Shown here: positions 1 to 64,000 of the stretch, one piece after another | Layout of the letters: every line of letters begins with the position of its first letter | How positions within the stretch are numbered: the first letter of the stretch is position 1 | Origin: a virus | Taxonomy: Duplodnaviria > Caudoviricetes | Length of the DNA stretch: 64,000 nt | Reading direction: 5' to 3' (one strand) | IMG/VR virus record: IMGVR_UViG_3300020048_003360 | Location: 128,001-192,000 of that record | Notes under the pieces: generated by a model | Database searches by the model: none | What the model saw: the letters and a program-made list of their open reading frames with translations, nothing else | What the model was told of the DNA's origin: nothing | Translations under genes and position numbers: made by a program

Positions 1-646
1 TATCGCGTACTCTACAAGGAAAATTATCATTCCTAAGACCACTTCTTACAGCATGTAAGTTATTACCTCTTGAAGAAGTCCATTGAAGGTTTCTTAGAGC
101 ATAATTTAGCTTATTTCCGTCTCTATGGTTAATAAAACAACAGTAACCAGGATTATCGTTTCTAACAAATGCCCTAGCAAGAAGAATGTGCGTACTAACG
201 CTTCTCCACTTACTCTTATCTGGATCATAAATATTGACGTATGGATACCCATATGGACCTATAGCTTCTTTTAGTGTTCTGCCGGTTTTACGTGACATCA
301 CTAAACCATCTTTATTTATAATAAACCCAGGAAAGCCGGGTATAAGTCTAAAATCGTCTGGATATTCTATTGGTGTTTTTATCACCATTAAATAACCACA
401 CTTAAGACCAATGACTTTTGATCTACACTCGATAAAACTAATTTTTGAAACTTCACTGTATGACAAATCAACTTCATAGTGCGCTATTAATCCTAACCAC
501 CTTTTATTAAGTATCTGGTTAACAGAATCAATTACTATACTTATTAAGTTAGGATCACCATAACAATTGGTTTGATTATTGATATTACAATTACCATCAA
601 AATCAAACATATATTGTTCATTAAGAAATAATTTTTTTAGCTCCAT
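1..646 (-). CDS. Intron-encoded HNH homing endonuclease (NUMOD4/HNH type), 3' end outside window
   Basis: Manually translated from ATG at 646 (GGAG SD upstream): MELKKLFLNEQ...FRLIPGFPGFIINKDGLVMS...GPYGYPYVNIY...STHILLARAFV...INHRDGNKLNYALRNLQWTSSRGNNLHAV. Open to the window edge; not in the ORF track. Confidence 0.88.
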   Translation of the reverse strand, partial: MELKKLFLNEQYMFDFDGNCNINNQTNCYGDPNLISIVIDSVNQILNKRWLGLIAHYEVDLSYSEVSKISFIECRSKVIGLKCGYLMVIKTPIEYPDDFRLIPGFPGFIINKDGLVMSRKTGRTLKEAIGPYGYPYVNIYDPDKSKWRSVSTHILLARAFVRNDNPGYCCFINHRDGNKLNYALRNLQWTSSRGNNLHAVRSGLRNDNFPCRVRD

Positions 647-680
647 TGTACTTACTCCATGTTAGTCATAGAATGTACAA
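646..680 (-). promoter_or_regulatory. Hairpin sequestering the HNH Shine-Dalgarno
   Basis: TTGTAC-ATTCTATG-[ACTAA]-CATGGAGT-AA-GTACAA(TG): a 14-bp stem with G.U pairs and a 2-nt bulge covering GGAG and the A of AUG. Confidence 0.6.
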
Positions 681-700
681 CAGAACAATACTCACAGTTA

Positions 701-1612
701 ATCGCCAACTCCTGCACTAACGTCACCAGTAATGTAGAATTTAATATTGAGAGTATCGATAGCTAATGCCTCGCCATCAATACGATAACTCTCATCTACT
801 TGACCTGTAAAGGCTTTTTTACCAATGGCTTTATTACGCTTAGCTAGTAGTTTATTTGTAGTGGTAGTTAGTTCCCTTAAAGATTGAGACATGTCTTCAA
901 GATCACCATGATAGAAAATCTCTATCTTTTCTACCACACCAGTAGCTTTTGCTTGTGGTGTCATTGCACTGAGTATGCGTAAAGTATCTATAGATTCTTT
1001 ATCAAACAAATTAGATTCAGCTGACACAGCATCTTCAATGATGCACAAAATATCTTCTGAAGATACATCAGCACCTACTTTTACTAAGTTATGTATGCTT
1101 TGTTTAAAATCTACAATTACGTTCTTTACTTTAGTAGTTTTAGTACTCAGTAGTGCGGCTGTCTTAAGAGAAATAGATGAACAATCCTCAAACGTAGCTG
1201 AGGACTCCATCAGTGCTGTTTTAACAATAATACCTGACTTCATTACTATATTACTGGGATTCAGTAAATCTTTTTCAAAAAAGTTACTATTAAATGAAAT
1301 AATATCACCTTCTTTAAATTTCTGACCTTCTTTCATCTCAGTAATTAGTTGATGCGGTATCGTTAAACCAGCTGCTGATCCAAATCTTCTACCTAATTCA
1401 TAACCTATTTCGCTACCGTCTTCATAGATTACTATAATGCCAGTATCTGTGATTTGTTTTACCTTACCACCGCTAGTGGCTGCTACGGCAAACATATCGC
1501 CAGTACGTTGTGCTATTACCTGTTCATATCCAGTACGCACCATACCTTGTCTATATCCAGCTGCAGCTACTACATGACTATTTTGGATATTTATAAAATT
1601 TACTCTTTTTGG
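701..1612 (-). CDS. Virion RNA polymerase beta subunit (phiKZ gp178-like), exon 2
   Basis: PKRVNFINIQNSH...RTGYE...ALME..TFEDC...GVGD; continues exon 1 in frame after removing 1613-1953. Confidence 0.88.
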
Positions 1613-1953
1613 CGGTTTCTTCAATATGGTTCGTTAATCCATACCCGTGCACTAAAGCACTGCTCTAGCTTTCACTAGATGCCGAGACTATATCTTCACC
1701 TACTATTTAAATAGTTTAGGTGTTTCCTATTTCCACCCACTTGGGTGTACTGGCTGATAAAGCCATAGTCGTTGAACGTTTCTCATACTCTTTGAGGTTA
1801 GAGACTTCGCTGCTGATTGCCCATTGTACTATCTATTTCTTTTCAAACTATCGCATCTATCTTTTCAGATTACGCTGTAGTGAAATAGCTTTAGGGAGTT
1901 CCAGCAATTAAAGAAAATTCAATTAACCATTACTGATTAATCGGACCATAATA
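1613..1953 (-). mobile_element. Group I intron 1 (ORF-less, ~341 nt) in vRNAP beta gene
   Basis: P AATTGCTGGAACTC (~1896-1909), Q GGGCAATCAGCAGCGAAG (1805-1822), R ACGTTCAACGACTA (1766-1779), S AAGATATAGTCT (1685-1696). Terminal G at 1613; splicing gives SDMDD|PKRVNF. The 5' splice site could be 3 nt earlier. Confidence 0.92.
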
Positions 1954-4900
1954 ATCATCCATATCACTACCTGGTGCATTTAGTGCTGACGTACTCAATA
2001 GAGCAGTGGCACCACTTTCACCTACTGTATATCCCTTAGTCATACCTCTCAAATTAGTAAACTGTGGATCAGCACTGGTAAATGTATTTATAGCTACATC
2101 ACTACTATCTACAGTGGCCTCAGAAATAGTACCCATGTCATTTTTATGGTAGAGTCTAGTGCGTTTTGTCATACTGCGACTATTACGACCACCAGTACCA
2201 CTATAGGTAACAGCTTCAGTTTCTTTTAGATTCTGAATTGGATTAATATCATTTACAGTTACTACTGCCGGATCCTGACGTAGAGACATCCAAACTGCAT
2301 ACGGATTTAACTCAATTTGCTTATTACCCTTACCTGGTTTGGCATTATGCGCTCTAATTGCTTTAACCATTTCTGTATAGACTACACCAGCTACTCTTTC
2401 ATATCCTTTAATACGCATATGGCTGGGATCTAATTCATCTGGATGTTCTTCCGTTAACAGTAGTTCACAACTACGGATTAATAATCCATGGAATGTAGTG
2501 GGTTCTTTCATTTCCCGCAATAGTTCTTTAGTAATTGGATCAATAAACATCTGATACATCAGGTCTATTTCACGCAAATACTTAGTACTAGCACCATCTG
2601 TTTCTAATACATTCAAATAGACACTGGGTTTATCAAAGTCATATACACCATAGTCAATAATTGCTTTATGGTATTCATTGAATCCAGCCAGTATAATTGA
2701 TGCCTTCCTATCGTCTTTAGAAAATACTAGAGTCTCATCACTGAATACTAAAGAATATTCGTGTGATTCTAAATTCACTCTAGTGCCGGTATTCACACGT
2801 CTAGGCACCACACCCAGCAGCTTAATTAACCTACTCAAACCTAACTCATATCCTAAGATAATTCCAATCGGAATCTCTCTACCCATTACCTTAAGTTCAG
2901 CATGATCTACAGGTGCCTTCTTAGCATCTAGACCTAATAGATCTTCAATAGAGCAGAGATCTACCAAATCACCATTATTGCCAGTATATAATGCACCATC
3001 TGAATCCATTACTAAATAAATGTTAGTACCTAATGGACCAATGCCTTTTGTACTAGTAGTGGTATTTAAACCGACTATAATAGCACCATCTTTTTCATAT
3101 GCTTCAATGGCTTCTTTACCATATAGATCTAGACGTTCAGTATGGTCAAAATTAAGAACATATGTAGTTTCTTTACCAGTAATACCACTGTTAGCAGTAA
3201 AGCCCCTAAAGTTTTGAGCCAGTGAATTATACACTCTAGGTGCAGTAAATTGATTATCAAATACATTACCAGTATAGAGTTTAGTAATTGTTAGATTTGT
3301 ATTATCTAAACCCAATACAGTAATATTATTTTTTAACCATTGACAATAGTCATTTACTTTCTTATCACTCCTACTAATAAATGTTTTAGAGTAATAACTA
3401 GTAAGAGCTACGGTATCTGGAGATACCTTTCGTATAGGAAGGTCACCACGTTGCCTTCGTAACTTATACTTAACTCCATTAGACGTGTAAGTGCCGTCAC
3501 TACCAATTACCGGTAACTTATACCTCATTATAGAAGGCATACCTTCTACTGGTTTTACTTTGACAGTATAAAGTTCATAATCGCCCATTACGTCTTCTAC
3601 TACTTCTTTATCATATCCAGTTAATATAACTCCAGCATTCTGAATACTCACTACCATACCAGCAATATCTTTTTCTAATACATTAGAAATGTATTTTTTA
3701 TCAAAGTCATGTAAACTACTCTTTAGCATGCTCTTATCGATAACTGTAGGTATGTCTTTAAAACTATGTGATGATTCTATTTTTAAAGACTCTGGATTTA
3801 CATCAATAAACTTATCTAGAGTTTCCTTTCCATTTGGAGCTACAATACTACGATATGTTTTAGATAGTTCATTGAGTTTTTTATACTCACTAGCTGACAT
3901 CATCCCCATATCTGCCAGTCTATCACATACTCGTAATACACCATCTTCTAGTGTAGGCGCATCTCCTACTATTACTATATCTTCTATTTTATCTCCATCA
4001 TCATTCATGTCACCGTGGTGATTTATAGAGATAGTTTCTAACTCAGATAATTCAGCTTCTATTTCCTTATCTAACTCATCATCAGCAGTAATAGTTTCGT
4101 CTACATCTACTTCAGTTGTATAATCTATTTCCTCACTGCTATCGTCAGTAATCTCCTGACCACTACTTTGAGCAATTATTGCCTTATCTATATCCTTAGC
4201 TATAGTAGTACTATTATTTACTTCTGGTATAGTTACATCTTGTTTTATTACAGTAGTTTTAATAGTATCTATCTTAGATTTCTTAGCTAACTTAGCTGCA
4301 GCTGTTCTCACCTGGAATAGAGCCATCATAAGACGCAGGAAACGCATCTGTAGTTGCTTTGGATCAATACCCTTAGTGTTGGCATCGGGATTGAGTTCTA
4401 GCTCTTCCTTAGTGGCTACACGCCATCTATTTAGCCTACCTAAGTTTACTACAAAAAACTTACCTGACTCTTGAAAAATAATATTTACTTTATCTAATTT
4501 ATCATCTGGTACATTTGCTAATGCAGATTCTTTTCTATCCGGACCTACCCACTTCCACAACTCTAATAGACTTAGACTTTCAGGACTATTAAAGATCTTT
4601 ATGGTTTTTTGAGTAATGCCTTTACTGGCTAATCTTAAGTCAGCAATACTGGGTAAAATATTTGGTAGATTATACAAAATAAACTGATTTCTGTCAACTT
4701 GACCCGCTACTTCGGCTATTTTCTTCCATACAGCAGTTTCAGTATTCCACCATTTATAGTAAGCAGTATAATAAGACCGTAAATATCTATAAAGTCTAGG
4801 AATTACTCCATAATTAAATATAACCAGAGTATTAGCATCTTTACACGCATTAGTTAATTCTCGCATAATCCGAAATCTACGATGCTTAATGTGGTACGTA

Positions 4901-5175
4901 CGTATCATAGTGCCAGACGCTACTGACAATGGTCTGGGGTTACCTTTATTATCTCCATTTTCGATTACATGATCCATCATAATTGGACGAGTAATATTCC
5001 TAAAAATAAACTCATCAGAAGCAGGTCCTACTTCTACTGGAGATACTGTAACATAATGCAATATTGATTGTTTGGGTAATGATAATAGTTCTAAGTTTGT
5101 TAACGGAGGCGACAGCAATTGACCAGCCACCCGTATGCCGTATTTTAAATAAAACTGTTGAAAGTACATACTCAT
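1954..5175 (-). CDS. Virion RNA polymerase beta subunit (phiKZ gp178-like), exon 1 (1074 aa)
   Basis: RRQRGDLPIRK, RIKGYER, VTYSGTGGRNSRSM, GTISEATVDSSDV motifs; sits next to beta' and a gp181-like gene as in phiKZ. Confidence 0.9.
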
Positions 5176-5186
5176 TTTTAATTCCT

Positions 5187-6878
5187 TTATTTAGTCAAAT
5201 TATGCATGACAAAATTCGTAGTATCGGTTCTAATAGATGACTTTAGTCTTCCATCTACACCTACGTAGGCTTCACGAGACGCTAAATAATTTTTCACCTC
5301 AGCTATAGACTCATCTGAATATAGTGCTGTAGCGCTACATACATCTCCGTCATAATCAGCTACCATGCCTTTTACTTTAGATGGATGTGGTACTAAGGAG
5401 TTTAGATATGATCCGGCTATTGGAAATGAATGCGCTACGTATTGTTTATCCATAACAGACCAGCTCTCTGATAGCTCTTTACGTACTTCAGACTTTACTG
5501 TGGTCCGTACATACATCATACTACAATACGTACTACCTACACCGGCAATTGGATACCTAGTCACAATCACTGGTACGTTTTTCAATCTCACATAGGTAGA
5601 TGCATATAGTAGTTCACAAAACGTCAATGGATATACATCTGACTTATCCATACCCTCTGGTAACTCATCTATATCCTGCATTAGTTTAAAAGTCATATCT
5701 GGACCTTTATATATCAATCCCATATAGTGACCTTCTATTTCCAATGGTAAGTCTCTTAGTCTTTCTTCTTGAAAACTAGTAATGATCTTTTCAATACCTT
5801 CATCTGTCATCCACTTATCAAAATATCTGGTATTCAATACTACATTTTCAGACTTCAGTGTTTTCTTATTTACTAGCTTCACTGGCATATTCGGAGCAAT
5901 AAATACCTTCGATAAGAAACCAGTTTTAATATGGTATCTAGCTACTGGCATTATAGACTTTAATGCCTGATATAATCCCATTACCGTATTGTTTACACCC
6001 ACTGCACCATCACTACCTAAAATAGGCATACTGGTATCCATAGATGTAATTACATTTCTAGTACCATTAAACACTCTACGTGATGCCCATTTACCCAATA
6101 GTAGTTTTTTCTTTCCTTTTACCATATCTATAATCTGGTCATAGATGGCATTAAAAGTCATTTGTAAACCCAATCTACTATTATTTATCAATTCAGTATT
6201 TGATCTTAAATTAGCATCACTAATACCATTACTAATAGATAGTAGTTTTCTATATAGGGTATTTATTTCATCTGTTTCATTCCTACCATCATCTCCAATC
6301 TCCATATCCCTCAATCCAGCAGGCATCACTACTACTTTACTAGTAGTAGCTATTTTTTTATGTTTTTCTATTAATTCAATATTCTGTTCTCTTTCTACAC
6401 TATTGTTTTTCTTAAATACAATATCTTCCCAATATTGCATAAAGTAAGCAAATCCACTCTTACCACTCAATGGATTACTTCTTTCAAAGTCTTTAATTTC
6501 GTCATTCCACAATACATATTCGCTACCATTAATAATTCCACCATATAGTCTTTTTAAATCTACCAATGCATTATAGATTACTGGATGAAATATTGGTACT
6601 TTAATATCGATATAGGAGAATCTACGGTTACGTAATTCATCACCTACCTTACCAAAGATCTCTGGTGAATATAGTCCATCTGGATGAAATACATTTGTAT
6701 TACCTACAAAATCATCTAGAGTAGATATTTTTCTAATACTACGTAATTTCTCAGGAGTTAAGTTAAGTAAAGAAATATTAAATGGTATATCTAATTTAGT
6801 GGACATAGTCTCAGTCTCTGTGTAATGGGTCATAGCATTGGAGATAGATGTAAATAATCTATTTTTACTATACGGCAT
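5187..6878 (-). CDS. Virion RNA polymerase beta' subunit part (phiKZ gp180-like)
   Basis: HPDGLYSPEIFG, RRVFNGTRNVI, catalytic-type ADYDGD motif. The true start may be the later Met (MSTKLDIP). Confidence 0.9.
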   Translation of the reverse strand: MPYSKNRLFTSISNAMTHYTETETMSTKLDIPFNISLLNLTPEKLRSIRKISTLDDFVGNTNVFHPDGLYSPEIFGKVGDELRNRRFSYIDIKVPIFHPVIYNALVDLKRLYGGIINGSEYVLWNDEIKDFERSNPLSGKSGFAYFMQYWEDIVFKKNNSVEREQNIELIEKHKKIATTSKVVVMPAGLRDMEIGDDGRNETDEINTLYRKLLSISNGISDANLRSNTELINNSRLGLQMTFNAIYDQIIDMVKGKKKLLLGKWASRRVFNGTRNVITSMDTSMPILGSDGAVGVNNTVMGLYQALKSIMPVARYHIKTGFLSKVFIAPNMPVKLVNKKTLKSENVVLNTRYFDKWMTDEGIEKIITSFQEERLRDLPLEIEGHYMGLIYKGPDMTFKLMQDIDELPEGMDKSDVYPLTFCELLYASTYVRLKNVPVIVTRYPIAGVGSTYCSMMYVRTTVKSEVRKELSESWSVMDKQYVAHSFPIAGSYLNSLVPHPSKVKGMVADYDGDVCSATALYSDESIAEVKNYLASREAYVGVDGRLKSSIRTDTTNFVMHNLTK

Positions 6879-7150
6879 AATAGCCTGAAATTATGTCAGG
6901 CTATTATTATGTTTATTCTAAATAATAAAGATTAATTTTCAGTAAGATCGCTTCGCTCACTGTTTGGAACCCCAATCCCCTTAACTAGACTATTTTTTCT
7001 TTATCTTAGAGTATTAGATTAATAGATATAAATATTTAATCACAATCATCTAACGGGAGTGCAGCCTAGGCATGTGACCAGGCAAGATTCACATACGCAT
7101 ATAAAGTATAACTCAAGTATTTTTTATTTTTTAAATAAAGAAAAAAATAA

Positions 7151-7172
7151 AGATCCCAATACTACAGGATCT
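7151..7172 (-). terminator. Probable intrinsic terminator of early cassette
   Basis: AGATCC/GGATCT stem followed by a long U tract on the minus strand, after 7196..8068. Confidence 0.45.
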
Positions 7173-7195
7173 CTATTTACTTAAACCAACTAATA

Positions 7196-8068
7196 TTACC
7201 AGCTTATTGGTCTATGATATCCGTACTTCCGTTGTTGCTCAGAAAACCAGGCTGGTGTTACACTATCAGCCATACCAACTACATGGGGTTGATAATTTAC
7301 TACATCATTTCCCCATTTATAAAGTATAGGACCACGTACTATTTTCACATAGGCTCCATATTCCACATTGCGAAATCTATCATAGGTTTTTATAAAATCA
7401 AAAAATTCTATAAAATTTTGAAATTCTGGAGTATTTAGAAATGCTGCAGAATACACAAAATTCCAGCGATGTATATCACCATTTACTACCGGTATCATTT
7501 TCTTTAGCATCTCTGGTATTTTTTGATTAACATTTACAAAAGCAAAAACATTTATATGTATGGAAATTCTAAATTCAATAGGAATGTCATCATTGAGTTT
7601 ACAAATATCTATACTTTGCTCCGCATATCCTCTCACATCTGAAGACTCGTGGTTTTGACCAACAGTACTACTTTTCGCCTCGTCAATCAATGAGCTTAGT
7701 TTTGCTACTTGGTCTTTCAATATCGACCACTGTAACGCAATCTCAACCCTCTTAGTTTCCTCTAAACTAGGAGTGAGATTAAAGTTTTTGTTTGTATTTC
7801 CTTTGATATCGGCCCTTAGGAGTGCTTCCTCGTTTGGATCGATAAAGTCTTTGGTTAATGCTACCACTTTAATATCGCATTTAGACCAATGTCTGTCCAC
7901 CACCATAATTTCTCGGGGACTAGCACTCTCATTAGCACCAATGACAATATCGTCAGGCAACAGATCCTTAGTAGCTATCTTCATTCTGAGGTAGCCTGTA
8001 TCGCTCATAAGCGTTGCGTTTCCCAACTCCACTACAGCTTTTGCGTAAGTCATCTTAATTCCTTTCAT
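7196..8068 (-). CDS. Hypothetical early protein; N-terminal domain paralogous to 8311..8592
   Basis: 290-aa ORF; shares the L.PDD.VI...V.RHW..C...V.L motif. Confidence 0.8.
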   Translation of the reverse strand: MKGIKMTYAKAVVELGNATLMSDTGYLRMKIATKDLLPDDIVIGANESASPREIMVVDRHWSKCDIKVVALTKDFIDPNEEALLRADIKGNTNKNFNLTPSLEETKRVEIALQWSILKDQVAKLSSLIDEAKSSTVGQNHESSDVRGYAEQSIDICKLNDDIPIEFRISIHINVFAFVNVNQKIPEMLKKMIPVVNGDIHRWNFVYSAAFLNTPEFQNFIEFFDFIKTYDRFRNVEYGAYVKIVRGPILYKWGNDVVNYQPHVVGMADSVTPAWFSEQQRKYGYHRPISW

Positions 8069-8079
8069 TTAGTTAAAAT

Positions 8080-8262
8080 TTACTGGATAACATCTTTACC
8101 GCTAATCGCATCTACAAATTTCAAGCCATAGGCTTTTATAGTTGGGGCAATACCAGCTATAAATAGATTTCGTTCTTTTAGAAACTCTTGTTTAGCCCGA
8201 AGCCTCTCTAATAAGGCATCTAATTCTTCGATTGAAAGTGTGCTAATATCGCAGTCCATCAT
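8080..8262 (-). CDS. Small hypothetical protein
   Basis: 60-aa ORF with GAGG SD; N-terminal helical LSIEELDALLERL segment. Confidence 0.65.
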   Translation of the reverse strand: MMDCDISTLSIEELDALLERLRAKQEFLKERNLFIAGIAPTIKAYGLKFVDAISGKDVIQ

Positions 8263-8278
8263 GATATTCCTCTACTAT

Positions 8279-8303
8279 GGGATCCAGAATCTTTCTGGAT
8301 CCC
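8279..8303. terminator. Perfect 10-bp hairpin between early genes
   Basis: GGGATCCAGA-ATCTT-TCTGGATCCC; no clear U tract, so terminator or processing site. Confidence 0.45.
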
Positions 8304-8310
8304 TAGTTTG

Positions 8311-8592
8311 TTAATCTACCTCAGTCCTACGCTCTACTGGCATAGTAGGAGGATCAATACCCTCCCTAAATTTAGGTTGAGGATTAACCTCACCCAACAG
8401 CTCAACAATCTGCAGTTCACACTGCGTCCAGTGTCTACTAATGACGATCGTGCCGTCAGGAGTAGATGCGGGAGTAATAACTACGTCATCGGGTTTTAAC
8501 CATGACGCTTTTACCCGCATTTGGAAACTGTTGGTTTCCGGTACGTATGTTGTTCCTGGAGGGGATATTGCGATTACTTTGAATCGTGCCAT
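8311..8592 (-). CDS. Hypothetical early protein (paralog of 7196..8068 N-domain)
   Basis: 93 aa, AAGGAG SD, directly behind a TATATTAC promoter. Confidence 0.8.
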   Translation of the reverse strand: MARFKVIAISPPGTTYVPETNSFQMRVKASWLKPDDVVITPASTPDGTIVISRHWTQCELQIVELLGEVNPQPKFREGIDPPTMPVERRTEVD

Positions 8593-8639
8593 TTTGACGC
8601 TCCTTAAGGTTAAAATAAGTAATTCTAGAGAATACTACA

Positions 8640-8676
8640 TATAGGTAATATATGTTTATAATATTCTAGAATCACA
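8640..8676 (-). promoter_or_regulatory. phiKZ-type early (virion RNAP) promoter
   Basis: TATAAACATATATTACCTATAT; TATATTAC at 8645-8652. Confidence 0.75.
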
Positions 8677-8706
8677 CATTTAGTATAATAAATAAAAAAA
8701 AAATAA

Positions 8707-8724
8707 GTACCCAGTTACGGGTAC
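8707..8724 (-). terminator. Intrinsic terminator after 8764..9123
   Basis: GTACCC/GGGTAC stem followed by a U-rich tract on the minus strand. Confidence 0.55.
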
Positions 8725-8763
8725 TCTCTCCCAACTAAAACATCTAGTGGGGAGGCGATACGA

Positions 8764-9123
8764 CTAACCCTTGTACATCCGCTCTTCCGAGCGGATTTCC
8801 TTTCTTTCTTCGTGGCGCAGTTTCTGCGCCTCTTTCTTGAGGGATAACTCGTCGGCCCGAAGGCCTTGAACCATCGCCACCAGTTCAGAAAACATCGGGG
8901 CCAACGTCTTGTATATCTCGGGGATTTCCCCCGCCTCGTACTCCAACTGGATCTCGACGGCGTCGAGATTGAAATTAATATCCTTAGCCGCAGATACTTC
9001 AGTCCGATCAAGTTCTGGGACTTCCAACTTAACCCCATTGCGGGCCGTTACTAACACCGGCGTGGTGCCGCTCTCTACCTTTACGTTGATAGAGAAACTG
9101 CCCAGTTTGAAATTGGTTTTCAT
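8764..9123 (-). CDS. Hypothetical GC-rich early protein
   Basis: 119 aa, TAGGAG SD, own promoter and terminator, basic/acidic helical C-terminus. Confidence 0.8.
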   Translation of the reverse strand: MKTNFKLGSFSINVKVESGTTPVLVTARNGVKLEVPELDRTEVSAAKDINFNLDAVEIQLEYEAGEIPEIYKTLAPMFSELVAMVQGLRADELSLKKEAQKLRHEERKEIRSEERMYKG

Positions 9124-9206
9124 GCTACACTCCTATATTTGCTATTCACCCGTAGCACGGGTTGGTCATTTGACCTTAAGAACATACATTATTGTAATGT
9201 CCTCAC

Positions 9207-9240
9207 TTTAGTTATATGTGACTGAAAAAATCTGGAATCA
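9207..9240 (-). promoter_or_regulatory. Early promoter variant
   Basis: TTTTTTCAGTCACATATAACTAAAG; near-identical copy at 44556-44580. Confidence 0.7.
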
Positions 9241-9312
9241 ACCATTTGCGTTACTTATAATAAATAATAATCCTAAGTCGTTATTTTATGATCTAAAATA
9301 GGAGTACTCGTA

Positions 9313-12300
9313 ATGGCTAAGAAGACACAAAAGTTTAAAACAGATGATTTTGACTTTAATGACGGCATGGATGGTTTAGATATACCGGACTTTGGTGGTA
9401 TGCCAGATGGAGATACTGCAGTACAAAATAGTCGCACTGTAGCTACCGTTAAGACAGTAGGTGCTGTAGGTGCTGGATTTATAGATCAGGCCGCTAGTAT
9501 TTCTTTTATGAGAAATATGGTTAAAAAGACATTACCGTCTGGCTATGGTCAAGCTATGGATATGGTGGATGATACTGCTAGTACTATTCGCAATACTTAT
9601 AGTGAAGCTGTTAAAGAGATCAAGCCAGCTATTATAGATATAAAAAGAATAACTGCTAGAGTCTTACCATCGGTACAATCTGTATTACCACGTAGTGTGT
9701 CTGAAAAGATTAAACAGTGGACAGAACCAAAGAATAAAATTAATGATCTATCTAAAGAACAACAAGAAGAAGCTTCATTACAGATGCAGTTGGGTGAAAT
9801 ATTCCAAATGCAGGCTCAGGCTGACGCCACTAAAAGTTCTCAAGATAATGCAAAAGAAACAATTCAAAATGCTATCGAGCATGGCAGACACCAAGATATG
9901 TTTGGCGTACTGGACACTATGCGGATCAGTATGCAACAGTTGGCAAACTATCAGAATAAGATAGGTATTAATTTTCAAAGAAAGTCATTAGAATTACAAT
10001 TCAGAAGTTATTTTCTAGCACAACAATCATTAGTTGAGCAAAGAGAGTTTTTTGTAAAATCAATACTCAATCTAGAAGGTATTCTAAAGAATACTGGATT
10101 ACCTGAATTCTTAAAATTAAGGAATTCAGAACGTTTAAAAGAAGCATTGCGTAATAAGTTTATAGATACGGTAAGTGATACTGTTATAGGTAAGCGTAAA
10201 GATCTTGTAAAGAATGTTTTAAACAATGTAGGTGAGGCAGCTAAGAATAAGATATCTGAAACCATGAGTGCCATACGTAGTGGCATTGATATGGGTGAAC
10301 AGCTACACGAAATGTCCAGCATGATGAAAGAGTCTGGCATGGGCGGATCAACTAGCGAGTTGGTAGGCGGCATGGTAGGTGGTGCTGGTGCCGACTACAT
10401 AGGTGATAAGATAGCTAGGTCTGGACGTAGTCTATTTCGTGATGAAGAGGGTAAGATCAGAAGTAAAAGAAGTAATGAATTACTAGAAGATTATGATAGT
10501 GAGGAAAATAAAAAGAAATTAAGTATGTCTAAGCGCTTCGGTATGTGGTTAGATAAAACCATGCGTGATAACATACCACAAGAGCGTATTGATCAGATAG
10601 AAAAGTATGGTAATAAACTTAGTTATACTACTGAGAATATGCCACAACAAATGTTAGGTTGGCGTAAAAATAGAGAAAATGGTACTAGTATAGAAAGAGA
10701 GGGTTTCTTTGGTAAATTATTAAGTTTACTTGATCCCAATGGTGCACTCAGTGGCGTAGGTGATGTAGTTAGTGATTCTATCGGTAATGCAATGTCTACT
10801 GATAATGTCCTAACTGGCGATAGTGCTGGCAGTATGCAAGATTCCAGTGGTGCTGGATTTACCAGAGGCGCTAGTAAGTCAGTTACGGAAATCATTCCTG
10901 GATACCTAGCTCGCATTTATCAAGAATTACAGATTATACGGACAGGTAATGATAAAGTAGAGTTAGTAAGATATGACTTTAAAAATAATAGATTCGATAC
11001 AGCATCTAGTATAACTAAAGGCGTGGTTTCGTTATTAACGGGTGCTGACAAGAATGCTGAAGATAGGGCTATAGAACTAGATAAGTTTGTAAAGACAAAA
11101 AGATTAACTCCTGAGAAATTAAGAAAATTAGATACTGTAGATCCAAAACACCCAACTGATTTAACTGATCTATTAAAAGAATTAAAAATAACTAATGCTG
11201 AGTATTATAAATATAAAGGTCTTAAAAATGCTACTAAATCCACTAGTTCAGAAGAGGTTAAAAGACAGGCAAATGAACTAATTGAATTAATAGAAAAAGA
11301 TAAGCCTAAAGAAAAAAGATTAAATTCTAAACAAAAGGTAGCACTTAGAAAGATGCTCATTAAGAGCAGTATGGATGGTGAAATAGGTAGTTTTGAAAGA
11401 CTAAGTGATCCAGATACTTATAACACAAGAGAGACTAGGCCCTATGCGGATATTTATGCTGAATGGTTTAAGGAATATGCTGATGATGAAAACAATACAG
11501 ACGAAGAGTCTGCATCTAAAGATAGAGATTTTAAACAAAAAATAATAGCTAGAAAATATAATGAAATTGGCGATAGAGTACAGATACTAAATAGTCCACT
11601 TCAAGATCTACTAAATACTGGCCATAGAGATATTTTAGAAGAATTAGGTATACTAAAACCAGGTAGCGATAGATTAGAAGTAGATAAAATAAGAGAATAT
11701 CAAACCGGTGGTGTTAGCTTTGGAAAGAAAACCACTTATAAGAAACCTTTAGAAGCTGTGGTAGAGGATACTGAACCCCAATATGATTTAGACTTTACTC
11801 AGAATCCTCAAAATTCATTTAATTTTGGTACTACTAATGAGATCAATACTAAAGATAAGTTAGCTTTTAGTTCAAAGAGATCTAAATCATTATTTACAGA
11901 GCCTACAGACGTTACTCAAAATACGTCTACTGTAATAGGCACTGGTGGAATTAATGGTTCTATATTGGGTACATTAAAAGAAATTAATAATACAATTAAA
12001 ATAACCGTAGGTGATGTATTACTGCGTATAGAGCAACTCTTATCTAAGGATAGATCTGTTGATAGTGAATCTACAGGTTTAGATTGGGATATTCCTGAAG
12101 GACATGCAGATGGTGGAGTTATATATGAACCAAATTCAAAACTACGTGGTGGTGATTCTGTAGATAAGAAACTAAAACCAGGTAGCTATGTATTGCCTAC
12201 AGATACTACTAAGAAATTAGGATTATCTAGTGGTGGTTTAGTAGATACTAAACTAATGCATGGTGAGAGAGTATTAGATCCAGCTACCGTAAATAAGATT

Positions 12301-15300
12301 GGTGTAGATAAATTAGATGCTATAAAAGATGCCACACATACTCAACATCTAGCTGATGGTGGTAGTGTAGAAAGATCTAATTTAATAAAGGCAATTAAAG
12401 AAACTGCAAAAGATCTATTAGTAGTTATTAAAGAATCTAATAGTAAGAAAGAAATCATAGCAGTCAATACTACTCTAGAGCGTATTGAAAAACATCTAAA
12501 AGATGGACTAGTAGTGAATGTAAATGGAGTGGGTACTGGTAGCACCGGTAATACCTCTACTGGTAATAAGAAGCGTTGGTATAACGAGTCACTAAAGAAT
12601 GCAGCTGGTAGTTTATTTGGAGCTGGTGTCAATGCTGTAGGTGCTGTAGGTAAGTTTGCAGGTAAAGCTATAGGTGGTGCGTTTAGCAATACTGGTAAAT
12701 TATTGTTTGGTACTAAAAAGACAGTAATAAATAAAAATGAACCACTAACACCCACTACAGAAAAAGCTCTATTGGATATGGATCCAGCAGAGTTTAATGA
12801 AAAATATAGTAATACCCCAGCTTCTGAATTAAATCAGATGTTTGATCCTAAGTATGTACCAAAAACAGAACAAGGCTTTAGGGGTTTATTCGGCATAGGT
12901 AAAGATTTAATAAAATCTACATTTGGTAAATTCACAGAAGTTAAAGATATATACATTAAAGGTGAGTTTATTCCTAGACTAACAGCTTGGAAATTAAAAG
13001 CTGGTATGTATAAGGATCAGTTAACTGGCACTATAATTAAGTCTTATAAAGATATTGCTGGTGCTGTAGTGGATTCAGAAGGTAATATAGTACTCACTGC
13101 TGAAGAGGCTAAGAAAGCATTTATAAAAACTAATATTGGTGAAAAACTAATATCTGGCTTAGGTTCTATAGTCAAGGGTATTAAGAATACAGCTGGTGCT
13201 ATTATAGGTAGATTACCTGCAGTATATAGATTTGGTATTGAGGTAGTTAAAAAGCTATATAACCTTACCAAGATGCCACAAGATGTCTATGTGAAAGGTA
13301 AGAAAGATCCAGTACTATTAGCGAGAGTAATGAGAGTGCCTGATGGTTATATTTCTTCAGTAACTGGAAATATGATCAAGCATCCAGGTGATATTGATGG
13401 TCCAGTATATGGTCCAATTATTAATGGTAAAAGAGAAACTGTTTTAACCATGGAAGATCTACAAGCTGGTTTAGTAGATTATAATGGTAATCCAATTCGT
13501 AGTGGGTTGGGTAGAGTAGTTGGTTTCTTTACTGATAAAATTAAAACTGTAGGTAAATACGCTAAGAAAGGATTTGATTATGTTAAGACTAAAGTTAGTG
13601 GTGGTCTCAGTTATCTTGGTAATAAGATTAAGAATGCTGCCCAAGGTGGAGGATCTTCATTTGGCAACATCTCAATAGGTAATCCATTTGGCGGTAACAA
13701 TTTAGTAATAAAAAGACTAACTCAAATTAGAGACTTAATTAATCTTGGTTTACCAGAAAGTAGTAGACAGACATTTAATGATGCTGAAGATTTAAAATCT
13801 GTTATTAATTTAGGTGATAAGGCAAAAGAAGCAGTAGCTAGTGCAAAGTCAGCTATAAAGAATGTAATGCAATCTAGAACTGTAACTAAAGCCAAGACAC
13901 AAGCTAAAGATCTAATTAAAAAGGTAAATAAAAATAAATTTGTTAAGCAAGCAGTAGGTGAATTCAATAAGTTAAAAGTAGATCCAAATGAGCCTCTAAC
14001 TAGAACTACAGTAGAAGCTATGATGGCTATTTCCTCAGAAGAATTTAATGAAAAGTACGGTAATTCACAATTAACTAATGCTGAATTAAATGCTCAATTT
14101 GATCCCTCTAAAACACTAAAAGGTAGGGCTTTAACTAGTATTAAAAATACTTTTAATAAAGTATCAGAATCAGTAAAGAAAAGAACCACTGGAATTACCG
14201 GTAAGCTAAAGAAAGCATTAGGTCTAAAGCCCAGAGATCCATCTGATACAGCCACTGTTATTGCAGCTGGTCAGAAGAGTATTTTAGATGTACTTAAAGA
14301 AAGATTACCAGCTATAAAGAAACGTATTATTGGTGATGCTGATGGTGATGGTGATCGTGATGGTAGTTATTTAGATCAAATACGTAATAAGTTTAAATCG
14401 AAAGATAAGTCAGCAGATGGAACTACCCCAACAGATGGTAGTGGTATAGCTGGTAAAGGACTATTGGGTACTATAGCTAGTTTATTTAGTAAGAAGAAAA
14501 AAGACGATTCTGCTGCTACTGCAAGTCCATCTGGCGTCATTGGTGGTGTATCAGATCTAGCTACTGGTGCTGCTGCTGGCGGTATAGCTAGTAAAGCCTT
14601 AGGTTATGGAAAGAAAGCTTTAGGTTGGGTAGCTAAAGGTGCATTAGGTCTAAAGGCTTTAGTTGGTCTAGGTGGTGCTGCTACAGCTGGTACGGCTGCT
14701 GCTGGAGCTGGTGGTGCTGCTGCGGCAGGTGGTGGCTTATTAGCTGGGACAGCAGCATTATTAGCATCTCCTGTGGTATTGGGTGTTTTAGCAGTAGCTG
14801 CTACAGCAGCAGTAGGATACGGTCTTTATAAAGGTTATAAATTCTTAACTAAAAAGAAAATTACTCCTTTATCTAAAATTAGATATGCTCAATATGGCTT
14901 CCTTGAAAAAGATACTGAGCATTTACAAGGAGTATTTGGTTTAGAAGATATACTTAAAGAGGCTGTTAGTTATAAAGGTGGAGTAGCCACTTTAGATGGG
15001 ACTAAGATAAAGGTTAAGGACATAGTCGGTGCGTTTGGTGTAGACTTAGAGAACAAAGATCAATTCACTAAACTAATGCAGTGGATTACAAATCGTTTTA
15101 AACCAGTTTATCTAACCCATCTAACTGCCTTACATAGTGTAGCTCCTGGTAAATCTTTAGATAGAGTAGAATCTTTAAAACCCACTGAACAGAAGCAATA
15201 TCTAAATATCGCTAAGTTCACTGAAGGTCCATATAGCTACAGTGGCTCACCATTTCCTAAAGATGGTTCTTTAGCAGCTGGTCCAAACGATGTAAAGAAA

Positions 15301-18300
15301 GCAGTAGCTGAAGTAGAAGAAACACTAAAAGATGTAAAAGATATAGCTGTTCCTGGTGCCGCTGCTTTAGTAGGTGCAAATGCAGCAGCTAGAAGTAATG
15401 ATCTTACGGAAACAAAAACCGGTAAGGTCATGAAAGCTGAAAAAGAACCAGAGTCACTATGGAGTAAAACTAAATCAGCCTTAACTAGTAAAACTGCAGC
15501 ATATACGGCAGCAGGTGTATTGGGTGTATTGGGTTTAAGTAGTGCTGTATTTGGCATAGGTGCCACAGCCTCTGCAGTGGGCGGTACGCTTGCATTAGGC
15601 GCTGGTGCTACTGTAGGTACGTTGGGACTAGCTGCCGGCCTAATAACGGGCATAGCTGGCCTTCTAGCTACCCCTGTAGTTATAGGTACATTAGTAGCTG
15701 GTGCTACAGCTTATGGTTTATATAAAGGCTATAAACAATTAACTAAAACTAAATTAAATGTTTTGTCTAAAATTAGATACGCTCAGTATGGTTTCCTAGC
15801 TACCGACGAAGCTCATCTAGAAGTAGTATTTGGTTTAGAAAAAATAGTTAAAGATGCTGTAGCTTATTCTGAAGGACAAGCACAATTTAGAGAAGATAAA
15901 TTAGCTAAAGTTCTTAAAGAAGCACTTAAGAGTTTTAATATAGACATAAATGATAAACCAGCATTATCTAAGTTTACTACTTGGTTTGGTTTGCGTTTTA
16001 AACCAGTTTATTTATTACATCTTAGTGCCCTAAATACGGTAGGTAAAGATAAAACTCTATCTGACGTAGGAACTATGTTACCAATAGAGAAACAAAAATA
16101 TCTAGATCTTATAAAGTTCTCAGATGGTCCGTATAATGAAAAGACATCACCATTCCCTAATGACAAGGAATTAGTAGCTACAGGAACTGAAGTTAGGACA
16201 TATATCGATATCGCATCTAAAGAAATTAAAGATCAATTAAGTGGTAAAAGACCTAATCAAACTAAATTAGGTACCACAATCCTAGCTGGCGCTACAGAAG
16301 GATTTAAAAAGGCTGGTGTTTTAGGCGCCTTAGCTGGTGGTTCTATGGCATTAACCAATGTAGTTGCTAACAGTTTAATTGGGGATGCCAAGGCTAAGGC
16401 TTTAGATCCTAAAAAGATCGCTGGTGACGCACTTAAGTTAGCTACTGGTGAATCTAGCTCTGATATTAATATTTCTGTAAATGGTATTCCTGGTAATTTA
16501 AATGCTTTCAATAAAGGTAAGCTAGACGCATTAACTACAATTAGGTATAAAACATATGGTTTAGTAGAGATGGAATTGAGTAAGGTAAAGGCACTAGATG
16601 CTTTAGAAACACTCATTAGTAAGAGAGTCGTTTATAAAGGTGATATTGCCCATTGGGAAAGTTCAATTGAGAATGTTATAAATACCATAGGTAGTACATT
16701 TGGTGTTAATAACTATACTAGTAAAGAAGCAATTAAGTTTACCTCTTGGTTTAATTTACGTTTCTTACCTGTGTATTTAAACTTTCTTACTACTTTAACT
16801 AAACTTACTGGTAGTAAAGTAAAAACAACCACACTAACTACACTCAAACCAGAATCACTATTAGATTTAGCTATATCTATCTACACAACCAGTACTAAAA
16901 ATGAAGGTAATACCATTAGTGTTTGGAGACTACCCGATAGTCCATGGGATGGATACGTACTGAATGATGAAGTAAAATCAACTGAAGGTAACGTACAGTC
17001 CATTAGAGATGGTATTAAAGAGTCTGTTTTAGCTGAAGAAAATGCTAAAGATAAAGCAGGTCCAGTAAAGAATCCATTCTTAGATAAGGTTAAAGACACC
17101 GCATCAAATGTTTTTGATAAAGCAACTACTGGACTTAGTAACTTTGCTAGTAATATTGGTTTAGGTGCTGTCAGTAAAGGTATTGATAGTGTTTCTTACG
17201 ATATTGGACAGGCTCTTTTTGGAGGTAAGGAAGTTACACATGCTGGGAATGGTACTGGTGGCGATATTAACAGCATTCCATTACCTAAAGGAGATGGTTC
17301 ATGGGATGCTGTAAAAGACACCATCGTAGCTGCTTCTAGAATGGTTGGTGTCGATGAAAAAGTAATGGCCACTATGGCCGCAGTTGAATCTGGTTTCCGT
17401 ACAAGAGTTAAGGCCGAAACTAGTAGTGCTACAGGTCTTTATCAGTTTATTAAAGATACCTGGAAAAGTATGATTCTGAAGTATGGGAAGAAGTATGGTA
17501 TACACCCAAGGACAGAGCCCACTGATCCTAGAGCAAATGCCCTAATGGGTGCTGAGTATATTAAAGAAAATATTCAGGCGATTAAAGGTACCTTAAAAAG
17601 ACCATTAACCGATACTGATGTTTACTTAGCACACTTCTTAGGTGCTGGTGGGGCCAAAACATTCTTTAGAGCAGATACAAATGAAATTGCCGCTAGAGTA
17701 ATGCCCAAAGCAGCAGCTGCTAATAGTAGTATTTTTTATCATGCCAATAGAACACCTAGGACTATAGGAGAAACATATAGTGAAATAAATCGTAGATTTA
17801 GATCAAAGGCTAAGAAGTTTGAAACAGCTGAAATGGGAATGAGTAGTTCAGTACCCACCAATACTAAAGGTGCTACAGCTCCTATTGCTGGTGCTACGCC
17901 TAAGGTAGATAAGACGCAACCTACTATAGCTAAAGCACCTGAAGCTACAACTACTAGGAAGGGTAGAGGATCTACTACAGTAGATACTAATAAACCAGTT
18001 TTAACTACAGTACCTACAATAGCTAAAGCGGCTAATGATCCTATGGGATCTAAAGTACCTATATTAGCTGCAGTACCTACAGTAGCTAAAGTTGATTCTA
18101 AACCTACAGTAGCTAAAGTTGATTCTAAACCCACACTAGCTAAAGTTGTTAATGAACCAATGACAACTAAGGTACCTACAGCGCCATTAGGAGGTACTAA
18201 ATCTAAAGTAGATATCATTCAGCCAACTCTAGCAGAAGTACCGCCTATAGCTACTCCTAAGGCCCCTAGTGATGTTCCTACTAAAGTAGTACTTAGTGAC

Positions 18301-18972
18301 GAAGATGCAACAGCTAAAGTTATTGCAGAAAAAGCATTTGATAACTTAGCCGCCGGAATGCATGCTGATAAAGTTGCTAAGTATGTAGCAAAACACGGTA
18401 AGCAACCGTCATGGGCTAATAGAGACACATCTAGTGGAGTCTCTCTAACTACTGCTAAGTTAGATAATACTTCAGTTAAACTTAACACGACACCAGTTAA
18501 GCTTAAAGATGGTGGTCTAGTAGAAGATAGGAAGTTATTTGAGATTAGTGACCAGACGCCTGGTTTAGTGGCTGCTAGATCTACTACTAAACCAAAAATA
18601 AAGGTAGTTAAGAGTAGTGAGAAAACTGAAAATGACGTTAGTGGTATAGCAAATGGTGGATTTATGTCTCCTAGAGCTAGAGATGCAATTGCTCAAAAAG
18701 ACTATCAAAAGTCTGCTACTGCTGAAACACTAAAGAAAGTTAGTAAGACTCTAGATTCTTCACTAAGTGTTAATGAAGATCAATTAGAAGTTTTAAATAA
18801 AATACTAGCTACAATTACTAAAGGTATTGTTAACAAGGCTAAAGCAGACTCCCAATCTACTAGCAAGATTACCAATAGTAATCCACAACCTACTGGCACT
18901 AATCACTCTATGAATAGAGGAGCAAGTAGAGCTCCAGAAGCTCCTGTATCTATGAGTAAAAGAACTGCTTAA
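9313..18972 (+). CDS. phiKZ gp181-like giant tail/tape-measure protein with C-proximal lytic transglycosylase
   Basis: 3219 aa; INFQRKSLELQFR and VTEIIPGYLARI motifs; SLT domain (AAVESGF..SATGLYQF..TW..YLAHFLGAGGA, ~17360-17700); syntenic with beta'. Confidence 0.9.
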   Translation: MAKKTQKFKTDDFDFNDGMDGLDIPDFGGMPDGDTAVQNSRTVATVKTVGAVGAGFIDQAASISFMRNMVKKTLPSGYGQAMDMVDDTASTIRNTYSEAVKEIKPAIIDIKRITARVLPSVQSVLPRSVSEKIKQWTEPKNKINDLSKEQQEEASLQMQLGEIFQMQAQADATKSSQDNAKETIQNAIEHGRHQDMFGVLDTMRISMQQLANYQNKIGINFQRKSLELQFRSYFLAQQSLVEQREFFVKSILNLEGILKNTGLPEFLKLRNSERLKEALRNKFIDTVSDTVIGKRKDLVKNVLNNVGEAAKNKISETMSAIRSGIDMGEQLHEMSSMMKESGMGGSTSELVGGMVGGAGADYIGDKIARSGRSLFRDEEGKIRSKRSNELLEDYDSEENKKKLSMSKRFGMWLDKTMRDNIPQERIDQIEKYGNKLSYTTENMPQQMLGWRKNRENGTSIEREGFFGKLLSLLDPNGALSGVGDVVSDSIGNAMSTDNVLTGDSAGSMQDSSGAGFTRGASKSVTEIIPGYLARIYQELQIIRTGNDKVELVRYDFKNNRFDTASSITKGVVSLLTGADKNAEDRAIELDKFVKTKRLTPEKLRKLDTVDPKHPTDLTDLLKELKITNAEYYKYKGLKNATKSTSSEEVKRQANELIELIEKDKPKEKRLNSKQKVALRKMLIKSSMDGEIGSFERLSDPDTYNTRETRPYADIYAEWFKEYADDENNTDEESASKDRDFKQKIIARKYNEIGDRVQILNSPLQDLLNTGHRDILEELGILKPGSDRLEVDKIREYQTGGVSFGKKTTYKKPLEAVVEDTEPQYDLDFTQNPQNSFNFGTTNEINTKDKLAFSSKRSKSLFTEPTDVTQNTSTVIGTGGINGSILGTLKEINNTIKITVGDVLLRIEQLLSKDRSVDSESTGLDWDIPEGHADGGVIYEPNSKLRGGDSVDKKLKPGSYVLPTDTTKKLGLSSGGLVDTKLMHGERVLDPATVNKIGVDKLDAIKDATHTQHLADGGSVERSNLIKAIKETAKDLLVVIKESNSKKEIIAVNTTLERIEKHLKDGLVVNVNGVGTGSTGNTSTGNKKRWYNESLKNAAGSLFGAGVNAVGAVGKFAGKAIGGAFSNTGKLLFGTKKTVINKNEPLTPTTEKALLDMDPAEFNEKYSNTPASELNQMFDPKYVPKTEQGFRGLFGIGKDLIKSTFGKFTEVKDIYIKGEFIPRLTAWKLKAGMYKDQLTGTIIKSYKDIAGAVVDSEGNIVLTAEEAKKAFIKTNIGEKLISGLGSIVKGIKNTAGAIIGRLPAVYRFGIEVVKKLYNLTKMPQDVYVKGKKDPVLLARVMRVPDGYISSVTGNMIKHPGDIDGPVYGPIINGKRETVLTMEDLQAGLVDYNGNPIRSGLGRVVGFFTDKIKTVGKYAKKGFDYVKTKVSGGLSYLGNKIKNAAQGGGSSFGNISIGNPFGGNNLVIKRLTQIRDLINLGLPESSRQTFNDAEDLKSVINLGDKAKEAVASAKSAIKNVMQSRTVTKAKTQAKDLIKKVNKNKFVKQAVGEFNKLKVDPNEPLTRTTVEAMMAISSEEFNEKYGNSQLTNAELNAQFDPSKTLKGRALTSIKNTFNKVSESVKKRTTGITGKLKKALGLKPRDPSDTATVIAAGQKSILDVLKERLPAIKKRIIGDADGDGDRDGSYLDQIRNKFKSKDKSADGTTPTDGSGIAGKGLLGTIASLFSKKKKDDSAATASPSGVIGGVSDLATGAAAGGIASKALGYGKKALGWVAKGALGLKALVGLGGAATAGTAAAGAGGAAAAGGGLLAGTAALLASPVVLGVLAVAATAAVGYGLYKGYKFLTKKKITPLSKIRYAQYGFLEKDTEHLQGVFGLEDILKEAVSYKGGVATLDGTKIKVKDIVGAFGVDLENKDQFTKLMQWITNRFKPVYLTHLTALHSVAPGKSLDRVESLKPTEQKQYLNIAKFTEGPYSYSGSPFPKDGSLAAGPNDVKKAVAEVEETLKDVKDIAVPGAAALVGANAAARSNDLTETKTGKVMKAEKEPESLWSKTKSALTSKTAAYTAAGVLGVLGLSSAVFGIGATASAVGGTLALGAGATVGTLGLAAGLITGIAGLLATPVVIGTLVAGATAYGLYKGYKQLTKTKLNVLSKIRYAQYGFLATDEAHLEVVFGLEKIVKDAVAYSEGQAQFREDKLAKVLKEALKSFNIDINDKPALSKFTTWFGLRFKPVYLLHLSALNTVGKDKTLSDVGTMLPIEKQKYLDLIKFSDGPYNEKTSPFPNDKELVATGTEVRTYIDIASKEIKDQLSGKRPNQTKLGTTILAGATEGFKKAGVLGALAGGSMALTNVVANSLIGDAKAKALDPKKIAGDALKLATGESSSDINISVNGIPGNLNAFNKGKLDALTTIRYKTYGLVEMELSKVKALDALETLISKRVVYKGDIAHWESSIENVINTIGSTFGVNNYTSKEAIKFTSWFNLRFLPVYLNFLTTLTKLTGSKVKTTTLTTLKPESLLDLAISIYTTSTKNEGNTISVWRLPDSPWDGYVLNDEVKSTEGNVQSIRDGIKESVLAEENAKDKAGPVKNPFLDKVKDTASNVFDKATTGLSNFASNIGLGAVSKGIDSVSYDIGQALFGGKEVTHAGNGTGGDINSIPLPKGDGSWDAVKDTIVAASRMVGVDEKVMATMAAVESGFRTRVKAETSSATGLYQFIKDTWKSMILKYGKKYGIHPRTEPTDPRANALMGAEYIKENIQAIKGTLKRPLTDTDVYLAHFLGAGGAKTFFRADTNEIAARVMPKAAAANSSIFYHANRTPRTIGETYSEINRRFRSKAKKFETAEMGMSSSVPTNTKGATAPIAGATPKVDKTQPTIAKAPEATTTRKGRGSTTVDTNKPVLTTVPTIAKAANDPMGSKVPILAAVPTVAKVDSKPTVAKVDSKPTLAKVVNEPMTTKVPTAPLGGTKSKVDIIQPTLAEVPPIATPKAPSDVPTKVVLSDEDATAKVIAEKAFDNLAAGMHADKVAKYVAKHGKQPSWANRDTSSGVSLTTAKLDNTSVKLNTTPVKLKDGGLVEDRKLFEISDQTPGLVAARSTTKPKIKVVKSSEKTENDVSGIANGGFMSPRARDAIAQKDYQKSATAETLKKVSKTLDSSLSVNEDQLEVLNKILATITKGIVNKAKADSQSTSKITNSNPQPTGTNHSMNRGASRAPEAPVSMSKRTA
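18076..18148 (+). repeat. 27-nt tandem repeat encoding PTVAKVDSK
   Basis: CCTACAGTAGCTAAAGTTGATTCTAAA x2 plus a partial third copy. Confidence 0.85.
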
Positions 18973-19001
18973 TTAATCTATGGTGTAGTGAAGAAATTAA
19001 T

Positions 19002-19030
19002 AGGTGTGTCTATTGTATATGGACACACCT
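19002..19030 (+). terminator. Hairpin after gp181-like gene
   Basis: AGGTGTGTC/GACACACCT stem, then ACTTTT. Confidence 0.55.
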
Positions 19031-19047
19031 ACTTTTAAGGAATTACA

Positions 19048-21204
19048 ATGGCAGTTGCTTATGTTTTAAAAGATGCGGATTGGGTACGGCAAGCTTTTTT
19101 AGTAGCTAGTCGTCATCTAACTGATGATAACGCTAGACAAAGAACATTTAGTACAGTTAGTTATAAGTATACAGATACTACACCTGGTGGTAATTTGGCA
19201 ATTAACCCACCTCCACAATTTACACGTACTGCTGATATTCCAGTAAAAGGTGTATTTGCTGGTAGTAGTTCTGGTATGGGTAATATAACTGATGGTGGTA
19301 GTATGGGTAGGTACTATAGTGAAGCTATTGATGATAATGCCCAACTCATCTATATACGACTTGGAGTACCTCGCTTTAATTCATTAACTACTTTTTTTAC
19401 TGGCTTCTATGATAGTGGCGCTAGTCAGTTAGCACGTACTGGTAGAGTGGGTGGTGCTTTTTATAGACTAGGGCAAGCAATTGGGTTTGTAATCAGTATA
19501 ATTCATTGGAAAATAATAGCAATACATCTTACTGGATTAGCTTATAGATTTGCTACTGGTAGTCCATCTAGTAAGTTTTATTATCTAAAACCTACTATGC
19601 CGGTATACTGGACAGCTGTTACTACTATAGTAAATCAATTATCAGTAAATAGAGGTATAGTACCAAGACTAGGTGGTAAAGATCAAGAACGATTTGCTGG
19701 TGGATATGAGTTTGATGATAACGGCTTAAAACAACTTCATAATTTATTACCAGATATTTTCTCACGTGGTGGTGGTATAGATGTATACGCACTAGCTAAT
19801 AGGGCTCAACGTTTAGCTAGAAAAAGATATAAGGAAATGAAAACGCAACTAGATATGGTAGAGAGATTAAACCTAGCTGAAGCTGCTAGGGAGATAATGA
19901 CAAAACCATTAGCTGATGATACAAAAACATCATATAACGATTATATAGAGAAGTGGTTAAAGAACGATCAATCTAAACCCACTGCTGATCCACCGAGTCC
20001 AGCTGTCAATAGCAGTACCGGTACATTAGCTGAAGGTCAGGCTGCTGCTGCTGGTAATACCAATGCCGGTGAGATTAGAAATCCAGCTACTGGATATGCT
20101 GTAGAGAGTATTCCAGATACGGATCCAGATAGTAAAACTGGTTTTTGGGAATTCTTTACAGCTGAGTTAGACGACGGCTCAGCGTTTGCTACGTTTAGAG
20201 TAAACTCTACTGGATCCGTTAGTGAAAGTTTTAGTAATAGTGTAACAGAGTCGGAATTAGCACAGCAGATTAATAATGCATCTAGTAGTGCTCGTAGTAC
20301 TACGTTTGATTTTGCTGGCGGCAATATAGTAGGTGGTGTTATAGGTGATGTACTTGGTGGTGTATTTGGCGCTGTAAAGAACGTTATTGCCGGTGCAGCT
20401 GATGGTTTAGGTATTAGTGGTTTAGCGGCATTAGCTGGTACTGCATTCGTAGATATACCTAAACACTGGCAGAGTTCATCTGCATCGTTACCTAGATCTA
20501 CATACACTATTAATTTAGTGAGTCCATATGGTAACCCAATATCTCAAATGTTAAATTTAGATATACCGCTAGCTATGTTACTGGCTGCCGCGCTACCATT
20601 AGCAACTGGTAAACAGTCCTATACTAGTCCATTTATTTTAGAACTCTATGATAGAGGTCGATGCCAGACTCGTTTGGGTATGATTGATTCATTATCAATT
20701 ACTAGAGGTACTAGTAATTTAGGTTTTAATAATGACGGACATGCATTGGCTATTGATGTGAGTTTTTCAATAGTGGATATGTCATCAGTGTTAACTATGC
20801 CAATTAGACAGAACTTTAATGGTATATTTAATAAAGCCGCAGTAGGTGTAGCTACAGTAGCTGGTGCGGCTGGGTTACAAGTGAGTTCAGATTCATTTGG
20901 ACCTAGTGATGGTAAAATCGCTCTAGCATTGGCTGGTGCATTTGGTGCTGCAATAGGCACTGGTATGTTTGATGATGATACTGTTTTTACTGACTATATG
21001 AACGTTTTAGCTGGTATGAATTTACAGGATCAGATTTATACATGGCGTAAATTTAAACTCAATGCAACAAGAGCTATGAAGACCTGGGAGAGTTTTAATA
21101 GTCCCGCTAACTGGGCTGGTATGTTAGGTGATATACCTCCAGCTAGACTATGGTCTGGATTACATAAAGGAATTGGTACTGGCACAATTAGTGGTAATAA
21201 CTAA
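19048..21204 (+). CDS. phiKZ gp182-like virion tail/baseplate structural protein
   Basis: 718 aa; DTTPGGNLAINPPPQFTRTAD, GRYYSEAIDDN and YTSPF...GMIDSLSITRG motifs; follows the gp181-like gene. Confidence 0.8.
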   Translation: MAVAYVLKDADWVRQAFLVASRHLTDDNARQRTFSTVSYKYTDTTPGGNLAINPPPQFTRTADIPVKGVFAGSSSGMGNITDGGSMGRYYSEAIDDNAQLIYIRLGVPRFNSLTTFFTGFYDSGASQLARTGRVGGAFYRLGQAIGFVISIIHWKIIAIHLTGLAYRFATGSPSSKFYYLKPTMPVYWTAVTTIVNQLSVNRGIVPRLGGKDQERFAGGYEFDDNGLKQLHNLLPDIFSRGGGIDVYALANRAQRLARKRYKEMKTQLDMVERLNLAEAAREIMTKPLADDTKTSYNDYIEKWLKNDQSKPTADPPSPAVNSSTGTLAEGQAAAAGNTNAGEIRNPATGYAVESIPDTDPDSKTGFWEFFTAELDDGSAFATFRVNSTGSVSESFSNSVTESELAQQINNASSSARSTTFDFAGGNIVGGVIGDVLGGVFGAVKNVIAGAADGLGISGLAALAGTAFVDIPKHWQSSSASLPRSTYTINLVSPYGNPISQMLNLDIPLAMLLAAALPLATGKQSYTSPFILELYDRGRCQTRLGMIDSLSITRGTSNLGFNNDGHALAIDVSFSIVDMSSVLTMPIRQNFNGIFNKAAVGVATVAGAAGLQVSSDSFGPSDGKIALALAGAFGAAIGTGMFDDDTVFTDYMNVLAGMNLQDQIYTWRKFKLNATRAMKTWESFNSPANWAGMLGDIPPARLWSGLHKGIGTGTISGNN

Positions 21205-21206
21205 AA

Positions 21207-21260
21207 CAGCATATATCCCATACATATTCTCAATTAGGGAATATGTATGGGTATATGCTG
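21207..21260. terminator. Bidirectional terminator between convergent genes
   Basis: CAGCATATATCCCATACATATTC...GAATATGTATGGGTATATGCTG long inverted repeat. Confidence 0.75.
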
Positions 21261-23024
21261 TTAATCATAGTCATAGTGGTGCGTTATTAGTGAGCCGTCG
21301 CTAAGTATTCTTTTTTCTACTGTTTGTGTAGAAATAATTACTCCATTATTATAATACGGAGAATCGTAGTGCTTATAGGTTTGGTCACTAGTACGTACCC
21401 AATCTCTAGTCATGTCTGGCTTAATGTTAGAGTAAGTATCTGTATGTGTTGTTACCTTTGCGGTATCGTACTCTAATTTTGCCTGCACAAATGCATCCGT
21501 TGGAGTCACTACTGTAGTTGTTTTAGGAACACTAACCAATGATCCATTATGAACTATAATATTTTCCTTAGCATTATTAGTTGTTTTGGCCTGTCCTTTA
21601 AATAACGATACTGGATCGCTAAGTGTTTTATTAAGTCCACTTAATCTATCACCAACTTCTAGTATTGTTTTAGGAAAATTACTAAAAATAGATTTTTCTA
21701 CAGTAACTGGTTCTGAAAAAGATTTTGCAAATAAAAGATCTTGATTAGGTACACTATCTGTAGACAATGCTACAATACTATTGGTAAAGACACTACTAGT
21801 TGGCGCTGGAGTTAATATACTATCTAAACTAATACCTTCACCAACTACATTAGTAAAATCACTACTAGCACCAATTGCATTAGATAAATCACCCACTTTA
21901 CCATTACCAACCGTATCTGTAGATAACCAATTACTATCTATGGTATTAAACCCACTCATCATATCTACATATGAGTCCTTACCTGTCATAGTTACGCCAG
22001 GTGCTGACTTACTAAAGTTTTTAGCAAAATCTTTAATTATAGTAGGTCCAGATTTCTTTAATAATCCTTTAGCGGTTGATAATGCCATTGCTTTTAATGA
22101 TTTTAAATCACTAAATTTACTAATAGATTTAGCTAAATCTTTAGCTACTTTACTAACAGTAAAGATGTCATTTAATCCACATATTAGCGAACTAAATATT
22201 CCACCCATACCTAAACCAGCGGCTATTTTACCTACATTCGACAATGCAGCTGCTTTTGTCTTTCTATCATCAGTACCAAATGGTGTTGTAGTACAACCAT
22301 TACTTTTAGCTAATGAGTTTATAATGTCGCCCATTGCTAAACTACAATTTAGATCTTTATTTTTTATTCTATATCTACCACCACCATTTGTTCCGTATTT
22401 ACGTGAATTTAATAAATCTCTATTAATACCACGTATTAATGAATTACCAGCACCATCACAATTTTTAGATACTCTATTTATACTGGGAAATAATGTAGGA
22501 AATGTTTTATCCAACATAGCTGTTGGATTAGATAAATCCTTTACTTTTATTTTTTTACTAGCATTGATTAATTTGTCAGTTAAACTACTTTCACTAGCCT
22601 TACTACCCTTTAATGCAGCAACTGGTTTACTTACGTCAGTAGCCAATATATTATTAATTGTTTTACCAGTATCTGCAAGACTATATATATCAGCCGCAGC
22701 AAATGTATCATTAGGTCCAGAACTAAATGTAGGTATAGCTAAACTAGAAGACGCCTTACTTAATTCAGCTACTGAACTAGCTAAAGATATATTCATTCCA
22801 TCAGTAAGTGATATAGGCGGAGTAACGCTTAAGTTAGCAGCCACAGCACTTGAGGCCGCGCTACCCGCTTTATTTAAATCTTTTGTTATTGTTAGTATAT
22901 TGGATTCTTCAAAAGCGTCTGAAACAGCAGTAGTGGTAGCAGCATTATTTTTCGTAAGTGCTGTTTTTGCTTTTTTTGCTGACTTTAATAAAGATAAGCC
23001 CATTTCATATATACTATCGGCCAT
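21261..23024 (-). CDS. Hypothetical Ser/Thr-rich protein (possibly virion)
   Basis: 587-aa ORF with AAGGA SD; no recognised motif. Confidence 0.7.
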   Translation of the reverse strand: MADSIYEMGLSLLKSAKKAKTALTKNNAATTTAVSDAFEESNILTITKDLNKAGSAASSAVAANLSVTPPISLTDGMNISLASSVAELSKASSSLAIPTFSSGPNDTFAAADIYSLADTGKTINNILATDVSKPVAALKGSKASESSLTDKLINASKKIKVKDLSNPTAMLDKTFPTLFPSINRVSKNCDGAGNSLIRGINRDLLNSRKYGTNGGGRYRIKNKDLNCSLAMGDIINSLAKSNGCTTTPFGTDDRKTKAAALSNVGKIAAGLGMGGIFSSLICGLNDIFTVSKVAKDLAKSISKFSDLKSLKAMALSTAKGLLKKSGPTIIKDFAKNFSKSAPGVTMTGKDSYVDMMSGFNTIDSNWLSTDTVGNGKVGDLSNAIGASSDFTNVVGEGISLDSILTPAPTSSVFTNSIVALSTDSVPNQDLLFAKSFSEPVTVEKSIFSNFPKTILEVGDRLSGLNKTLSDPVSLFKGQAKTTNNAKENIIVHNGSLVSVPKTTTVVTPTDAFVQAKLEYDTAKVTTHTDTYSNIKPDMTRDWVRTSDQTYKHYDSPYYNNGVIISTQTVEKRILSDGSLITHHYDYD

Positions 23025-23076
23025 TTTAGTTCCTTAATAACAAAAAAAATAAGGGAGAAACAACCTCCCTTACTTC

Positions 23077-23646
23077 TTATACTTTAAAAATTTCTTTATA
23101 ATCCAGGTAATCTGGTCGTTCACCTATTTTCATTAGGACACGATTTTCTTCAAATGACTCTACTAGCCATTTATAGTTATTTAACTTAACCACTACCTCA
23201 CCTTGTCCTTCAGCATCACCAGTGGCCTGATGTAACCAATACTGATCAAAAGGTAATGTAGTTTCTATAAACAATTTTTGCAGTTTTGGATTCTGCTCAA
23301 TCTTGTAGAAATTAGCAGCTGCTATTACATCATGAAATTTATCTACACGACACCATGTAAGTGATTTACCATAGTTTTTAGCGGCCATGCCAGATAGAGA
23401 ACGTAATTTATCGTCACGTTCTATATTCTGTATGAAATGCCAAAAACCTTCCATACTGTTAAATGATCCAAAGTATGGATGTTTAAATGGTAATTCGTAA
23501 AAATGAGATAACATCTGCCCTAATTCAGTCTTACCACGTATCCAAATATTGATGTGTGTGACTCCATCTTGATTAGGATCTATATCACTAACTAATGTAT
23601 GTCGCTCACGTGGACGATCTATGGAATATTGAGTACCCGCTAACAT
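23077..23646 (-). CDS. T4 30.3/NADAR-like protein
   Basis: HINIWIRGKTELGQMLSHF..PF.HP.FG.FNSMEGFWH resembles the NADAR/30.3 LSNF..F...EG pattern. Confidence 0.5.
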   Translation of the reverse strand: MLAGTQYSIDRPRERHTLVSDIDPNQDGVTHINIWIRGKTELGQMLSHFYELPFKHPYFGSFNSMEGFWHFIQNIERDDKLRSLSGMAAKNYGKSLTWCRVDKFHDVIAAANFYKIEQNPKLQKLFIETTLPFDQYWLHQATGDAEGQGEVVVKLNNYKWLVESFEENRVLMKIGERPDYLDYKEIFKV

Positions 23647-23657
23647 TTTATTACTCC

Positions 23658-24116
23658 TTACTCATTATCTAGATATTCAATAGATTGAACTTCTTCTAAT
23701 GATTCTGATTGATCTAGTTGTTTAGTAAATAGATGACCAGTATGTCGACCACCTAAGTTAATTTTTGCTTTATGTTCAGTAACTTTTGTATTTGCGTGGT
23801 ATGCAGTTAGCGTAATCTCTACTTTTAAAATATTAAGAAAGCGTAAGGCTTTCATAAATACTTTCCACGTCATTTGTGGTTTAGCTAACTCCTTCGTTAA
23901 GTTACTTCTATAGGAAATCTGATCTTTCTTATTATTTGGTATGCCATTCAAAGGATTAGTTACATGATCTTGTAGTATAATCCCAAAACGTTCTGGACCT
24001 ATACCTAAATCCAATAATATCTGTCTCCAGAGTCTAGAAAGAACTCCGTTTCCTCCGAATGTTTTTGTTACCTGCTTATCCGGTGAGTTTAATATTTCGT
24101 GCATACTCGATTGCAT
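23658..24116 (-). CDS. Conserved jumbo-phage hypothetical protein
   Basis: 152 aa; GVLSRLWRQIL and NLTKEL...MTWKVFMKALRFL, recalled from phiKZ-like hypotheticals. Confidence 0.75.
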   Translation of the reverse strand: MQSSMHEILNSPDKQVTKTFGGNGVLSRLWRQILLDLGIGPERFGIILQDHVTNPLNGIPNNKKDQISYRSNLTKELAKPQMTWKVFMKALRFLNILKVEITLTAYHANTKVTEHKAKINLGGRHTGHLFTKQLDQSESLEEVQSIEYLDNE

Positions 24117-24157
24117 TTTGATACTCCTTATTTAAAAACTTAATTAACTACACATTT

Positions 24158-24703
24158 TTAGTGAACAATATCAATTTCATTCCCATGTATTGAAAAGAAT
24201 TCCTTATAGATATAATCACTAACCCACACAGTACTATCGTACTCACTATCTAATTTTTTCAAATACTCATGAAATTTAGATACTTCGGTAAAATCATCTG
24301 TCTTACTCGCTATAAAGTCAGATAAGTCAGAAAATGCTAACCAGAGTTTGTTATTACGACGTACCTCTAACTGTACGTAATTATTTTCTTTTATAGATAT
24401 CACTCTATAAAATAAATCATTATTACCATCTATAGTAAATAGACTAGATCCTAATCTACTTAAAATTTCATCGGCATCTAATTCTATTTCAGTAGTTTTT
24501 ATTTTGTTTTTAGCTAGTAATTTTAGAGTGAGATTCAGAGTATCCACACCCATATTTATATCTTTCAAGTCTATTAGTAATCTCATACCGCTCACACCTA
24601 AATCATAATAGTCCAATATAGCTCTTCTTAGTGCAGTGGGTCCAATTTTTAGTTTTTCCAAAACACTTAAATATAACGCATAATACATAGTGGTTTCTAA
24701 CAT
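24158..24703 (-). CDS. Hypothetical protein
   Basis: 181-aa ORF with AAGGA SD, part of a co-oriented run. Confidence 0.7.
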   Translation of the reverse strand: MLETTMYYALYLSVLEKLKIGPTALRRAILDYYDLGVSGMRLLIDLKDINMGVDTLNLTLKLLAKNKIKTTEIELDADEILSRLGSSLFTIDGNNDLFYRVISIKENNYVQLEVRRNNKLWLAFSDLSDFIASKTDDFTEVSKFHEYLKKLDSEYDSTVWVSDYIYKEFFSIHGNEIDIVH

Positions 24704-24717
24704 TTTAGTTCCTTTAT

Positions 24718-25224
24718 TTAGATACTTACTTTGACTATTTCGTTTGATAAATTATAAAGATTAGTGATTAACTTCGTTAAAATCCTTTTGTTATGTTCCG
24801 CTAATCCAACTTCAGCACTATCACAACCCTCTAGCAATTTACAGAGCCTTAATGTCTTTTCCCTATAATTAAACACAAGATACTCCACATCAGTATAAAA
24901 GCCATCGACAGTGAGAATTTGATTTAGTGGCAGAATTTTATATTCCTCACCAACTAATTTAGCTGGTACTATCTCACCATTATGAATTACTTTAATTATG
25001 AAGTCTAACTTATTAACACATTCATTTAGATCCTTAAAATTAGTTAATATTTCCACTGGCATTACTGAACCAGAGCTAATATTACGAAACCATACTGGAT
25101 ATATTAATGTAGTTATTTCTTCACACTGTTTTCTGTTAAATGCATATGGATCTAAACGAATTTTATTATATTTCCATAATTTATATCTTATTAATAATTT
25201 CTGAAATACCTTAATGAAAAACAT
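24718..25224 (-). CDS. Hypothetical protein
   Basis: ORF-track 24718..25254; start reassigned to MFFIK (AAAGGA SD) because the promoter abuts 25254. Confidence 0.7.
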   Translation of the reverse strand: MFFIKVFQKLLIRYKLWKYNKIRLDPYAFNRKQCEEITTLIYPVWFRNISSGSVMPVEILTNFKDLNECVNKLDFIIKVIHNGEIVPAKLVGEEYKILPLNQILTVDGFYTDVEYLVFNYREKTLRLCKLLEGCDSAEVGLAEHNKRILTKLITNLYNLSNEIVKVSI

Positions 25225-25256
25225 TACATTTCCTTTTACAGGATTACTGGACACTC

Positions 25257-25290
25257 ATATAGGTAATATATTGCCATAAATTCTTTGAAT
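25257..25290 (-). promoter_or_regulatory. Early promoter
   Basis: GCAATATATTACCTATATG; TATATTAC at 25263-25270. Confidence 0.7.
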
Positions 25291-25335
25291 AGCTTACTAT
25301 ATCATGTGATCTATATTATATCAATGGAGTTTAAT

Positions 25336-25749
25336 ATGTCCAATAGCGTCAATGATGATGGAGAAGAAATTCTCTCATACGTACATGAAAAAAGAACACA
25401 AGTAATAAGTCATTTAATGGCAAAGGGTGTACCTAACGATCTAGATACTGTAAAAGTACTTTTAACAGCACTAAAAGATATGGATGGCCAAACTCTCAGT
25501 AAGAAGAGAATTAAACTTGAAGAAAAAGTTAATGATAATCAAGCCCAAGCTGCAGCACTCATAGCTAAGATATTAGGAACAACTGGCAGGACAAACAATA
25601 CTGATGATTTTATTGATGCCGATGTCATCATCCCATCATTACCTGATTCCATTCCTTCACCAGTTTTAGTACCTGGTGAAATTGACTTGATACAAAAAAC
25701 TTTAACGTATGAAGAATTTATTAATAAATTCATAAGTTCAGATGATTGA
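25336..25749 (+). CDS. Hypothetical protein
   Basis: Start refined to MSNSVNDD (GGAG SD); LLTALKDMDGQ helical motif. Confidence 0.7.
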   Translation: MSNSVNDDGEEILSYVHEKRTQVISHLMAKGVPNDLDTVKVLLTALKDMDGQTLSKKRIKLEEKVNDNQAQAAALIAKILGTTGRTNNTDDFIDADVIIPSLPDSIPSPVLVPGEIDLIQKTLTYEEFINKFISSDD

Positions 25750-25750
25750 T

Positions 25751-25797
25751 TCTAACGCTACTAAATCCTGATTTATTTAGGATTTAGTAGCGTTAGA
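25751..25797. terminator. Bidirectional terminator
   Basis: 19-bp perfect inverted repeat TCTAACGCTACTAAATCCT between convergent genes. Confidence 0.8.
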
Positions 25798-26551
25798 GTT
25801 TTTCATTTATTATGCTGTAAAAACTTATATCAATTATCTCTAGTGTTATAATACCCATAGCTAATGTTTTTAATGCCTTCATTGGATGTACTGACTCCTT
25901 TATCATTTTTTCTAATTCATTAGGAGTTGGTTTCTTTACAAAGTATATTGCTGGTATAAATAATGTAATTTCTGGTATTTGAGTGACTAGGAATAATTCA
26001 GCATTAACCTCTAACCATTCTTCATAGTTGTACATTATCATAACTGTAAAATTATTCTTACAGTAAATTGGTGTTAATTCCCTAGGTGATATACTAACAA
26101 ATTCAATTTTTACCGTATCTGGTAAATGAGTAAGTATAGCTGCTCCTACGGCAGTTCTTTCCTCACCATTTAATTCATAGGGATATAAATTAACAACAAT
26201 ATTTATTTTTTTCTGTACTGGTGTGGTCTCAGACTGTTCTTGTAACTTAAGCACCATAGTTCTTAACAACGACATCATATTGGTAAGAATTGAGTTAGCT
26301 AAGGTTTCTACATTTCTATTCTTATAAAGTTCTCGATATGTCTCCATATCAACACCACTAAACTCATCAATATCGCGCGTATGGTATTCACCATCTAATA
26401 AAAGCTTATTTACTACATTTGTATCTATTCGTGCTATTGTACCTAGTCTGGTATCTAATAGTGAATCCATACTAACTAAAATTGTAGTTTTTTCATCAGA
26501 CATTTTATTCTTTATTAAGTGGTGTTGATAAAGACATAGCGCGTTTATCAA
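25793..26551 (-). CDS. Conserved jumbo-phage hypothetical protein
   Basis: ILVSMDSLLDTRLGT N-terminal motif; likely start MSDEK. Confidence 0.7.
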   Translation of the reverse strand: MINALCLYQHHLIKNKMSDEKTTILVSMDSLLDTRLGTIARIDTNVVNKLLLDGEYHTRDIDEFSGVDMETYRELYKNRNVETLANSILTNMMSLLRTMVLKLQEQSETTPVQKKINIVVNLYPYELNGEERTAVGAAILTHLPDTVKIEFVSISPRELTPIYCKNNFTVMIMYNYEEWLEVNAELFLVTQIPEITLFIPAIYFVKKPTPNELEKMIKESVHPMKALKTLAMGIITLEIIDISFYSIINEKL

Positions 26552-27011
26552 TAATATCTAACGTAACAAATAACTGTAGCAATAATAAAATCACTAACCA
26601 ACTGTTACTTCTTAGCAGCGCTTTAGTATTTGTAACACTAGCTAAACCACTAAGGATGTCATTGGGCATTAGATTACTATTAGCACCTACCGAATACAGG
26701 CCAGCACCATTAGCTATGTTATCCGCCAATCTACCATATGCGTCCTCATCTTTACCCCATCTACTAAAAAATGTAAAATGTAATGTAAAAATAAAATCAC
26801 GATATTCTTCATTTATGAAAACTAACTCAATAGCTCTCTTAATACCAGCACTAGTAACCAGCATATATGGCTTTTCTTGTAGAATAATACCAGCAATAAA
26901 TGTAGTGACTACTCCCTTAGACTCTGGCAATAAATTTGATAAAACGTGTTTTACAGATTCTTGAAATATAATTGCGACATCTACCATGTCTACTGGTTCA
27001 ATATTAGTCAT
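26505..27011 (-). CDS. Hypothetical protein
   Basis: 168-aa ORF; YREFIF-like segment and hydrophobic C-terminal stretch. Confidence 0.7.
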   Translation of the reverse strand: MTNIEPVDMVDVAIIFQESVKHVLSNLLPESKGVVTTFIAGIILQEKPYMLVTSAGIKRAIELVFINEEYRDFIFTLHFTFFSRWGKDEDAYGRLADNIANGAGLYSVGANSNLMPNDILSGLASVTNTKALLRSNSWLVILLLLQLFVTLDIIDKRAMSLSTPLNKE

Positions 27012-27033
27012 CTTATTCTCAATTTAATATATG

Positions 27034-27723
27034 CTATAAAGTATTTTGTAAATGAGCACTCTGTAATAGTACTTTCAATGTCTGAGTACTCTCTACACCA
27101 CCAGCTAGATGTTCCACACCACTAATACTAAAACCACCAGTATGTGATATGTGTTGATTGGACGCATTAAAAGCCTTTGAGTCACCACCTCTAATTTTCA
27201 TTAGTTCAGTTAGAGTATCTTCTAAATTCAATGATGCCAAAATTTGTACTTCAGGATAAGATATTTTACTACCTTTTGATTTTCCTGTAGGTTGACCAGT
27301 CATATCGTCTACTGACTTATTATCTTCTGGAATAGATATCTTCTTAACTAATAATTGAGCTTGTCTACGTAATGGTAGATCTACAATTAAGTATGGTATT
27401 GGTGTTAAGTACGCTGGACTATCACTATCAGAATCTTTCATCCAGATACGTTCAAAGAAGTTATGTCCTAATTCTTTAGCTAATTCTAAATTTCTCTCTA
27501 CAGATAATTTATCTTCACTTAAATTAGGTGCTATTAATGCTAATTTAATATCACCATTCTTTAGAGACAACATAAAATCATTAAACTGTTTGTCAGACAT
27601 ACTGGCAAATAAAGTTTTATATATTTCTTGATTAGCTGTAGTTTTATTTTCTGAATTTGGTAATAATGCACCTATATACTTCAATATATAGGCTTCAGTT
27701 ATTTTTCTCTTATCGTTAGCCAT
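27034..27723 (-). CDS. Virion RNA polymerase beta subunit C-terminal part (phiKZ gp149-like)
   Basis: RRQAQLLVKK..DMTGQPTGKSKGSKISYPEVQIL..LTELMKIRGGD aligns with the beta C-terminal TQQP..G..R.GEME..L.E..TvKsDD pattern. Confidence 0.8.
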   Translation of the reverse strand: MANDKRKITEAYILKYIGALLPNSENKTTANQEIYKTLFASMSDKQFNDFMLSLKNGDIKLALIAPNLSEDKLSVERNLELAKELGHNFFERIWMKDSDSDSPAYLTPIPYLIVDLPLRRQAQLLVKKISIPEDNKSVDDMTGQPTGKSKGSKISYPEVQILASLNLEDTLTELMKIRGGDSKAFNASNQHISHTGGFSISGVEHLAGGVESTQTLKVLLQSAHLQNTL

Positions 27724-27776
27724 ATCTATTCCTTTTTAAATATACCTATACTGAGCTGACCCACCCTCATCCATTA

Positions 27777-28016
27777 TTACTCTGGATTCACTTTAGTAAA
27801 AATACGTCCTTTTTTACCTTCATTAGAAGTTATTAATTTCCACTGTCTCATTTTTGCAGTTTGTGTATTAACTTTAGTAATAGATATTTTCCATACTTCA
27901 GCTGCTTGAGTAGGTGTAAATTGATCAGGAAGTAAAGACAGACGATATTGTCGTATAGCATCAGCATCTTTAAATGACTTAAGGTTACATTTAGCATAAT
28001 GGGCCTTTATTGTCAT
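27777..28016 (-). CDS. Small basic, possibly winged-HTH protein
   Basis: TPTQAAEVWKISITKVNTQTAKMRQWKLI pattern. Confidence 0.55.
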   Translation of the reverse strand: MTIKAHYAKCNLKSFKDADAIRQYRLSLLPDQFTPTQAAEVWKISITKVNTQTAKMRQWKLITSNEGKKGRIFTKVNPE

Positions 28017-28025
28017 AATTTTATC

Positions 28026-28205
28026 CTACTGCAAGATAGTAACTTGATTCATCGCATACGCATTATCTACATCTCTATCATCAACCTTTTCTATTACTAT
28101 TAAATTAGGTGTATTTGTACCCAATATATTAGTGAGCATTGCTGGTAATAGTTTTTTCAAATGACAGTAATAATGATTACCATCCTGTAGTTTAATAATA
28201 CGCAT
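28026..28205 (-). CDS. Small hypothetical protein (59 aa)
   Basis: Manually found ORF MRIIKLQDGNHYY... with AAGGA SD. Confidence 0.5.
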   Translation of the reverse strand: MRIIKLQDGNHYYCHLKKLLPAMLTNILGTNTPNLIVIEKVDDRDVDNAYAMNQVTILQ

Positions 28206-28247
28206 AATTTATTCCTTACTTATTAAATAAATAAAAAAAAAATAAAT

Positions 28248-28283
28248 TACCCTATCAGTCATATTATTTTGACTGATAGGGTA
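28248..28283 (-). terminator. Terminator ending the tRNA/ncRNA island
   Basis: TACCCTATCAGTC/GACTGATAGGGTA stem followed by a U tract on the minus strand. Confidence 0.75.
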
Positions 28284-28611
28284 GTTAAGTAATGGGTGGG
28301 GTGTGATACGTTAGATTTTAATCATACCATAGCGACCGCATCAAAAGTTTCCAAAGCTTTATTGGAAGAACACCCCATTGATAATTTACATCCCATAGAA
28401 CACTACACAAAATATATTGCATAATGCTCTACAGGTTGCACACTAGTAGTTATGGGAGTACTAACGCCATAAAACTAATGACAGCTTGCAGTTATATTAA
28501 GAATCACTTAATATAACTACCGTACGGTTATGAAGAGTGATTAGTTCTTCTACATTCACCGTAAGTTAATCCTCACATTATCCCATAAAGTACGTATGGA
28601 ATGTTTGGAAT

Positions 28612-28644
28612 TGGTGGGCCCGCCCGGACTCGAACCGGGGACCA
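28612..28644 (-). pseudogene. Orphan 3' half of a tRNA (T arm + acceptor strand + CCA)
   Basis: TGGTC CCCGG TTCGAGT CCGGG CGGGCCC A CCA; no D or anticodon arm upstream. Confidence 0.75.
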
Positions 28645-28650
28645 AATTAT

Positions 28651-28818
28651 TTAAATTTCTACGTCAGCTCTTACAAGTGGTCTATTCATAAATTGTTCTG
28701 CAACTAATCTATGTTCATAAACATAACCTTCCATTGCTCCAGATCTTACAGCTTCTGGATGTTCAGGATTATAAACCATTCTATATTCATTAACAATACG
28801 TAATTCTTTTTTAGCCAT
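28651..28818 (-). pseudogene. Truncated HNH-endonuclease-like ORF
   Basis: YRMVYNPEHP...GYVYEHRLVAEQFMNRPL stops before the HH.D/N catalytic part; start refined to MAKKE. Confidence 0.65.
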
Positions 28819-28840
28819 TTTTATAATCCTGTTAAGTGTT

Positions 28841-28916
28841 TGGTGGGACCGGAAGGAGTTGAACCTTACATTCTTGGCTTTATGAGAACCCTGCTTCACC
28901 GTTAAGCTACAGTCCC
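28841..28916 (-). tRNA. tRNA with CAU anticodon (Met or Ile2)
   Basis: GGGACTG acceptor, loop CTCATAA, TTCAACT T loop, CCA end. Confidence 0.85.
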
Positions 28917-28942
28917 AATTTACTACATTTAACTTCTCAAAA

Positions 28943-29460
28943 ATTGTGCTCCTTAAGATATTTCTATCTATACTGTCATTCTAAATCAAGAGCATTATTT
29001 AGAATCTAGACTATGTTATCACCATATATTTGGTAGCTCTTACTCACCACACAGGTGGCTTGCTCAAATACTTAGGTATTCCGTTTCTAGTCTCTACACC
29101 TTCCTGTTATTCCTTAACGACTGTACCACTTCGATCCGTGGCCTTGGTAGGAATACTACGAGTTCAGGCTGGCTCGGCGCTGGCATATTAATAACTACCT
29201 TAGAACAGTCTTACTGCCGATGATTTTTCTTCGGAAAACCATGAAACCATCATCTGCTTCAGATACTTATTAACTTAGCTTTTGCCGAATTTACGGAAAT
29301 ACTACTAGCGGGTTTCCCTTGATACGTTACGCCTTTTCGCGTTCGTCTTACTATACCTGATTCCATTAAGGACTCACAAACATTTCTGCTTGCTCTTCGG
29401 CGATTATCCTATCCAGGTTATCGAAAACTGACTACCATATCATTTTTCGCTAGTGACCTA
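28943..29460 (-). ncRNA. Orphan group-I-intron-like RNA A
   Basis: Shares GGTCACTAGCGAAAAATG, CGCTAGTAGTATTTCCGTAAATTCGGC, GAAGGTGTAGAGACTAG..ACGGAAT and ATAGTC with the tRNA-Leu intron, but has no tRNA exons. Confidence 0.8.
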
Positions 29461-29476
29461 TTACGACACTTTATTC

Positions 29477-29743
29477 TCACACTATATTAAACCTACCATC
29501 AAACAATAGGTTTTCATTTTGTAATCTGATGTCTCCAGAGACGTTCAAATAGTAGGCATCCTTAACCACGGAGCCGTCTTCTAGATAAACATTTATCCTT
29601 AAGACATGATTCCCAAGCGTTTCCTTTATGTCCAGAAACACTCTATCCTTTACAGTAACTCTGGTAGTTACTTTAAGGTCTTCACTTTCTCCAATAGTGA
29701 AGTCATTACCAATAAAATACCTAATCATTTGCACCTCCATCAA
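29477..29743 (-). CDS. Hypothetical 88-aa protein between the two orphan ribozyme-like RNAs
   Basis: ORF with GAGGAG/GGAGG SD-like motifs. Confidence 0.65.
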   Translation of the reverse strand: MMEVQMIRYFIGNDFTIGESEDLKVTTRVTVKDRVFLDIKETLGNHVLRINVYLEDGSVVKDAYYLNVSGDIRLQNENLLFDGRFNIV

Positions 29744-29760
29744 TTAACTCCTCATTAAAG

Positions 29761-30320
29761 ATTGTGCACCTTAGAATGTTTCCATCCATTTAGTCATTTA
29801 TGGTCAAGTGTATTACCATAAATCTAGACTATTATGCTCCTTCATTAACTGTGGTTCATATTAGAGCTTCTGACAGCCATATGGTATTTTAGGTACATCA
29901 GAATTTAAGTACCACAACTACTAATCTACTAGACAACTAACTTAGGATTCCGTTTTTATAATCACACCTTCCTGTCGTGTCTTTGGAGGTACTTCTATCC
30001 TCAGTACTTTATGGGGTCTTAGTCCCACTACAGGCTTGGCTCAGTATCAACATATTCTTTAAAATAGGCTCTTCATTACATTCGGGCAACCCTGCTAGAA
30101 CTAACCGAATGAATTCTATTTACTCAAACCCGTGGCAGGATTTAACTTCGATTTGAGTACCGTCTCTTAAAGAACTTAGTTTTTACTGATTTTACGGAAA
30201 CTGATATCTTTGATTAGATCATTGTGTCATTTAGAATGGTAGGTAAAGGAATTAAGTTTTTACACTACCTTTTTAACCTATTTTATCCATAGCCACGACT
30301 ACAGTGCTAATCTAAAGTAA
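29761..30320 (-). ncRNA. Orphan group-I-intron-like RNA B (divergent P7)
   Basis: GTTTCCGTAAAATC (P3/P), TACTGAGCCAAGCC (Q), CAGGAAGGTGTGATTATAAAAACGGAAT (R), ATAATAGTCTAG (S); 3' tail homologous to RNA A. Confidence 0.7.
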
Positions 30321-30505
30321 CCAGTGCGGTACTATGCTAGGTGCATAATTGTATAACTCTGCCTAGCGCAAAGCGTGTGTCCTTTACTACTAAAGTTCAC
30401 GGGAGTAAATGAAGCTATGGACTTCATTCAGGGATTTTTCTTCTGATTATGCTCATTGCCGAAGATCCACCCGTCGCACGGTCGTATACCCATGTCCATA
30501 GCATG

Positions 30506-30661
30506 GGTTCCCTACTTGCTGAAAATCTTTCTACACGAGTAATCTATCACTCGCTTATCGTTTATCATGTAAGACAGTCCCACATAATTACATCCTGATT
30601 CGGTTTCTATCTTGGAGTAAATAACTTCTCCAGATATAAGGAAAATAATGAGTAGATACAT
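30506..30661 (-). CDS. Small hypothetical protein (51 aa)
   Basis: MYLLIIFLISGEVIYSK... with TAAGGAG SD; manually found. Confidence 0.55.
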
Positions 30662-30678
30662 TTATCTCCTTACTTAAA

Positions 30679-30728
30679 TGGCCTCCCGTAGTGGACTCGA
30701 ACCACTGACCCCAATCTTAGAAGGATTG
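30679..30728 (-). pseudogene. Partial tRNA-Arg(UCU): anticodon arm, T arm, acceptor 3' strand
   Basis: CAATC CTTCTAA GATTG GGGTC AGTGG TTCGAGT CCACT ACGGGAG G CCA; no D arm or dedicated 5' strand. Confidence 0.7.
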
Positions 30729-30734
30729 TTTAAT

Positions 30735-30816
30735 TGGCGGGACAGGTGCGACTCGAACGCACATACTCCAATTACGCGGTTAACGACGGCTTAGAAGGCC
30801 GTTGCGATACTGCCCC
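30735..30816 (-). tRNA. Atypical D-armless tRNA-like RNA, UCU anticodon, long variable region
   Basis: GGGGCAG-TATCGCA-ACGGC CTTCTAA GCCGT-23 nt-GTGCG TTCGAGT CGCAC-CTGTCCC G CCA. Confidence 0.7.
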
Positions 30817-30826
30817 AATTATACTC

Positions 30827-31078
30827 TTACCTAGCAGACGCCATACCCATGGTGGCTCTATGGATAGGTACTACATTGTCGCCGCTCTTCCTCGCCAACT
30901 CTCCATAGCAATCAGCTCTGAGCAACTCTTTCAGTCGCTCAATTGTGTCCTTATCGGAAGTTACGACCAAGTGCAAAGAAGCTGTATCATCGATGTTAGA
31001 GTCAATTACAGCTAACTGCACTGTTTCTTGCTTCGTTGAGTGTGTGGGCGCAAACATCCGTGTAAACCAGTTAAACAT
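30827..31078 (-). CDS. Hypothetical protein
   Basis: 83-aa ORF with AGGA SD between tRNA genes. Confidence 0.65.
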   Translation of the reverse strand: MFNWFTRMFAPTHSTKQETVQLAVIDSNIDDTASLHLVVTSDKDTIERLKELLRADCYGELARKSGDNVVPIHRATMGMASAR

Positions 31079-31114
31079 TTTATTCGTCCTATTATTTAGT
31101 TGATCGATGTCTTA

Positions 31115-31387
31115 CTACTGAGTACTCTCTACAGATTCACTACTAACTTCCTTTGCTGAGATCATCCATTCAAGAAAGCTATGATACACACTCATTGCTT
31201 CATTTTCATCAACCGGCACTCTAATTCCTCTCACATAGAAGCCATCTTCAGCAATTCTAAGGACAGGTTCACCAGTTTTAGCATGGTGAAAGATTACAGA
31301 ATTAGGATATAACTCTGCAGCAGTCATAGCCACTTCTGAATGAACTTCGTTAATTGCCACTGCATCCACATTTTCTTCCATGATCAT
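31115..31387 (-). CDS. Hypothetical protein
   Basis: Start refined (MIMEENV) because the longer ORF overlaps tRNA-Thr; VLRIAEDGFYVRG motif. Confidence 0.65.
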   Translation of the reverse strand: MIMEENVDAVAINEVHSEVAMTAAELYPNSVIFHHAKTGEPVLRIAEDGFYVRGIRVPVDENEAMSVYHSFLEWMISAKEVSSESVESTQ

Positions 31388-31401
31388 TCCTTTAAATAAG
31401 A

Positions 31402-31476
31402 TGGTGCCCAAGGTGGAAGTCGAACACCAGATCCCCGCATTACAAGTGCGGTGCATTACCATTCTGCTACAAGGGC
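31402..31476 (-). tRNA. tRNA-Thr(UGU)
   Basis: GCCCTTG acceptor, CCGCA CTTGTAA TGCGG anticodon arm, CCA end. Confidence 0.85.
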
Positions 31477-31489
31477 TATTTATTAAATA

Positions 31490-31792
31490 TTAATTTGATT
31501 GACCAATTGCCATATCGACAATATCTTTCAATGTAATATTATCTTTATACATTCCGTATTCATACTCCTCTAATGGAAAATGAATTAAACTAAACGCCTT
31601 ACTTAGCTTTTCAGGATCTGAAATAACAACAGTTTCTTCTAGCTTAACTTGAGTTTCAATATTAACAGATTCCAAATGAATCTTATTAGTACCAATTATT
31701 TCAACATTTGTTTCAAAAATCTTTTTCATTTCATTTCCTAAATAACCTTTATTCCATAAGGATTTAAAAAGCTCTTGTAATTCCAAGATCAT
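31490..31792 (-). CDS. Hypothetical protein
   Basis: 100-aa ORF with AAGGAG SD. Confidence 0.65.
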   Translation of the reverse strand: MILELQELFKSLWNKGYLGNEMKKIFETNVEIIGTNKIHLESVNIETQVKLEETVVISDPEKLSKAFSLIHFPLEEYEYGMYKDNITLKDIVDMAIGQSN

Positions 31793-31809
31793 TTTGTTCT
31801 CCTTATGGA

Positions 31810-31842
31810 AATCCGGCGCTCTACCAACTGAGCTATTGAGGA
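31810..31842 (-). pseudogene. Orphan 5' half of a tRNA
   Basis: TCCTCAA TA GCTC AGTTGGTA GAGC G CCGGA TT, then directly the SD of the next ORF; no matching 3' half nearby. Confidence 0.7.
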
Positions 31843-31852
31843 TTATTGTAAC

Positions 31853-32381
31853 TGGTGGGGGTAATCGGAGTCGAACCGATATACCTTGCGGTGAGGGATT
31901 TTACTTACCACTTCGGTTTTCACCGCCAGTCTTAGCCCTTGCGGGTTATCTTCTGTTCGTGGTCTGGACTATGCTATCGCCATATTACGATTTATCACCT
32001 TGACTTGACTTTACAAGTGATAGTTTATAGTCAACCGTAACGTAGGCATTCCGTCTCTAGTCTCTACACCTTCCTAATCATTAAAGCGGAGTTCTCGCTG
32101 TCTTTCGACGGATATTTCCAACATTAACAGTTTAGGCTTGGCTCGGCGTTGGCATACACTCATTCGTATCTTTTCAGGAACCTATCGTTTCGGTATTACC
32201 AACCTGCAAAGAATTTTAACTATTGAGTGTGAAGCGTTCGCCGAATTTACGGAAATACTACTAGCGTCTTTCGATTGAGTCATTACGCCAAGACAGGAAA
32301 AGCCCGCCGAGACTACCAACTCATTTTTCGCTAGTGACCCATTAAAGAGTCCCTTGTGTCTACCAATTTCACCATACCCCC
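31853..32381 (-). tRNA. tRNA-Leu(UAA) interrupted by a group I intron
   Basis: Exons 32348-32381 and 31853-31903 join into an 85-nt cloverleaf: GGGGGTA/TACCCCC acceptor, AGGGA CT|TAAAA TCCCT, long variable arm, CCA. Confidence 0.92.
31904..32347 (-). mobile_element. Group I intron (444 nt, ORF-less) after U33 of tRNA-Leu
   Basis: Exon GACU pairs with IGS GGUC (U.G splice pair); P7 GAGACTA/TAGTCC; ends CGGT-GAAA-ACCG..GTAAG|. Confidence 0.9.
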
Positions 32382-32410
32382 TCAAATTGAAAAGTTCTAG
32401 TTACAACTAC

Positions 32411-32448
32411 ATATAGGTAATATATGTTTATAAAAAGTTTCAATCGTT
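32411..32448 (-). promoter_or_regulatory. Early promoter driving the tRNA island
   Basis: TTTTTATAAACATATATTACCTATATG; TATATTAC at 32417-32424, ~35 nt above tRNA-Leu. Confidence 0.75.
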
Positions 32449-32487
32449 GTATTTCCACACAGTATCTATATATCAAATAAAAAAACT

Positions 32488-33231
32488 CTATTGAGAATTA
32501 AGTATTGTGGCCAGTGCTCTAGCTTGATTAACTGGCGTACTACTAAAACAATCCGATAATATATTATTATTCTCACTAGCTTTGACTCGTAACTCATCCA
32601 TTAAGTCTGGATGTAAGCTAGTCCAAATAGTCCATAGCCTTAAGTATTCTTGCCATAAATCTATTTTAGTGTCTAATGGCGGTTTACCTTTACCTAACCG
32701 CCAGTTATTACTACCTGGACTATGGGCTTTAACATCACACTGGTAGTGACTCTCTAGATATCTACCATCTGGCATTATCGCATATAGCGCACTAAAACGT
32801 TTATCTCCCACACTAGAGCACTCATACCCACCTTTACGCTGATACGTTACTGTTGGATTGGTATTCTTTATTCCATATTTTATTAAATATACTGGCTTAT
32901 TTAGTTGTTTCATATAGTCCATCATGTGTTTAGTACCATTGGACTTACCATCCCAAAAAACTAATAAAGCGTCAGCAAACTTACCCATTTCGGTATTTCT
33001 AATGTATCCTGCTTTCTTACCTAAGCCAGTCCAGTTAGCTGGAAATTCATATACCTTAATATTATTTAAAAGACCATATCTGTATCCTAGTTTATCGGCA
33101 CCAGGTGCCATACCAGAAACAATAGCAGTGTCTCTATTTATTACTTTTATTATATTGTTTATTGTGTCACTTAATAATTGATAGTTAGTAAATGTTCTAG
33201 TACCAGCTACAATTAATTTATATTCATCCAT
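32488..33231 (-). CDS. SLOG (YspA/DUF2493-like) domain fused to a NADAR-like domain
   Basis: N-terminus LIVAGTR..IVSGMAPGAD..AGYIRN..FWDGKSNGT.HM; C-terminus YECSSVGDKRFSALYA..ESHYQCDVK. Confidence 0.65.
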   Translation of the reverse strand: MDEYKLIVAGTRTFTNYQLLSDTINNIIKVINRDTAIVSGMAPGADKLGYRYGLLNNIKVYEFPANWTGLGKKAGYIRNTEMGKFADALLVFWDGKSNGTKHMMDYMKQLNKPVYLIKYGIKNTNPTVTYQRKGGYECSSVGDKRFSALYAIMPDGRYLESHYQCDVKAHSPGSNNWRLGKGKPPLDTKIDLWQEYLRLWTIWTSLHPDLMDELRVKASENNNILSDCFSSTPVNQARALATILNSQ

Positions 33232-33305
33232 TTCACATTATCCTTATTCTAGAAACAAAAAAAAGAGATCACGCCAGTAGTTACACTGGTATGACCTCTT
33301 TGCTA

Positions 33306-33755
33306 TCAATTAGGACGTTTCTTATTCGTCCACTCCCAGTCATGTGGTGGAATAGATAATTCCACTCGTCCTACCATTGGTACATCTACCCATATCAGTA
33401 GATGTCCATCTGGTAGGGCTTTTGCCAATTCATCTGGAATCTCCTCTACTGAGACTCCTAATGAATTAGCCTTTTGGCCAGCCCGCACAGCGATATCTTG
33501 CCATGCATAATAAGCTGCCAAGGATAAAGACACGCGGTCAAGCGTATCGCCAAGGTCCTTCATTGCTACCACCAGGCAGTTCCTGACTGCCTGGAGGTCT
33601 GGGTAGACCAAACCCAGTAGTTCGTTAACCTCTGGTAACTTACCAGAGACCGCATCGACCTCTAGCAACTTATATCCTTCTCGTGACTGATGAAGGGTAG
33701 TCATTACTGCGTGGCCGACATTGTGTCGCACCAACATTTTGAACTGATTTTTCAT
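33306..33755 (-). CDS. Hypothetical GC-richer early protein
   Basis: 149 aa; downstream of the promoter at 33909. Confidence 0.7.
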   Translation of the reverse strand: MKNQFKMLVRHNVGHAVMTTLHQSREGYKLLEVDAVSGKLPEVNELLGLVYPDLQAVRNCLVVAMKDLGDTLDRVSLSLAAYYAWQDIAVRAGQKANSLGVSVEEIPDELAKALPDGHLLIWVDVPMVGRVELSIPPHDWEWTNKKRPN

Positions 33756-33899
33756 GTCAGTTCAGCCATTTCGTACTTCACCAACTCGTTCATACTACGT
33801 GTGTTCTTGTTCATGGTACTACTCCTTCTTGCTACCGTTTGGTTCCCTCGTAGCACAGGGAGGTCAAATGACCTAGATGAGATAGATTACCATAATGTT

Positions 33900-33938
33900 C
33901 TCACATTAGTAATATGTGACTATAAAAAACTGTAATGA
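33900..33938 (-). promoter_or_regulatory. Early promoter variant
   Basis: TTTTTATAGTCACATATTACTAATGTG; core at 33909-33916. Confidence 0.7.
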
Positions 33939-33950
33939 CACTTACGACAT

Positions 33951-33986
33951 AAATAGATAACACTAAGTCACTAGTGTTATCTATTT
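33951..33986. terminator. Hairpin terminator after thyA operon
   Basis: AAATAGATAACACTA/TAGTGTTATCTATTT inverted repeat. Confidence 0.65.
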
Positions 33987-34000
33987 TAAAATAATTTTAA

Positions 34001-34459
34001 TTATCTAGATCTAGCGGTTCGTTTATTAAAAACAACATTATAAGCATCATGTATAGAAATTCCATCTCTAGTAGCTATTTCTGCTAGAGTAGCAAAATCA
34101 ATTACTACACCCTCTACTGGCTGTATTTCCGTAAATGCCTTTTTTAGTATTTCATGATCACTATCGGATATAGTGGGCTTAGATAATTTCTTAGCAATAC
34201 GACGGATTAGTAAATACCCAATTAAGTCAAAATCTACATCTTCATCTTCATCTGATTGACTACTGACTAATCTACTTAACTTATCATCAATTCGCACATT
34301 GATCTGTTCTATGTTCGAGGCTTTACTAAATACTCGTATAGGCTCTAATGCTGAATTACCATATTTTCGATTTTTAGAAATTAGCATTTCTTTAACTGCT
34401 TGTAGTTCATGTTCTAAATTAACTACAAACTCATCATGTACTGTATCTTTAGATAACAT
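34001..34459 (-). CDS. Nmad1/DUF1599-like (MazG-fold) protein
   Basis: KNRKYGNS..INVRIDDKLSRL..DLIGY motif. Confidence 0.7.
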   Translation of the reverse strand: MLSKDTVHDEFVVNLEHELQAVKEMLISKNRKYGNSALEPIRVFSKASNIEQINVRIDDKLSRLVSSQSDEDEDVDFDLIGYLLIRRIAKKLSKPTISDSDHEILKKAFTEIQPVEGVVIDFATLAEIATRDGISIHDAYNVVFNKRTARSR

Positions 34460-34506
34460 TTATTTTTCCTATACTTTCACTATGGTTAAAAATATAACTT
34501 AGGTAC

Positions 34507-35463
34507 CTATACTGCCATTTTTGCTTTTATAGCTTGATGTGATTGATAATTTACTAATGAAATATCTTCTGGAGTAATTCTGGTAAATACTCCTGGAATA
34601 TCCTTTATAGCCACTCTCTTAATTTCATTACTTAGGTGTAGTGTGGGTAATTCAAAAGGAGTATTCTTTAACTGTAACTCTAGTGCTTCAAAATGATTAC
34701 TGTAGATGTGTGCATTAGTAGCTTGAATAATTACTTTACCTGGCTTATATCCAGATAGTCTAGACATAATGGATAGAAATAATGCAGTACTGGCGATATT
34801 AAATGGTGCGCCTAAAAATAAATCCCATGAACGGATTGTCATTACTACATGTAAAGTATCGTTTATAGGTGTAAATCGATAATCCATATGACAAGCTGGC
34901 AAACAAGCTAGGTCTATTTCAGCTGGATTCCACCCTGTTACAATAATGCGCCTATCTGATGGATTAGTAATAATGGTGTGTAGTGCTTTTTCTAGCTGAT
35001 TAATAGATCTTTGTACTACATATTCAGCGTCATAACCTACACCACCGTTTCCAATGTAAGTATATCCTAATTCACATAAACGTAAATATTCATCATGGTC
35101 TACTACTCTGGTGTCTTTCCAATCAGTCCATTGAGCGCTATAAATTCTGCCTAGATCATCATGACCCTTACGATTTGGATTAGCTAACCATGCTGGTGTT
35201 TCATTAGCATTAGCGTCCCAAATTCCACAACCTAAGATTCTAAATTCAGCAGCATTAGTATAGCCTCTAAAAAACCCCAACAACTCGCCCTTTAATGTAT
35301 TAAAGGCTAGTTTCTTAGTGGTAATAGCTGGGAATGCCCCAGTAGATAAATCATACTCTAGTTGGGCACCTACGAGCGTTCTACAAGTTTGTTGTGTACG
35401 CTCATTAAATACATCAATACCCACATCTCTACATTTAATCATTAGGTCTAAATAATTTTTCAC
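34507..35463 (-). CDS. thyA: Thymidylate synthase
   Basis: FPAITTKK, RRIIVTGWNP, LPACH, RSWDLFLGAPFN, NAHIYSNH. Confidence 0.95.
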   Translation of the reverse strand: MKNYLDLMIKCRDVGIDVFNERTQQTCRTLVGAQLEYDLSTGAFPAITTKKLAFNTLKGELLGFFRGYTNAAEFRILGCGIWDANANETPAWLANPNRKGHDDLGRIYSAQWTDWKDTRVVDHDEYLRLCELGYTYIGNGGVGYDAEYVVQRSINQLEKALHTIITNPSDRRIIVTGWNPAEIDLACLPACHMDYRFTPINDTLHVVMTIRSWDLFLGAPFNIASTALFLSIMSRLSGYKPGKVIIQATNAHIYSNHFEALELQLKNTPFELPTLHLSNEIKRVAIKDIPGVFTRITPEDISLVNYQSHQAIKAKMAV

Positions 35464-35467
35464 TCCA

Positions 35468-36427
35468 TTACTCCTTTGCTTGAGTTACGTCTAGATCGTT
35501 ATTATAACGTCCTTTAGTGCGATACATAAATTCTTCTGGTACAGCAGTATGTCTAAAGAAAACAATTTGACCTATAGCCATTCCAGATACTAATCTTAAT
35601 GTATGGTATTTAAGTATGTTGGTAAGTTCTAATGTTAAGGTTGAATTATGCCAAGTCGCATCGCAGTTATGTACGTAACATCCTGCCTGTAGTGCAAAAT
35701 TATGATAATCTTCTATTGTTAAATCATAAACAGGTATAGCTACATCAAAGTTACGCCTCATTACTGAAGATACGTTATACCCCGTCATTTCGGCTATATT
35801 GTCATAAAACGGCATTACTGCTATTCCTGTGGTAAGCATACTGGCTTTACAATATTCACCATTACGTAACATTACTAAATGGTCGTCAGTACATGAAAAG
35901 GACTTACCGTTATCTAAAGTAATATCCAAAACAGTATTGACATGATTACTTATAAAACTTTTTTCAACATATCCAGGAACAAAATCACCATATGAGTCTA
36001 ATGAATAAACCCACTCGCCTTCTTTAATATCCTTAATTTGTCTCACATGTCCATCTAAACATGGGATAAGTGTTTCGCCAGTTAGACACCAACCTGCCAT
36101 ACTGTGTTCTAAACCAGACCTAGCTAAACTACTCTTTAACATGAATTGAGCACTAATATTATCTGGTAAGTAAAACATTTCTTTAGTAGATGCCAAACAA
36201 AATTGACTAGGACATAAATCTACCTGATAGTTATATGGCCTCATAATTGGTTTTTGTCTTAAAGATAAATCAATAATATTATTATCATAATTTGGTGTTG
36301 TTTCTAATAGAAAACTATCACCTAAATGTAGATCAATAGAGGCAGCATTAATAGATTCTCTATCTACACCACGAATAACGCCAGTTTCTACTAATTCTAA
36401 TAATTCTACTGCAGATAATAAACTCAT
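35468..36427 (-). CDS. dcd: dCTP deaminase containing a mini-intein
   Basis: INAASIDLHLG, KSSLARSGL, AGW|intein|CDA..LTLEL, GQIVFF, GRYN. Confidence 0.9.
   Translation of the reverse strand: MSLLSAVELLELVETGVIRGVDRESINAASIDLHLGDSFLLETTPNYDNNIIDLSLRQKPIMRPYNYQVDLCPSQFCLASTKEMFYLPDNISAQFMLKSSLARSGLEHSMAGWCLTGETLIPCLDGHVRQIKDIKEGEWVYSLDSYGDFVPGYVEKSFISNHVNTVLDITLDNGKSFSCTDDHLVMLRNGEYCKASMLTTGIAVMPFYDNIAEMTGYNVSSVMRRNFDVAIPVYDLTIEDYHNFALQAGCYVHNCDATWHNSTLTLELTNILKYHTLRLVSGMAIGQIVFFRHTAVPEEFMYRTKGRYNNDLDVTQAKE
35666..36088 (-). mobile_element. Mini-intein (141 aa) in dcd
   Basis: Starts CLTGET, has block B CTDDHLV and block F VYDLTIEDYHNF, ends VHN followed by Cys+1; no endonuclease domain. Confidence 0.92.
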
Positions 36428-36433
36428 CTTTAT

Positions 36434-36658
36434 TTATTCCTTATTCTTTATATAATCAGAAAGTATGTTAATGAGTACTGCGAATACAAACATAATAGAC
36501 TGCAGTACTAAATAACCAATTACGGTAGTGCCACCAATACTATAAACTATTAAAATGGTTAGTAATGTAGCCAAAACACCATCTAAAGCATATTTTTTAA
36601 GAAACTTAATTATAGAACACCCATTACTACATGTATTTAGCTCATCTACTTTATCCAT
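36434..36658 (-). CDS. Small two-TM membrane protein
   Basis: 74 aa with two hydrophobic stretches. Confidence 0.6.
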   Translation of the reverse strand: MDKVDELNTCSNGCSIIKFLKKYALDGVLATLLTILIVYSIGGTTVIGYLVLQSIMFVFAVLINILSDYIKNKE

Positions 36659-36671
36659 TTTATCACCTAAT

Positions 36672-36995
36672 CTAGTTAATGGCTGGAGGTAACGATAATC
36701 GCACTATAGTAGGAGCTACTCCAGTCTCAAATAAACGTATCCAATCTTTGATTTCACCAGTGTCCACTAAACAATATCTAGCATCCATGGTGTTTTCATC
36801 AGACACACTACCTAGTATAATACGAAATGCTCTATTGATAAGAAAACGTAATAACTTATTGTCAGTAGTATTTAATCCATCTGGATGTAAGTGACACATC
36901 CAATCAGTGGGTCTTTGATGTCCTAATTTAATTAAAACGTCATTTACCATTTTTATTAAATCAGTATTAGTTTCTTCAGTTACGGTATTGTTCAT
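36672..36995 (-). CDS. Hypothetical protein
   Basis: 107 aa, translationally coupled to the recA-like gene. Confidence 0.7.
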   Translation of the reverse strand: MNNTVTEETNTDLIKMVNDVLIKLGHQRPTDWMCHLHPDGLNTTDNKLLRFLINRAFRIILGSVSDENTMDARYCLVDTGEIKDWIRLFETGVAPTIVRLSLPPAIN

Positions 36996-38440
36996 TATAG
37001 AAATTCCTTTTTAATAGTTTTCTTGTCTGCTTCTAACCAATATGGTACATAGGGATTGTCTTTAAGACGCATCCGCATTAGATCCATAGTACTTAGAAAC
37101 GGAATAGGATGTTTATCGTTGCCTGTAGTCCACCAACCCCTAGTACTAAGGAGCTGATTCCAATCGTATCCCAATGCAGTTAAATCATCGTATAATTGCT
37201 TTGGTGTACATATTAATTCTTTATCTAACTTATGCCAAAGATTTTGGATCTGACACATCTCTGAAGTAATGTTTAGTGCTCTACGTAACTTAGGATCATT
37301 ATCTATCTTACTACGCACGGTAGTTCTAGATAGTTTTACATCTGGATATAGTGCTAAGCTATAGTTCTGTACATTACCTTCTAAACCAAATCTACCCATT
37401 TCTTTGATATAGTGGAATTCAGTTAGACTAGGCAGTACGCCTTCGGATTGAGATACTATTAAAATTAACGTCATCCCACTGGTACCAAACTTACCACGTA
37501 GATTACGTAGATGTACTGTATTTAGATCAGTATCGTATTTTAACTTATCTTCAGAATCTCTAGGATATAATGGACCATCTCCATCTGCTTGCATCAAAGG
37601 ACGACTATCGAAACAATGCCAACAATTATGAGTAGCAAAAGTAAATTTATCAGTAGCTCCTTTAATCTTATCGCCATTCTTTAAATGCTTTAGTTTTGTG
37701 ATGGGCATATCCCTACCACCACCACCTGACTGCATTGCTGATTCTTTACCGATGTGGGCCACCATTAGTAAATAGTTATACGAGCCACAATTTAATCTAG
37801 GTGCTTCCATTAGTAGTCGTGTTTTAATTAGACCTTGACGCATATGAATTGTATTACCACCAGACTCACCTAATGCATTATCGTCTTGCATTTTAATAAC
37901 GTCAGATGTTTCAAATTCAGTAAAACTATCCATTTCAGTAAAGGTAGGTAAGTTAATCATTAATTGACTTTTTAAATCTCTACCTAAGAACGGAGTTTCT
38001 ACTTTATTCTTATTAAAGTTTTTAATTTTATCTTCACAAAAACTCTTATGGAGTTCATACCACTTTTCACCAGTATAAACAATCTTATCAGTAACTACCC
38101 ATCTACCAGTGAGTAATATATCTTCATTAGCTAATTCAGGAATTCTTCTAGCTAACTCAGCTAAACGTGATTCACTTACGTTTACTTCTGTATCGTATGT
38201 ATTTCCAAATGAACCTCTGATACGAGACATAGCTGTAAAAGCCTGGTAGTGCATTATGGTCGATTTAAAACTATTACCCATACCTACTATACCAGTCAGT
38301 GTAGATAGTCCACCATTGAGTATTGATTCGCCATATCTGCCAGTTTCAAAAGTACCGGTAGGTATATCTAAACCAGCACCTATATTTATAAGTGGTTTAA
38401 GAGGCGTACTTGGTATAAATGTTTGGTTATATTCCATCAT
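36995..38440 (-). CDS. uvsX: RecA/UvsX-like recombinase (phiKZ gp152-like)
   Basis: PLINIGAGLDIPTG, P-loop GMGNSFKST, YDTE, DSFTEF, LRGKFGTSG. Confidence 0.88.
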   Translation of the reverse strand: MMEYNQTFIPSTPLKPLINIGAGLDIPTGTFETGRYGESILNGGLSTLTGIVGMGNSFKSTIMHYQAFTAMSRIRGSFGNTYDTEVNVSESRLAELARRIPELANEDILLTGRWVVTDKIVYTGEKWYELHKSFCEDKIKNFNKNKVETPFLGRDLKSQLMINLPTFTEMDSFTEFETSDVIKMQDDNALGESGGNTIHMRQGLIKTRLLMEAPRLNCGSYNYLLMVAHIGKESAMQSGGGGRDMPITKLKHLKNGDKIKGATDKFTFATHNCWHCFDSRPLMQADGDGPLYPRDSEDKLKYDTDLNTVHLRNLRGKFGTSGMTLILIVSQSEGVLPSLTEFHYIKEMGRFGLEGNVQNYSLALYPDVKLSRTTVRSKIDNDPKLRRALNITSEMCQIQNLWHKLDKELICTPKQLYDDLTALGYDWNQLLSTRGWWTTGNDKHPIPFLSTMDLMRMRLKDNPYVPYWLEADKKTIKKEFL

Positions 38441-38548
38441 TAATCCTTTGTGTGTTCAGATTATGTAGTTAGTGAATTATTTTTTACTCGCATCGTAGAT
38501 CATTATTCTATGACCTTATTCTTATTAATAATCTATTTAGGACACATC

Positions 38549-39550
38549 ATGGCAGCTACAGCAACTAAGTACACAACACTCCAACAGTTCGTAGGAAAAG
38601 CAGCTGGAGAGGCACTTACTGAAAAAGACGTTCAAAAAGGTTTGGCATCTACTGATAAATCTGTAGTTAAGTTAGCTAGACACGCTGAGCGTCGTTTAAA
38701 GTCTCCTAAAGTATCTAAAGAAGAATATAGTGAACTAAATGGTAGTAGAATCTTAAGTAGTCAAATTAAGATGGAAGCATTTTCTGGTGGTAGTGTAAAG
38801 AGTTTAATTAATGATTCTTTACCAGTTCTAATAACTGATATAAAAAGCTTTTTTAATAGATTCACGTCCGACACACCAACAATTGGACTACGGAGTAATC
38901 AAAGAGACTTTATTAAGGACGTTAGTAAGCATGCCTATTTAGACATCGCACCATTAACTGCATACGTACCAGAAGGTCTCTCTACTACCTATCTAGAGTA
39001 TTCTAAACCATTGTTAGAATCAGCACTACATGCTTCAGGAATGCTAAAGAGTACTTTATCTGACTATACTTTATTTCTAGGTAATCTAATTAATAATGCC
39101 GATAGTAGATTATCAGTAACTAACTTTACTAGAGAGCATGAGAAACTAGAACGCAATAGACATATCTTGAATGGCGATATTGGTGATTGTTTTGATAAAG
39201 GCAGTGTTAGGAGTGAAGTTAGTGTAGATAAAGTAATCGATAGAAATTCTGATTGGGAAGCTGTTTTTAATAATATTAATTCAGCTGTAAAGCTCATTGA
39301 GAGTGTAGATCGTAAGGCATTAAATAAGAAGATTGCTGAATCAGTTACTCTCTTAGATATTATTCTAAAGAAAATTGAACGTGATGAATTCAGTGGTATG
39401 TCTCCAGAGGGAATTAATAATCTCAGTATGGGTGCATATCAGATGGCATCTGAGTTAGAATTCTTTAGTATTACATATTATCGAATTTTAGCACTAGCTA
39501 CTAGTGTGGATAATACTCTTATCCATTATAATAAAGTCATGAAAAAGTAA
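38549..39550 (+). CDS. Conserved virion structural protein (phiKZ gp153-like)
   Basis: Start refined to MAATATK; YVPEGL and ELEFFSITYY motifs; syntenic position. Confidence 0.65.
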   Translation: MAATATKYTTLQQFVGKAAGEALTEKDVQKGLASTDKSVVKLARHAERRLKSPKVSKEEYSELNGSRILSSQIKMEAFSGGSVKSLINDSLPVLITDIKSFFNRFTSDTPTIGLRSNQRDFIKDVSKHAYLDIAPLTAYVPEGLSTTYLEYSKPLLESALHASGMLKSTLSDYTLFLGNLINNADSRLSVTNFTREHEKLERNRHILNGDIGDCFDKGSVRSEVSVDKVIDRNSDWEAVFNNINSAVKLIESVDRKALNKKIAESVTLLDIILKKIERDEFSGMSPEGINNLSMGAYQMASELEFFSITYYRILALATSVDNTLIHYNKVMKK

Positions 39551-39558
39551 TATAACGT

Positions 39559-39596
39559 CATAAAAGCCAGAGCATACTATAGCTCTGGCTTTTATG
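39559..39596. terminator. Bidirectional terminator
   Basis: CATAAAAGCCAGAGC/GCTCTGGCTTTTATG; related to the hairpin at 44601. Confidence 0.75.
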
Positions 39597-39603
39597 ATGC
39601 TAG

Positions 39604-39987
39604 TTATGCAGTTTCCATTGACTTATAGTTCTTTAGGATGGTTTCAATATCATGCACCATAGCTTCTGTATCGGCGTATCGTAACCACTTAGGTGATACA
39701 TCTATAATTGAATTTACGGTTCTCGATAAGGAATATGGATCAATAATTAATTCTTCTGGTGTTTTATTACTCCATATACTACCACTAAATGATAGTGGTA
39801 ATTTCATCGCATCTTCAACAGTACATAGTCCTAATAAATTATTAAGCTTATGCATAGTTTCAATAGATGGATTATGGGAATCTACTAATCTCCCCAATAG
39901 TGAAGTAAGAAATACTAATCTTTTAGTTTTCTTTGGTATTAAAATACTACCTAAAAAAGAAAAGAAACTATTTTTAATTAAAGACAC
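39604..39987 (-). CDS. Hypothetical protein
   Basis: 127-aa ORF. Confidence 0.7.
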   Translation of the reverse strand: MSLIKNSFFSFLGSILIPKKTKRLVFLTSLLGRLVDSHNPSIETMHKLNNLLGLCTVEDAMKLPLSFSGSIWSNKTPEELIIDPYSLSRTVNSIIDVSPKWLRYADTEAMVHDIETILKNYKSMETA

Positions 39988-39999
39988 AATATGTCTCCA

Positions 40000-41502
40000 T
40001 TAGTTAGGAATTATTCTACGATTAGAATAAACACCACAATATATTGCTCTACCATCATCTACTTCAACAATAGTAGCATATCGCATCATATCAGGTGAAT
40101 CCATCCACGTAATAACAGTTATTTTGGGATGTAATGTCTCTAATTTCTTTAAGGCATTTCTATTTAAAATATCTATGCCTAGAGTCATTACAATATTAAT
40201 AAGGCCGGGTCCAACACTAGTAAGATATTTAACATATACACTTAAACTAGAATATCCACTATCGTATTCTGGATTTAACTTTAAACTAGTTGTAACTACA
40301 CCTTTCTTATTTGTTTTGGTTTCTGTTGTATAGAGAATATCCGTAATATCAGTTGTAGTGATATCAGGATGCTTTTCTAAGTACTGATCTAATAGATTAG
40401 ATAATCTACTAATATTCTCTACAGCCCGCATACAGAGTTTTGGTGGATTAAATTCATATGTTATCGGCTCTCTATAATCGTAACCATCATTATTTTTAAC
40501 TAGCGCAAATAAATCTAATCTATTATGACTAATTTTATTTATAGCCAAATCACCATATAGATTAAGATCACTATAGATATTACCTCTATATACAGCATCT
40601 AACCTAGCCATTATGATGCTATCAGAACCATATGCTATTTTAGATTGATAATTTCTAATTAGTTCTAATATTGTATCTGGCTCATGTAGTATTACTACGG
40701 AATAAGCACCATCACTAGTGCGAGCACCAAACGAATCATCATCTTTATCGGTATCGCCTAGATAATATACAGCTGGTTTTATATATTCTGGTAATGTATT
40801 AAAAAACATACGACTACTAGAAATTAATGGATGATGATCACCAGTATTTGTTTTCCAATAACCAATTGGTGATGTGGTAACTACTTCTGTAAAAATTCGT
40901 TTTCGCATAGCTGCAGTTACGGCTATAGTGGCTAATTTATCAGCTAAAACATTACCCAGTATATCGCTATGACCTTTGACCCAACTAATCTTTACTTTAA
41001 TGCCACGTTGAGTTAATATTGATTTTGCCTCTATCAACTCTTTCCATTCATCAATATTGGCTGGTTCATTACCATCTTGTTTTTGCCAATTATTTCGTAT
41101 CCAGGTAGTTACCCAAAAATCTAACCCTTTACGTACATATTCACTATCTGTAAATAAATGTACTTCAGCAATATCGAAATCTTTAGCGTGTTTTAATGCA
41201 CTAATAGCTGCTGTTAATTCAGCTACGTTATTACTAGCCTGTGATAATGAACCATATCCATCAATATAGTGCACTGGAATTACTTCGTTGATAGCTAAAT
41301 CCGCATCAGTACCTAACTTAAGTACATAACCAGCCGTCGTTAGGGCATGACCAAATGTTCCTGGTATCTTTTTTTTCAGATCACTATCGTACATATAACC
41401 ATGCATTCCCCATCCAGCAAACTGACTATTTTCTTTAGATCCACCATCTGTATATAAAACAATTCCTTTTCTACAGTTATCCAAAGAGTCTACTTTAAGC
41501 AT
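40000..41502 (-). CDS. rnhA: Ribonuclease HI with long C-terminal extension
   Basis: YTDGG, SNNVAELTA, TDSEYV, WVKGHS..GNVLAD. Confidence 0.9.
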   Translation of the reverse strand: MLKVDSLDNCRKGIVLYTDGGSKENSQFAGWGMHGYMYDSDLKKKIPGTFGHALTTAGYVLKLGTDADLAINEVIPVHYIDGYGSLSQASNNVAELTAAISALKHAKDFDIAEVHLFTDSEYVRKGLDFWVTTWIRNNWQKQDGNEPANIDEWKELIEAKSILTQRGIKVKISWVKGHSDILGNVLADKLATIAVTAAMRKRIFTEVVTTSPIGYWKTNTGDHHPLISSSRMFFNTLPEYIKPAVYYLGDTDKDDDSFGARTSDGAYSVVILHEPDTILELIRNYQSKIAYGSDSIIMARLDAVYRGNIYSDLNLYGDLAINKISHNRLDLFALVKNNDGYDYREPITYEFNPPKLCMRAVENISRLSNLLDQYLEKHPDITTTDITDILYTTETKTNKKGVVTTSLKLNPEYDSGYSSLSVYVKYLTSVGPGLINIVMTLGIDILNRNALKKLETLHPKITVITWMDSPDMMRYATIVEVDDGRAIYCGVYSNRRIIPN

Positions 41503-41561
41503 ATTATGTCCTGATATTTAGTTTGGCTATACTATCTAGAGATAATATTAAAAAACACTAT

Positions 41562-42074
41562 TTACTTTTTATCGATACAATCTAGAGTATATGTACTATG
41601 ACTTCTTATTAAGAGTTTCATACTACTATCTATATACTCATGTAGTTCTAAAATATGTTTCTTTTCTACTTCTACAATAGTGGCTAAATCACCATCCTGT
41701 ACTTTAGATATTTCTTCTAATGGAAACTTTGGTTTAGGTGGGAAAACTGGTAATATATAATTATCACATCTATACGTATCATTTTTTTCTATATTTAAGA
41801 AATCCAATGCCACACCAGTAGCCACTAAAACTTCTGGTTTGAGTATTTTTAACTTAGCATTAAGTACCTTATTGTCGTTTTCTATAGCTATGTATTTATT
41901 AGAGATAAAAAATAACCTTTCTATAGTGATAAAATTTAAACCAAAAGAACTAAAAATAAGACAAATAAAAATTACCTTTTTTCTATCTGTTACCAAAGCC
42001 TCTAGAAAGGTAATTTTACCCAGTACCATTTCTTTAATAAATGGCCATAATAAATTAAAAAATTTTAATATCAT
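41562..42074 (-). CDS. Hypothetical membrane protein
   Basis: LWPFIKEM motif with a TM segment. Confidence 0.65.
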   Translation of the reverse strand: MILKFFNLLWPFIKEMVLGKITFLEALVTDRKKVIFICLIFSSFGLNFITIERLFFISNKYIAIENDNKVLNAKLKILKPEVLVATGVALDFLNIEKNDTYRCDNYILPVFPPKPKFPLEEISKVQDGDLATIVEVEKKHILELHEYIDSSMKLLIRSHSTYTLDCIDKK

Positions 42075-42144
42075 AAATCATCAATATCCTAGTTAAGTAA
42101 ATTTTAGTTATTTTATGATCGTCAATAACTGAAGGAACATCATA

Positions 42145-43446
42145 ATGTTTGTACTAAAAGCTTTTGCTACCAATAGTGTCTTTATTGACAATACGCATAA
42201 TGCAGTCTCCGCTATAGGTGAGATAACCACACAATCACTAACATATGCGCGTGATAAAGGATTTTATAAATCTTCTCTCGCACAGAATATAGATATAGTT
42301 GCGTTTACATCTAGACTAGATGGAACACCATATATACTAAATCAAAACTTAGTAGATGACATTGTGAAGATTTCTGACTTCATATATAATGCAGCTATTA
42401 CTGCCGGTACTGAACTATTTGCTGATGTATTACTAAATAGTCTATTAACTACGTTCCCAACAATAATTAATAATGTTGCTTCTGGCAATATAGTAAGTGA
42501 TGGTAATGTAGAAATTCCAGAGTGGGTATCATGGACTATCATAAATGACGCAGCTATAGGTACTGAAAATGAAATAAAAATATGGTTTGTAGATAGTAGT
42601 TTTCAACTACAGTATGATGAATATGAAATTGTAGTGATACCACCTATGGAGCCTTTAAATAATTTCTTTTTATCTACTATAGACGTCATTACGTTTTTAG
42701 ATAGTCAAATACCCACTACAGTAATGGAAAGAATACAGTTAGCCAAAGCTGATTATCCAGAATCCATTATTGCTGCTAGACAATTTGATTTTGTAGACCC
42801 TACTACTCCAGGAAACTTAATTCCAACTACTTGGTATTTATTGATATACGGTGCAGCTGGTGATAATATTGACGTTATCAAGAATAAATTAATAACTTAT
42901 ATATTAGCAAACAGTACGTTTAACCAAGCACAATGGACTAATATATTCCCCACTATATTTAAAACTACTGAATTTGTAATAATCCCTAGTTGGAATCGAT
43001 ATTCAATTCCAAATATGACATTACAAGCTGGTATTTACTCACCTGGCATAACTATATCAGAAGCATTAAATTTACTATTGAGCACTATAGTAAATTATCC
43101 AGTAATACATATAGAAAATAACGCTGACGTATTTTCACAGCCATATAAGGCACTTACTTTATTATCTGTTGGTAGTCCAGACAATACTAATAATATCTTT
43201 AATATTACTAATATGTTTCCTGACTTTATTGACATACCATCAACTAGTATGGATTTTGCACGTATGAGTCAGCGTACACAAGATTGGGCTATTTTATTAG
43301 CTAGAATGATACTGATTGCTGAGACCTTAACTGTATTTAGTAGTGTGCCTTCCGATATGTCTAAAGTTGTTCGTAACGACATACTCTATATAGTAAGTAA
43401 ATTTGAAAACATTAATTACTTAGTTGCTAGTAAAAAGAGTTTTTAA
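42145..43446 (+). CDS. Virion structural protein (phiKZ-like)
   Basis: MFVLKAF..SAIGEIT..LTY, YGAAGDNID and STSMDFARMS motifs. Confidence 0.7.
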   Translation: MFVLKAFATNSVFIDNTHNAVSAIGEITTQSLTYARDKGFYKSSLAQNIDIVAFTSRLDGTPYILNQNLVDDIVKISDFIYNAAITAGTELFADVLLNSLLTTFPTIINNVASGNIVSDGNVEIPEWVSWTIINDAAIGTENEIKIWFVDSSFQLQYDEYEIVVIPPMEPLNNFFLSTIDVITFLDSQIPTTVMERIQLAKADYPESIIAARQFDFVDPTTPGNLIPTTWYLLIYGAAGDNIDVIKNKLITYILANSTFNQAQWTNIFPTIFKTTEFVIIPSWNRYSIPNMTLQAGIYSPGITISEALNLLLSTIVNYPVIHIENNADVFSQPYKALTLLSVGSPDNTNNIFNITNMFPDFIDIPSTSMDFARMSQRTQDWAILLARMILIAETLTVFSSVPSDMSKVVRNDILYIVSKFENINYLVASKKSF

Positions 43447-43457
43447 GGAAAAAATAA

Positions 43458-44108
43458 ATGAGTTTATCTACAATAATACCTCCAATTGGAACTAGTGGAA
43501 TTTGGTATCCATTAGCACCATTTAATACATCATTACAATTAGGTGTTCCGTATACTTTAATATCCATTAGAACACTAAGTGAAATAATTGCAAGTGATAG
43601 TGAGCCTGAAGTTGATTACTATACGGCTAATGGCATTGGTAGCGATATTTATGAAAGAGACTTAATAAACAATACTGCCATATTATCACTACAAAATGGT
43701 AATGGCGCAATAGTACATATTCCCAGTAGTTTCTTTACTACGTATCCTGATATAGGTGGTGTTATATATAGGGTGATGGCACTGACTGTAAATTTAGGTG
43801 CCTTACCCGACACTATGAGTTTGAGTAACTTAATTAGTAAGGTAGCTAGTGATGTTACTGAACTGATAGGCGTAGAGGCCATTGTTAAGCCTCTAGCTCT
43901 ATCCGAACCCACTATGTTAAGTAGTGTAGATGCAGCTACTGTAGAGGCTGCTAGGGTGGCTAATATAGGCACTACATTAACTGACTATACTAAGTATGTA
44001 AAAGCCAGTAATGAATTAGCCAGTGCTAGACAAAAAATTATTCTACTGGAGAAAGTATTAAAACAATTACATGCAAATGGTGTAGAGTTACCAGCAATTG
44101 AGTTGTAA
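43458..44108 (+). CDS. Probable virion structural protein
   Basis: 216 aa; PPIGTSG..APF, LTVNLGALPD. Confidence 0.65.
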   Translation: MSLSTIIPPIGTSGIWYPLAPFNTSLQLGVPYTLISIRTLSEIIASDSEPEVDYYTANGIGSDIYERDLINNTAILSLQNGNGAIVHIPSSFFTTYPDIGGVIYRVMALTVNLGALPDTMSLSNLISKVASDVTELIGVEAIVKPLALSEPTMLSSVDAATVEAARVANIGTTLTDYTKYVKASNELASARQKIILLEKVLKQLHANGVELPAIEL

Positions 44109-44120
44109 ATAAAGAAAAAA

Positions 44121-44166
44121 ATACCACCCAGCAGAGGACTAAGAATCTAGTCATGCTGGGTGGTAT
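44121..44166. terminator. Bidirectional terminator
   Basis: ATACCACCCAGCA/TGCTGGGTGGTAT between convergent genes. Confidence 0.65.
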
Positions 44167-44504
44167 TAACGAGAGTGGCGGGCAAACAACGCCTCCACTC
44201 TTGTGTTATACTCTGCGTCACGGGCAGCCAGTTTGGCCTCCCATTCGATAGCTCGGGAGGCCTTCTTAGCCTCCCACTCCTTGTCACTGGCAGCCAAACT
44301 GGCTGCCCACTCCTTATCGGAGGCCAACTTGGCCTCCTTTACCCTTGCGTTGTACTCCTTATCTTGGGCAGCCAACATGGCTGCCCACTCCTTATCGGAG
44401 GAAGCCAAATTGGCCTCCCATGACTGTTGCTGGAACTGCTCCAGCTGCTGATGCTGCTGGATGTGAAACTGGACTTGAGAGGTAAATAATTCGTGATGAT
44501 CCAT
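44166..44504 (-). CDS. GC-rich early protein with 11-residue repeats
   Basis: DKEWAAMLAAQ/DKEYNARVKEA/DKEWAASLAAS/DKEWEAKKASR...; TAGGAG SD; 33-nt DNA periodicity. Confidence 0.8.
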   Translation of the reverse strand: MDHHELFTSQVQFHIQQHQQLEQFQQQSWEANLASSDKEWAAMLAAQDKEYNARVKEAKLASDKEWAASLAASDKEWEAKKASRAIEWEAKLAARDAEYNTRVEALFARHSR

Positions 44505-44551
44505 GATATTGCTCCTAATAAGTTAGCTATTAGAGAAATTCCAATAGCTTG

Positions 44552-44590
44552 TTCACTTTAGTTATATGTGACTGAAATTTTCTGCATTAT
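44552..44590 (-). promoter_or_regulatory. Early promoter variant
   Basis: TTTCAGTCACATATAACTAAAGTG; near-identical to 9207-9230. Confidence 0.7.
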
Positions 44591-44600
44591 ACTTTTTACG

Positions 44601-44637
44601 TCATATAGCCAGAGCTGCTATAGCTCTGGCTATATGA
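44601..44637. terminator. Hairpin terminator after PAAR gene
   Basis: TCATATAGCCAGAGC/GCTCTGGCTATATGA. Confidence 0.7.
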
Positions 44638-44643
44638 CCTATA

Positions 44644-44955
44644 TTAGAATGCTTTTGCAGTATCACTACCAGTTACAGTTACACCAGATCCACCTTGTAT
44701 ATTTACAGTATCACCTACGCACACTACATTCCGTTCATCGCACTGACATAGTTCAGATCCAGTAACAGCAAAGAACGTATGTCCACAATCTGTAACGCCA
44801 GTATCTCCTACTCTTACAATATTGATATCATCCACAACACCAGTATCGCTTCCAGTAACCCATACACCAGTACAACTTCTAGGATGATCTCTACCTGGCC
44901 CATTACACGTTCCCACAATAGTATCGCCTATCCTGCATATATTTCTTTCTGACAT
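44644..44955 (-). CDS. PAAR-like spike tip protein
   Basis: RIGD..C, VRVGD..DCGH..VTGS, CVGD three-fold pattern. Confidence 0.85.
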   Translation of the reverse strand: MSERNICRIGDTIVGTCNGPGRDHPRSCTGVWVTGSDTGVVDDINIVRVGDTGVTDCGHTFFAVTGSELCQCDERNVVCVGDTVNIQGGSGVTVTGSDTAKAF

Positions 44956-44979
44956 CGTAATACTCCGTATAAGTATTTA

Positions 44980-45783
44980 TTATTTACCTACAGCTAATCC
45001 ACCCTTAATCTTAACCATGCCTTTAATATTTACTGCTGGAGAATTTAGTGTAGTTTTAGAAGTATCTGCAGAGATCGAACTACCGGCTTTCACTACTAAA
45101 TCTTTACACGACATGTTTATTGTATCTGTACATGATAAATTAATATTTGTTTTATTTACTTCTACTACAGACCCATCTTGATTAACCATACTAATTTGAT
45201 GTGCCGGCGTATCGAGTTTAATATAATTGCCCTGGTCATCCTGGATTTGAATAAAACCAGCTTCTGTATTTATTTGAATGTCATATTGATATGGCTCTCC
45301 ATTGGCATTTGATGTATGTAAATGGATATATTTTCTATGTGTAGACACTTCCATAAAATATGAATTACTAGCATCAGTAGGATCAGCTTCTACTGTAGTA
45401 CCACTAAAAGCATATATTACAGTTTCTAGTTTTCGTAAATTCATATCGTTACGTAGTATTTGCCACCAATACTTATCGGTATCAGCAAATCTATATAGAA
45501 TCACCAATTCACCACGCCTAACATCAGGTGCCGTCATTCTATTACTATCGCTAATAGGTAACCACGTAGCTGTTACGCTAGTGGTGCTATCTACACTAGT
45601 ACTGTAATTAGCTTTAGAGGCATCAGCAGCACTAGCTATTATAGATGTTATTGAATCCGATAGCTCACCATTTAACATAGTAGTGTGTTCTATAGGAGTA
45701 CATTCTATATCTTTAGATGTTAGTTTTTTATTACTTGCTACCAATGCTAGTGAATAAAAATGTAACTGACTTATATTTTTCAT
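44980..45783 (-). CDS. Baseplate central spike (gpV/gp5-like)
   Basis: ATWLP..NRMTAPDVRRGE.V.LY, followed by beta-repeat C-terminus; adjacent to PAAR. Confidence 0.8.
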   Translation of the reverse strand: MKNISQLHFYSLALVASNKKLTSKDIECTPIEHTTMLNGELSDSITSIIASAADASKANYSTSVDSTTSVTATWLPISDSNRMTAPDVRRGELVILYRFADTDKYWWQILRNDMNLRKLETVIYAFSGTTVEADPTDASNSYFMEVSTHRKYIHLHTSNANGEPYQYDIQINTEAGFIQIQDDQGNYIKLDTPAHQISMVNQDGSVVEVNKTNINLSCTDTINMSCKDLVVKAGSSISADTSKTTLNSPAVNIKGMVKIKGGLAVGK

Positions 45784-45851
45784 AAACTAATTCCTTAGGT
45801 GTTTAAATATCTAGTAGATCTATATTTTGAATAGTTAAATTAGGCCTAAAC

Positions 45852-48395
45852 ATGTTAATATTATCTCTAACGCTAGTGTTGTATCGTAGATTTGGATTAA
45901 ATAATATCACAAATTTTAATATCAATATGTCAGAACCAATACAGTGTATTATTGGCACTAATGGTAGTGGTAAATCATCACTAATATATCAATTAACACC
46001 ACTGCCTCCATCTCCAGATGACTTCCATATAGATGGCTCTAAGACTATAATAATAAATCAAAATGATAATTTATACACATTAAAAAGTACCTTTGGACCA
46101 ACTCGTCACTCTTTTAAAAAGAATGATATGGAATTAAATCCAGGTGGTACAGTAACTGTCTTTAAAGAATTAGTAAAACAAGAATTTAATATAACTCCTG
46201 AAATACACGAACTATTGATTGGAAATGAAGTATTCCACAATATGTCACCAGCTCGTAGAAGGGAGTGGTTTACTAAACTATCTGACATTAACTACGACTA
46301 CGCTCTATCTGTATATGAAAAACTAAGAGAGAGATCTAGAGATATTAGCGGTGCATTAAAGTTAGCTAAAACTAGACTAACTACCGAAATTGCTAATGTT
46401 GTATCTACTGAAGAAGAACTTAAATTAAGACGCGATATAAAACTAACACATAGTGAACTAAATCTACTACTAGAGAGAAATTCACCATTAGATAATCCAG
46501 TTAGATACTATGTTAGTGAACAAGATAGTAAATTAAAAGAATTACAAAAACTCAGTAATACATTATTACGTATGCGGTGTGTAGCACCATATGGTGTACA
46601 TCCATATGGTTTAGATCCTACTGCAGCAGTAGAAAGAGATGATTGGTTAGAACCTATCACACATGGTTTTAATTCTATTGAAAAAATAGATGAGGTTATA
46701 TATAGAGATAGTCACATACTAACTGCCGGAGAAGCACTTTTAAATAATGCAGTTAGTGAACATAGTAAAGTAGCTGAAAAAATTAATATCTTAATTAAAG
46801 CTGGTGAAAACGGTATTAAGTCTTTAGTAGAAAAGGTATCTAATTTACACAAAAGAAAACTAGATATTCTAGCTAAACGCAAACTAATAATAGATGGATT
46901 AAGTGACCCAAATATAATTAATGCATTTGACTCGGTTTATGATGTTATTATAAATATAGTATTAGTAATAGAAGAAAATAGTACAGGTAGATTTAGTAGT
47001 GTTAATTTAAATAATCTAAATGAACTATTACTTAAGTATAGAAACAATAAATTAGTTTTAACTTCTGAATTATCTAAATTAGAAGCTAAAAAACTACATA
47101 TGGAGACACATAAAACAAATGGAAAGGTAGCATGTCCCAAATGTAATCATATATGGATACCTGGTTATAGTGATGAACATTTAGAACTTTTAGTTAAAGA
47201 GTTAATTAAAAAAGAAGAAGAGTTAGTTAAACTAGAGTTATTAATAACCAATACTGAAAAAGAAATAGAAGCTAATAAGGAATATAAATCATTCTATACG
47301 GATTATATTAGATGTACTAATAACTGGCCAATTTTAAAACCAGTATGGGATTATATATCTAATGGTAATTACTTAAGAAATAGTCCACGTATGATTGTTT
47401 CTATATTGGACACACTCTATATAGATCTTGGTTATGAGTTAAGTGCTAGGAATATAGAACTCGAAATAGTTGAAACTACAGCATTGATAAAATCAGCTGA
47501 ATCAATAGGTGATGCTAATTTATTAGATATGCAGTCTAAACTAAATGATCTTACTATATATGTAGATACTAAAACAGCTGAGTTAAATAAATTAAGAGCT
47601 AATCTATCTCAGTATAAACAATATAGGAAACAACTATTAGATGCTTTTAAGTTAGGTAATGAAATAACTAAATTAATGGCTGAGGTAGAACAAATAAATA
47701 CAGATATGATTGAGATGTTGCGTAGAGAAGTATTAGGTCACTGTATTAAACAATTGCAGAGTAGTTTAGCCTTAAAAGAAACCACACTGAATGGAATTGA
47801 TTTACATAAAGGAATTATTAAGAACTTAGAAAAACAAATAGAGGAACTAACTCTGGAGGAAATAGCCTCTAAGTTATTAGTTCAGAAACTATCACCAAAT
47901 ACAGGCTTAATAGGTGAAGGTATGTTGGGTTTTATTAAGTTATTTATAAGTCAGATGAATAGCTTAATAAAAAAGATATGGACGTATAAACTACATATAT
48001 TAGACTGCGGTATTGGTAATGGTGAATTAGATTTTAAATTTGGTGTTTTAATGGATACAAACACTATACCAATATCCGATATAAAACTATGTAGTAACGG
48101 TATGAAGGAAATAATAAATTTAGCATTTAAAATTATAGCTATGCGGTACTTAAATATCTCAAATAGTCCATTAGTCTTAGATGAGTGGGGTGGTGGATTT
48201 GATAGTACGCATAAACTTTCCGCTATGGCAGCTGTAAAGGAATTAATGGAAACTAAATCATACTCTCAGTTATTTATAGTATCTCACGATTATAGTCAAT
48301 ATGGTTCTTTAACTAATAGTGAAGTTACAGTATTAGACTCTAGAAATATAGCCATCCCAGATAACTGCAATATGCACGTTACGATTGAAAATTAA
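45852..48395 (+). CDS. sbcC: SbcC/Rad50-like SMC ATPase
   Basis: Walker A GTNGSGKSS, zinc hook CPKC, signature CSNGM, Walker B LVLDE, SH switch. Confidence 0.92.
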   Translation: MLILSLTLVLYRRFGLNNITNFNINMSEPIQCIIGTNGSGKSSLIYQLTPLPPSPDDFHIDGSKTIIINQNDNLYTLKSTFGPTRHSFKKNDMELNPGGTVTVFKELVKQEFNITPEIHELLIGNEVFHNMSPARRREWFTKLSDINYDYALSVYEKLRERSRDISGALKLAKTRLTTEIANVVSTEEELKLRRDIKLTHSELNLLLERNSPLDNPVRYYVSEQDSKLKELQKLSNTLLRMRCVAPYGVHPYGLDPTAAVERDDWLEPITHGFNSIEKIDEVIYRDSHILTAGEALLNNAVSEHSKVAEKINILIKAGENGIKSLVEKVSNLHKRKLDILAKRKLIIDGLSDPNIINAFDSVYDVIINIVLVIEENSTGRFSSVNLNNLNELLLKYRNNKLVLTSELSKLEAKKLHMETHKTNGKVACPKCNHIWIPGYSDEHLELLVKELIKKEEELVKLELLITNTEKEIEANKEYKSFYTDYIRCTNNWPILKPVWDYISNGNYLRNSPRMIVSILDTLYIDLGYELSARNIELEIVETTALIKSAESIGDANLLDMQSKLNDLTIYVDTKTAELNKLRANLSQYKQYRKQLLDAFKLGNEITKLMAEVEQINTDMIEMLRREVLGHCIKQLQSSLALKETTLNGIDLHKGIIKNLEKQIEELTLEEIASKLLVQKLSPNTGLIGEGMLGFIKLFISQMNSLIKKIWTYKLHILDCGIGNGELDFKFGVLMDTNTIPISDIKLCSNGMKEIINLAFKIIAMRYLNISNSPLVLDEWGGGFDSTHKLSAMAAVKELMETKSYSQLFIVSHDYSQYGSLTNSEVTVLDSRNIAIPDNCNMHVTIEN

Positions 48396-48403
48396 GGAAA
48401 GTT

Positions 48404-48985
48404 ATGTCGAACTTAGAAACGATACTTAATCTTTGTAGTGCAAAATTAAACATAGCGCTAAACGTAGGTGATGATGAGGCAAAACTTCAGATTAATGACG
48501 TAATTAGCATACTGGCTAAGTTATTAGAATCAATGCCTTTAAATAGTAATTCATCTATATTTTCATTTGTGGATAATACCGTTGTTAAGGAAAGATCAGA
48601 AAATCAACTCTCTAATGTATTGGTGCGATATCTACCTTCAAAATTTATTACTGGTGGTTTAGGTGTTATGAGTAGTACTGAGCGGGGTATTGAATTCTTT
48701 ACAACATATACTCCAGACATATTTACACTACCTATAACTAGACTATTGACATGGCCAAATGGTTTTTATTTCAATCACAAAACTAAAGACAACCAGCTAT
48801 TGGTGCGATCTGATTTATGCATTATTTGTTTTGATGGCTTACCTAGTAGTAAGTTAAATATTAAGGTAGTCTTTTTACCACTAACTGAAGATTCAAAATT
48901 CATAAATTTTGAAAACTTAACAACAAAACAGTTATCGGATGTAACATGTGATTTAGAAAATACATTAAAATATCATCTAACTTGA
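48404..48985 (+). CDS. Hypothetical protein
   Basis: 193 aa with AAGGA SD. Confidence 0.7.
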   Translation: MSNLETILNLCSAKLNIALNVGDDEAKLQINDVISILAKLLESMPLNSNSSIFSFVDNTVVKERSENQLSNVLVRYLPSKFITGGLGVMSSTERGIEFFTTYTPDIFTLPITRLLTWPNGFYFNHKTKDNQLLVRSDLCIICFDGLPSSKLNIKVVFLPLTEDSKFINFENLTTKQLSDVTCDLENTLKYHLT

Positions 48986-48996
48986 ATGGAGTGGTA

Positions 48997-49353
48997 ATGT
49001 TAACAGAACACTGTATAGATGATTGTGCCTGTCATCTAGATATAGCTATACTGGACGAACCAGGTAATGGTGGTGCTAATCATCACTACCGCATATCAGC
49101 ACAAACCGGTAATCTAGTACCAATTGATATTATTTTTCAAAATGGAACTATTCCTAATGCCGGTGTAAATGGAATAACTCATGAGGCATTACTAGCGATA
49201 GTGGCCGATAGATTAGCTAGTTTTCAAAATGGTCCATTTGTATGTAATGAAAATGCTGTAGCTTTAGTATATATTAACCTAGCTTTAAATTCATTACATA
49301 AAAGAACTATAAAAAGAGTCATTAGAGAAGTAGAAGGTAAAGAAATACCGTAA
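48997..49353 (+). CDS. tad1: Tad1-like anti-Thoeris/anti-CBASS signal sponge
   Basis: GNGGANHHY, IFQNG, GITHEALLAIVADRLASFQNGPF.CNENAVAL..HKR..R.VEG matches the recalled Tad1 pattern GPGGAYHEY..KFQKG..DLL.IV.DRL.SFQ.GPF...EN..AL. Start refined to ATG 48997. Confidence 0.75.
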   Translation: MLTEHCIDDCACHLDIAILDEPGNGGANHHYRISAQTGNLVPIDIIFQNGTIPNAGVNGITHEALLAIVADRLASFQNGPFVCNENAVALVYINLALNSLHKRTIKRVIREVEGKEIP

Positions 49354-49366
49354 ATTACCAACCGTT

Positions 49367-49412
49367 ATATAGTCTATCATATTCCTGATGTTAGGAATAT
49401 GATAGACTATAT
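49367..49412. terminator. Bidirectional terminator
   Basis: ATATAGTCTATCATATTCCT/AGGAATATGATAGACTATAT perfect inverted repeat. Confidence 0.75.
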
Positions 49413-49417
49413 GCTTG

Positions 49418-50656
49418 TTAAATATTTAAACTAGTAATCTTAAGAAAATATGCGTCAGAGTAAATACTAGGTTTATTAGTAAGGGCGGTATTGTCCACAC
49501 TATTCTCGTTCACAGCGTCTACAGTATTGTAATTATAGTTAGTATGCATTGTATCCGTAGCTACTATACTATATTGTCCATCTTCATATGTAGCCCAGTA
49601 ATTAATTATTTTTCCATTTTGTACTACTAATGGATATTCTGGTTTTTCATAACTAATAAACATATCACCATATGGTGTTTTTCGTACAGGTGACTTTGTA
49701 ACATAAACATCTGGATTATCTAGTATTATAAAAAATGACTGCGATAACGTTAGATATGCCATTATGTTAGCGTCACTAAAGAACTCAAAAATACTAATTT
49801 GGTTTTTATTACGTATAGTAGTGGTTAATGGTAGACTACTGAAGTCTAAATATTCTTTAGAATTAAAGTACCTATCTAGCAGAGGTATATTATTAAGACT
49901 AATCCTAAAGCTGGTGTTATTAATCGGTTTAAAAACATCATCAGCCATTAGGTGTAGATACCCGCCCAATACTAATAAAACTGTCTTATCACTAATGTCG
50001 GTTCCTATGTCTATAAAAACACCATCGCTATATTTTTGATCTAGATATTGCTTATAAATCATTTCTGGTTTTATTTGTACAAACTCTAGTGATCCTAATT
50101 CAGCAAAACTATAAATACCAATTTGATTCATATTTGACTTACGTAGAGTTTTCATCCCATCTACGCAATAAATACCAGTACCATCTGTATCTGTTAAATG
50201 AAAAAAACCATTTATATTCACTAAACAACTTTTAAAAAATAAATTATAATCTAAAGTTGGTTTAGTTAAATACAGCCAGTTTTTATCTGATTCTGGCTGA
50301 TTAGCAGTTACTGATGTATTTGGATTTACAGCTACAATTGAGTATCCGGCTTTAAAAGCGTCGGCATATTTAGCTGTTGTTAATTTTGGTATTGTATCTA
50401 TGGGTAGTGTCGGTAGTGTTTTATTACCATTTTCTATTAGAAATTGAGTTAACGTAAGTGTTAAACCATTCGTATTTGGTAAGATACTACCTAAATCTAC
50501 AATTACATTATTTGGTAAAAACTGATTCGATAAAGTGACTATTATTTTAGAATACTCACTCATTAGTGTATTTAGTGGGATATTACTAATATCGTCATCT
50601 ACCCAAATACCAGTACCACTAGCTCTTCTTGACATTGATGAAATAAATTGATACAT
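49418..50656 (-). CDS. Virion structural protein (phiKZ-like)
   Basis: CLVNINGFFH, GGYLH, FLTLSQSF-like and YWATYEDG motifs. Confidence 0.7.
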   Translation of the reverse strand: MYQFISSMSRRASGTGIWVDDDISNIPLNTLMSEYSKIIVTLSNQFLPNNVIVDLGSILPNTNGLTLTLTQFLIENGNKTLPTLPIDTIPKLTTAKYADAFKAGYSIVAVNPNTSVTANQPESDKNWLYLTKPTLDYNLFFKSCLVNINGFFHLTDTDGTGIYCVDGMKTLRKSNMNQIGIYSFAELGSLEFVQIKPEMIYKQYLDQKYSDGVFIDIGTDISDKTVLLVLGGYLHLMADDVFKPINNTSFRISLNNIPLLDRYFNSKEYLDFSSLPLTTTIRNKNQISIFEFFSDANIMAYLTLSQSFFIILDNPDVYVTKSPVRKTPYGDMFISYEKPEYPLVVQNGKIINYWATYEDGQYSIVATDTMHTNYNYNTVDAVNENSVDNTALTNKPSIYSDAYFLKITSLNI

Positions 50657-50756
50657 GGGGCTTTTCCTTTATCATATAGTGGTTACACCAGCATAGGATT
50701 AGGAGACTATTTAAATCTACTAATTTTAGTTAATTTAGTAATATTGGAGTCAGATA

Positions 50757-53700
50757 ATGCCAAACAATATAGTCCCAGTTTATCCATTAGATCCTACTGG
50801 ACAATTAGCATCAAACCTAATACTTAATGAATCACAAATACTAACGGCTAGTAATGGCATAAATTATCATTTTTTAGTTCCTATAAATGGACCTTTTTTT
50901 GAAAATAGTTTAGTCGTCACGTTAACCAATCCAACTACAAATGAAGTTACTGTATTAAGTAAGGGTATAGATTTTTATCCTAGTCATTGGTTTATATCTG
51001 CCAGTAGAGCGTGTGCTAATTCTATTTATGGTTCTATTACGTTTTTAGATAAAACACTAAATGGAATAATTAAATTACGTTACCAAACTATTGGTGGTGA
51101 TTGGACTATTGATTCTAGTGAGATAGCTACAGTTCTGGCAGATACATTACATAATCCTAGAATTACTGCTTGGGAAGAAGTAGTTGACTACCCATTTGCT
51201 TTTCCACCAATTCCACATCAGTGGAATTTAGTAGATATGGTGGGAATGAGTGATGTGGTAGATACGTTAAGCGCTATAAATAATAGCATTATTGAACAAA
51301 CTGCTAGTAGCACGCAATCATCTATTGTAGTGGCAACTGCTACTTTAGAAACATATAGTCCCACTGCTGGCACTATAGTGGCAGGAGATACCCTTCTAAC
51401 TGCATTACAAAAAATTGGCGGTAATATAGCTAATGAGATTACTAGAGCCACTACAGCTGAAGGTTTATTAGTACCCAAAACTACTACTGTAAATGGTAAA
51501 GCACTAAGTACCAACATTACATTATCTAAGTCAGATGTAGGTTTAGGTAATGTAGATAATACTAGTGATGTTAATAAACCAGTATCTACAGCACAAGCTA
51601 CAGCCATTGCTTTAAAAGCCAATATTGCTAGTCCTACTTTTACTGGTACAGTAAGTGGCATTACTAAATCTATGGTAGGTTTAGGTAATGTAGATAATAC
51701 GTCTGATGCCAATAAACCAGTATCTACAGCACAAGCTACAGCTATAAATACCGCCATAGATCAAGCAGTGTTATTAGTTGGTAGCTCAACAGAAATATCT
51801 AGCACAATACAAACTGCTTTAAACTTAAAAGCCAATCTAGATTCTCCAGCATTAAGCGGTATTCCATCTGCACCTACAGCTGCTGTTAATACCAATACCA
51901 CTCAAGTAGCTACCACTGCTTTCGTAAATGCAGAAATAGCTAATGACGCACCTAGTAAGACAGGTACTGGTGCATCTGGTACATGGGGCATATCCATTAC
52001 TGGTAATGCAGCTACAGCCACTAAATTAGCTACAGCTCGTACTATAGGTGGTGTATCATTTGATGGTAGTGCTGACATTAACTTACCTGGTGTAAATGCT
52101 GCTGGTACTCAGAATACTAGTGGTAGTGCTGCTAGTTTGACTAATACACGTTCAATAGCCATCACGGGTGATGCAGCTTGGGCTGTTAACTTTAATGGTA
52201 GTGCTAACGCATCTGCAATATTAACATTAAGTGCTAGTGGCGTAGCTGTTGGAACGTATAGGTCTGTAACAGTTAATGCTAAGGGACTAGTAACTGCTGG
52301 TACTAATCCAACTACTATTAGTGGTTATGGTATTACTGACGCATACACAAAAACTGAAGTAGATGGTCTTATTACAGGACTTGACTTTAGGGCATCGGTT
52401 AGGGTTGTTTCTACTTCTAACATTACTCTATCTGCCACACAAACTATTGACGGAGTATCAGTAGTGGTTGGAGATAGGGTTTTAGTCGCTGGACAGACTA
52501 CTGCCTCTCAAAATGGTATTTATGTAGTATCTGCTGGAGCTTGGGTCAGATCGAGTGATGCTGATAATACACCAGCAAATGAAGTAACTGCAGGTATGTA
52601 TACTTTTGTTAGTGAGGGTACTACATATGCTGATTCTGGTTGGGTATTAACTACAAATGACAATATTGTATTAGGTACTACAGAATTAGTTTTTACTCAG
52701 TTTAATGGATTAGGTCAAATAACTGCTGGTAATGGTTTAACTAAGACAGGAAATGTAATTAATGCTGTTGGTACCGCCGGCCGTATCATTGCTAATGCAG
52801 ATACAATTGACCTCGCTACTGTAACGCAATCTACAGGAGCTTCATTTGTTAAGCTTACATTAGATGCATATGGCAGAGTAAGTGGTAATAGTGCTGTTGC
52901 ACTTAGTGACTTAACCACTTTAGGTGCTTCTACATTATCGTTAGGCACTACAGATGGTTTGGCATTAACTACAAATGGTTCTAATGGTTCTGCAACAACA
53001 GCGGCTAAATCAGACCATACACATCCATTTCCAACTAAAGTTAATTTAGGAGCTACTACTCTTGGTAGCAATCTATTCACTATAACTAATCCTAGTGCTG
53101 TAACATTTCCAAGATTTAATGCAGATAATTCAGTTACGTCTTTAAGTGCTGCTGATTTTAGAAGTGCAATTGGAGCGGGTGTAGGTGGTGGAGACTTCTC
53201 AAGTAATACTGCTACTTCAGTAGATGGAGAAATAGTATTATTTAACGGTACATCTGGTAAGTCTGGTAAAAGAGCCACTACCACTGGTTTATTAAAAGCC
53301 ACCAGTGGTGTTATGAGTGCTGCTGTAGCTGGAACTGACTTTATAGCGCCTAGTGGTGCACTGGGTACACCAAGTAGTGGTACGTTAACGAATTGTACTT
53401 TTCCAACATTAAATCAGAATACTACTGGTAATGCAGCTACCGTTACTACTAATGCTAATCTAACTGGTGAAGTTACATCAGTAGGTAATACTACTACTGT
53501 AACTAATGCAGCTGTAATTGGTAAGGTATTAACTGGATATGCTAGTGGAGCTGGTGCTGTAGCTGCTACAGATACTATATTGCAAGCTATTAATAAGCTA
53601 AATGGTAATGATGGATTAAAAGCCAATATAGCTGATACCTATACTAAAGCAGAAATAGATAGTCAACTACAGGGTCTAAAACCCAAAGCTAGTGTACTAG

Positions 53701-54890
53701 CAGCATCTACTGCAAATATTGCATTAAATACAGCTACAGCTACATTAGATGGTGTAGCATTGGTAGCTGGATCTCGTGTACTATTGAAAAACCAATCCAC
53801 GGCATCCCAGAATGGTATTTATACCAATCTAACCACTACTAACTGGATACGTGCTGTAGATGCAGACGTAAATAGTGAACTAGTATCAGCATTTGTATTT
53901 GTAGAACAAGGTACTGTTAATAAAGATAGTGCCTGGGTACAAACTGCTGATAATATCGTACTAGGTACTACTAATCTCATATGGGTACAGTTTGCTGGAG
54001 CTGGTGCATATCAGAGTATCATTACTGGTGGTGCATCCACTATTACAGGAACTGACTTAACCGTATCTAGAGGTCTAGTCTCAGATAGTAATGGTAAGGT
54101 AGCAGTATCTGCAGTAACGTCAACTGAACTTGGATACGTTAGTGGAGTTACCTCTGCTATTCAGACTCAGATAGGCACTAAAGCTAATATAGCATCTCCA
54201 GTATTTACAGGTAATGTAACTGGACTAGGTATAGCTACTGGTACTAGTTTTAACTCCATTACTGGGCTGAGTAGTACTAATCCAGCTGCAGCAGGTACTG
54301 TAGGTCCAGGTAGTTTATTTACTGCAGCTAGAGCAGATCACGTACATCCATTACAGACTACCATTACTGGTAATGCAGCTACAGCCACTAAATTAGCTGC
54401 AGCAATTACTATAGGTGGTGTATCATTTGATGGTAGTGCTAGTATTAACTTACCTGGAGTAAATACTGCTGGTAATCAGAATACTACTGGATCATCAGCT
54501 AGTTGTACTGGTAATGCAGCTACCGTTACTAATGGTGTTTATACCAATACTATTAATTATGGTACTAGTATTAATAGTCAGACTGGAACTAGCTACACTA
54601 CAGTGTTCAGTGATGCTGCGTCAGTAGGTAATCCTACTGCTATGGTATTAATGAATAATGCAGCAGCACAAACAGTTACTATACCACCTAATGCGTCTGT
54701 GGCTTATCCTATAGGTGCTACTTTACAAATCACACAAATGGGTGAGGGTAAAGTAACTATTGCACCTGGAGTTGGTGTAACTATTAACTCTGCCAATAAT
54801 CATAAGTCTATTGGCATACAGTATGGCGTAGTTAGTTTACTACAGACTAGCTTAAATGTTTGGCTATTAGTAGGTTCCTTAATAGAGTAA
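50757..54890 (+). CDS. Long tail fibre protein
   Basis: Jumbo-phage N-terminal anchor (YPLDPTG..N.I.NE, GGDW, NPRITAWE), then Gly/Ala/Thr-rich fibre repeats (GLGNVDNTSD, TATKL..TIGGVSFDGSA, SQNGIY). Confidence 0.9.
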   Translation: MPNNIVPVYPLDPTGQLASNLILNESQILTASNGINYHFLVPINGPFFENSLVVTLTNPTTNEVTVLSKGIDFYPSHWFISASRACANSIYGSITFLDKTLNGIIKLRYQTIGGDWTIDSSEIATVLADTLHNPRITAWEEVVDYPFAFPPIPHQWNLVDMVGMSDVVDTLSAINNSIIEQTASSTQSSIVVATATLETYSPTAGTIVAGDTLLTALQKIGGNIANEITRATTAEGLLVPKTTTVNGKALSTNITLSKSDVGLGNVDNTSDVNKPVSTAQATAIALKANIASPTFTGTVSGITKSMVGLGNVDNTSDANKPVSTAQATAINTAIDQAVLLVGSSTEISSTIQTALNLKANLDSPALSGIPSAPTAAVNTNTTQVATTAFVNAEIANDAPSKTGTGASGTWGISITGNAATATKLATARTIGGVSFDGSADINLPGVNAAGTQNTSGSAASLTNTRSIAITGDAAWAVNFNGSANASAILTLSASGVAVGTYRSVTVNAKGLVTAGTNPTTISGYGITDAYTKTEVDGLITGLDFRASVRVVSTSNITLSATQTIDGVSVVVGDRVLVAGQTTASQNGIYVVSAGAWVRSSDADNTPANEVTAGMYTFVSEGTTYADSGWVLTTNDNIVLGTTELVFTQFNGLGQITAGNGLTKTGNVINAVGTAGRIIANADTIDLATVTQSTGASFVKLTLDAYGRVSGNSAVALSDLTTLGASTLSLGTTDGLALTTNGSNGSATTAAKSDHTHPFPTKVNLGATTLGSNLFTITNPSAVTFPRFNADNSVTSLSAADFRSAIGAGVGGGDFSSNTATSVDGEIVLFNGTSGKSGKRATTTGLLKATSGVMSAAVAGTDFIAPSGALGTPSSGTLTNCTFPTLNQNTTGNAATVTTNANLTGEVTSVGNTTTVTNAAVIGKVLTGYASGAGAVAATDTILQAINKLNGNDGLKANIADTYTKAEIDSQLQGLKPKASVLAASTANIALNTATATLDGVALVAGSRVLLKNQSTASQNGIYTNLTTTNWIRAVDADVNSELVSAFVFVEQGTVNKDSAWVQTADNIVLGTTNLIWVQFAGAGAYQSIITGGASTITGTDLTVSRGLVSDSNGKVAVSAVTSTELGYVSGVTSAIQTQIGTKANIASPVFTGNVTGLGIATGTSFNSITGLSSTNPAAAGTVGPGSLFTAARADHVHPLQTTITGNAATATKLAAAITIGGVSFDGSASINLPGVNTAGNQNTTGSSASCTGNAATVTNGVYTNTINYGTSINSQTGTSYTTVFSDAASVGNPTAMVLMNNAAAQTVTIPPNASVAYPIGATLQITQMGEGKVTIAPGVGVTINSANNHKSIGIQYGVVSLLQTSLNVWLLVGSLIE
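51994..52120 (+). repeat. Direct repeat copy 1 in tail fibre (copy 2 at ~54361-54487)
   Basis: CCATTACTGGTAATGCAGCTACAGCCACTAAATTAGCT...TACTATAGGTGGTGTATCATTTGATGGTAGTGCT present twice. Confidence 0.8.
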
Positions 54891-54921
54891 CTTTTTTTTA
54901 AATTTTTAATAGGATATTCCA

Positions 54922-55221
54922 ATGTTTCTTTTAAATAAATTACTACGTCGAGAAAACTACAGAATGTTTAGTTTTCTATTATTAGCTCTTTTTTTCTACG
55001 GTATCGCACTAACTCTAGCTACTCTCGATACTCTACTACTACCACAAGTACAAATAGTCTTATGGAAAGCCGGACACATCAGTATTGGTGCTTTCTTAGG
55101 TTATTGGGTAGATAAACAAATCTTTAGAGATATAATCTCTCCTCAATCAAATCCACTTACACATCTTCGTAGAGCTATAGTTGTAGTAGGCGCAATGATT
55201 GCAATTGCTTTAGGTATGTAA
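54922..55221 (+). CDS. Putative holin (2-3 TM)
   Basis: GAFLGYWVDKQIF..LRRAIVV..AIALGM pattern; precedes an SLT gene. Confidence 0.75.
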   Translation: MFLLNKLLRRENYRMFSFLLLALFFYGIALTLATLDTLLLPQVQIVLWKAGHISIGAFLGYWVDKQIFRDIISPQSNPLTHLRRAIVVVGAMIAIALGM

Positions 55222-55283
55222 GCTTAATTACTGGTATTCTAATTAATATTTTTAGAATACCAGTAATTTAACTAGGAACTGAA

Positions 55284-56018
55284 ATGACTTACTTAAAGAT
55301 TTTGTTTATAGTATTGCCATTACTGGTTTTACATCAATCAGTATTTGCAATTAGCCCAAATAGTACTTTAGAATTACAACTATCGCAATCTTTAGAGAAT
55401 CCGCCACCAACTCCAGTTAAGATACCTAATAAAAATCCAGATACTTTACCTACGCCCAGTATAATGTTACAATATCGCGCTGACTTAACTAGGGAAGCAC
55501 AGGCAGTATATGGCCTAAATGCACCAATTGCTATGTTGGCTGGTCAGATATGGCAAGAGTCTGGCGGTAGGGCAAATGTCACCGCTATAGACTTAGGTAG
55601 GGGTCTTACCCAATTTATGGATGGTACAATAGCACAAATAGTTAGAGTACATCCTGAGTTAGGACCAGCTAATCCATACAATCCTCTATGGGCAATACGT
55701 GCCCAAACAAAATATATGATGTGGATTAATAAGAGGGTAAAAGGTAAAGATAATTGTGAAAAATATAGTGCTGCATTAAAATCGTATAATGCTGGACTAG
55801 GGTATGTACAAAGAGCTCAAAAGGTTTCACCTCAGCCAGATATATGGTACGGCGTAACTGAAGATATAGCTAGTGGTCAATCACACAAAAACTTTATATA
55901 CTCTAGATGGTATCCCAGACAAATTCTATTTAATCATCAAAGAAGATTTGTACCTTGGGGTGGTTTAGTATGCGATCTAAATAATGTGCCAGTTGATAAT
56001 CCAAAGTTTAAGAAATAA
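55284..56018 (+). CDS. Lytic transglycosylase endolysin with N-terminal hydrophobic signal
   Basis: AGQIWQESG, GRGLTQFM, YNAGLGYV. Confidence 0.85.
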   Translation: MTYLKILFIVLPLLVLHQSVFAISPNSTLELQLSQSLENPPPTPVKIPNKNPDTLPTPSIMLQYRADLTREAQAVYGLNAPIAMLAGQIWQESGGRANVTAIDLGRGLTQFMDGTIAQIVRVHPELGPANPYNPLWAIRAQTKYMMWINKRVKGKDNCEKYSAALKSYNAGLGYVQRAQKVSPQPDIWYGVTEDIASGQSHKNFIYSRWYPRQILFNHQRRFVPWGGLVCDLNNVPVDNPKFKK

Positions 56019-56042
56019 ATATAGTTTAAAGCAGCATAGAAG

Positions 56043-56086
56043 CCTATCCATCACTACTTAGCACTTAGCTGGTGGTGATGGATAGG
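56043..56086. terminator. Bidirectional terminator
   Basis: CCTATCCATCAC/GTGATGGATAGG. Confidence 0.65.
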
Positions 56087-56136
56087 TATTATGCCGTAAG
56101 TCTCTTAAAGGTATGTCATAGGGTCTTTAAACTACA

Positions 56137-56565
56137 TTATGAGATTAGATTTCCTAACTTCATAAATAACTCTACTACTAAGTATAATGCATATGGTGGT
56201 AAAAACATAGCTGCTATTGTAGACCAGAAACCTTTAGCTACTACTACACCCATAATCCAACAGATTAAAAATGCAGTAGCAAAAATAGTATTTGATATTG
56301 AATTAATATTCATTTTAATTTTCTCACTATTTTTAACTATAGGTGATGTAATAGGGTCTTTTTTAGGCACACTTACCCCACTAGCTACTAAATTTTCTGA
56401 TAAATTATCAACTATAGAATCTACAATACGTATTTTAAGATGTTCGTAACCTATTATTTCTTCAGCCGGACAAATAATTGTATTACCCTTAGCTAAAACT
56501 ATACGATTGGCAGTAGTTAAAACAAATCTATACGATTGAGAATCAACTGGGTTCGGATTTATCAT
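56137..56565 (-). CDS. Hypothetical membrane protein
   Basis: C-terminal two TM helices (CWIMGVVVAKGFWSTIAAMFLPPYA). Confidence 0.65.
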   Translation of the reverse strand: MINPNPVDSQSYRFVLTTANRIVLAKGNTIICPAEEIIGYEHLKIRIVDSIVDNLSENLVASGVSVPKKDPITSPIVKNSEKIKMNINSISNTIFATAFLICWIMGVVVAKGFWSTIAAMFLPPYALYLVVELFMKLGNLIS

Positions 56566-57194
56566 GTGTGTAAATGTATATTTTTAGTTAAAAAAACATT
56601 CTTAAATATTTCGTCAATTTCCTTACGTACTTCTGGTGGTGTATTATCATCATCGCGGATAATATTTGTAAATAAGATAGGTAGTTCTGGTACAGATGTA
56701 TGTACATCAGGTAATTCAATATCTATCTTACATTTTGTACTATATCTACCAGAACCTACTGCAGCTCCAGGTAGATAGAACATATCTACTTCTAAAATTA
56801 ATTCAGTATTAGGTATTTTAAAAGAGTATCTATCTTTCAACATACCTACGTCAGCTAGTAACTGATACTGACGAAAATTATCTTCAGTAGAAGGAATAGT
56901 AACCTCTAATCTAATTTCTTTATTATGGGTAGCTATCTTTGTAGTATTGGTATATACTGCAGTTTCTTCGGTAATATTTGGAATTGTTTTACGAACACGA
57001 GACTTACCACTAGCCGCATTACCTGGAGAATGCGGGATATCTATTTGCCACTGCTCATGATGTTCTTTACTATATGCTTTTAGTAGTTCTGACATATCTA
57101 CTAAATCAGCATAAAGAACAACTTCTATTTCTTTTACTATTTCACCAGTAGCTGCTTCTTCTAGCGCTCTACGTAACATTTTCATTTTCATCAC
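56562..57194 (-). CDS. CYTH/triphosphate-tunnel family protein
   Basis: EIE, EQW, RVRK, KDRYSF, LEVDMF, KIDIE pattern. Confidence 0.65.
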   Translation of the reverse strand: MMKMKMLRRALEEAATGEIVKEIEVVLYADLVDMSELLKAYSKEHHEQWQIDIPHSPGNAASGKSRVRKTIPNITEETAVYTNTTKIATHNKEIRLEVTIPSTEDNFRQYQLLADVGMLKDRYSFKIPNTELILEVDMFYLPGAAVGSGRYSTKCKIDIELPDVHTSVPELPILFTNIIRDDDNTPPEVRKEIDEIFKNVFLTKNIHLHT

Positions 57195-57326
57195 CTAACA
57201 AACATTAATAACATAGACATAGCCACAATAACAGTAATAATTAAGAGTTCTACAATAATACTTGTATGGATGTTTTTTTTATTAGTAGATACTTCTTCTA
57301 GAGTTCTGCAGAGTGTCTTCATCTTA

Positions 57327-57959
57327 TCATCCAAAGATAACTTTCATAACTGCCAAAACAGCATCTAGTACACTTTTTAAAACACTAGTGTCTTTACCTG
57401 TAGTGGTGCTAGTTAAGAGTAGAGTAATTATGATGGCAACAATAGCTACAATTATAATTAATCCATTATTAAATATTCTTCTACCAGTTCGTTTAATTCT
57501 AATCTGTTCCTTTTTAGCTTCTTGTTTTTCTAGTTCTTCAGGAGTAGGGTTTTGTCTTTTATCAATACCTTCAAATTCTAAATTCTGACTTCTTCTATCC
57601 TTAGCACCCCACAATGGTTCTACTTTAGCTATCTCAGCTTTTTTTAGTTGAATATAACCAGCTAGTAATTCTATCTGCGTTTCAAAATCATGTTTACTTA
57701 AAGCTGATTTTAATTCAGCTCCAGTACTTTTATCACTTAGCTTTTCAATACTGTCATTAAAGTCAGCCAATCTATTGTGAACTGTAATTAATTCAGATAA
57801 TGGTGTAGTTTCTAATGAACCCACACTAGCTAGATGTTTACTAATGTACGCGTTGTCAGCCACTCCTTTTAAAACCACTTCTGCCATTTTTGGTATGACT
57901 GGTTTTCTTTTATCCGATGGTAATGGAGCAGCTACCCATTTAATTTCTCTTTCAACCAT
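57327..57959 (-). CDS. Hypothetical membrane protein
   Basis: 210 aa with C-terminal TM helix. Confidence 0.7.
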   Translation of the reverse strand: MVEREIKWVAAPLPSDKRKPVIPKMAEVVLKGVADNAYISKHLASVGSLETTPLSELITVHNRLADFNDSIEKLSDKSTGAELKSALSKHDFETQIELLAGYIQLKKAEIAKVEPLWGAKDRRSQNLEFEGIDKRQNPTPEELEKQEAKKEQIRIKRTGRRIFNNGLIIIVAIVAIIITLLLTSTTTGKDTSVLKSVLDAVLAVMKVIFG

Positions 57960-57961
57960 TA

Positions 57962-58255
57962 TTATTCCTTATTGGTATTTTTCATAACCTCTATCTTCCA
58001 GGCTCTTAAAAGACTTAGTCTTTTATTACAGACAGAAGCATTATGAAGTAATTCACTACTATAGTTAACTAATAATTCTTCGCGTCCTACTAAATTAGTA
58101 TTTAAATATGTAGTTTTATCTGGTGGTGGAGATATTACGCAATCTAATATAAGTTCATCTGGAACCATTACTTGTGTGGCTACATTTACTGTTGGTGGAG
58201 TACTAGCACACCCAGATAATGAAATTAATATTGATATAATAAAAAATTTAAACAC
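57962..58255 (-). CDS. o-spanin-like lipoprotein
   Basis: Lipobox LSGC, Pro-rich, C..R.SLLRAW tail. Confidence 0.75.
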   Translation of the reverse strand: MFKFFIISILISLSGCASTPPTVNVATQVMVPDELILDCVISPPPDKTTYLNTNLVGREELLVNYSSELLHNASVCNKRLSLLRAWKIEVMKNTNKE

Positions 58256-58265
58256 TTTATACTCC

Positions 58266-58691
58266 TTACTTATTACAAGATGGGTGTGATTCTACACTAT
58301 TGCAGAACTGTTCCCATAATCCATTTATTAGTACTTCACTACGTTTTAATATAAGACCTTCATCCACTTCAGCTAGTGGTATATTTGTATCTACTTTTAT
58401 TTGATCTAGTTGTTGTTTTACCTTATATATTACGATGGTTCTTTTAGCTGTTAAGTGATCTATGTCTTTACTTAATTTAACATTGGTCTTACTAGTTACC
58501 GTAGCCACTGCTTTATCAACTTTAATTGTTTTTTCTAATACTTTATTAGCTACCTCGTGTACCACTACTGCTTTTTCTAACTTTTTTACTTCTTTACCTT
58601 TATAATGATTACTTATAAATAAACCAATAAGTATAGTCGATAATACAGCAAGTAAAATTAATTTACCTTTAGTGAACATAATGTTCTCCAT
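58266..58691 (-). CDS. i-spanin-like protein
   Basis: N-terminal TM plus periplasmic coiled coil, immediately upstream of the lipoprotein. Confidence 0.7.
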   Translation of the reverse strand: MENIMFTKGKLILLAVLSTILIGLFISNHYKGKEVKKLEKAVVVHEVANKVLEKTIKVDKAVATVTSKTNVKLSKDIDHLTAKRTIVIYKVKQQLDQIKVDTNIPLAEVDEGLILKRSEVLINGLWEQFCNSVESHPSCNK

Positions 58692-59259
58692 TAATGACTT
58701 TTATGTACATACCATACGCTACAGCTAAAGCATCTATAGAATGCTCATCTAAGTTAAATAACGGAATAATTCCATTATAATTAAGATTGGGTAAATCTAT
58801 TATTTTCTGTTTCATTGTGTATTTATCGGCATTTCCTTTTGCACCCACAGCATTCTTAACAGATGATGGATCTATAGTGTACAGTTTATGCCAGTAGCTA
58901 TAGTTCATAACACTTCTTTTTATACTACACATTACTTCAGTAAGTGCTACACCAGCTGCCGGAAACTTAACCATAAAGAAAGGTGATTCTGAACAAATAA
59001 ATGTTGGTTTATAGTAATGGAATATCCTAAGTAATTCATTTTCTAATCCCAATATTCTACCAGTTCTTTCACCATATCTATTAGATGTCCAGTCGTCATT
59101 ACCTTTAAGTTTATTACCATTTAAAGTAAAAGCATCGCTAGTTATTATTTTTAGATTATCTAGATTAATGATTAATATCGCTATGCCTAAATTTGTAGTA
59201 CCTGGATCTATACCAATGATTATTATTTCATTAGATGAATCTTTAGGCATAACTAACAT
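58669..59259 (-). CDS. ruvC: RuvC-like Holliday junction resolvase
   Basis: IIGIDPGT, ESPF, VKNAVGAKGNADK, DEHSIDALAVA. Confidence 0.9.
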   Translation of the reverse strand: MLVMPKDSSNEIIIIGIDPGTTNLGIAILIINLDNLKIITSDAFTLNGNKLKGNDDWTSNRYGERTGRILGLENELLRIFHYYKPTFICSESPFFMVKFPAAGVALTEVMCSIKRSVMNYSYWHKLYTIDPSSVKNAVGAKGNADKYTMKQKIIDLPNLNYNGIIPLFNLDEHSIDALAVAYGMYIKVINGEHYVH

Positions 59260-59314
59260 AATTTAATTCCAATATTTACCCACACCACTAATGCAGTGTG
59301 GGGTTTATTAAATG

Positions 59315-60151
59315 TTATTCTAATTGAAATAGACTTTCGGTAGCACCTACATCCAATAGAATATCAATACCTGAAGAATTATAAGCTAATGCAAATAGTG
59401 CATTTACAAATGATATACACTGAACAGCAACTGCCTCATTAAATGGAGCAGATCCATTATTGATAGTGGGGCTTTGTACTACCTTATCTACTCCTGAACA
59501 TAAAGCTATTTCAGATATAATAGCATAACCTGGATCACCATAAATAACATTTGCTACATTTAGTAACTCAGCTACATCATCAGCTGTTAAAGCAATACTC
59601 AATTCAGCAGATGCAGAAACATAGTCACCAGTTACTAAATTTACACCAGTATTATTAAGTGGTGGTGGTACTGGATTTAGATTAGCTGCGGTAGGTGTAA
59701 ATGGATTAGTTGTAGAAACGCCATTAACGACAGAAATACTGTTCAGTTCAGGAACTAAAGTATTAACAGGTAGTCTTTTTAAATAATAGGCAAAGTATTG
59801 AACACCATCGTGTGTCTCAATACGACGTAGTGCGTATTTTGCCTTAGCTACTGCGTCTATATCATTATCTAATGGACGCAGTACAAATGGAATACCATTG
59901 TATAAAGCTGCATCTGTTGCACTATGTTGAATTGGATTTGTTAATGGAATGCCGTTGGCTCCTATGGTCATTTTGTGACCACCATTACCAATTGCATAGT
60001 AACCTAATGTAGGAGTTCTAATTGGAGCTATACCTGCCTGAATTCCATAGAGTTCATTTAATGTTGAATCTGGTGACATTACAAAACTAATGTTACTAAG
60101 TAAACAAGTTTGTAAGTATGAAGAATATGCCGTTCTGGTGGTCAGTTGCAT
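59315..60151 (-). CDS. Virion structural protein (phiKZ-like)
   Basis: YYAIGNGGH, PFVLRPLDND, YFAYYLKRL and IISEIALCSGVD motifs. Confidence 0.7.
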   Translation of the reverse strand: MQLTTRTAYSSYLQTCLLSNISFVMSPDSTLNELYGIQAGIAPIRTPTLGYYAIGNGGHKMTIGANGIPLTNPIQHSATDAALYNGIPFVLRPLDNDIDAVAKAKYALRRIETHDGVQYFAYYLKRLPVNTLVPELNSISVVNGVSTTNPFTPTAANLNPVPPPLNNTGVNLVTGDYVSASAELSIALTADDVAELLNVANVIYGDPGYAIISEIALCSGVDKVVQSPTINNGSAPFNEAVAVQCISFVNALFALAYNSSGIDILLDVGATESLFQLE

Positions 60152-60161
60152 GGTGTTTCCT

Positions 60162-62408
60162 TTATGGTGTAATGGGATAATTAATTACTTCGTTATCTGC
60201 ATAGATATAATCAGTTACAGTATTTTCTATTTTTATCGATGGGTTTTCATTAAACCCATAAATATCAATATTTGGACTAGTGGAATCACCAGTCACCACT
60301 ATAGCTTTCTTAACTCTAATTGTTTCAATTTGTATTTTAAATTTAGTAATTGGTGTGGATAATATTGGATGTTTTCTTTCTGTATGGGTATGTTTAATGA
60401 CCATGCTCTCACTCATGGAAACTTTAGTCATGTCTCCAATATTAATTTGGTGTTTATATTCAGAATAATGATTTGCTTCTGAATAAATAACGCCAGTACC
60501 TAAATCTAATAGTGTAAAATCACCAGTTTCTCTAGTAAAAATATTATCAGCACGAACCGTAGTCCAGTCAGTTCTATTAACAACACCATTATTAATAGTA
60601 GAAATAAATTGCACACTATAGCTAGATAATTGCGTCATGATATTCATCATGGCTTTTTGGATATTGCCAATAGAACTATTTGCAAATTCAGCCACACCAG
60701 TAGCAGCAGTTAAGATAGTGGTATAGAATGTAGATAATTCAGATGCAGCCATATCACTAATATCTATATTGCGTTCATTTAACCAACTACCATATAGTGT
60801 TTCAGTTGGAACTAAAGTACAAATACAGTCACTATAGATACGTGACACCATATTAGCCACCATAGCTCTTTGTATTGATTGTTCTTGCTTAGCTGTAATT
60901 TTTCTTTGCATTTGAGCAGCTTTATGTATTTTAGTACACAAAATATAAAAAGCATCTATAGAAATAAGAGTATCTATTTTTGGTTGTAATGAAAGTAATT
61001 CTACAGCAAGTGTTCTATCTACTCTTTTACTATCTACCATAGTCATGATTTCATCGGCAGTCACTATAGTACTGGCTGTGGGTAATATTCGCTGTACCCT
61101 AATAGCCACTGCTTTAGGAATCGTTAAAACGTTAATTCCAATTGAATTACAAAAAACATACCAGGCTAATATAAACGCATCCAAAGCAGATAGTGTTAAT
61201 AGACTATTTGTTTTTGGATTAATGACGTTTACATACGCTACGTATTTACCTATACTGGCTAAGTAAATCCATTGATTTATTAGTATTTCATTTAAACTAT
61301 ATGGCTCACTATTTGACTCATCAATAACTGAAGATTCTAATATTTTAGTTGGAATTATACTAGAAGTAGCATTTTCCATCTGTTCTTCTATCGATAATAT
61401 ATTTTGTTCATTATGTTTTTTATTATCAGAAACTACTTTATTCTCAATATCCAACACTTCACTTAATGTTAATATACGTTGTCTCGATAGATCGTGTTTT
61501 TCATTTAGTGATTTTCTATAAAATACAATCTCAGGATAAATATTATCTGATAAGTTAGTTAAATCATGATGCATTGTATATTCAGTGAGTGGTAAATTAC
61601 GCACTGTCATGATATTATGGGTTAACCAATCAAATACTGCTTTCTTACCAGCATTACGTTCTATATACGCAATGTTTCTATAAAAAAATAATCCCTGACT
61701 TAAAGTCATGTGGTCGATATAGTCATTTAATAAATTATGACTAGCTAAATATTGTCGAACGTGAAAACTATGTGCTTCATTAGATTTACATGCCTGTAGT
61801 CTGTATGTTAAGATAGCTGGTAATAGATTAAGATACATAATACCTAAAGCTGTAGCGGGATATAACACATCGCTAATACCATACTGTACATTTGTCCATC
61901 TAATTTTATAACCATATATCCATTTTTGTAGATTAGAGATTAAACTATATTCATTTGGTTCTACTAAGTGTAATGGATATCCTAAAATAGTTCCATCTGT
62001 AGCTGCTATGGCTTTATTAATATCTATCGGATATAAAATACCTTTAATCAGTAACTCTTGATCTGGATACTGTGTTAATAAAACTTTATAGTGTCTAGTA
62101 CCATACTGATATGCTTTTGCTGTAGCTGGATTTAAAATTAAATTTTCTATTGTAAATTTAATTACTTCCAATGTATCCATTGAAATAATATACATCGGTA
62201 CATCTACTGGATGATACTGACCACTTATATTTAAATAATACTTAAAAGTTTCTGGTTGTAATAAATTAACTTCATCAACACCAATCATCATAGCTTGATC
62301 ATTTACATATCTATTTAAGCCATCTACAGTATCTTGTGATTTAATTATTAATGTAGATGCTAATTGTGTGCAGGCATTAATATAGATTTCATAGTAGTTA
62401 TTTAGCAC
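60162..62408 (-). CDS. Virion/baseplate structural protein upstream of portal
   Basis: KYYLNISGQYH, AHSFHVRQYLASH, FFYRNIAYIERNAGK. Confidence 0.7.
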   Translation of the reverse strand: MLNNYYEIYINACTQLASTLIIKSQDTVDGLNRYVNDQAMMIGVDEVNLLQPETFKYYLNISGQYHPVDVPMYIISMDTLEVIKFTIENLILNPATAKAYQYGTRHYKVLLTQYPDQELLIKGILYPIDINKAIAATDGTILGYPLHLVEPNEYSLISNLQKWIYGYKIRWTNVQYGISDVLYPATALGIMYLNLLPAILTYRLQACKSNEAHSFHVRQYLASHNLLNDYIDHMTLSQGLFFYRNIAYIERNAGKKAVFDWLTHNIMTVRNLPLTEYTMHHDLTNLSDNIYPEIVFYRKSLNEKHDLSRQRILTLSEVLDIENKVVSDNKKHNEQNILSIEEQMENATSSIIPTKILESSVIDESNSEPYSLNEILINQWIYLASIGKYVAYVNVINPKTNSLLTLSALDAFILAWYVFCNSIGINVLTIPKAVAIRVQRILPTASTIVTADEIMTMVDSKRVDRTLAVELLSLQPKIDTLISIDAFYILCTKIHKAAQMQRKITAKQEQSIQRAMVANMVSRIYSDCICTLVPTETLYGSWLNERNIDISDMAASELSTFYTTILTAATGVAEFANSSIGNIQKAMMNIMTQLSSYSVQFISTINNGVVNRTDWTTVRADNIFTRETGDFTLLDLGTGVIYSEANHYSEYKHQINIGDMTKVSMSESMVIKHTHTERKHPILSTPITKFKIQIETIRVKKAIVVTGDSTSPNIDIYGFNENPSIKIENTVTDYIYADNEVINYPITP

Positions 62409-62491
62409 GTCATTATCCTTCTAGTAAATTGATTCATGTAATGAGTCAATTGTGTATTTTATTTATATCACTTTTAAGAGTAATCTAAAAA

Positions 62492-64000
62492 ATGAAAAAC
62501 GATAACTTTAAGAAAGTAGTCGATGCAGTTCGTGATGATAAGAAATTAAGATTTCCAATCTTAAGTTTAGTCAGAAATGATCCTGGTTTAGCAGCTGTAT
62601 TAAGTAAGTTAACATCATCTACAAATCCAATACAGTATGATAATGCTGGTATGCGCGATAGCCAGATGCCTAATTCCCATATGTTTAGAAACACATCGGA
62701 TTTAATAGCACAGAATGTTAACGACGCACGTACTGTATTACAAGTATTACCCGACATGGAGTTAGCAGCACAAATTTTAGTGAGCTCTATTATTGCTCCT
62801 AAAGATATGGTTACTACTGAACTTACATATTCCGTAATTGAGGGATTAATAGCTCCAGATGTAGGTGCTGCTTTAATTACAAGAACTAAAAAATATTTTG
62901 AGCACGACTATAAAATTAAACCACTTTTAGCTAAAATGCTAAGAGATATTTTATTTGAAACTGGTAGTTACGCAATAGCTGTTTTACCAGAAAATACTAT
63001 TGATGATGTAATCAATGGAAAACATAATATTACTCTAGAAAACCTATCAGAACATATTGATTCTAATGGGATGGTAAAACCATTAGGTCTATTAGGACCC
63101 GCTATTTCTGAAAGACCGACCGTTGAGCGTGCTGGTGGTGGTTTATCTTTAGAATCATTAAAAAATCATTCTAATAATAAATTGATAGATGGTAGAGTAA
63201 CATTAGAATCTGCATTTCAAAAAACAGTAGATACATTCTTAACAGTAACGGATAATCATAATCTATTAAAAATACCACAAATAAATCAACGAGTCCGTGA
63301 AGAAAGGATTGCTAGTATTGTTGGTATTAAAGCACTAGAATCATTTAGTAGTAAAATAAATGATAGACAAATGACTGGTATGGTATATGGTGAACGTAAT
63401 ACTAACTATATGCCAATTACTAAACTAAAAACTCAAGAACAATTGAATCGTAAGACTGTGGGTAATCCATTAATATTACATTTACCCAGTGAGTCGGTTA
63501 TTCCAGTATATGTACCTGGCTGCGTAGAAGAACAAATTGGTTTCTTTGTATTAATTGATGAAAATGGTAATCCAGTAACAAAAGCAGATAACGTGGATCA
63601 GTATCAGCAATTATCCACTAGACTAAGTAGTAATGGTAGCTTTCCATCGGCTATGTTGTCTAGAGTGCGCGCTCAAATGCAGGGATTTGTTCCTGACAAT
63701 AAAGAACATATGGATTTCGCAACACGCGCATATGGTGATATTATTGAACAGGATCTATTAGCCAGACTACGTAATGGTGTATATGGTAATGGTGTGGCTT
63801 TAGCTAAGAATGAAGAAATCTATAGAATTATGTTCTCTAGAACACTGGCTAAACAACATACTCAACTACTATTTATTCCAGTTGAACTAATGACATATAT
63901 TGCGTTTAGTTTTACACCAGATGGTATTGGTAAGTCACTACTAGACAATATGAAGATTCTTAATAGCCTACGTTCTATGGTATTGTTTGCTAATGTAATG
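62492..64000 (+). CDS. Portal protein (phiKZ gp129-like), truncated by window end
   Basis: First ~110 codons translated by hand (LPDMELAAQILVSSIIAPKDM); downstream in-frame motifs seen (LFETGSY, LHLPSESVIP); not in the ORF track because it has no stop in the window. Confidence 0.8.
   Translation, partial: MKNDNFKKVVDAVRDDKKLRFPILSLVRNDPGLAAVLSKLTSSTNPIQYDNAGMRDSQMPNSHMFRNTSDLIAQNVNDARTVLQVLPDMELAAQILVSSIIAPKDMVTTELTYSVIEGLIAPDVGAALITRTKKYFEHDYKIKPLLAKMLRDILFETGSYAIAVLPENTIDDVINGKHNITLENLSEHIDSNGMVKPLGLLGPAISERPTVERAGGGLSLESLKNHSNNKLIDGRVTLESAFQKTVDTFLTVTDNHNLLKIPQINQRVREERIASIVGIKALESFSSKINDRQMTGMVYGERNTNYMPITKLKTQEQLNRKTVGNPLILHLPSESVIPVYVPGCVEEQIGFFVLIDENGNPVTKADNVDQYQQLSTRLSSNGSFPSAMLSRVRAQMQGFVPDNKEHMDFATRAYGDIIEQDLLARLRNGVYGNGVALAKNEEIYRIMFSRTLAKQHTQLLFIPVELMTYIAFSFTPDGIGKSLLDNMKILNSLRSMVLFANVM

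Follow-up and report, generated by a model that had tools for sequence, protein, structure and literature searches.

Two tRNA-less copies of a tRNA-type group I intron in the spacers of a phage tRNA operon

The tRNA operon of an uncultured phage, whose record comes from an aquatic metagenome, contains two diverged, tRNA-less copies of a tRNA-type group I intron, here called RNA A and RNA B, each of which lies directly before a gene and has had its shape kept by compensatory evolution. The two copies are sister paralogues, and the pattern of their differences indicates that their common 3' domain has been under selection for its fold rather than undergoing plain decay. The reading that we favor, and to which we give an even chance, is that A and B are spacer-resident intron copies that would act in cis, by excision or by 3' cleavage.

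The window analyzed is a stretch of 64,000 nucleotides, bases 128001-192000 of the linear 208-kb IMG/VR virus record IMGVR_UViG_3300020048_003360, which is ~78% complete. The DNA of the locus is identical across four metagenome runs of one study and an independent ENA contig, and the contigs of the four DNA runs are all identical, none of them representing an allele without A or B. The features of the locus are as follows.

31853-32381, minus strand: tRNA-Leu(UAA) gene with a group I intron of the parental type (IC3); the intron mode of ARAGORN restores tRNA-Leu
30346-30511, minus strand: structured leader of ~160 nt between the stop of ORF49 and B; no Rfam match
29770-30345, minus strand: RNA B, a diverged group I-derived RNA; 19 of 73 invariant core columns are altered (54/73 kept)
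29744-29769, minus strand: 3' flank of B, GUGCACAAUCUUUAAUGAGGAGUUAA; homologous to the flank of A and carrying the SD for ORF88
29477-29743, minus strand: ORF88, encoding an orphan protein; gene callers start it at ATG 29728 (83 aa)
29700-29704, minus strand: GACU^U in ORF88 (the caret marks the site), candidate 5' splice site, remote from A; matches AGGUC in every pair, the U.G included
28952-29462, minus strand: RNA A, a group I ribozyme close to intact; 7 of 73 invariant core columns are altered (66/73 kept)
28929-28951, minus strand: 3' flank of A, GAGCACAAUUUUUGAGAAGUUAA, then AUG UAG; homologous to the flank of B
28841-28916, minus strand: tRNA-Met(CAU), beginning 35 nt downstream of the UAAG of A
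28612-28821, minus strand: truncated HNH homing-endonuclease ORF (PHROG E=3e-5), then a 3' fragment of a CAU tRNA

Along the minus strand, the operon runs from the intron-bearing tRNA-Leu(UAA) gene through a tRNA-Gly(UCC)-like 5' half that continues into ORF100 (31850-31812), tRNA-Thr, two small ORFs, a tRNA-like RNA that lacks a D arm (UCU anticodon, long variable region; 30816-30738), the 3' half of a tRNA, including a UCU anticodon arm (30725-30680), and ORF49 to the leader, B, ORF88, A and tRNA-Met(CAU); it ends with the truncated HNH ORF, the 3' piece of the CAU tRNA and a strong terminator at 28283-28248. The order leader, B, ORF, A and tRNA(CAU) on this strand is the one given in an earlier note, which had been made from the DNA letters and had proposed A and B as a host-less ribozyme pair forming a candidate new RNA system. 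No convincing terminator is present from ~33260 to 28283; consequently, co-transcription of the whole as a single unit is plausible. The leader of B has no homology to the sequence upstream of A.

The adjacency of the intron-bearing tRNA-Leu gene and tRNA-Met is conserved in phages L009, L021, L023, and L004, and in the present phage, the slot before tRNA-Met is taken by A. The genes that border the region are 9 kb apart here versus 2 kb in a related phage, and the region is thus a hypervariable insert of ~7 kb. A search for relatives through a neighboring SLOG-like protein returned none, and a search through a 229-aa neighboring protein returned one phage, but the tRNA cluster of that phage lies elsewhere in its genome. 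The HNH ORF proper (28651-28821, 56 aa) matches the middle of HNH homing endonucleases, and the CAU tRNA 3' end that follows it (28650-28612) has an intact homologue at 983-908 of L009. The truncated HNH gene has apparently destroyed this CAU tRNA gene, and together, the two remnants show that mobile-element debris accumulates in the operon.

The intron of the tRNA-Leu gene (32347-31904, 444 nt) is inserted after U33; its P1 is GACUC/GGGUC, its omega-G is at 31904, and its 3' end is GGUAAG. As the earlier note had stated, A and B are homologous to this intron: all three have the core blocks UUUCCGUAAAUUCGGCG, GCCGAGCCAAGCC, AAGGUGUAGAGACUAGAGACGGAAU, and GAUAGCAUAGUC in common, which we take to be those of Azoarcus/Anabaena-type IC3 group I introns. 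Pattern scans of IMG/VR recovered a family whose members lie after U33 of tRNA-Leu(UAA) in L004, L009, L021, L023, and L032, in CAU tRNAs in L005 and L008, and in intergenic spacers in L011, L031, L037, and L042. Across the 12 intact members, 73 of 104 anchored columns of the core are invariant, P7 covaries (GACUA/UAGUC, GCACA/UGUGC, and GAACA/UGUUC), and P2 covaries as well. Rfam searches of positions 28000-33500 at E<=1 gave no RF00028 match to A, B, or the tRNA-Leu intron, and L031 is the only family member that scores with the Rfam group I model, weakly, at 26 bits. Since even the proven tRNA-Leu intron is missed, the model is insensitive to this family. The present genome holds three copies of the family (the tRNA-Leu intron, A, and B), whereas each of the other family-bearing phage records has one copy and no orphans.

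Several side observations concern introns of this and other phages. In phage tRNA genes, members of the Azoarcus-like IC3 family are 260-600 nt long; they follow U33 in tRNA-Leu(UAA) and either U33 or U36 in CAU tRNAs, and almost all are missed by RF00028 and by default tRNA finders. The P2 domain of the tRNA-Leu intron of L009 (~2410-2325, minus strand) contains a tRNA-like insert that is not called by ARAGORN; in it, GCG..CGC resembles a D-arm, GTAAG-TTCGACT-CTTAC is the T-arm, and the closure is acceptor-like. Elsewhere in the genome that carries A and B are three canonical group I introns (window 1663-1966, C1:86570-86871, and C1:127114-127465; RF00028, 77-92 bits), whose sequences show no relation to the tRNA-type family.

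All core helices of RNA A pair. The guide AGGUC (29459-29455), P2, P2.1, P3, P4, P6, and P8 are kept, P7 is extended to 6 bp (AGACUA/UAGUCU), P2.1 carries two compensatory double changes relative to the family, and two 3' hairpins (29005-28978 and 28969-28956) lead to a putative omega-G at 28952; the folding z-score is -2.3. The seven changes at invariant columns cluster in J4/5-J5/4, at one base of GAGCCAAGCC, in J7/3, in J8/7, and at the base after P7. The adjacent 5' flank, GUGUC, does not pair with the guide, so that A has no adjacent P1 and no U.G site there, and its flank shows no P10 complementarity to the guide.

RNA B has diverged further. It keeps P3 unchanged (30199-30194/29953-29948), P4 with three compensatory double changes relative to the family, P6, P8, and the two 3' hairpins, and the 5' strand of its P7, GAUUA (29963-29959), forms a G.U pair with UAGUC; the folding z-score is -3.0, and the putative omega-G is at 29770. 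J6/7 is three bases shorter, J8/7 is rewritten at the same length, and the J6/7-P7-J8/7 consensus is lost. On alignment to the family, no guide (IGS), P1, or P2 is recognizable. The conserved IC3 core, helices together with the junction sequences of the family, is therefore present in A but only in part in B, where the helices pair but J6/7 and J8/7 depart from the family. At the position of the guide, B has the segment UGCACCU (30345-30339), which is perfectly complementary to AG^GUGCA (29772-29765), that is, to the last two bases of the intron and the first five of the flank, whose GUGCA pairs with UGCAC at 30345-30341 (dG -11.9, p=0.005 versus shuffles). This helix could be P10-like or inhibitory. 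A counterpart is absent from A (p=0.57 versus shuffles), and a closing 5'/3' helix common to both RNAs was accordingly rejected as an explanation of the flank.

Structured peripheral modules recur in different helices and loci. The insert in P5 of A (29267-29198) is 87% identical to an insert in P6 of L004 (L004 737-805), and the insert in P5 of B (30161-30058) has a stand-alone counterpart in L009 (3366-3261), at 78% identity and with compensatory changes; this counterpart has no group I core around it and adjoins a homologue of ORF49. A pattern search for this second module returned L009 only. Such peripheral RNA modules thus move between helices and loci.

A and B have in common three derived states at positions that are invariant in the family, as well as a private 3' domain and flank, and these features make them sister paralogues. 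Both contain the covarying GAAA hairpin of the earlier note, AGAUA-GAAA-UAUCU in one copy and GGAUG-GAAA-CAUUC in the other, each followed by UAAG as at the terminus of the true intron. A second covarying hairpin in the domain has 9 bp and five double changes. Selection was assessed by comparing A with B over the 62 nt from UAGUC to UAAG. All 14 of the 14 pairs are kept in both RNAs, with seven double compensatory changes and one single change from GC to GU; 15 of the 20 differences fall in stems, and identity is 29/34 at unpaired positions versus 13/28 (~46%) at paired ones (Fisher p=0.002). Furthermore, the peripheral domains of A and B can no longer be aligned; neutral change has thus reached saturation, and those loops, junctions, and flank positions that are still alike are under constraint. 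The earlier note had suspected selection on a common 3' exon or target, and the comparison supports selection on the common 3' domain and flank: there are compensatory doubles but no broken pair, and the flank is ~85% identical where the stems are far below this. A and B are not plain junk, because substitutions within the helices are compensated whereas loops, junctions, and flank have hardly changed.

The conserved stretch after UAAG had been described as a nine-base G(A/T)GCACAAT. This motif is indeed in both copies and nowhere else in the 208-kb genome, but the homology of the flanks extends over ~23-26 nt and includes an SD-like GAGRAG and an ATG. In the flank of B, these are GAGGAG and the ATG of ORF88, whereas in that of A, they are GAGAAG and ATG-TAG. 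Beyond ~26 nt, up to GACU, the resemblance is not significant (p=0.29). Conservation past the putative terminal G has three simpler readings than the trans-splicing or circularization that had been suggested: the stretch belongs to the unit of DNA duplication, it contains the region where translation of ORF88 starts, or it may still lie inside the RNA. Under the last of these, the true 3' end may be GAGRAG^ (28933 in A, 29748 in B), and most of the flank would then be internal. A small hairpin that includes the terminal G is possible in both flanks, with one covarying position in its support. Two other origins were tried and rejected. By eye, the flank is plausible against L009 as a remnant of a tRNA-Leu CCA end and the Leu-Met spacer, but this match is not significant (p=0.14-0.46), and a tandem duplication of a larger unit of ORF plus ribozyme is contradicted by the lack of homology of the B leader and ORF49 to ORF88.

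The protein of ORF88 belongs to no Pfam or PHROG family (atlas scores are below 0.8), its only homologue among 5.8 billion proteins is itself, and its AlphaFold model has a pLDDT of 50. It has no endonuclease signature, and neither ORF88 nor its neighboring ORFs have transposase domains.

Searches for a host gene around A or B found no split tRNA (ARAGORN with introns of up to 1500 nt, and Rfam) and no split ORF, and A and B are thus without tRNA exons. Relatives of their tail were sought with exact patterns, by which diverged relatives can be missed. In IMG/VR, GAAAYATYYTAAGGWGCACAAT gave 0 matches and a scan for ATAGTCTAGATT..GAAA..TAAGG gave one chance match inside a coding gene (L013); the tail/flank pattern gave 22 matches in JGI metagenomes and 19 in GTDB genomes, none with a group I core upstream. 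By these pattern scans, then, neither the 3' domain nor the flank has a homologue in IMG/VR, JGI metagenomes, or GTDB genomes, and this lack of homologues that retain the tail is among the outcomes that the earlier note had named as speaking against its proposal. Rfam searches of 28000-33500 (E<=1) gave no match to GIR1 or to a riboswitch, the c-di-GMP-II aptamer included.

The intergenic members of the family indicate how copies outside tRNA genes may behave. In L011, L031, L037, and L042, the element lies between the stop of one ORF and the RBS of the next, is present once per genome, has a fully conserved core, and carries an extra covarying hairpin between the P9 stem and the terminal AAG; the real 3' end of these relatives comes after that hairpin, as GAGRAG^ ends would in A and B. 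For L037, an empty-site homologue is available in L118 (2436-2501), which shares with L037 both the upstream ORF (ending ..GDDDF) and the downstream ORF; the spacer between them is 64 nt in L118 versus 681 nt in L037. In L037, the guide GAAGGUC and the 5' site GAUGACU^, which overlaps the last codons of the upstream ORF, form 6-7 bp, the intron includes a hairpin that follows GUGGUA and has its real end at CAAG^, and the joined exons are collinear with L118, all of which fits an ordinary intron on sequence comparison. All 5' sites of the family read [G/U]A[C/U]U^ opposite GGUC, and the P1 loops are long (15-90 nt). Together with the L037/L118 comparison, these sites imply that the family colonizes spacers and the ends of ORFs. 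Relative to a PD-(D/E)XK gene common to the related phages L037 and L042, the element occupies differing positions.

The description of A as host-less needs qualification. The absence of tRNA exons stands, but A has one perfect partner for its guide, GACU^U, which lies ~240 nt upstream of A within ORF88 and whose +1 U matches the change from G to A in the guide. The match is not significant, since 22% of shuffled sequences contain one as good (p=0.22); A may nevertheless not be truly host-less. Splicing at GACU^U would place the greater part of ORF88 in the P1 loop and terminate the reading frame at the junction.

Taken together, these results have led us to favor the model of spacer-resident copies acting in cis. 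In this model, the phage's own tRNA-type (Azoarcus-like, IC3) intron would have been copied at the DNA level, each copy taking with it ~25 nt of 3' flank, and the copies would have landed in non-coding spacers of the same tRNA/small-ORF operon, where they would most likely act in cis on the operon transcript. With its guide, its intact guanosine-binding P7, and its terminal G, A would probably perform self-excision or 3'-end cleavage after G28952 or G28933. B, which is without a guide, P1-P2, and canonical catalytic junctions, would be a fold-preserving derivative that abuts the RBS of ORF88, and the 5' context of the ORF88 mRNA would depend on the processing or the compact fold of B. Homology, the sister relationship, the absence of tRNA exons, and selection on structure are shown by the sequences, whereas catalysis of any kind, the cleavage sites, and any effect on ORF88 or tRNA-Met are inferred. 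In favor of the model, the core aligns with 12 intact introns, the helices show compensation, the family colonizes spacers, and the altered base of the guide has its match. Against these points must be set the missing adjacent P1 and P10, the p-value of 0.22 for the remote site, and the 7 (A) and 19 (B) changes at invariant columns, several of which lie in J4/5-J5/4, J6/7, and J8/7. The tail of the A/B type is, moreover, confined to this phage, the operon contains tRNA fragments and a dead homing-endonuclease gene, and the B-like piece of the related phage L009 is a fragment only.

Much of this second list would be expected if A and B were non-functional relics, the decaying leftovers of an ectopic intron duplication in a hypervariable tRNA region, with no present selection and with compensatory changes that date from the time when the copies still sat in genes. 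The loss of exons, P1, and P10, the substitution of invariant core positions, the tail unique to one phage, the tRNA halves and truncated HNH gene nearby, the ~7-kb insert relative to a related phage, and the mere fragment of a B-like element kept by L009 all speak for this explanation. However, the flank that A and B have in common is not of tRNA origin, and the two must consequently have diverged after leaving any tRNA. Since then, 14/14 pairs have been kept although more than half of the stem bases have changed, while unpaired positions and flank have remained 85-88% identical. The keeping of pairs despite such turnover since the split is not expected under neutral decay, and we regard the relic explanation as unlikely, if deserving of serious attention.

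The same conservation can also be read as domestication. In this case, A and B would no longer splice but would use the terminal G for hydrolysis at the 3' site, perhaps with the subsequent formation of circles, so that the polycistronic RNA would be cut just upstream of ORF88 and tRNA-Met and a small 5' hairpin would be left on the downstream product; in this role, they would parallel, in a phage, the lariat-capping ribozyme that precedes a homing-endonuclease mRNA. Conservation is in fact concentrated towards the 3' end (3' strand of P7, 3' hairpins, UAAG, and flank), and the elements of the 5' splice site have eroded; each copy is directly 5' of a gene, and the short flank hairpin with the terminal G can form in both. 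In addition, the Azoarcus intron, the closest characterized relative, circularizes through its terminal omega-G (PMC13168695). Yet J6/7 and J8/7 of B, the normal carriers of the catalytic metal sites, are rewritten, the guide and P2 of A are kept for no obvious reason, and the flank hairpin is backed by a single covarying position. Domestication as processing ribozymes is therefore, in our judgment, rather improbable. That A and B have given up exon ligation and cut the operon transcript, or circularize from it, at their own 3' ends, and so provide mature 5' ends and a translation context for the ORF88 mRNA and pre-tRNA-Met, is likewise doubtful.

The proposal of a new RNA system, in which the pair would cooperate or act in trans (by trans-splicing, on GACU anticodon loops, or through circles encoding ORF88), can draw circumstantially on the common conserved flank, on the bracketing of ORF88 by the pair, and on the complementarity of the guide AGGUC to GACUU, which is also in spliced tRNA-Leu(UAA), but the flank motif occurs at no second locus, homologues are lacking, B has no guide, the regions upstream of A and B are unrelated, nothing requires cooperation, and no result supports the trans-splicing or circle readings, so that we consider it highly improbable.

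In reviews, group I ribozymes figure as gene-interrupting introns. Measured against tRNA-type IC3 introns, A and B have the same core blocks, helix set, and terminal ..AAG, but they lie outside a tRNA, have no adjacent P1 or P10, carry substitutions at invariant positions, and have a private two-hairpin 3' domain in place of the ACCAC/GUGGU P9; B is, in addition, without a guide, P1-P2, and the consensus of the catalytic junctions. They resemble the intergenic members of the family in their position between an ORF stop and the next RBS and in the extra sequence between the P9 stem and AAG, but unlike these, they form a duplicated pair, show erosion, and have no proven 5' site. Even if A and B are ordinary spacer introns, they belong to a sizeable Azoarcus-like phage family of tRNA genes and spacers that the standard Rfam model misses. 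Phage group I introns otherwise tend towards conserved protein genes (PMC3984707). An IStron would differ from the present elements in carrying transposase genes, of IS200/IS605 or IS607, after the ribozyme core and before the 3' splice site; ORF88 and the ORFs around it have no such domains.

In the 5' UTR of a Clostridioides difficile gene, a group I ribozyme lies behind a c-di-GMP-II riboswitch, and the choice of its processing site decides whether the RBS is retained on the mRNA (PMC3984707). Like that allosteric ribozyme, B is in non-coding RNA directly upstream of an ORF, and if B ends at GAGGAG^ (29748), its SD would also lie inside the element. Unlike it, A and B have no aptamer that we could find, are of another intron subgroup, and are in a phage tRNA operon rather than a bacterial chromosome. 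The lariat-capping (GIR1) ribozyme of twin-ribozyme introns is also a group I fold that has been re-used (PMC4167309, PMC3679873). GIR1 is group I-derived, has given up splicing, has no P1, and is immediately 5' of an ORF, a layout to which that of B is similar. However, the present locus has neither an Rfam match to GIR1 nor an enclosing splicing intron, the context of GIR1 is eukaryotic rDNA, and its branching chemistry and core rearrangement are not evident in A or B. To our knowledge, the natural re-use of the group I fold for another job has only these two cases, and if domestication were true, A and B would provide a third, after the lariat-capping and C. difficile ribozymes, and the first in a virus.

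Follow-up and report, generated by a model that had tools for sequence, protein, structure and literature searches.

The tRNA cluster and its three intron-type RNAs

The window, by which the whole 64-kb stretch analysed here is meant, comprises bases 128001-192000 of a 208-kb IMG/VR virus record that is 78% complete, and it encodes pieces of a multisubunit RNA polymerase of the jumbo-phage kind. RNA A, the structured RNA considered here, belongs to a minus-strand cluster, made up of tRNA genes and small ORFs, that is ended by a strong terminator at 28283-28248. No terminator is found between RNA A and the tRNA-Met gene, the strong one being located only at the end of the cluster, and RNA A is probably co-transcribed with both tRNA-Met and an 88-aa ORF. 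The principal features of the locus are the following:

28841-28916, minus strand: tRNA-Met(CAU), called by ARAGORN, starting 35 nt downstream of the omega G of RNA A
28919-28951, minus strand: 3' flank of RNA A, homologous to the flank of RNA B in local alignment and not tRNA-like
28952-29459, minus strand: body of RNA A, beginning with the guide-like sequence and ending with omega G, the terminal G; 508 bases with an IC3 group I fold
29477-29743, minus strand: 88-aa ORF that matches no known family, placed between RNAs B and A, with its stop codon 17 nt before the guide
29770-30510, minus strand: RNA B, an exon-less, fast-evolving sister copy with its omega G at 29770
31853-32381, minus strand: RNA C, the tRNA-Leu(UAA) gene, interrupted after U33 by a 444-nt group I intron, called by ARAGORN with introns allowed

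The DNA occurs in sequencing runs of aquatic metagenomes, the host being uncultured, and the sequence of the locus is identical in four DNA sequencing runs of one study, with no variation among runs. For the 88-aa ORF, no relatives were found in IMG/VR, a family search matched no family, and the scores of an Atlas comparison were all below 0.8.

Fragments of genes also occur in the cluster. A 58-aa remnant of an HNH endonuclease (28651-28827, minus strand; PHROG 10730, E 3e-5) is situated between tRNA-Met and an orphan tRNA 3' half, and three orphan tRNA pieces on the minus strand were left uncalled by ARAGORN: a 5' half with acceptor, D arm and the start of the anticodon stem (31850-31810), an Arg(UCU)-like piece extending from the anticodon arm through CCA (30725-30676), and a piece made up of T arm, acceptor and CCA (28650-28612). 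The acceptor strands of the three do not match one another. A split or permuted tRNA was considered on account of a CUCCCGU at about 30411 that matches the acceptor strand of the 30725-30676 piece, and was rejected, one 7-mer match in 15 kb being the chance expectation. Elsewhere in the window, the gene for the RNA polymerase beta subunit is split by a standard group I intron (1663-1966, minus strand; Rfam 91.7 bits), with ORFs at 1930-5175, 698-1624 and 2-646 (minus strand). Positions 3-1050 of the PHROG 3148 profile are found upstream of the intron and 1051-1354 downstream, and an HNH endonuclease ORF comes after them. Two further full introns are located at genome positions 127114-127465 and 86570-86871.

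BLAST finds exactly three copies of the intron-type RNA in the genome, namely A, B and C. RNA A is an ORF-less, exon-less IC3 group I RNA and a paralogue of the intron in the phage's own tRNA-Leu(UAA), that is, of RNA C, whose class is 'Leu.2Ug' in the naming of Williams 2020 (bioRxiv 10.1101/2020.01.27.920355). BLAST matches RNA A to RNA C with an E-value of 1.6e-11 and to IMG/VR phage tRNA-Leu introns with an E-value of about 1e-18, and two stretches are identical in A and C, one of 19 nt from the guide to P2 and one of 26 nt across P2-P3-P4. In the tree, RNA A falls inside the U33-type tRNA-intron clade (clade support 100/100) on a terminal branch of 0.37, twice the median, and the branch of RNA B measures 2.01. 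The minus strand of RNA A contains no ORF of 40 aa or more. At the Rfam gathering score (50), Intron_gpI (RF00028) gives no match on RNA A, and the E-value mode was needed to pick it up (28979-29338, minus strand; 33.5 bits, E 7.8e-6). The genuine tRNA-Leu intron in the window has no Intron_gpI match even at E up to 10; because a genuine intron from the same stretch is missed altogether, the model must under-score this subfamily. Neither GIR1 nor any other Rfam family besides Intron_gpI gave a match at E up to 10 in 27500-33000.

Fold of RNA A and state of its core

RNA A has in common with the Leu.2Ug introns homologous sequence and a P2-P9 fold, an identical J6/7-P7 block (GGUGUAGAGACUAG), the GGUC guide, a terminal G after UAAG, the GAAA loops and the receptor motifs of P8 and P5. 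The introns of Anabaena and plastid tRNA-Leu (Leu.3Ug) and of Azoarcus tRNA-Ile are their classical relatives. The P3, P7 and IGS-like guide given in the preliminary description are all present: UUUCCGU (29299-29293) pairs with ACGGAAU (29084-29078) at 6 of 7 positions, AGACUA (29093-29088) pairs with UAGUCU (29013-29008) at 6 of 6, and the guide reads AGGUCAC (29459-29453). The parts of the molecule, from its 5' end, are these:

29453-29459, minus strand: guide-like AGGUCAC, homologous by alignment to GGGUCAC of the tRNA-Leu intron, without a cis partner
29305-29453, minus strand: P2 domain, including a long lineage-specific insert (helix table)
29453-29448 with 29310-29305, minus strand: P2, 6/6 paired
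29442-29436 with 29326-29320, minus strand: P2.1, 7/7 paired
29318-29310, minus strand: GGG-GAAA-CCC hairpin in the P2 domain (helix table)
29293-29299, minus strand: 5' strand of P3, with its partner at 29084-29078 (helix table, Rfam alignment)
29173-29289, minus strand: P4 (29289-29284 with 29178-29173, 6/6 paired) enclosing the P5 arm, which has a CUAAG/UAUG receptor-like motif
29103-29168, minus strand: P6 (CCUG/CAGG, 4/4 paired) with an insert
29088-29093, minus strand: 5' strand of P7, AGACUA, with its partner at 29013-29008; the preceding J6/7, GGUGUAG, is identical to that of the family
29022-29076, minus strand: P8 with the 11-nt receptor motif CCUAAG...UAUGG, fold z -1.85
28956-29005, minus strand: derived 3' domain common only to A and B, in place of the family's P9.0 (ACCAC/GUGGU)
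29005-28997 with 28986-28978, minus strand: P9 within the 3' domain, 9/9 paired, with a 10-nt loop, L9
28969-28956, minus strand: P9a hairpin with a GAAA loop, 5/5 paired, preceded by AAUGAC
28952, minus strand: presumed omega G, the last base of UUAAG before a G, aligned with GUAAG before a U in the tRNA-Leu intron

Only about 2 of the 60 helix pairs are left unpaired, in spite of the long terminal branch. The core from P3 to P8 is present, including the P3/P7 pseudoknot (P3 6/7, P4 6/6, P6 4/4, P7 6/6, and P8), and in the helix table P5a and P5b are paired throughout (7/7 and 6/6). Two GAAA tetraloop-receptor motif pairs occur, 29318-29310 with 29076/29026 (L2-P8) and 28969-28956 with 29279/29188 (L9-P5), and by reference to the Azoarcus structure we take them to form the corresponding contacts in RNA A. 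The whole RNA folds with a z of only -1.65, folding by domain being the more informative measure: the P2 domain reaches -2.70 (1 of 200 shuffles as good) and the P5 arm -2.71, which puts the folding of the private P2 and P5 extensions ahead of 99% of shuffles. A pairing of L9 with the 3' splice-site region was also considered (-9.3 kcal/mol and p 0.003 in A, -4.6 kcal/mol and p 0.04 in B, with one covarying pair); since equally good partners exist elsewhere in A, a specific contact of this kind remains an idea.

How intact is this core? The preliminary description had called it an intact catalytic core, which holds for the helices, P7 and J6/7 and fails for the 19 family-invariant columns that differ, the two changed positions of the J4/5-J5/4/P4-end region and the replaced P9.0. 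In an alignment of 7 exon-flanked and 4 exon-less relatives, 107 columns do not vary; RNA A keeps 88 of them (82%) and RNA B 68, against 92-100% in real members by leave-one-out, in which 0-9 columns are changed. Thirteen of the departures of RNA A fall in P9.0/P9, the region that in both A and B has been replaced with a new domain, and two fall in the J4/5-J5/4/P4-end region, at 29283 (A, G in the family) and 29180 (G, A in the family). J5/4 is AA in 20 of 20 relatives, counting the cyanobacterial-type outgroup and the exon-less ones, and has become AG in A and GA in B; RNA A, in addition, no longer forms the last P4 pair. In the work of Strobel and colleagues and in the Azoarcus crystal structures, recognition of the P1 G.U wobble reportedly involves the J5/4 adenines. 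RNA A has also lost the UUUA that makes up the P10 strand in the tRNA-Leu intron.

RNA A thus differs from the Leu.2Ug introns in having no tRNA exons or P1, in the AG instead of AA at J5/4, in the lost P4 pair, in the P9/L9 domain that replaces P9.0 and in a 3' flank that is not tRNA. To judge from the alignment, the guanosine-site side of the molecule (J6/7, P7) is untouched, whereas both splice-site docking elements are altered, a combination that would fit an RNA no longer splicing conventionally.

Missing exons and a guide without a partner

The absence of a GACU-like 5' exon immediately upstream, noted previously, is borne out: no G[AG][CU]U occurs within 16 nt of the guide. In all five related Leu introns a GACU precedes the guide by 9-11 nt, with duplexes of -4.2 to -7.2 kcal/mol compared with -2.9 for the best in RNA A, and real family members form a tight P1 hairpin with a loop of 5-7 nt. 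RNA A has no canonical P1 with a U.G at the 5' splice site. A cis P1 formed with distant upstream sequence was the case that the preliminary description had set against its own reading; an energy scan of 537 nt upstream gave no partner better than shuffles, as did a scan of 174 nt downstream, in a test of low power in which the positive controls, real P1 helices, give p 0.1-0.6. The positional criterion, that is the spacing of GACU, is relied on for this reason. Candidate P10-like pairings, of the A leader GUGUC with GAGCAC in the flank and of the B leader with its flank (8 of 9 bp), are not significant (p 0.2-0.5), and no significant partner was found for the flank or the guide of RNA A.

The surroundings do not supply exons either. 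No relics of tRNA-Leu exons were found in the flanks of RNA A, where local alignments are no better than shuffles, nor is there a split tRNA at RNA A, ARAGORN with introns calling just tRNA-Leu (31853-32381) and tRNA-Met (28841-28916). The flanks consist of the end of the 88-aa ORF and the 35-nt spacer before tRNA-Met, and removal of RNA A would leave no continuous gene. RNA A is probably not a splicing intron at its present location.

It is nevertheless conceivable, at a very low probability, that RNA A still splices in cis between cryptic exons, with a P1 formed by the distant, wobble-rich GGUUU that occupies 29493-29489, within the final codons of the 88-aa ORF, and with a 3' exon beginning at 28951. 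The GGUUU lies 29 nt upstream and would pair with AGGUC through one G-C, one U-A and three wobble pairs; a similar GGUUU stands upstream of one exon-less relative in another phage (L039), and in about half of these relatives a G[AG][CU]U(U) of some kind occurs in the 45 nt upstream. However, this pairing is very weak and at chance level, all real members have the tight P1 hairpin described above, the wobble receptor is altered in RNA A, and the joined exons would give no meaningful reading frame.

Alternatively, RNA A may act in trans, its free AGGUC binding GACU(U) elsewhere, for example in the anticodon loop of tRNA-Leu(UAA), where GACU is followed by UAA, and cutting or splicing there. GGUC is retained in RNA A without a cis partner and lost in B, every base of AGGUC is complementary to GACUU in the loop of the spliced tRNA-Leu, and the base before GGUC is A in both of the independent exon-less lineages that were found without selection for the guide and G in 5 of 5 tRNA-borne introns. 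The IC3 ribozyme of Azoarcus binds a 3-bp substrate in trans with nanomolar affinity (PMC4201826) and can be made to trans-splice (PMC3895272). Such engineered ribozymes resemble RNA A in their IC3 core and in a short free guide for a substrate of 3-4 nt, but they were built in the laboratory, with the wobble receptor left intact and a 3' exon supplied by design. We know of no natural trans-acting group I ribozyme. Several properties of RNA A speak against the trans-acting reading, which we regard as unlikely: the J5/4 adenines for recognition of the P1 wobble have become AG next to the lost P4 pair, no P10 strand is available for UAAA, the 3' exon on offer is the 35-nt spacer with tRNA-Met, so that the spliced product would be meaningless, and four retained bases beside a conserved P2 are weak evidence.

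Of the earlier proposal that RNA A captures a 5' exon in trans, the group I fold, the homology of the guide to GGUC and the chemical possibility of pairing with GACU stand, while J5/4, P10 and the 3' exon disfavour trans-splicing. The fuller proposal, in which RNA A is a natural trans ribozyme whose AGGUC recognises the GACU-U of tRNA-Leu(UAA) from the host, from a rival phage or from the phage itself and cuts or re-splices it, is distinctly improbable; if it were true, phage tRNA clusters would be equipped with a weapon or repair tool in the form of a ribozyme that arose from the intron of their own tRNA.

RNA B, exon-less relatives and a possible role for RNA A

RNA A and RNA B alone have the layout 3' strand of P7, P9, L9, AAUGAC and P9a, and in both, as in no other relative, UAAG is followed by G[A/U]GCACAAU. 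Their flanks are homologous over about 27 nt (p about 0.0004; the local alignment scores 15, shuffled sequences 6.8 on average), and the flank of RNA B leads into the 88-aa ORF, through its ribosome-binding site to its start. The flank homology, together with the continuation of the B flank into the ORF, implies that the common ancestor of A and B was already without a tRNA 3' exon. Two other accounts of the flank were dismissed. A repeated promoter or regulatory motif is not indicated, the sequence occurring after A and B only and nowhere else in the genome; a short coding exon, for which three of four substitutions are third-position in one frame and an indel measures 3 nt, is not significant, and an ORF leader explains the flank better because the homology continues to the ORF start.

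Two homologous ribozymes with the same 3' tail thus bracket one small ORF, an arrangement reminiscent of engineered permuted intron-exon constructs, in which the 3' splice site of B would back-splice to a 5' splice site before A and circularise the 88-aa ORF. This can be given hardly any credence: RNA A lacks a 5' splice site and P1, the B flank has no complement in the leader of A, and each copy contains a whole core instead of complementary halves.

A and B are now 56% identical. Of 49 helix pairs compared between them, 27 are identical, 16 compensatory, 1 one-sided and 3-4 broken, whereas controls with shifted partners leave just 18-23 of 48 paired. The stems covary while the single-stranded L9, AAUGAC, GAAA loop and flank are conserved. 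Polarised by outgroups, the changes lie mostly on the side of B, and Tajima-type counts of private changes give 46 for A and 87 for B (outgroup C, p 4e-4), in the same direction with seven outgroups; the sisterhood of A and B has weak tree support (40/86). Sisters have had the same time to change, and the helices of B are themselves under constraint; that A has evolved more slowly speaks for purifying selection on A instead of neutral drift, and we infer that RNA A has been under selection in its exon-less state since the A/B split. Four patterns were used to search IMG/VR, JGI metagenomes and 185,579 genomes for an orthologue of RNA A or of the A/B-type 3' domain, and none was found, the matches being due to chance or to a locus with an A-like guide (L038); the case for selection is therefore that of the single A-B comparison. 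In a related phage contig, a 105-nt fragment alone of an RNA B-like sequence (L011:3261-3366, minus strand; 78% identical) lies by a tRNA 3' fragment, and such RNA pieces do, then, persist as debris in these clusters.

It is possible, though we hold it to be somewhat doubtful, that RNA A is a functionless relic, a copy of the tRNA-Leu intron made by duplication or recombination, now without its exons and slowly decaying. The absence of exons, P1 and a guide partner would be explained, as would the 19 changed invariant columns (real members have 0-9), the loss of the J5/4 AA and the last P4 pair, and the branch of twice the median length; the sister B is far more altered, tRNA fragments and the HNH remnant are close by, no orthologue was found, and related phage records have no extra exon-less copies, each containing just the tRNA-borne intron. 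On the other hand, the helices of RNA A are nearly all intact and its private extensions fold well, 16 pairs are compensated between A and B, and A has evolved at a slower rate than B, although the helices of B have been kept as well. It would also be unusual for a phage to keep about 1.3 kb of junk until the peripheral similarity of A and B had nearly vanished. If RNA A is a relic, it shows the order in which an intron dies, with the splice-site docking elements lost first and the helices persisting.

Exon-less RNAs of this type are found in other phages. A search for relatives by the shared J6/7-P7 motif and the guide retrieved many phage tRNA-Leu introns and eight exon-less relatives (L013, L019, L021, L022, L037, L038, L039 and L041), which are intergenic and lie just upstream of unrelated ORFs. 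They keep the J5/4 AA and P9.0 and carry a 5' AGGUC(G/A)CUAG, AGGUC standing in place of the GGGUC of tRNA-borne introns. At their 3' end a hairpin with the loop ACUU(AA) closes on the terminal G, its stem covarying (CAUU/AAUG, CGUU/AACG, UCUU/AAGA), and is followed by a ribosome-binding site and the unrelated ORFs; P7 is compensated in one of the relatives. The sequence ACU-UAA in this hairpin is that of the spliced tRNA-Leu junction, and the hairpin may be a mimic of the ligated exons that pairs with the guide. Six of the loci form a clade of their own apart from RNA A, and L038 and L041 branch elsewhere in the tree, from which it follows that exons were lost several times. Exon-less IC3 RNAs therefore form a maintained class in phages. 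Like RNA A, these loci derive from tRNA-Leu-type introns, are without exons, are intergenic upstream of a gene and carry the guide AGGUC; unlike them, RNA A has neither J5/4 AA nor P9.0 nor the ACUU(AA) hairpin, its 3' end reading UUAAG followed by GAGCACAAU, with no ACUU hairpin closing on the terminal G. As RNA A is without their hairpin and outside their clade, the exon-less class supports the plausibility of a similar fate and not membership.

What could the use of such an RNA be? The explanation that we favour, as a tentative choice at close to an even chance, is that RNA A is a retained cis-acting ribozyme or structured module. A and B would come from an ancestor that was already without the tRNA 3' exon, and selection would afterwards have kept the fold, with RNA A most likely acting in cis on the long transcript of the tRNA cluster. 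It would have kept the guanosine site (P7, J6/7) and the terminal G while its splice-site docking elements were rebuilt, and the rebuilding of the 3' docking region with a conserved flank points to an action on its own 3' end or to a stable boundary. In the first of these roles RNA A would cut its own 3' end, between 28952 and 28951, by hydrolysis independent of a 5' exon, which is a known activity of group I introns; in the second it would serve as a compact folded block between the message of the 88-aa ORF and the tRNA-Met precursor. Any catalytic or stabilising role is proposed from the fold and the pattern of change. Against the retained module, the 19 changed invariant columns, junctions included, would also fit relaxed constraint, the tRNA fragments and HNH remnant that litter the surroundings of RNA A indicate a region that tolerates junk, and a cut before tRNA-Met would be unneeded, since RNase P trims tRNA leaders anyway. 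RNA A is either a ribozyme in a new use or a slowly dying relic.

To our knowledge, group I ribozymes in nature are almost only introns, with GIR1 as the one accepted exception. GIR1 showed that the group I fold can evolve a new reaction, and an exon-less group I fold under selection would, if true, be a second route beside it, in a phage tRNA cluster that offers a tractable setting with the ancestral intron on hand for comparison. RNA A and the exon-less relatives of other phages together suggest that tRNA-Leu introns have repeatedly come free of the genes that carried them. The GIR1 lariat-capping ribozyme is itself group I-derived and non-splicing and shapes the 5' end of a downstream mRNA (PMC2219692). 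It resembles RNA A in its group I-derived core, in having no conventional P1, in its position before a gene and in its remodelled periphery and junctions; it differs in residing in a twin-ribozyme intron of eukaryotic rDNA, and its branching chemistry is not indicated for RNA A.

Two observations concern the periphery of these RNAs. The P5 extension of RNA A (29198-29267, minus strand) contains a 70-nt module that is 87% identical to the P6 extension of another phage's tRNA-Leu intron (L004:737-805), and the presence of the same module in different helices suggests shuffling of peripheral domains. In addition, several related introns and exon-less ribozymes carry tRNA-like or T-arm-like hairpins (GGUUCGAAUCC and similar) in their peripheral loops, as at L011 (about 2300-2420, minus strand) and in the P6/P8 inserts of L037 and L039.

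What the first reader, a model, noticed from the sequence alone, without database searches (positions are those of the whole stretch)
29761..30505. RNA B: group I scaffold with rewritten P7/G-binding site and a hairpin-rich 5' extension
The R element reads GTGTGATTATAAAAACGG rather than GTGTAGAGACTAG, and S reads CATAATAGTC. TTAT/ATAA could re-pair, but the G-C pair of the guanosine site is gone, while P2, P3, Q and P9 remain. About 185 nt upstream form several hairpins (ACCCATG/CATGGGT, AATGAAG/CTTCATT, GCTAGG/CCTAGC). Either a decaying copy or a ribozyme scaffold repurposed for another ligand or function.
Basis: partly seen in the sequence, partly recalled or inferred. Interest (0 to 1): 0.75.

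Follow-up and report, generated by a model that had tools for sequence, protein, structure and literature searches.

The report
Exon-less, core-altered group I RNA
A giant aquatic phage carries, in front of a small gene in its tRNA cluster, a 770-base RNA that descends from a self-splicing intron. It has kept the intron's folding scaffold, has no exons, and has a heavily altered catalytic centre, so it is either a relic caught mid-decay or an intron put to another use.

Summary
The quoted sequences are real and lie on the minus strand: R at 29967-29950 and S at 29836-29827.

RNA B (about 30511-29745) is one of three paralogues of a tRNA-type (IC3-like) group I intron in one tRNA island.
- C splits a tRNA-Leu gene.
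- A and B lie in no gene and share a 92-nt 3' tail that ends in a ribosome-binding site.

What B keeps:
- P2, P2.1, P3, P4, P5, P6, P8 and P9. Against A there are 12 double compensatory pairs and 1 broken pair out of 45.
- A family model matches only its P3-P6 part (26 bits).

What B has lost or changed:
- A catalytic-domain model scores C at 106 bits, A at 74 and B at 5.9.
- B lacks three J6/7 bases that 118 of 121 bacterial relatives conserve.
- Its J8/7 is shifted.
- It has lost the L2 GAAA loop.
- It shows no P1 with a U.G pair.

The guanosine-site G-C pair is not necessarily gone. GUGAUUA can still pair with UAGUCU in the canonical register.

A 105-nt insert in P5 is conserved in a second phage, with 7 compensatory pairs, outside any ribozyme core.

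I found no homologue of B's core, no RNA data and no population variation, so decay and reuse cannot be told apart. The scan has noted exon-less phage group I ribozymes on other DNA.

The parts
29745..30511 (-). RNA B as a whole: non-coding stretch between the stop of a 49-aa ORF (30512) and the start region of the small downstream ORF
   Evidence: No ORF above 31 aa on this strand. MFE -202.8 kcal/mol, z -3.8 against shuffles. Fold constrained to the group I helices -189.4 against -197.9 unconstrained.
30336..30511 (-). 5' extension, unique sequence with hairpins (30508-30488; 30431-30407; 30367-30336 possible)
   Evidence: Folds (z -2.0). nhmmer finds no other copy in the genome or in related loci. 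No equivalent in A or C.
30201..30324 (-). P2 domain: P2 CUGGU/AUCAG (30324-30320/30205-30201), P2.1 UUAGAUUA/UGAUCUAA (30315-30308/30221-30214), conserved GUAGUC, and an L2 hairpin UCAAAGA (30213-30207) that has lost the GAAA tetraloop of A and C
   Evidence: Pairs checked. Present in the local MFE. A and C have GGGAAACCC and UCGAAAGA at this place.
29948..30199 (-). P3 (UUCCGU 30199-30194 / ACGGAA 29953-29948) enclosing the P4-P6 scaffold: P4 UCAGUA/UACUGA (30189-30184/30046-30041), P5 with 11-nt-receptor-like ACUAAG...UAUGU (30180-30175/30054-30050), P5a (30174-30167/30062-30055), GAGCCAAGCC, P6 and P6a (30040-30030/29975-29966)
   Evidence: Model R1, filters off: 26.3 bits, E 4e-9, model positions 47-145, no non-standard pair flagged. 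P4 has three and P5 one double compensatory change against A and C.
30058..30161 (-). Insert at the tip of P5a: a two-hairpin module of about 105 nt, also present in phage contig IMGVR_UViG_3300020048_000120 (L009 3261-3366, minus strand)
   Evidence: 77.6% identity over 107 nt. 25 predicted pairs, 7 changed on both sides, 0 broken. In L009 it stands without P3, P7, P8 or P9.
29950..29967 (-). R element GUGUGAUUAUAAAAACGG: J6/7 shortened by 3 nt, P7 5' strand G-u-GAUUA (29965-29959), J7/3 UAAAA
   Evidence: In 118 of 121 bacterial relatives and in all phage-type relatives seen, the spacer is AGAG+4 nt+G. Pairing options and energies.
29838..29947 (-). P8 domain: CC/GG closure, CCUAAG half-receptor, P8a UUAGUUGU/ACAGUUAA (29940-29933/29852-29845), branched tip. 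The 3' half reads UGAAGG instead of UAUGG.
   Evidence: local MFE reproduces the closure and P8a. A and C for comparison.
29827..29838 (-). J8/7 (AGCAUAA) and S element / P7 3' strand UAGUC (29831-29827)
   Evidence: Family J8/7 is GAAGGGA-like in bacteria and GAUAGCA in phage-type copies. B is shifted. UAGUCUAGAUU is identical in A and B.
29774..29823 (-). P9 hairpin AUUUAUGGU/ACCAUAAAU (29823-29815/29804-29796) with a conserved loop, then GACUA (29795-29791), which can pair with S as a rival to P7, then P9a hairpin GGAUG-GAAA-CAUUC (29787-29774)
   Evidence: Five double compensatory changes in P9 against A, with the loop 8 of 10 identical. Hairpin extension UAGUC/GACUA gives -11.5 kcal/mol against -7.1 in A.
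29741..29773 (-). Shared 3' tail UAAGGUGCACAAUC...GAGGAGUUAAUUG, with Shine-Dalgarno-like motifs, running into the start region of the downstream ORF (AUG 29740 or 29728)
   Evidence: 29832-29741 is 70.7% identical to 29014-28926 behind RNA A (E 4e-11). In A the homologous stretch ends in AUG UAG just before tRNA-Met.
29477..29740 (-). Downstream small ORF (83-87 aa), an orphan
   Evidence: Only itself among 5.8 billion proteins. No Pfam or PHROG family above threshold.

Best explanation
RNA B is a diverged, exon-less paralogue of the phage's own tRNA-type (IC3-like) group I intron.

Origin (inferred): a cassette of ribozyme, 3' tail and ribosome-binding site was duplicated in tandem inside the tRNA operon. 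This gave A, in front of tRNA-Met, and B, in front of a small ORF.

State of B (shown): it has kept the folding scaffold, namely P2, P3, P4-P6, P8, P9 and the L9 GAAA / P5 receptor clamp. It also carries a conserved two-hairpin module on P5. Its catalytic centre and substrate helix have been altered or lost: J6/7 is 3 nt shorter, P7 is weakened and has a local rival pairing, J8/7 is shifted, the L2 tetraloop and half of the P8 receptor are gone, and there is no P1 with a U.G pair and no exons.

Role (inferred): B most likely no longer self-splices. It persists as a folded leader or spacer domain of the operon transcript. Its selected part is the scaffold plus the P5 module, and its likely effect is on the stability, processing or translation of the RNA downstream.
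For: Paralogy with A and C:
- Shared blocks.
- Family models find C (123 and 106 bits) and A (69 and 74 bits).

Scaffold kept:
- R1 matches B's P3-P6 at 26.3 bits, E 4e-9, with no non-standard pair.
- Of 45 homologous pairs between A and B, 28 are the same, 4 changed on one side, 12 changed on both sides and 1 is broken.
- P9 has 5 double changes around a conserved loop.
- Fold z-score is -3.8.
- The group I-constrained fold is within 8.5 kcal/mol of the MFE.

P5 module:
- 7 compensatory pairs and 0 broken against L009.

Catalytic part altered:
- R2 gives 5.9 bits, E 0.4.
- AGAG is invariant in 118 of 121 bacterial relatives plus the phage-type ones, and is absent in B.
- The P7 helix is -1.1 kcal/mol against -3.4 in the family, with a rival UAGUC/GACUA hairpin.
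- Rfam RF00028 gives no match at E up to 10.

Cassette:
- A 92-nt tail is shared with A, down to the RBS and start codon.

One transcription unit is plausible:
- The only strong minus-strand terminator is at 28283-28248.
Against: - There is no evidence that B is transcribed or stable.
- No homologue of B's core exists in IMG/VR or JGI metagenomes, so conservation of the whole RNA cannot be shown.
- The compensatory changes prove selection for the fold during the A/B divergence, not today.
- The related phage keeps only the P5 module with merged flanking helices, which looks like decay of the same lineage.
- The downstream ORF is an orphan and may not be a gene.
- A canonical P7, including G-C, the bulge and the top pair, can still be drawn, so loss of catalysis is inferred, not shown.
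Confidence: 0.4

Rival explanations
1. B is a stranded intron copy in neutral decay. After tandem duplication it had no exons to join, so selection on catalysis stopped. The core junctions have already mutated and the helices will follow. It has no function.
For: - No P1 with U.G, no exons, and no ωG context like that of C.
- Several independent lesions in the tertiary and catalytic elements: J6/7, J8/7, the L2 tetraloop and the P8 receptor.
- The catalytic-domain model fails on B.
- No homologue of the B-type core anywhere searched.
- In the related phage L009 the corresponding element has lost P3 and P7-P9 altogether.
- The ORF behind B is an orphan.
Against: - The damage is not spread at random. 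Only 1 of 45 homologous pairs is broken, and the long B-specific helices P5a, P8a and P9 are perfect.
- The P5 module is kept with 7 compensatory pairs in two phages.
- About 770 nt of useless DNA would be expected to be deleted from a phage genome (general expectation, not tested here).
Confidence: 0.33
2. B is still a ribozyme with a remodelled active site. It may cut or hydrolyse the transcript at its 3' tail to free the downstream message, much as the lariat-capping ribozyme does for its endonuclease mRNA. It may also use its pocket for another nucleotide.
For: - A canonical-register P7 remains possible: G29965.U29826, bulged U29964, G29963-C29827, then A-U, U.G, U-A, A-U.
- P3, P4-P6, P8, P9 and the L9-P5 clamp are kept.
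- B sits directly in front of an RBS and start codon, as do intact exon-less relatives in other phage contigs, L010-L015.
Against: - J6/7 is reduced by 3 nt that are invariant in the family.
- J8/7 does not match either family consensus.
- P7 is weak and has a local rival pairing of similar strength.
- No substrate helix was found.
- R2 scores 5.9 bits.
- Nothing in the data points to a ligand.
Confidence: 0.15
3. The functional unit is only the 105-nt two-hairpin module (30161-30058). The group I remnant around it is just the place where it happens to sit.
For: The module is the only part of B found in a second phage, where it sits on a plain long hairpin with no ribozyme core. It is 77.6% identical, with 7 compensatory and 0 broken pairs.
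Against: - There are only two examples, from related phages.
- No Rfam family matches it.
- This reading does not explain why B's other helices are kept.
Confidence: 0.1

Closest known systems
IC3 group I introns in bacterial tRNA anticodon loops (Azoarcus tRNA-Ile, cyanobacterial tRNA-Leu; the types mapped by Williams 2020, bioRxiv 10.1101/2020.01.27.920355)
   Same: Same helix order and the same conserved blocks: UUCCGUAAA(U/A)UC, GAGCCAAGCC, GGAAGGUGU, ACGGAAU and UAGUC. The P4-P6 domain is recognised by a model built from 25 such introns. It has a GAAA L9 loop and a P5 receptor.
   Different: - It lies in no tRNA or other gene.
- It has no P1 with a U.G pair.
- J6/7 lacks 3 invariant bases and J8/7 is shifted.
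- The L2 tetraloop is lost.
- At about 770 nt it is three times the usual length, with a 176-nt 5' extension and large inserts.
- The catalytic-domain model does not recognise it.
RNA A (window 28917-29476, minus strand) and RNA C (tRNA-Leu intron, 31853-32385, minus strand) of the same phage
   Same: They are paralogues. A shares the 92-nt 3' tail, the P9 and P9a layout and the exon-less position. C shares the core blocks.
   Different: A and C keep the canonical R (GUGUAGAGACUAG), the GAUAGCA-type J8/7 and the L2 GAAA loop. They score 69-123 bits with the family models, against 26 bits (partial) for B.
Exon-less group I ribozymes in front of phage ORFs
   Same: Same intron family, lying in no gene and placed directly upstream of an RBS and start codon.
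   Different: Those copies keep the canonical core, including a covarying P7, a plausible P1 with U.G, a ωG and a conserved 3' hairpin. B keeps none of these clearly and has a different 3' tail.
Lariat-capping ribozyme (GIR1) of twin-ribozyme introns (PMC3679873, PMC4167309)
   Same: It is the precedent for a group I-derived RNA that no longer splices and instead acts on the message of the ORF behind it.
   Different: GIR1 is eukaryotic and lies inside another intron. It has a defined branching reaction and its own conserved core. No Rfam family, which I take to include the GIR1 branching ribozyme, matched B at E up to 10. No reaction is known for B.
c-di-GMP-controlled group I ribozyme in a Clostridioides difficile 5' UTR (as summarised in PMC3984707)
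   Same: A group I RNA in a leader, where folding and processing decide the use of the ribosome-binding site.
   Different: That ribozyme is fully active and has an identified aptamer upstream. B's 5' extension matches no known aptamer, and its activity is doubtful.
GOLLD and ROOL, large phage non-coding RNAs often next to tRNA genes
   Same: Size class, phage origin and the neighbourhood of tRNA genes.
   Different: No match to either Rfam model at E up to 10. B's ancestry is plainly group I.

Membership tests
Group I intron (tRNA-type, IC3-like) | P4-P6 scaffold domain with P3, in family order and with standard pairs | tested here: met
   R1, filters off: 26.3 bits, E 4e-9, model positions 47-145, no non-standard pair. 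Compensatory P4 and P5.
Group I intron (tRNA-type, IC3-like) | Catalytic domain (J6/7-P7-P3'-P8-J8/7-P7'-P9) recognisable by a family model | tested here: not met
   R2 scores C at 106 bits, A at 74 bits and B at 5.9 bits, E 0.4. RF00028 gives no match at E up to 10.
Group I intron (tRNA-type, IC3-like) | P7 with the invariant G-C pair (guanosine site), a bulge and a top pair | tested here: inconclusive
   In the family the first pair is G-C in 108 of 110, and the top pair covaries G-C to A-U. B can form G.U, a bulged U, G-C, A-U, U.G, U-A and A-U, but the helix is weak (-1.1 against -3.4 kcal/mol). S also pairs with a downstream GACUA.
Group I intron (tRNA-type, IC3-like) | Conserved J6/7 (GUA before the P7 G; 'AGAG' block) | tested here: not met
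   AGAG is present in 118 of 121 bacterial copies and in all phage-type copies. B reads GGUGU-GAUUA, 3 nt shorter.
Group I intron (tRNA-type, IC3-like) | Conserved J8/7 | tested here: not met
   The family has GAAGGGA-like or GAUAGCA. B has AGCAUAA between the P8 closure and UAGUC.
Group I intron (tRNA-type, IC3-like) | P1 with a U.G pair at a 5' splice site, formed with a guide sequence next to P2 | tested here: not met
   C has GACU/GGUC next to P2. At that place B has AGUACCG with no complementary U-ending partner upstream. The nearby hairpin GCUAGG/CCUAGC has only Watson-Crick pairs. This check was made by eye and by local folds, not by an exhaustive search.
Group I intron (tRNA-type, IC3-like) | Terminal ωG with P9.0/P10 and flanking exons of a gene | tested here: not met
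   B lies between a complete 49-aa ORF, whose homologue in L009 ends at the same place, and a separate ORF with its own RBS. It has no ACCAC/GUGGU-AAG end like that of C. A ωG cannot be assigned.
GOLLD / ROOL large phage RNAs | Match to the Rfam covariance models | tested here: not met
   No match at E up to 10 in 29300-31000 or in 27700-32600.
Lariat-capping (GIR1) ribozyme | Match to the Rfam model and a branching core | tested here: not met
   No Rfam family of this kind matched at E up to 10. The branching reaction cannot be tested here.

The most novel reading that the evidence does not exclude
B is a domesticated group I-derived RNA, and its remodelled P7/J6/7/J8/7 pocket and added domains (the 5' extension and the P5 module) give it a new activity. 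That activity could be site-specific processing of the tRNA-operon transcript, or ligand- or factor-dependent control of the gene behind it. Together with RNA A and the intact leader ribozymes of other phages, it would then be part of an undescribed class of exon-less phage ribozymes.
Probability: 0.12. Interest if true: 0.85.

Novelty: new variant of a known kind. Interest (0 to 1): 0.55.

Why it matters
A 2014 review states that all phage group I introns then known interrupt protein-coding genes, despite the many phage tRNA genes (PMC3984707). This phage has a tRNA-type intron in a tRNA gene plus two copies that interrupt nothing.

B is the copy in which the scaffold has outlived the canonical catalytic centre. 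If that state is selected, it is a natural example of a ribozyme fold being reused. The clearest precedents I could find are the lariat-capping ribozyme and the C. difficile allosteric intron. If it is decay, B and the further stripped-down element in a related phage together show the order in which a large ribozyme falls apart: junctions and tertiary clamps first, helices last.

Either way the locus is easy to test in vitro.

Tried and rejected
Searches and tests that led nowhere:
- **RNA evidence.** No RNA holder was listed among public runs.
- **Population variation.** The four DNA holders, from one aquatic study, carry identical sequence with no variants.
- **B-type core elsewhere.** The exact R gave 0 hits in IMG/VR. 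A relaxed pattern (GCCAAGCC..GGAAGGTGTGA..ACGGAA) gave 0 hits in JGI metagenomes.
- **The A/B 3' tail elsewhere.** There were 8 pattern hits in IMG/VR, all chance matches in coding DNA.
- **The P5 module elsewhere.** Only L009 has it.
- **More relatives through neighbouring proteins.**
  - The 88-aa and 247-aa ORFs gave none.
  - The 229-aa ORF gave two loci that lack the island.
  - The 49-aa ORF alignment gave only L009's contig.
- **Deposited phage genomes.** Only tRNA-like pieces matched the B region, and nothing matched A.
- **Rfam.** No family matched B, its 5' extension or the module.

Ideas considered and dropped:
- **A 20-nt repeat** at 30593-30574 and 28928-28909 looked like a target-site duplication. 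It lies in the conserved coding sequence of the 49-aa ORF and has E 0.8, so I rejected it.
- **Pairing of the 3' tail** (AGGUGCA) with the P9 loop or with UGCACCU at 30345-30339. Both can be drawn, and one A/B difference is compensatory. Similar complementarity arises in 15-61% and 29% of shuffles, so I do not count it as evidence.
- **The conserved GUAGUC in P2.1 as an alternative partner of P7.** It does not covary with P7 in L015 or L024, so I rejected it.
- **The downstream ORF as a homing endonuclease.** It matches no family and is an orphan.
- **The 49-aa and 88-aa ORFs as exons of one gene.** The 49-aa ORF is complete, and it ends at the same place in L009.

Full report
**Setting**

The window is part of a 208-kb IMG/VR virus record that is about 78% complete. 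Around the finding all genes run on the minus strand. Positions 28200-32500 form a low-coding, GC-enriched island that holds tRNA genes and tRNA-like pieces. The only strong minus-strand terminator lies at its end, 28283-28248, so one long transcript is plausible but not shown.

**The observation**

On the minus strand GUGUGAUUAUAAAAACGG occupies 29967-29950 and CAUAAUAGUC occupies 29836-29827. The three upstream inverted repeats are present. Two of them are in the minimum-energy fold. The whole 776-nt stretch folds better than shuffles (z -3.8). The 176-nt extension alone does so only modestly (z -2.0).

**What it is related to**

A repeat scan shows three related RNAs in the island:
- A at about 28917-29476;
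- B, the finding;
- C at about 31853-32385.

C is a tRNA-Leu gene with a long variable arm, split in the anticodon loop by an intron. The intron carries the blocks GCCGAGCCAAGCC, GGAAGGUGUAGAGACUAGAGACGG and GCAUAGUCC. I recognise these blocks from memory as the Azoarcus/cyanobacterial tRNA-intron type (IC3).

Rfam's group I model finds three other introns in this genome but none of A, B or C, even at E up to 10. I therefore collected relatives:
- 121 bacterial copies, 25 of them mapped by ARAGORN inside tRNA genes;
- a compact phage-type intron in a tRNA(CAU) (L025);
- a tRNA-Leu intron in a related phage (L009);
- five copies in viral contigs that lie in no gene but directly upstream of an RBS and ORF (L010-L015).

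A model of 25 whole introns (R1) scores C at 123 bits and A at 69 bits. B is missed with the speed filters on. With filters off B scores 26.3 bits (E 4e-9), only over model positions 47-145, which cover P3, P4, P5, P6 and the start of R. No non-standard pair is flagged.

**What B has kept**

Helices were located and checked base by base.

| Helix | Pairing in B | Note |
|---|---|---|
| P2 | CUGGU/AUCAG | |
| P2.1 | UUAGAUUA/UGAUCUAA | |
| P3 | UUCCGU/ACGGAA | |
| P4 | UCAGUA/UACUGA | A and C have UCGGCG/CGCCGA |
| P5 | AC/GU | carries the receptor-like ACUAAG...UAUGU |
| P5a | 8 bp | |
| P6, P6a | present | |
| P8 | CC/GG closure plus an 8-bp P8a | |
| P9 | 9 bp | |
| P9a | GAAA-capped | |

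- Over 45 pairs that can be homologised between A and B, 28 are identical, 4 differ on one side, 12 differ on both sides and 1 is broken.
- In P9 five consecutive pairs are exchanged while the 10-nt loop stays 8 of 10 identical.
- A fold forced to contain all these helices costs only 8.5 kcal/mol more than the unconstrained optimum.

**What B has lost or changed**

- **Spacer between AAGGUGU and ACGG.** In 118 of 121 bacterial relatives it is AGAG plus four covarying bases plus G. All phage-type relatives seen also have AGAG.
- **Family P7.** It is five pairs, of which the first is G-C in 108 of 110 and the other four covary through seven helix types. A sixth pair above a one-base bulge covaries too. 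AGAG goes with UAGUC-C in 107 cases. The three AACG variants go with CAGUC-U or UAGUC-U.
- **B's R element.** B reads GGUGU-GAUUA-UAAAA-ACGG, which is three bases shorter before P7 and about two longer after it.
- **Two further lesions.** J8/7 is AGCAUAA instead of GAUAGCA or GAAGGGA. The L2 hairpin is UCAAAGA instead of a GAAA tetraloop.
- **P8 receptor.** Its 3' half reads UGAAGG instead of UAUGG.
- **Catalytic-domain model.** A model of the catalytic half, which includes P7, P8 and the L9 hairpin (R2), scores C at 106 bits, A at 74 bits and B at 5.9 bits, E 0.4.
- **Substrate helix.** Next to P2, where C has the guide GGUC paired to GACU of the tRNA exon, B has AGUACCG. I found no U-ending partner for it. 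This was checked by eye and by local folds, not exhaustively.
- **Exons.** B has none. The 49-aa ORF upstream is complete and ends at the same place in L009. The ORF downstream has its own RBS.

**Is the guanosine site gone?**

Not necessarily. UAGUCUAGAUU is identical in A and B, so by homology UAGUC (29831-29827) is B's P7 3' strand. It can pair with GAUUA (29963-29959), keeping G29963-C29827 and turning one C-G into U.G. G29965.U29826 with U29964 bulged reproduces the family's top pair and bulge.

This helix is weak, -1.1 kcal/mol against -3.4 for GACUA/UAGUC.

A new point: the canonical sequence GACUA occurs at 29795-29791, just after the P9 hairpin. It pairs with the same UAGUC as an extension of that hairpin (-11.5 kcal/mol for the local fold, against -7.1 in A, where only GUC/GAC can pair). 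Which pairing forms cannot be decided by computation.

**The P5 insert**

B's 30161-30058 is 77.6% identical to L009 3261-3366 on the minus strand. The alignment predicts two hairpins with 25 pairs, 7 of them changed on both sides and none broken. The two loops are also complementary to each other. I saw this by eye and did not test it.

In L009 the flanks still resemble B's P4, P5 and P6a. However, P4 and P5 are fused into one plain helix, and P3, R, P8, S and P9 are absent. The element lies upstream of the 49-aa ORF homologue, not downstream of it. The module is therefore the only part of B shown to be conserved between two phages. No further example was found.

**The cassette**

The last 92 nt of B (29832-29741) are 70.7% identical to the stretch behind A (29014-28926). 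In B this tail ends in GAGGAG and the start region of the small ORF. In A it ends in GAGAAG, AUG and UAG, 13 nt before tRNA-Met. The duplicated unit was therefore ribozyme plus tail plus translation start. That is the same layout as the intact exon-less ribozymes L010-L015.

The ORF behind B is an orphan with no family match.

**Weighing the explanations**

Against plain decay:
- Damage is concentrated in junctions and tertiary contacts, while helices are intact, including long B-specific ones.
- One sub-domain is conserved across phages.

Against an active or newly evolved ribozyme:
- The family-invariant J6/7 is missing, and there is no substrate helix.
- P7 is weak and has a rival pairing.
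- No homologue of the altered core exists in IMG/VR or JGI metagenomes.
- The relative in L009 looks like a further-decayed version.

There is no expression evidence and no population variation to help.

My estimates are:

| Reading | Estimate |
|---|---|
| Folded but non-splicing leader or spacer RNA whose scaffold and P5 module are what is kept | 0.40 |
| Neutral relic | 0.33 |
| Still-active ribozyme with a remodelled site | 0.15 |
| Module-only function | 0.10 |

**Literature and earlier scan notes**

A 2014 review states that all phage group I introns then known lie in protein-coding genes. It also describes the C. difficile leader ribozyme as a domesticated intron (PMC3984707). Williams 2020 maps tRNA introns of this family in bacteria. 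The lariat-capping ribozyme is the known case of a group I derivative with a new reaction in front of an ORF (PMC3679873 and PMC4167309, listed).

I found no paper describing exon-less tRNA-type ribozymes in phage intergenic regions, but the search was limited.

Earlier notes of this scan describe A and C of this genome and an exon-less leader ribozyme family in other phages. I reached the same reading of A and C from my own models, and I found L010-L015 independently.

Noticed in passing
L024 1-2255 (JGI20219J20330_108922): A metagenome contig made of four head-to-tail copies (period 663 nt) of a group I ribozyme of this family. P7 covaries (GAGCA/UGCUC). Each spacer holds GGUGACU sites complementary to the guide GGGUCAC. 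The fourth copy differs in P5a and P6, so this looks like a real array of exon-less ribozymes and not an assembly loop.
   Followed up: partly
L010 about 990-1560, L011 about 760-1440, L012 about 1240-1720, L014, L015: Intact-looking ribozymes of the same family in unrelated viral contigs. They lie between genes and share the 5' start AAGGUCGCUAGCG and the end GAAGUGGUAG followed by a hairpin GCAUUACUUAAUGC, then an RBS and ATG. L015 has a fully covaried P7 (GCACA/UGUGC).
   Followed up: partly
L025 3280-3600 (Ga0316608_1000025): A tRNA(CAU) gene split after U33 by a compact intron of about 260 nt of the phage-type subfamily. It is a useful minimal reference for the family.
   Followed up: partly
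L009 about 2325-2420 (minus strand), inside the tRNA-Leu intron of the related phage: The P2.1 region of that intron carries an insert of about 95 nt with tRNA-like ends (GGGAUGGCGGAACGGUAGAC ... GUUCGACUCUUACUCCCUG). Neither ARAGORN nor Rfam calls it a tRNA.
   Followed up: partly
window 30670-30735 (-): Directly after the odd tRNA-Arg(UCU)-like gene (30738-30816) lies a second piece with an identical anticodon stem-loop (CCUUCUAAG), a T arm and a 3' acceptor strand ending in CCA, but no 5' acceptor strand or D arm.
   Followed up: no
window 29755-29744 and 28939-28928 (-): Both A and B tails contain a three-codon mini-frame in the same place: B has AUG AGG AGU UAA and A has UUG AGA AGU UAA. 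It overlaps the Shine-Dalgarno-like GAG(G/A)AG. This may be chance.
   Followed up: no
window 29463-29430, 29333-29277, 29105-29070 versus 32344-32311, 32289-32233, 32075-32040: The core blocks of A and C are 84-94% identical while their peripheral helices are unrelated. This suggests either strong core selection or gene conversion between the two copies. B has escaped this.
   Followed up: no
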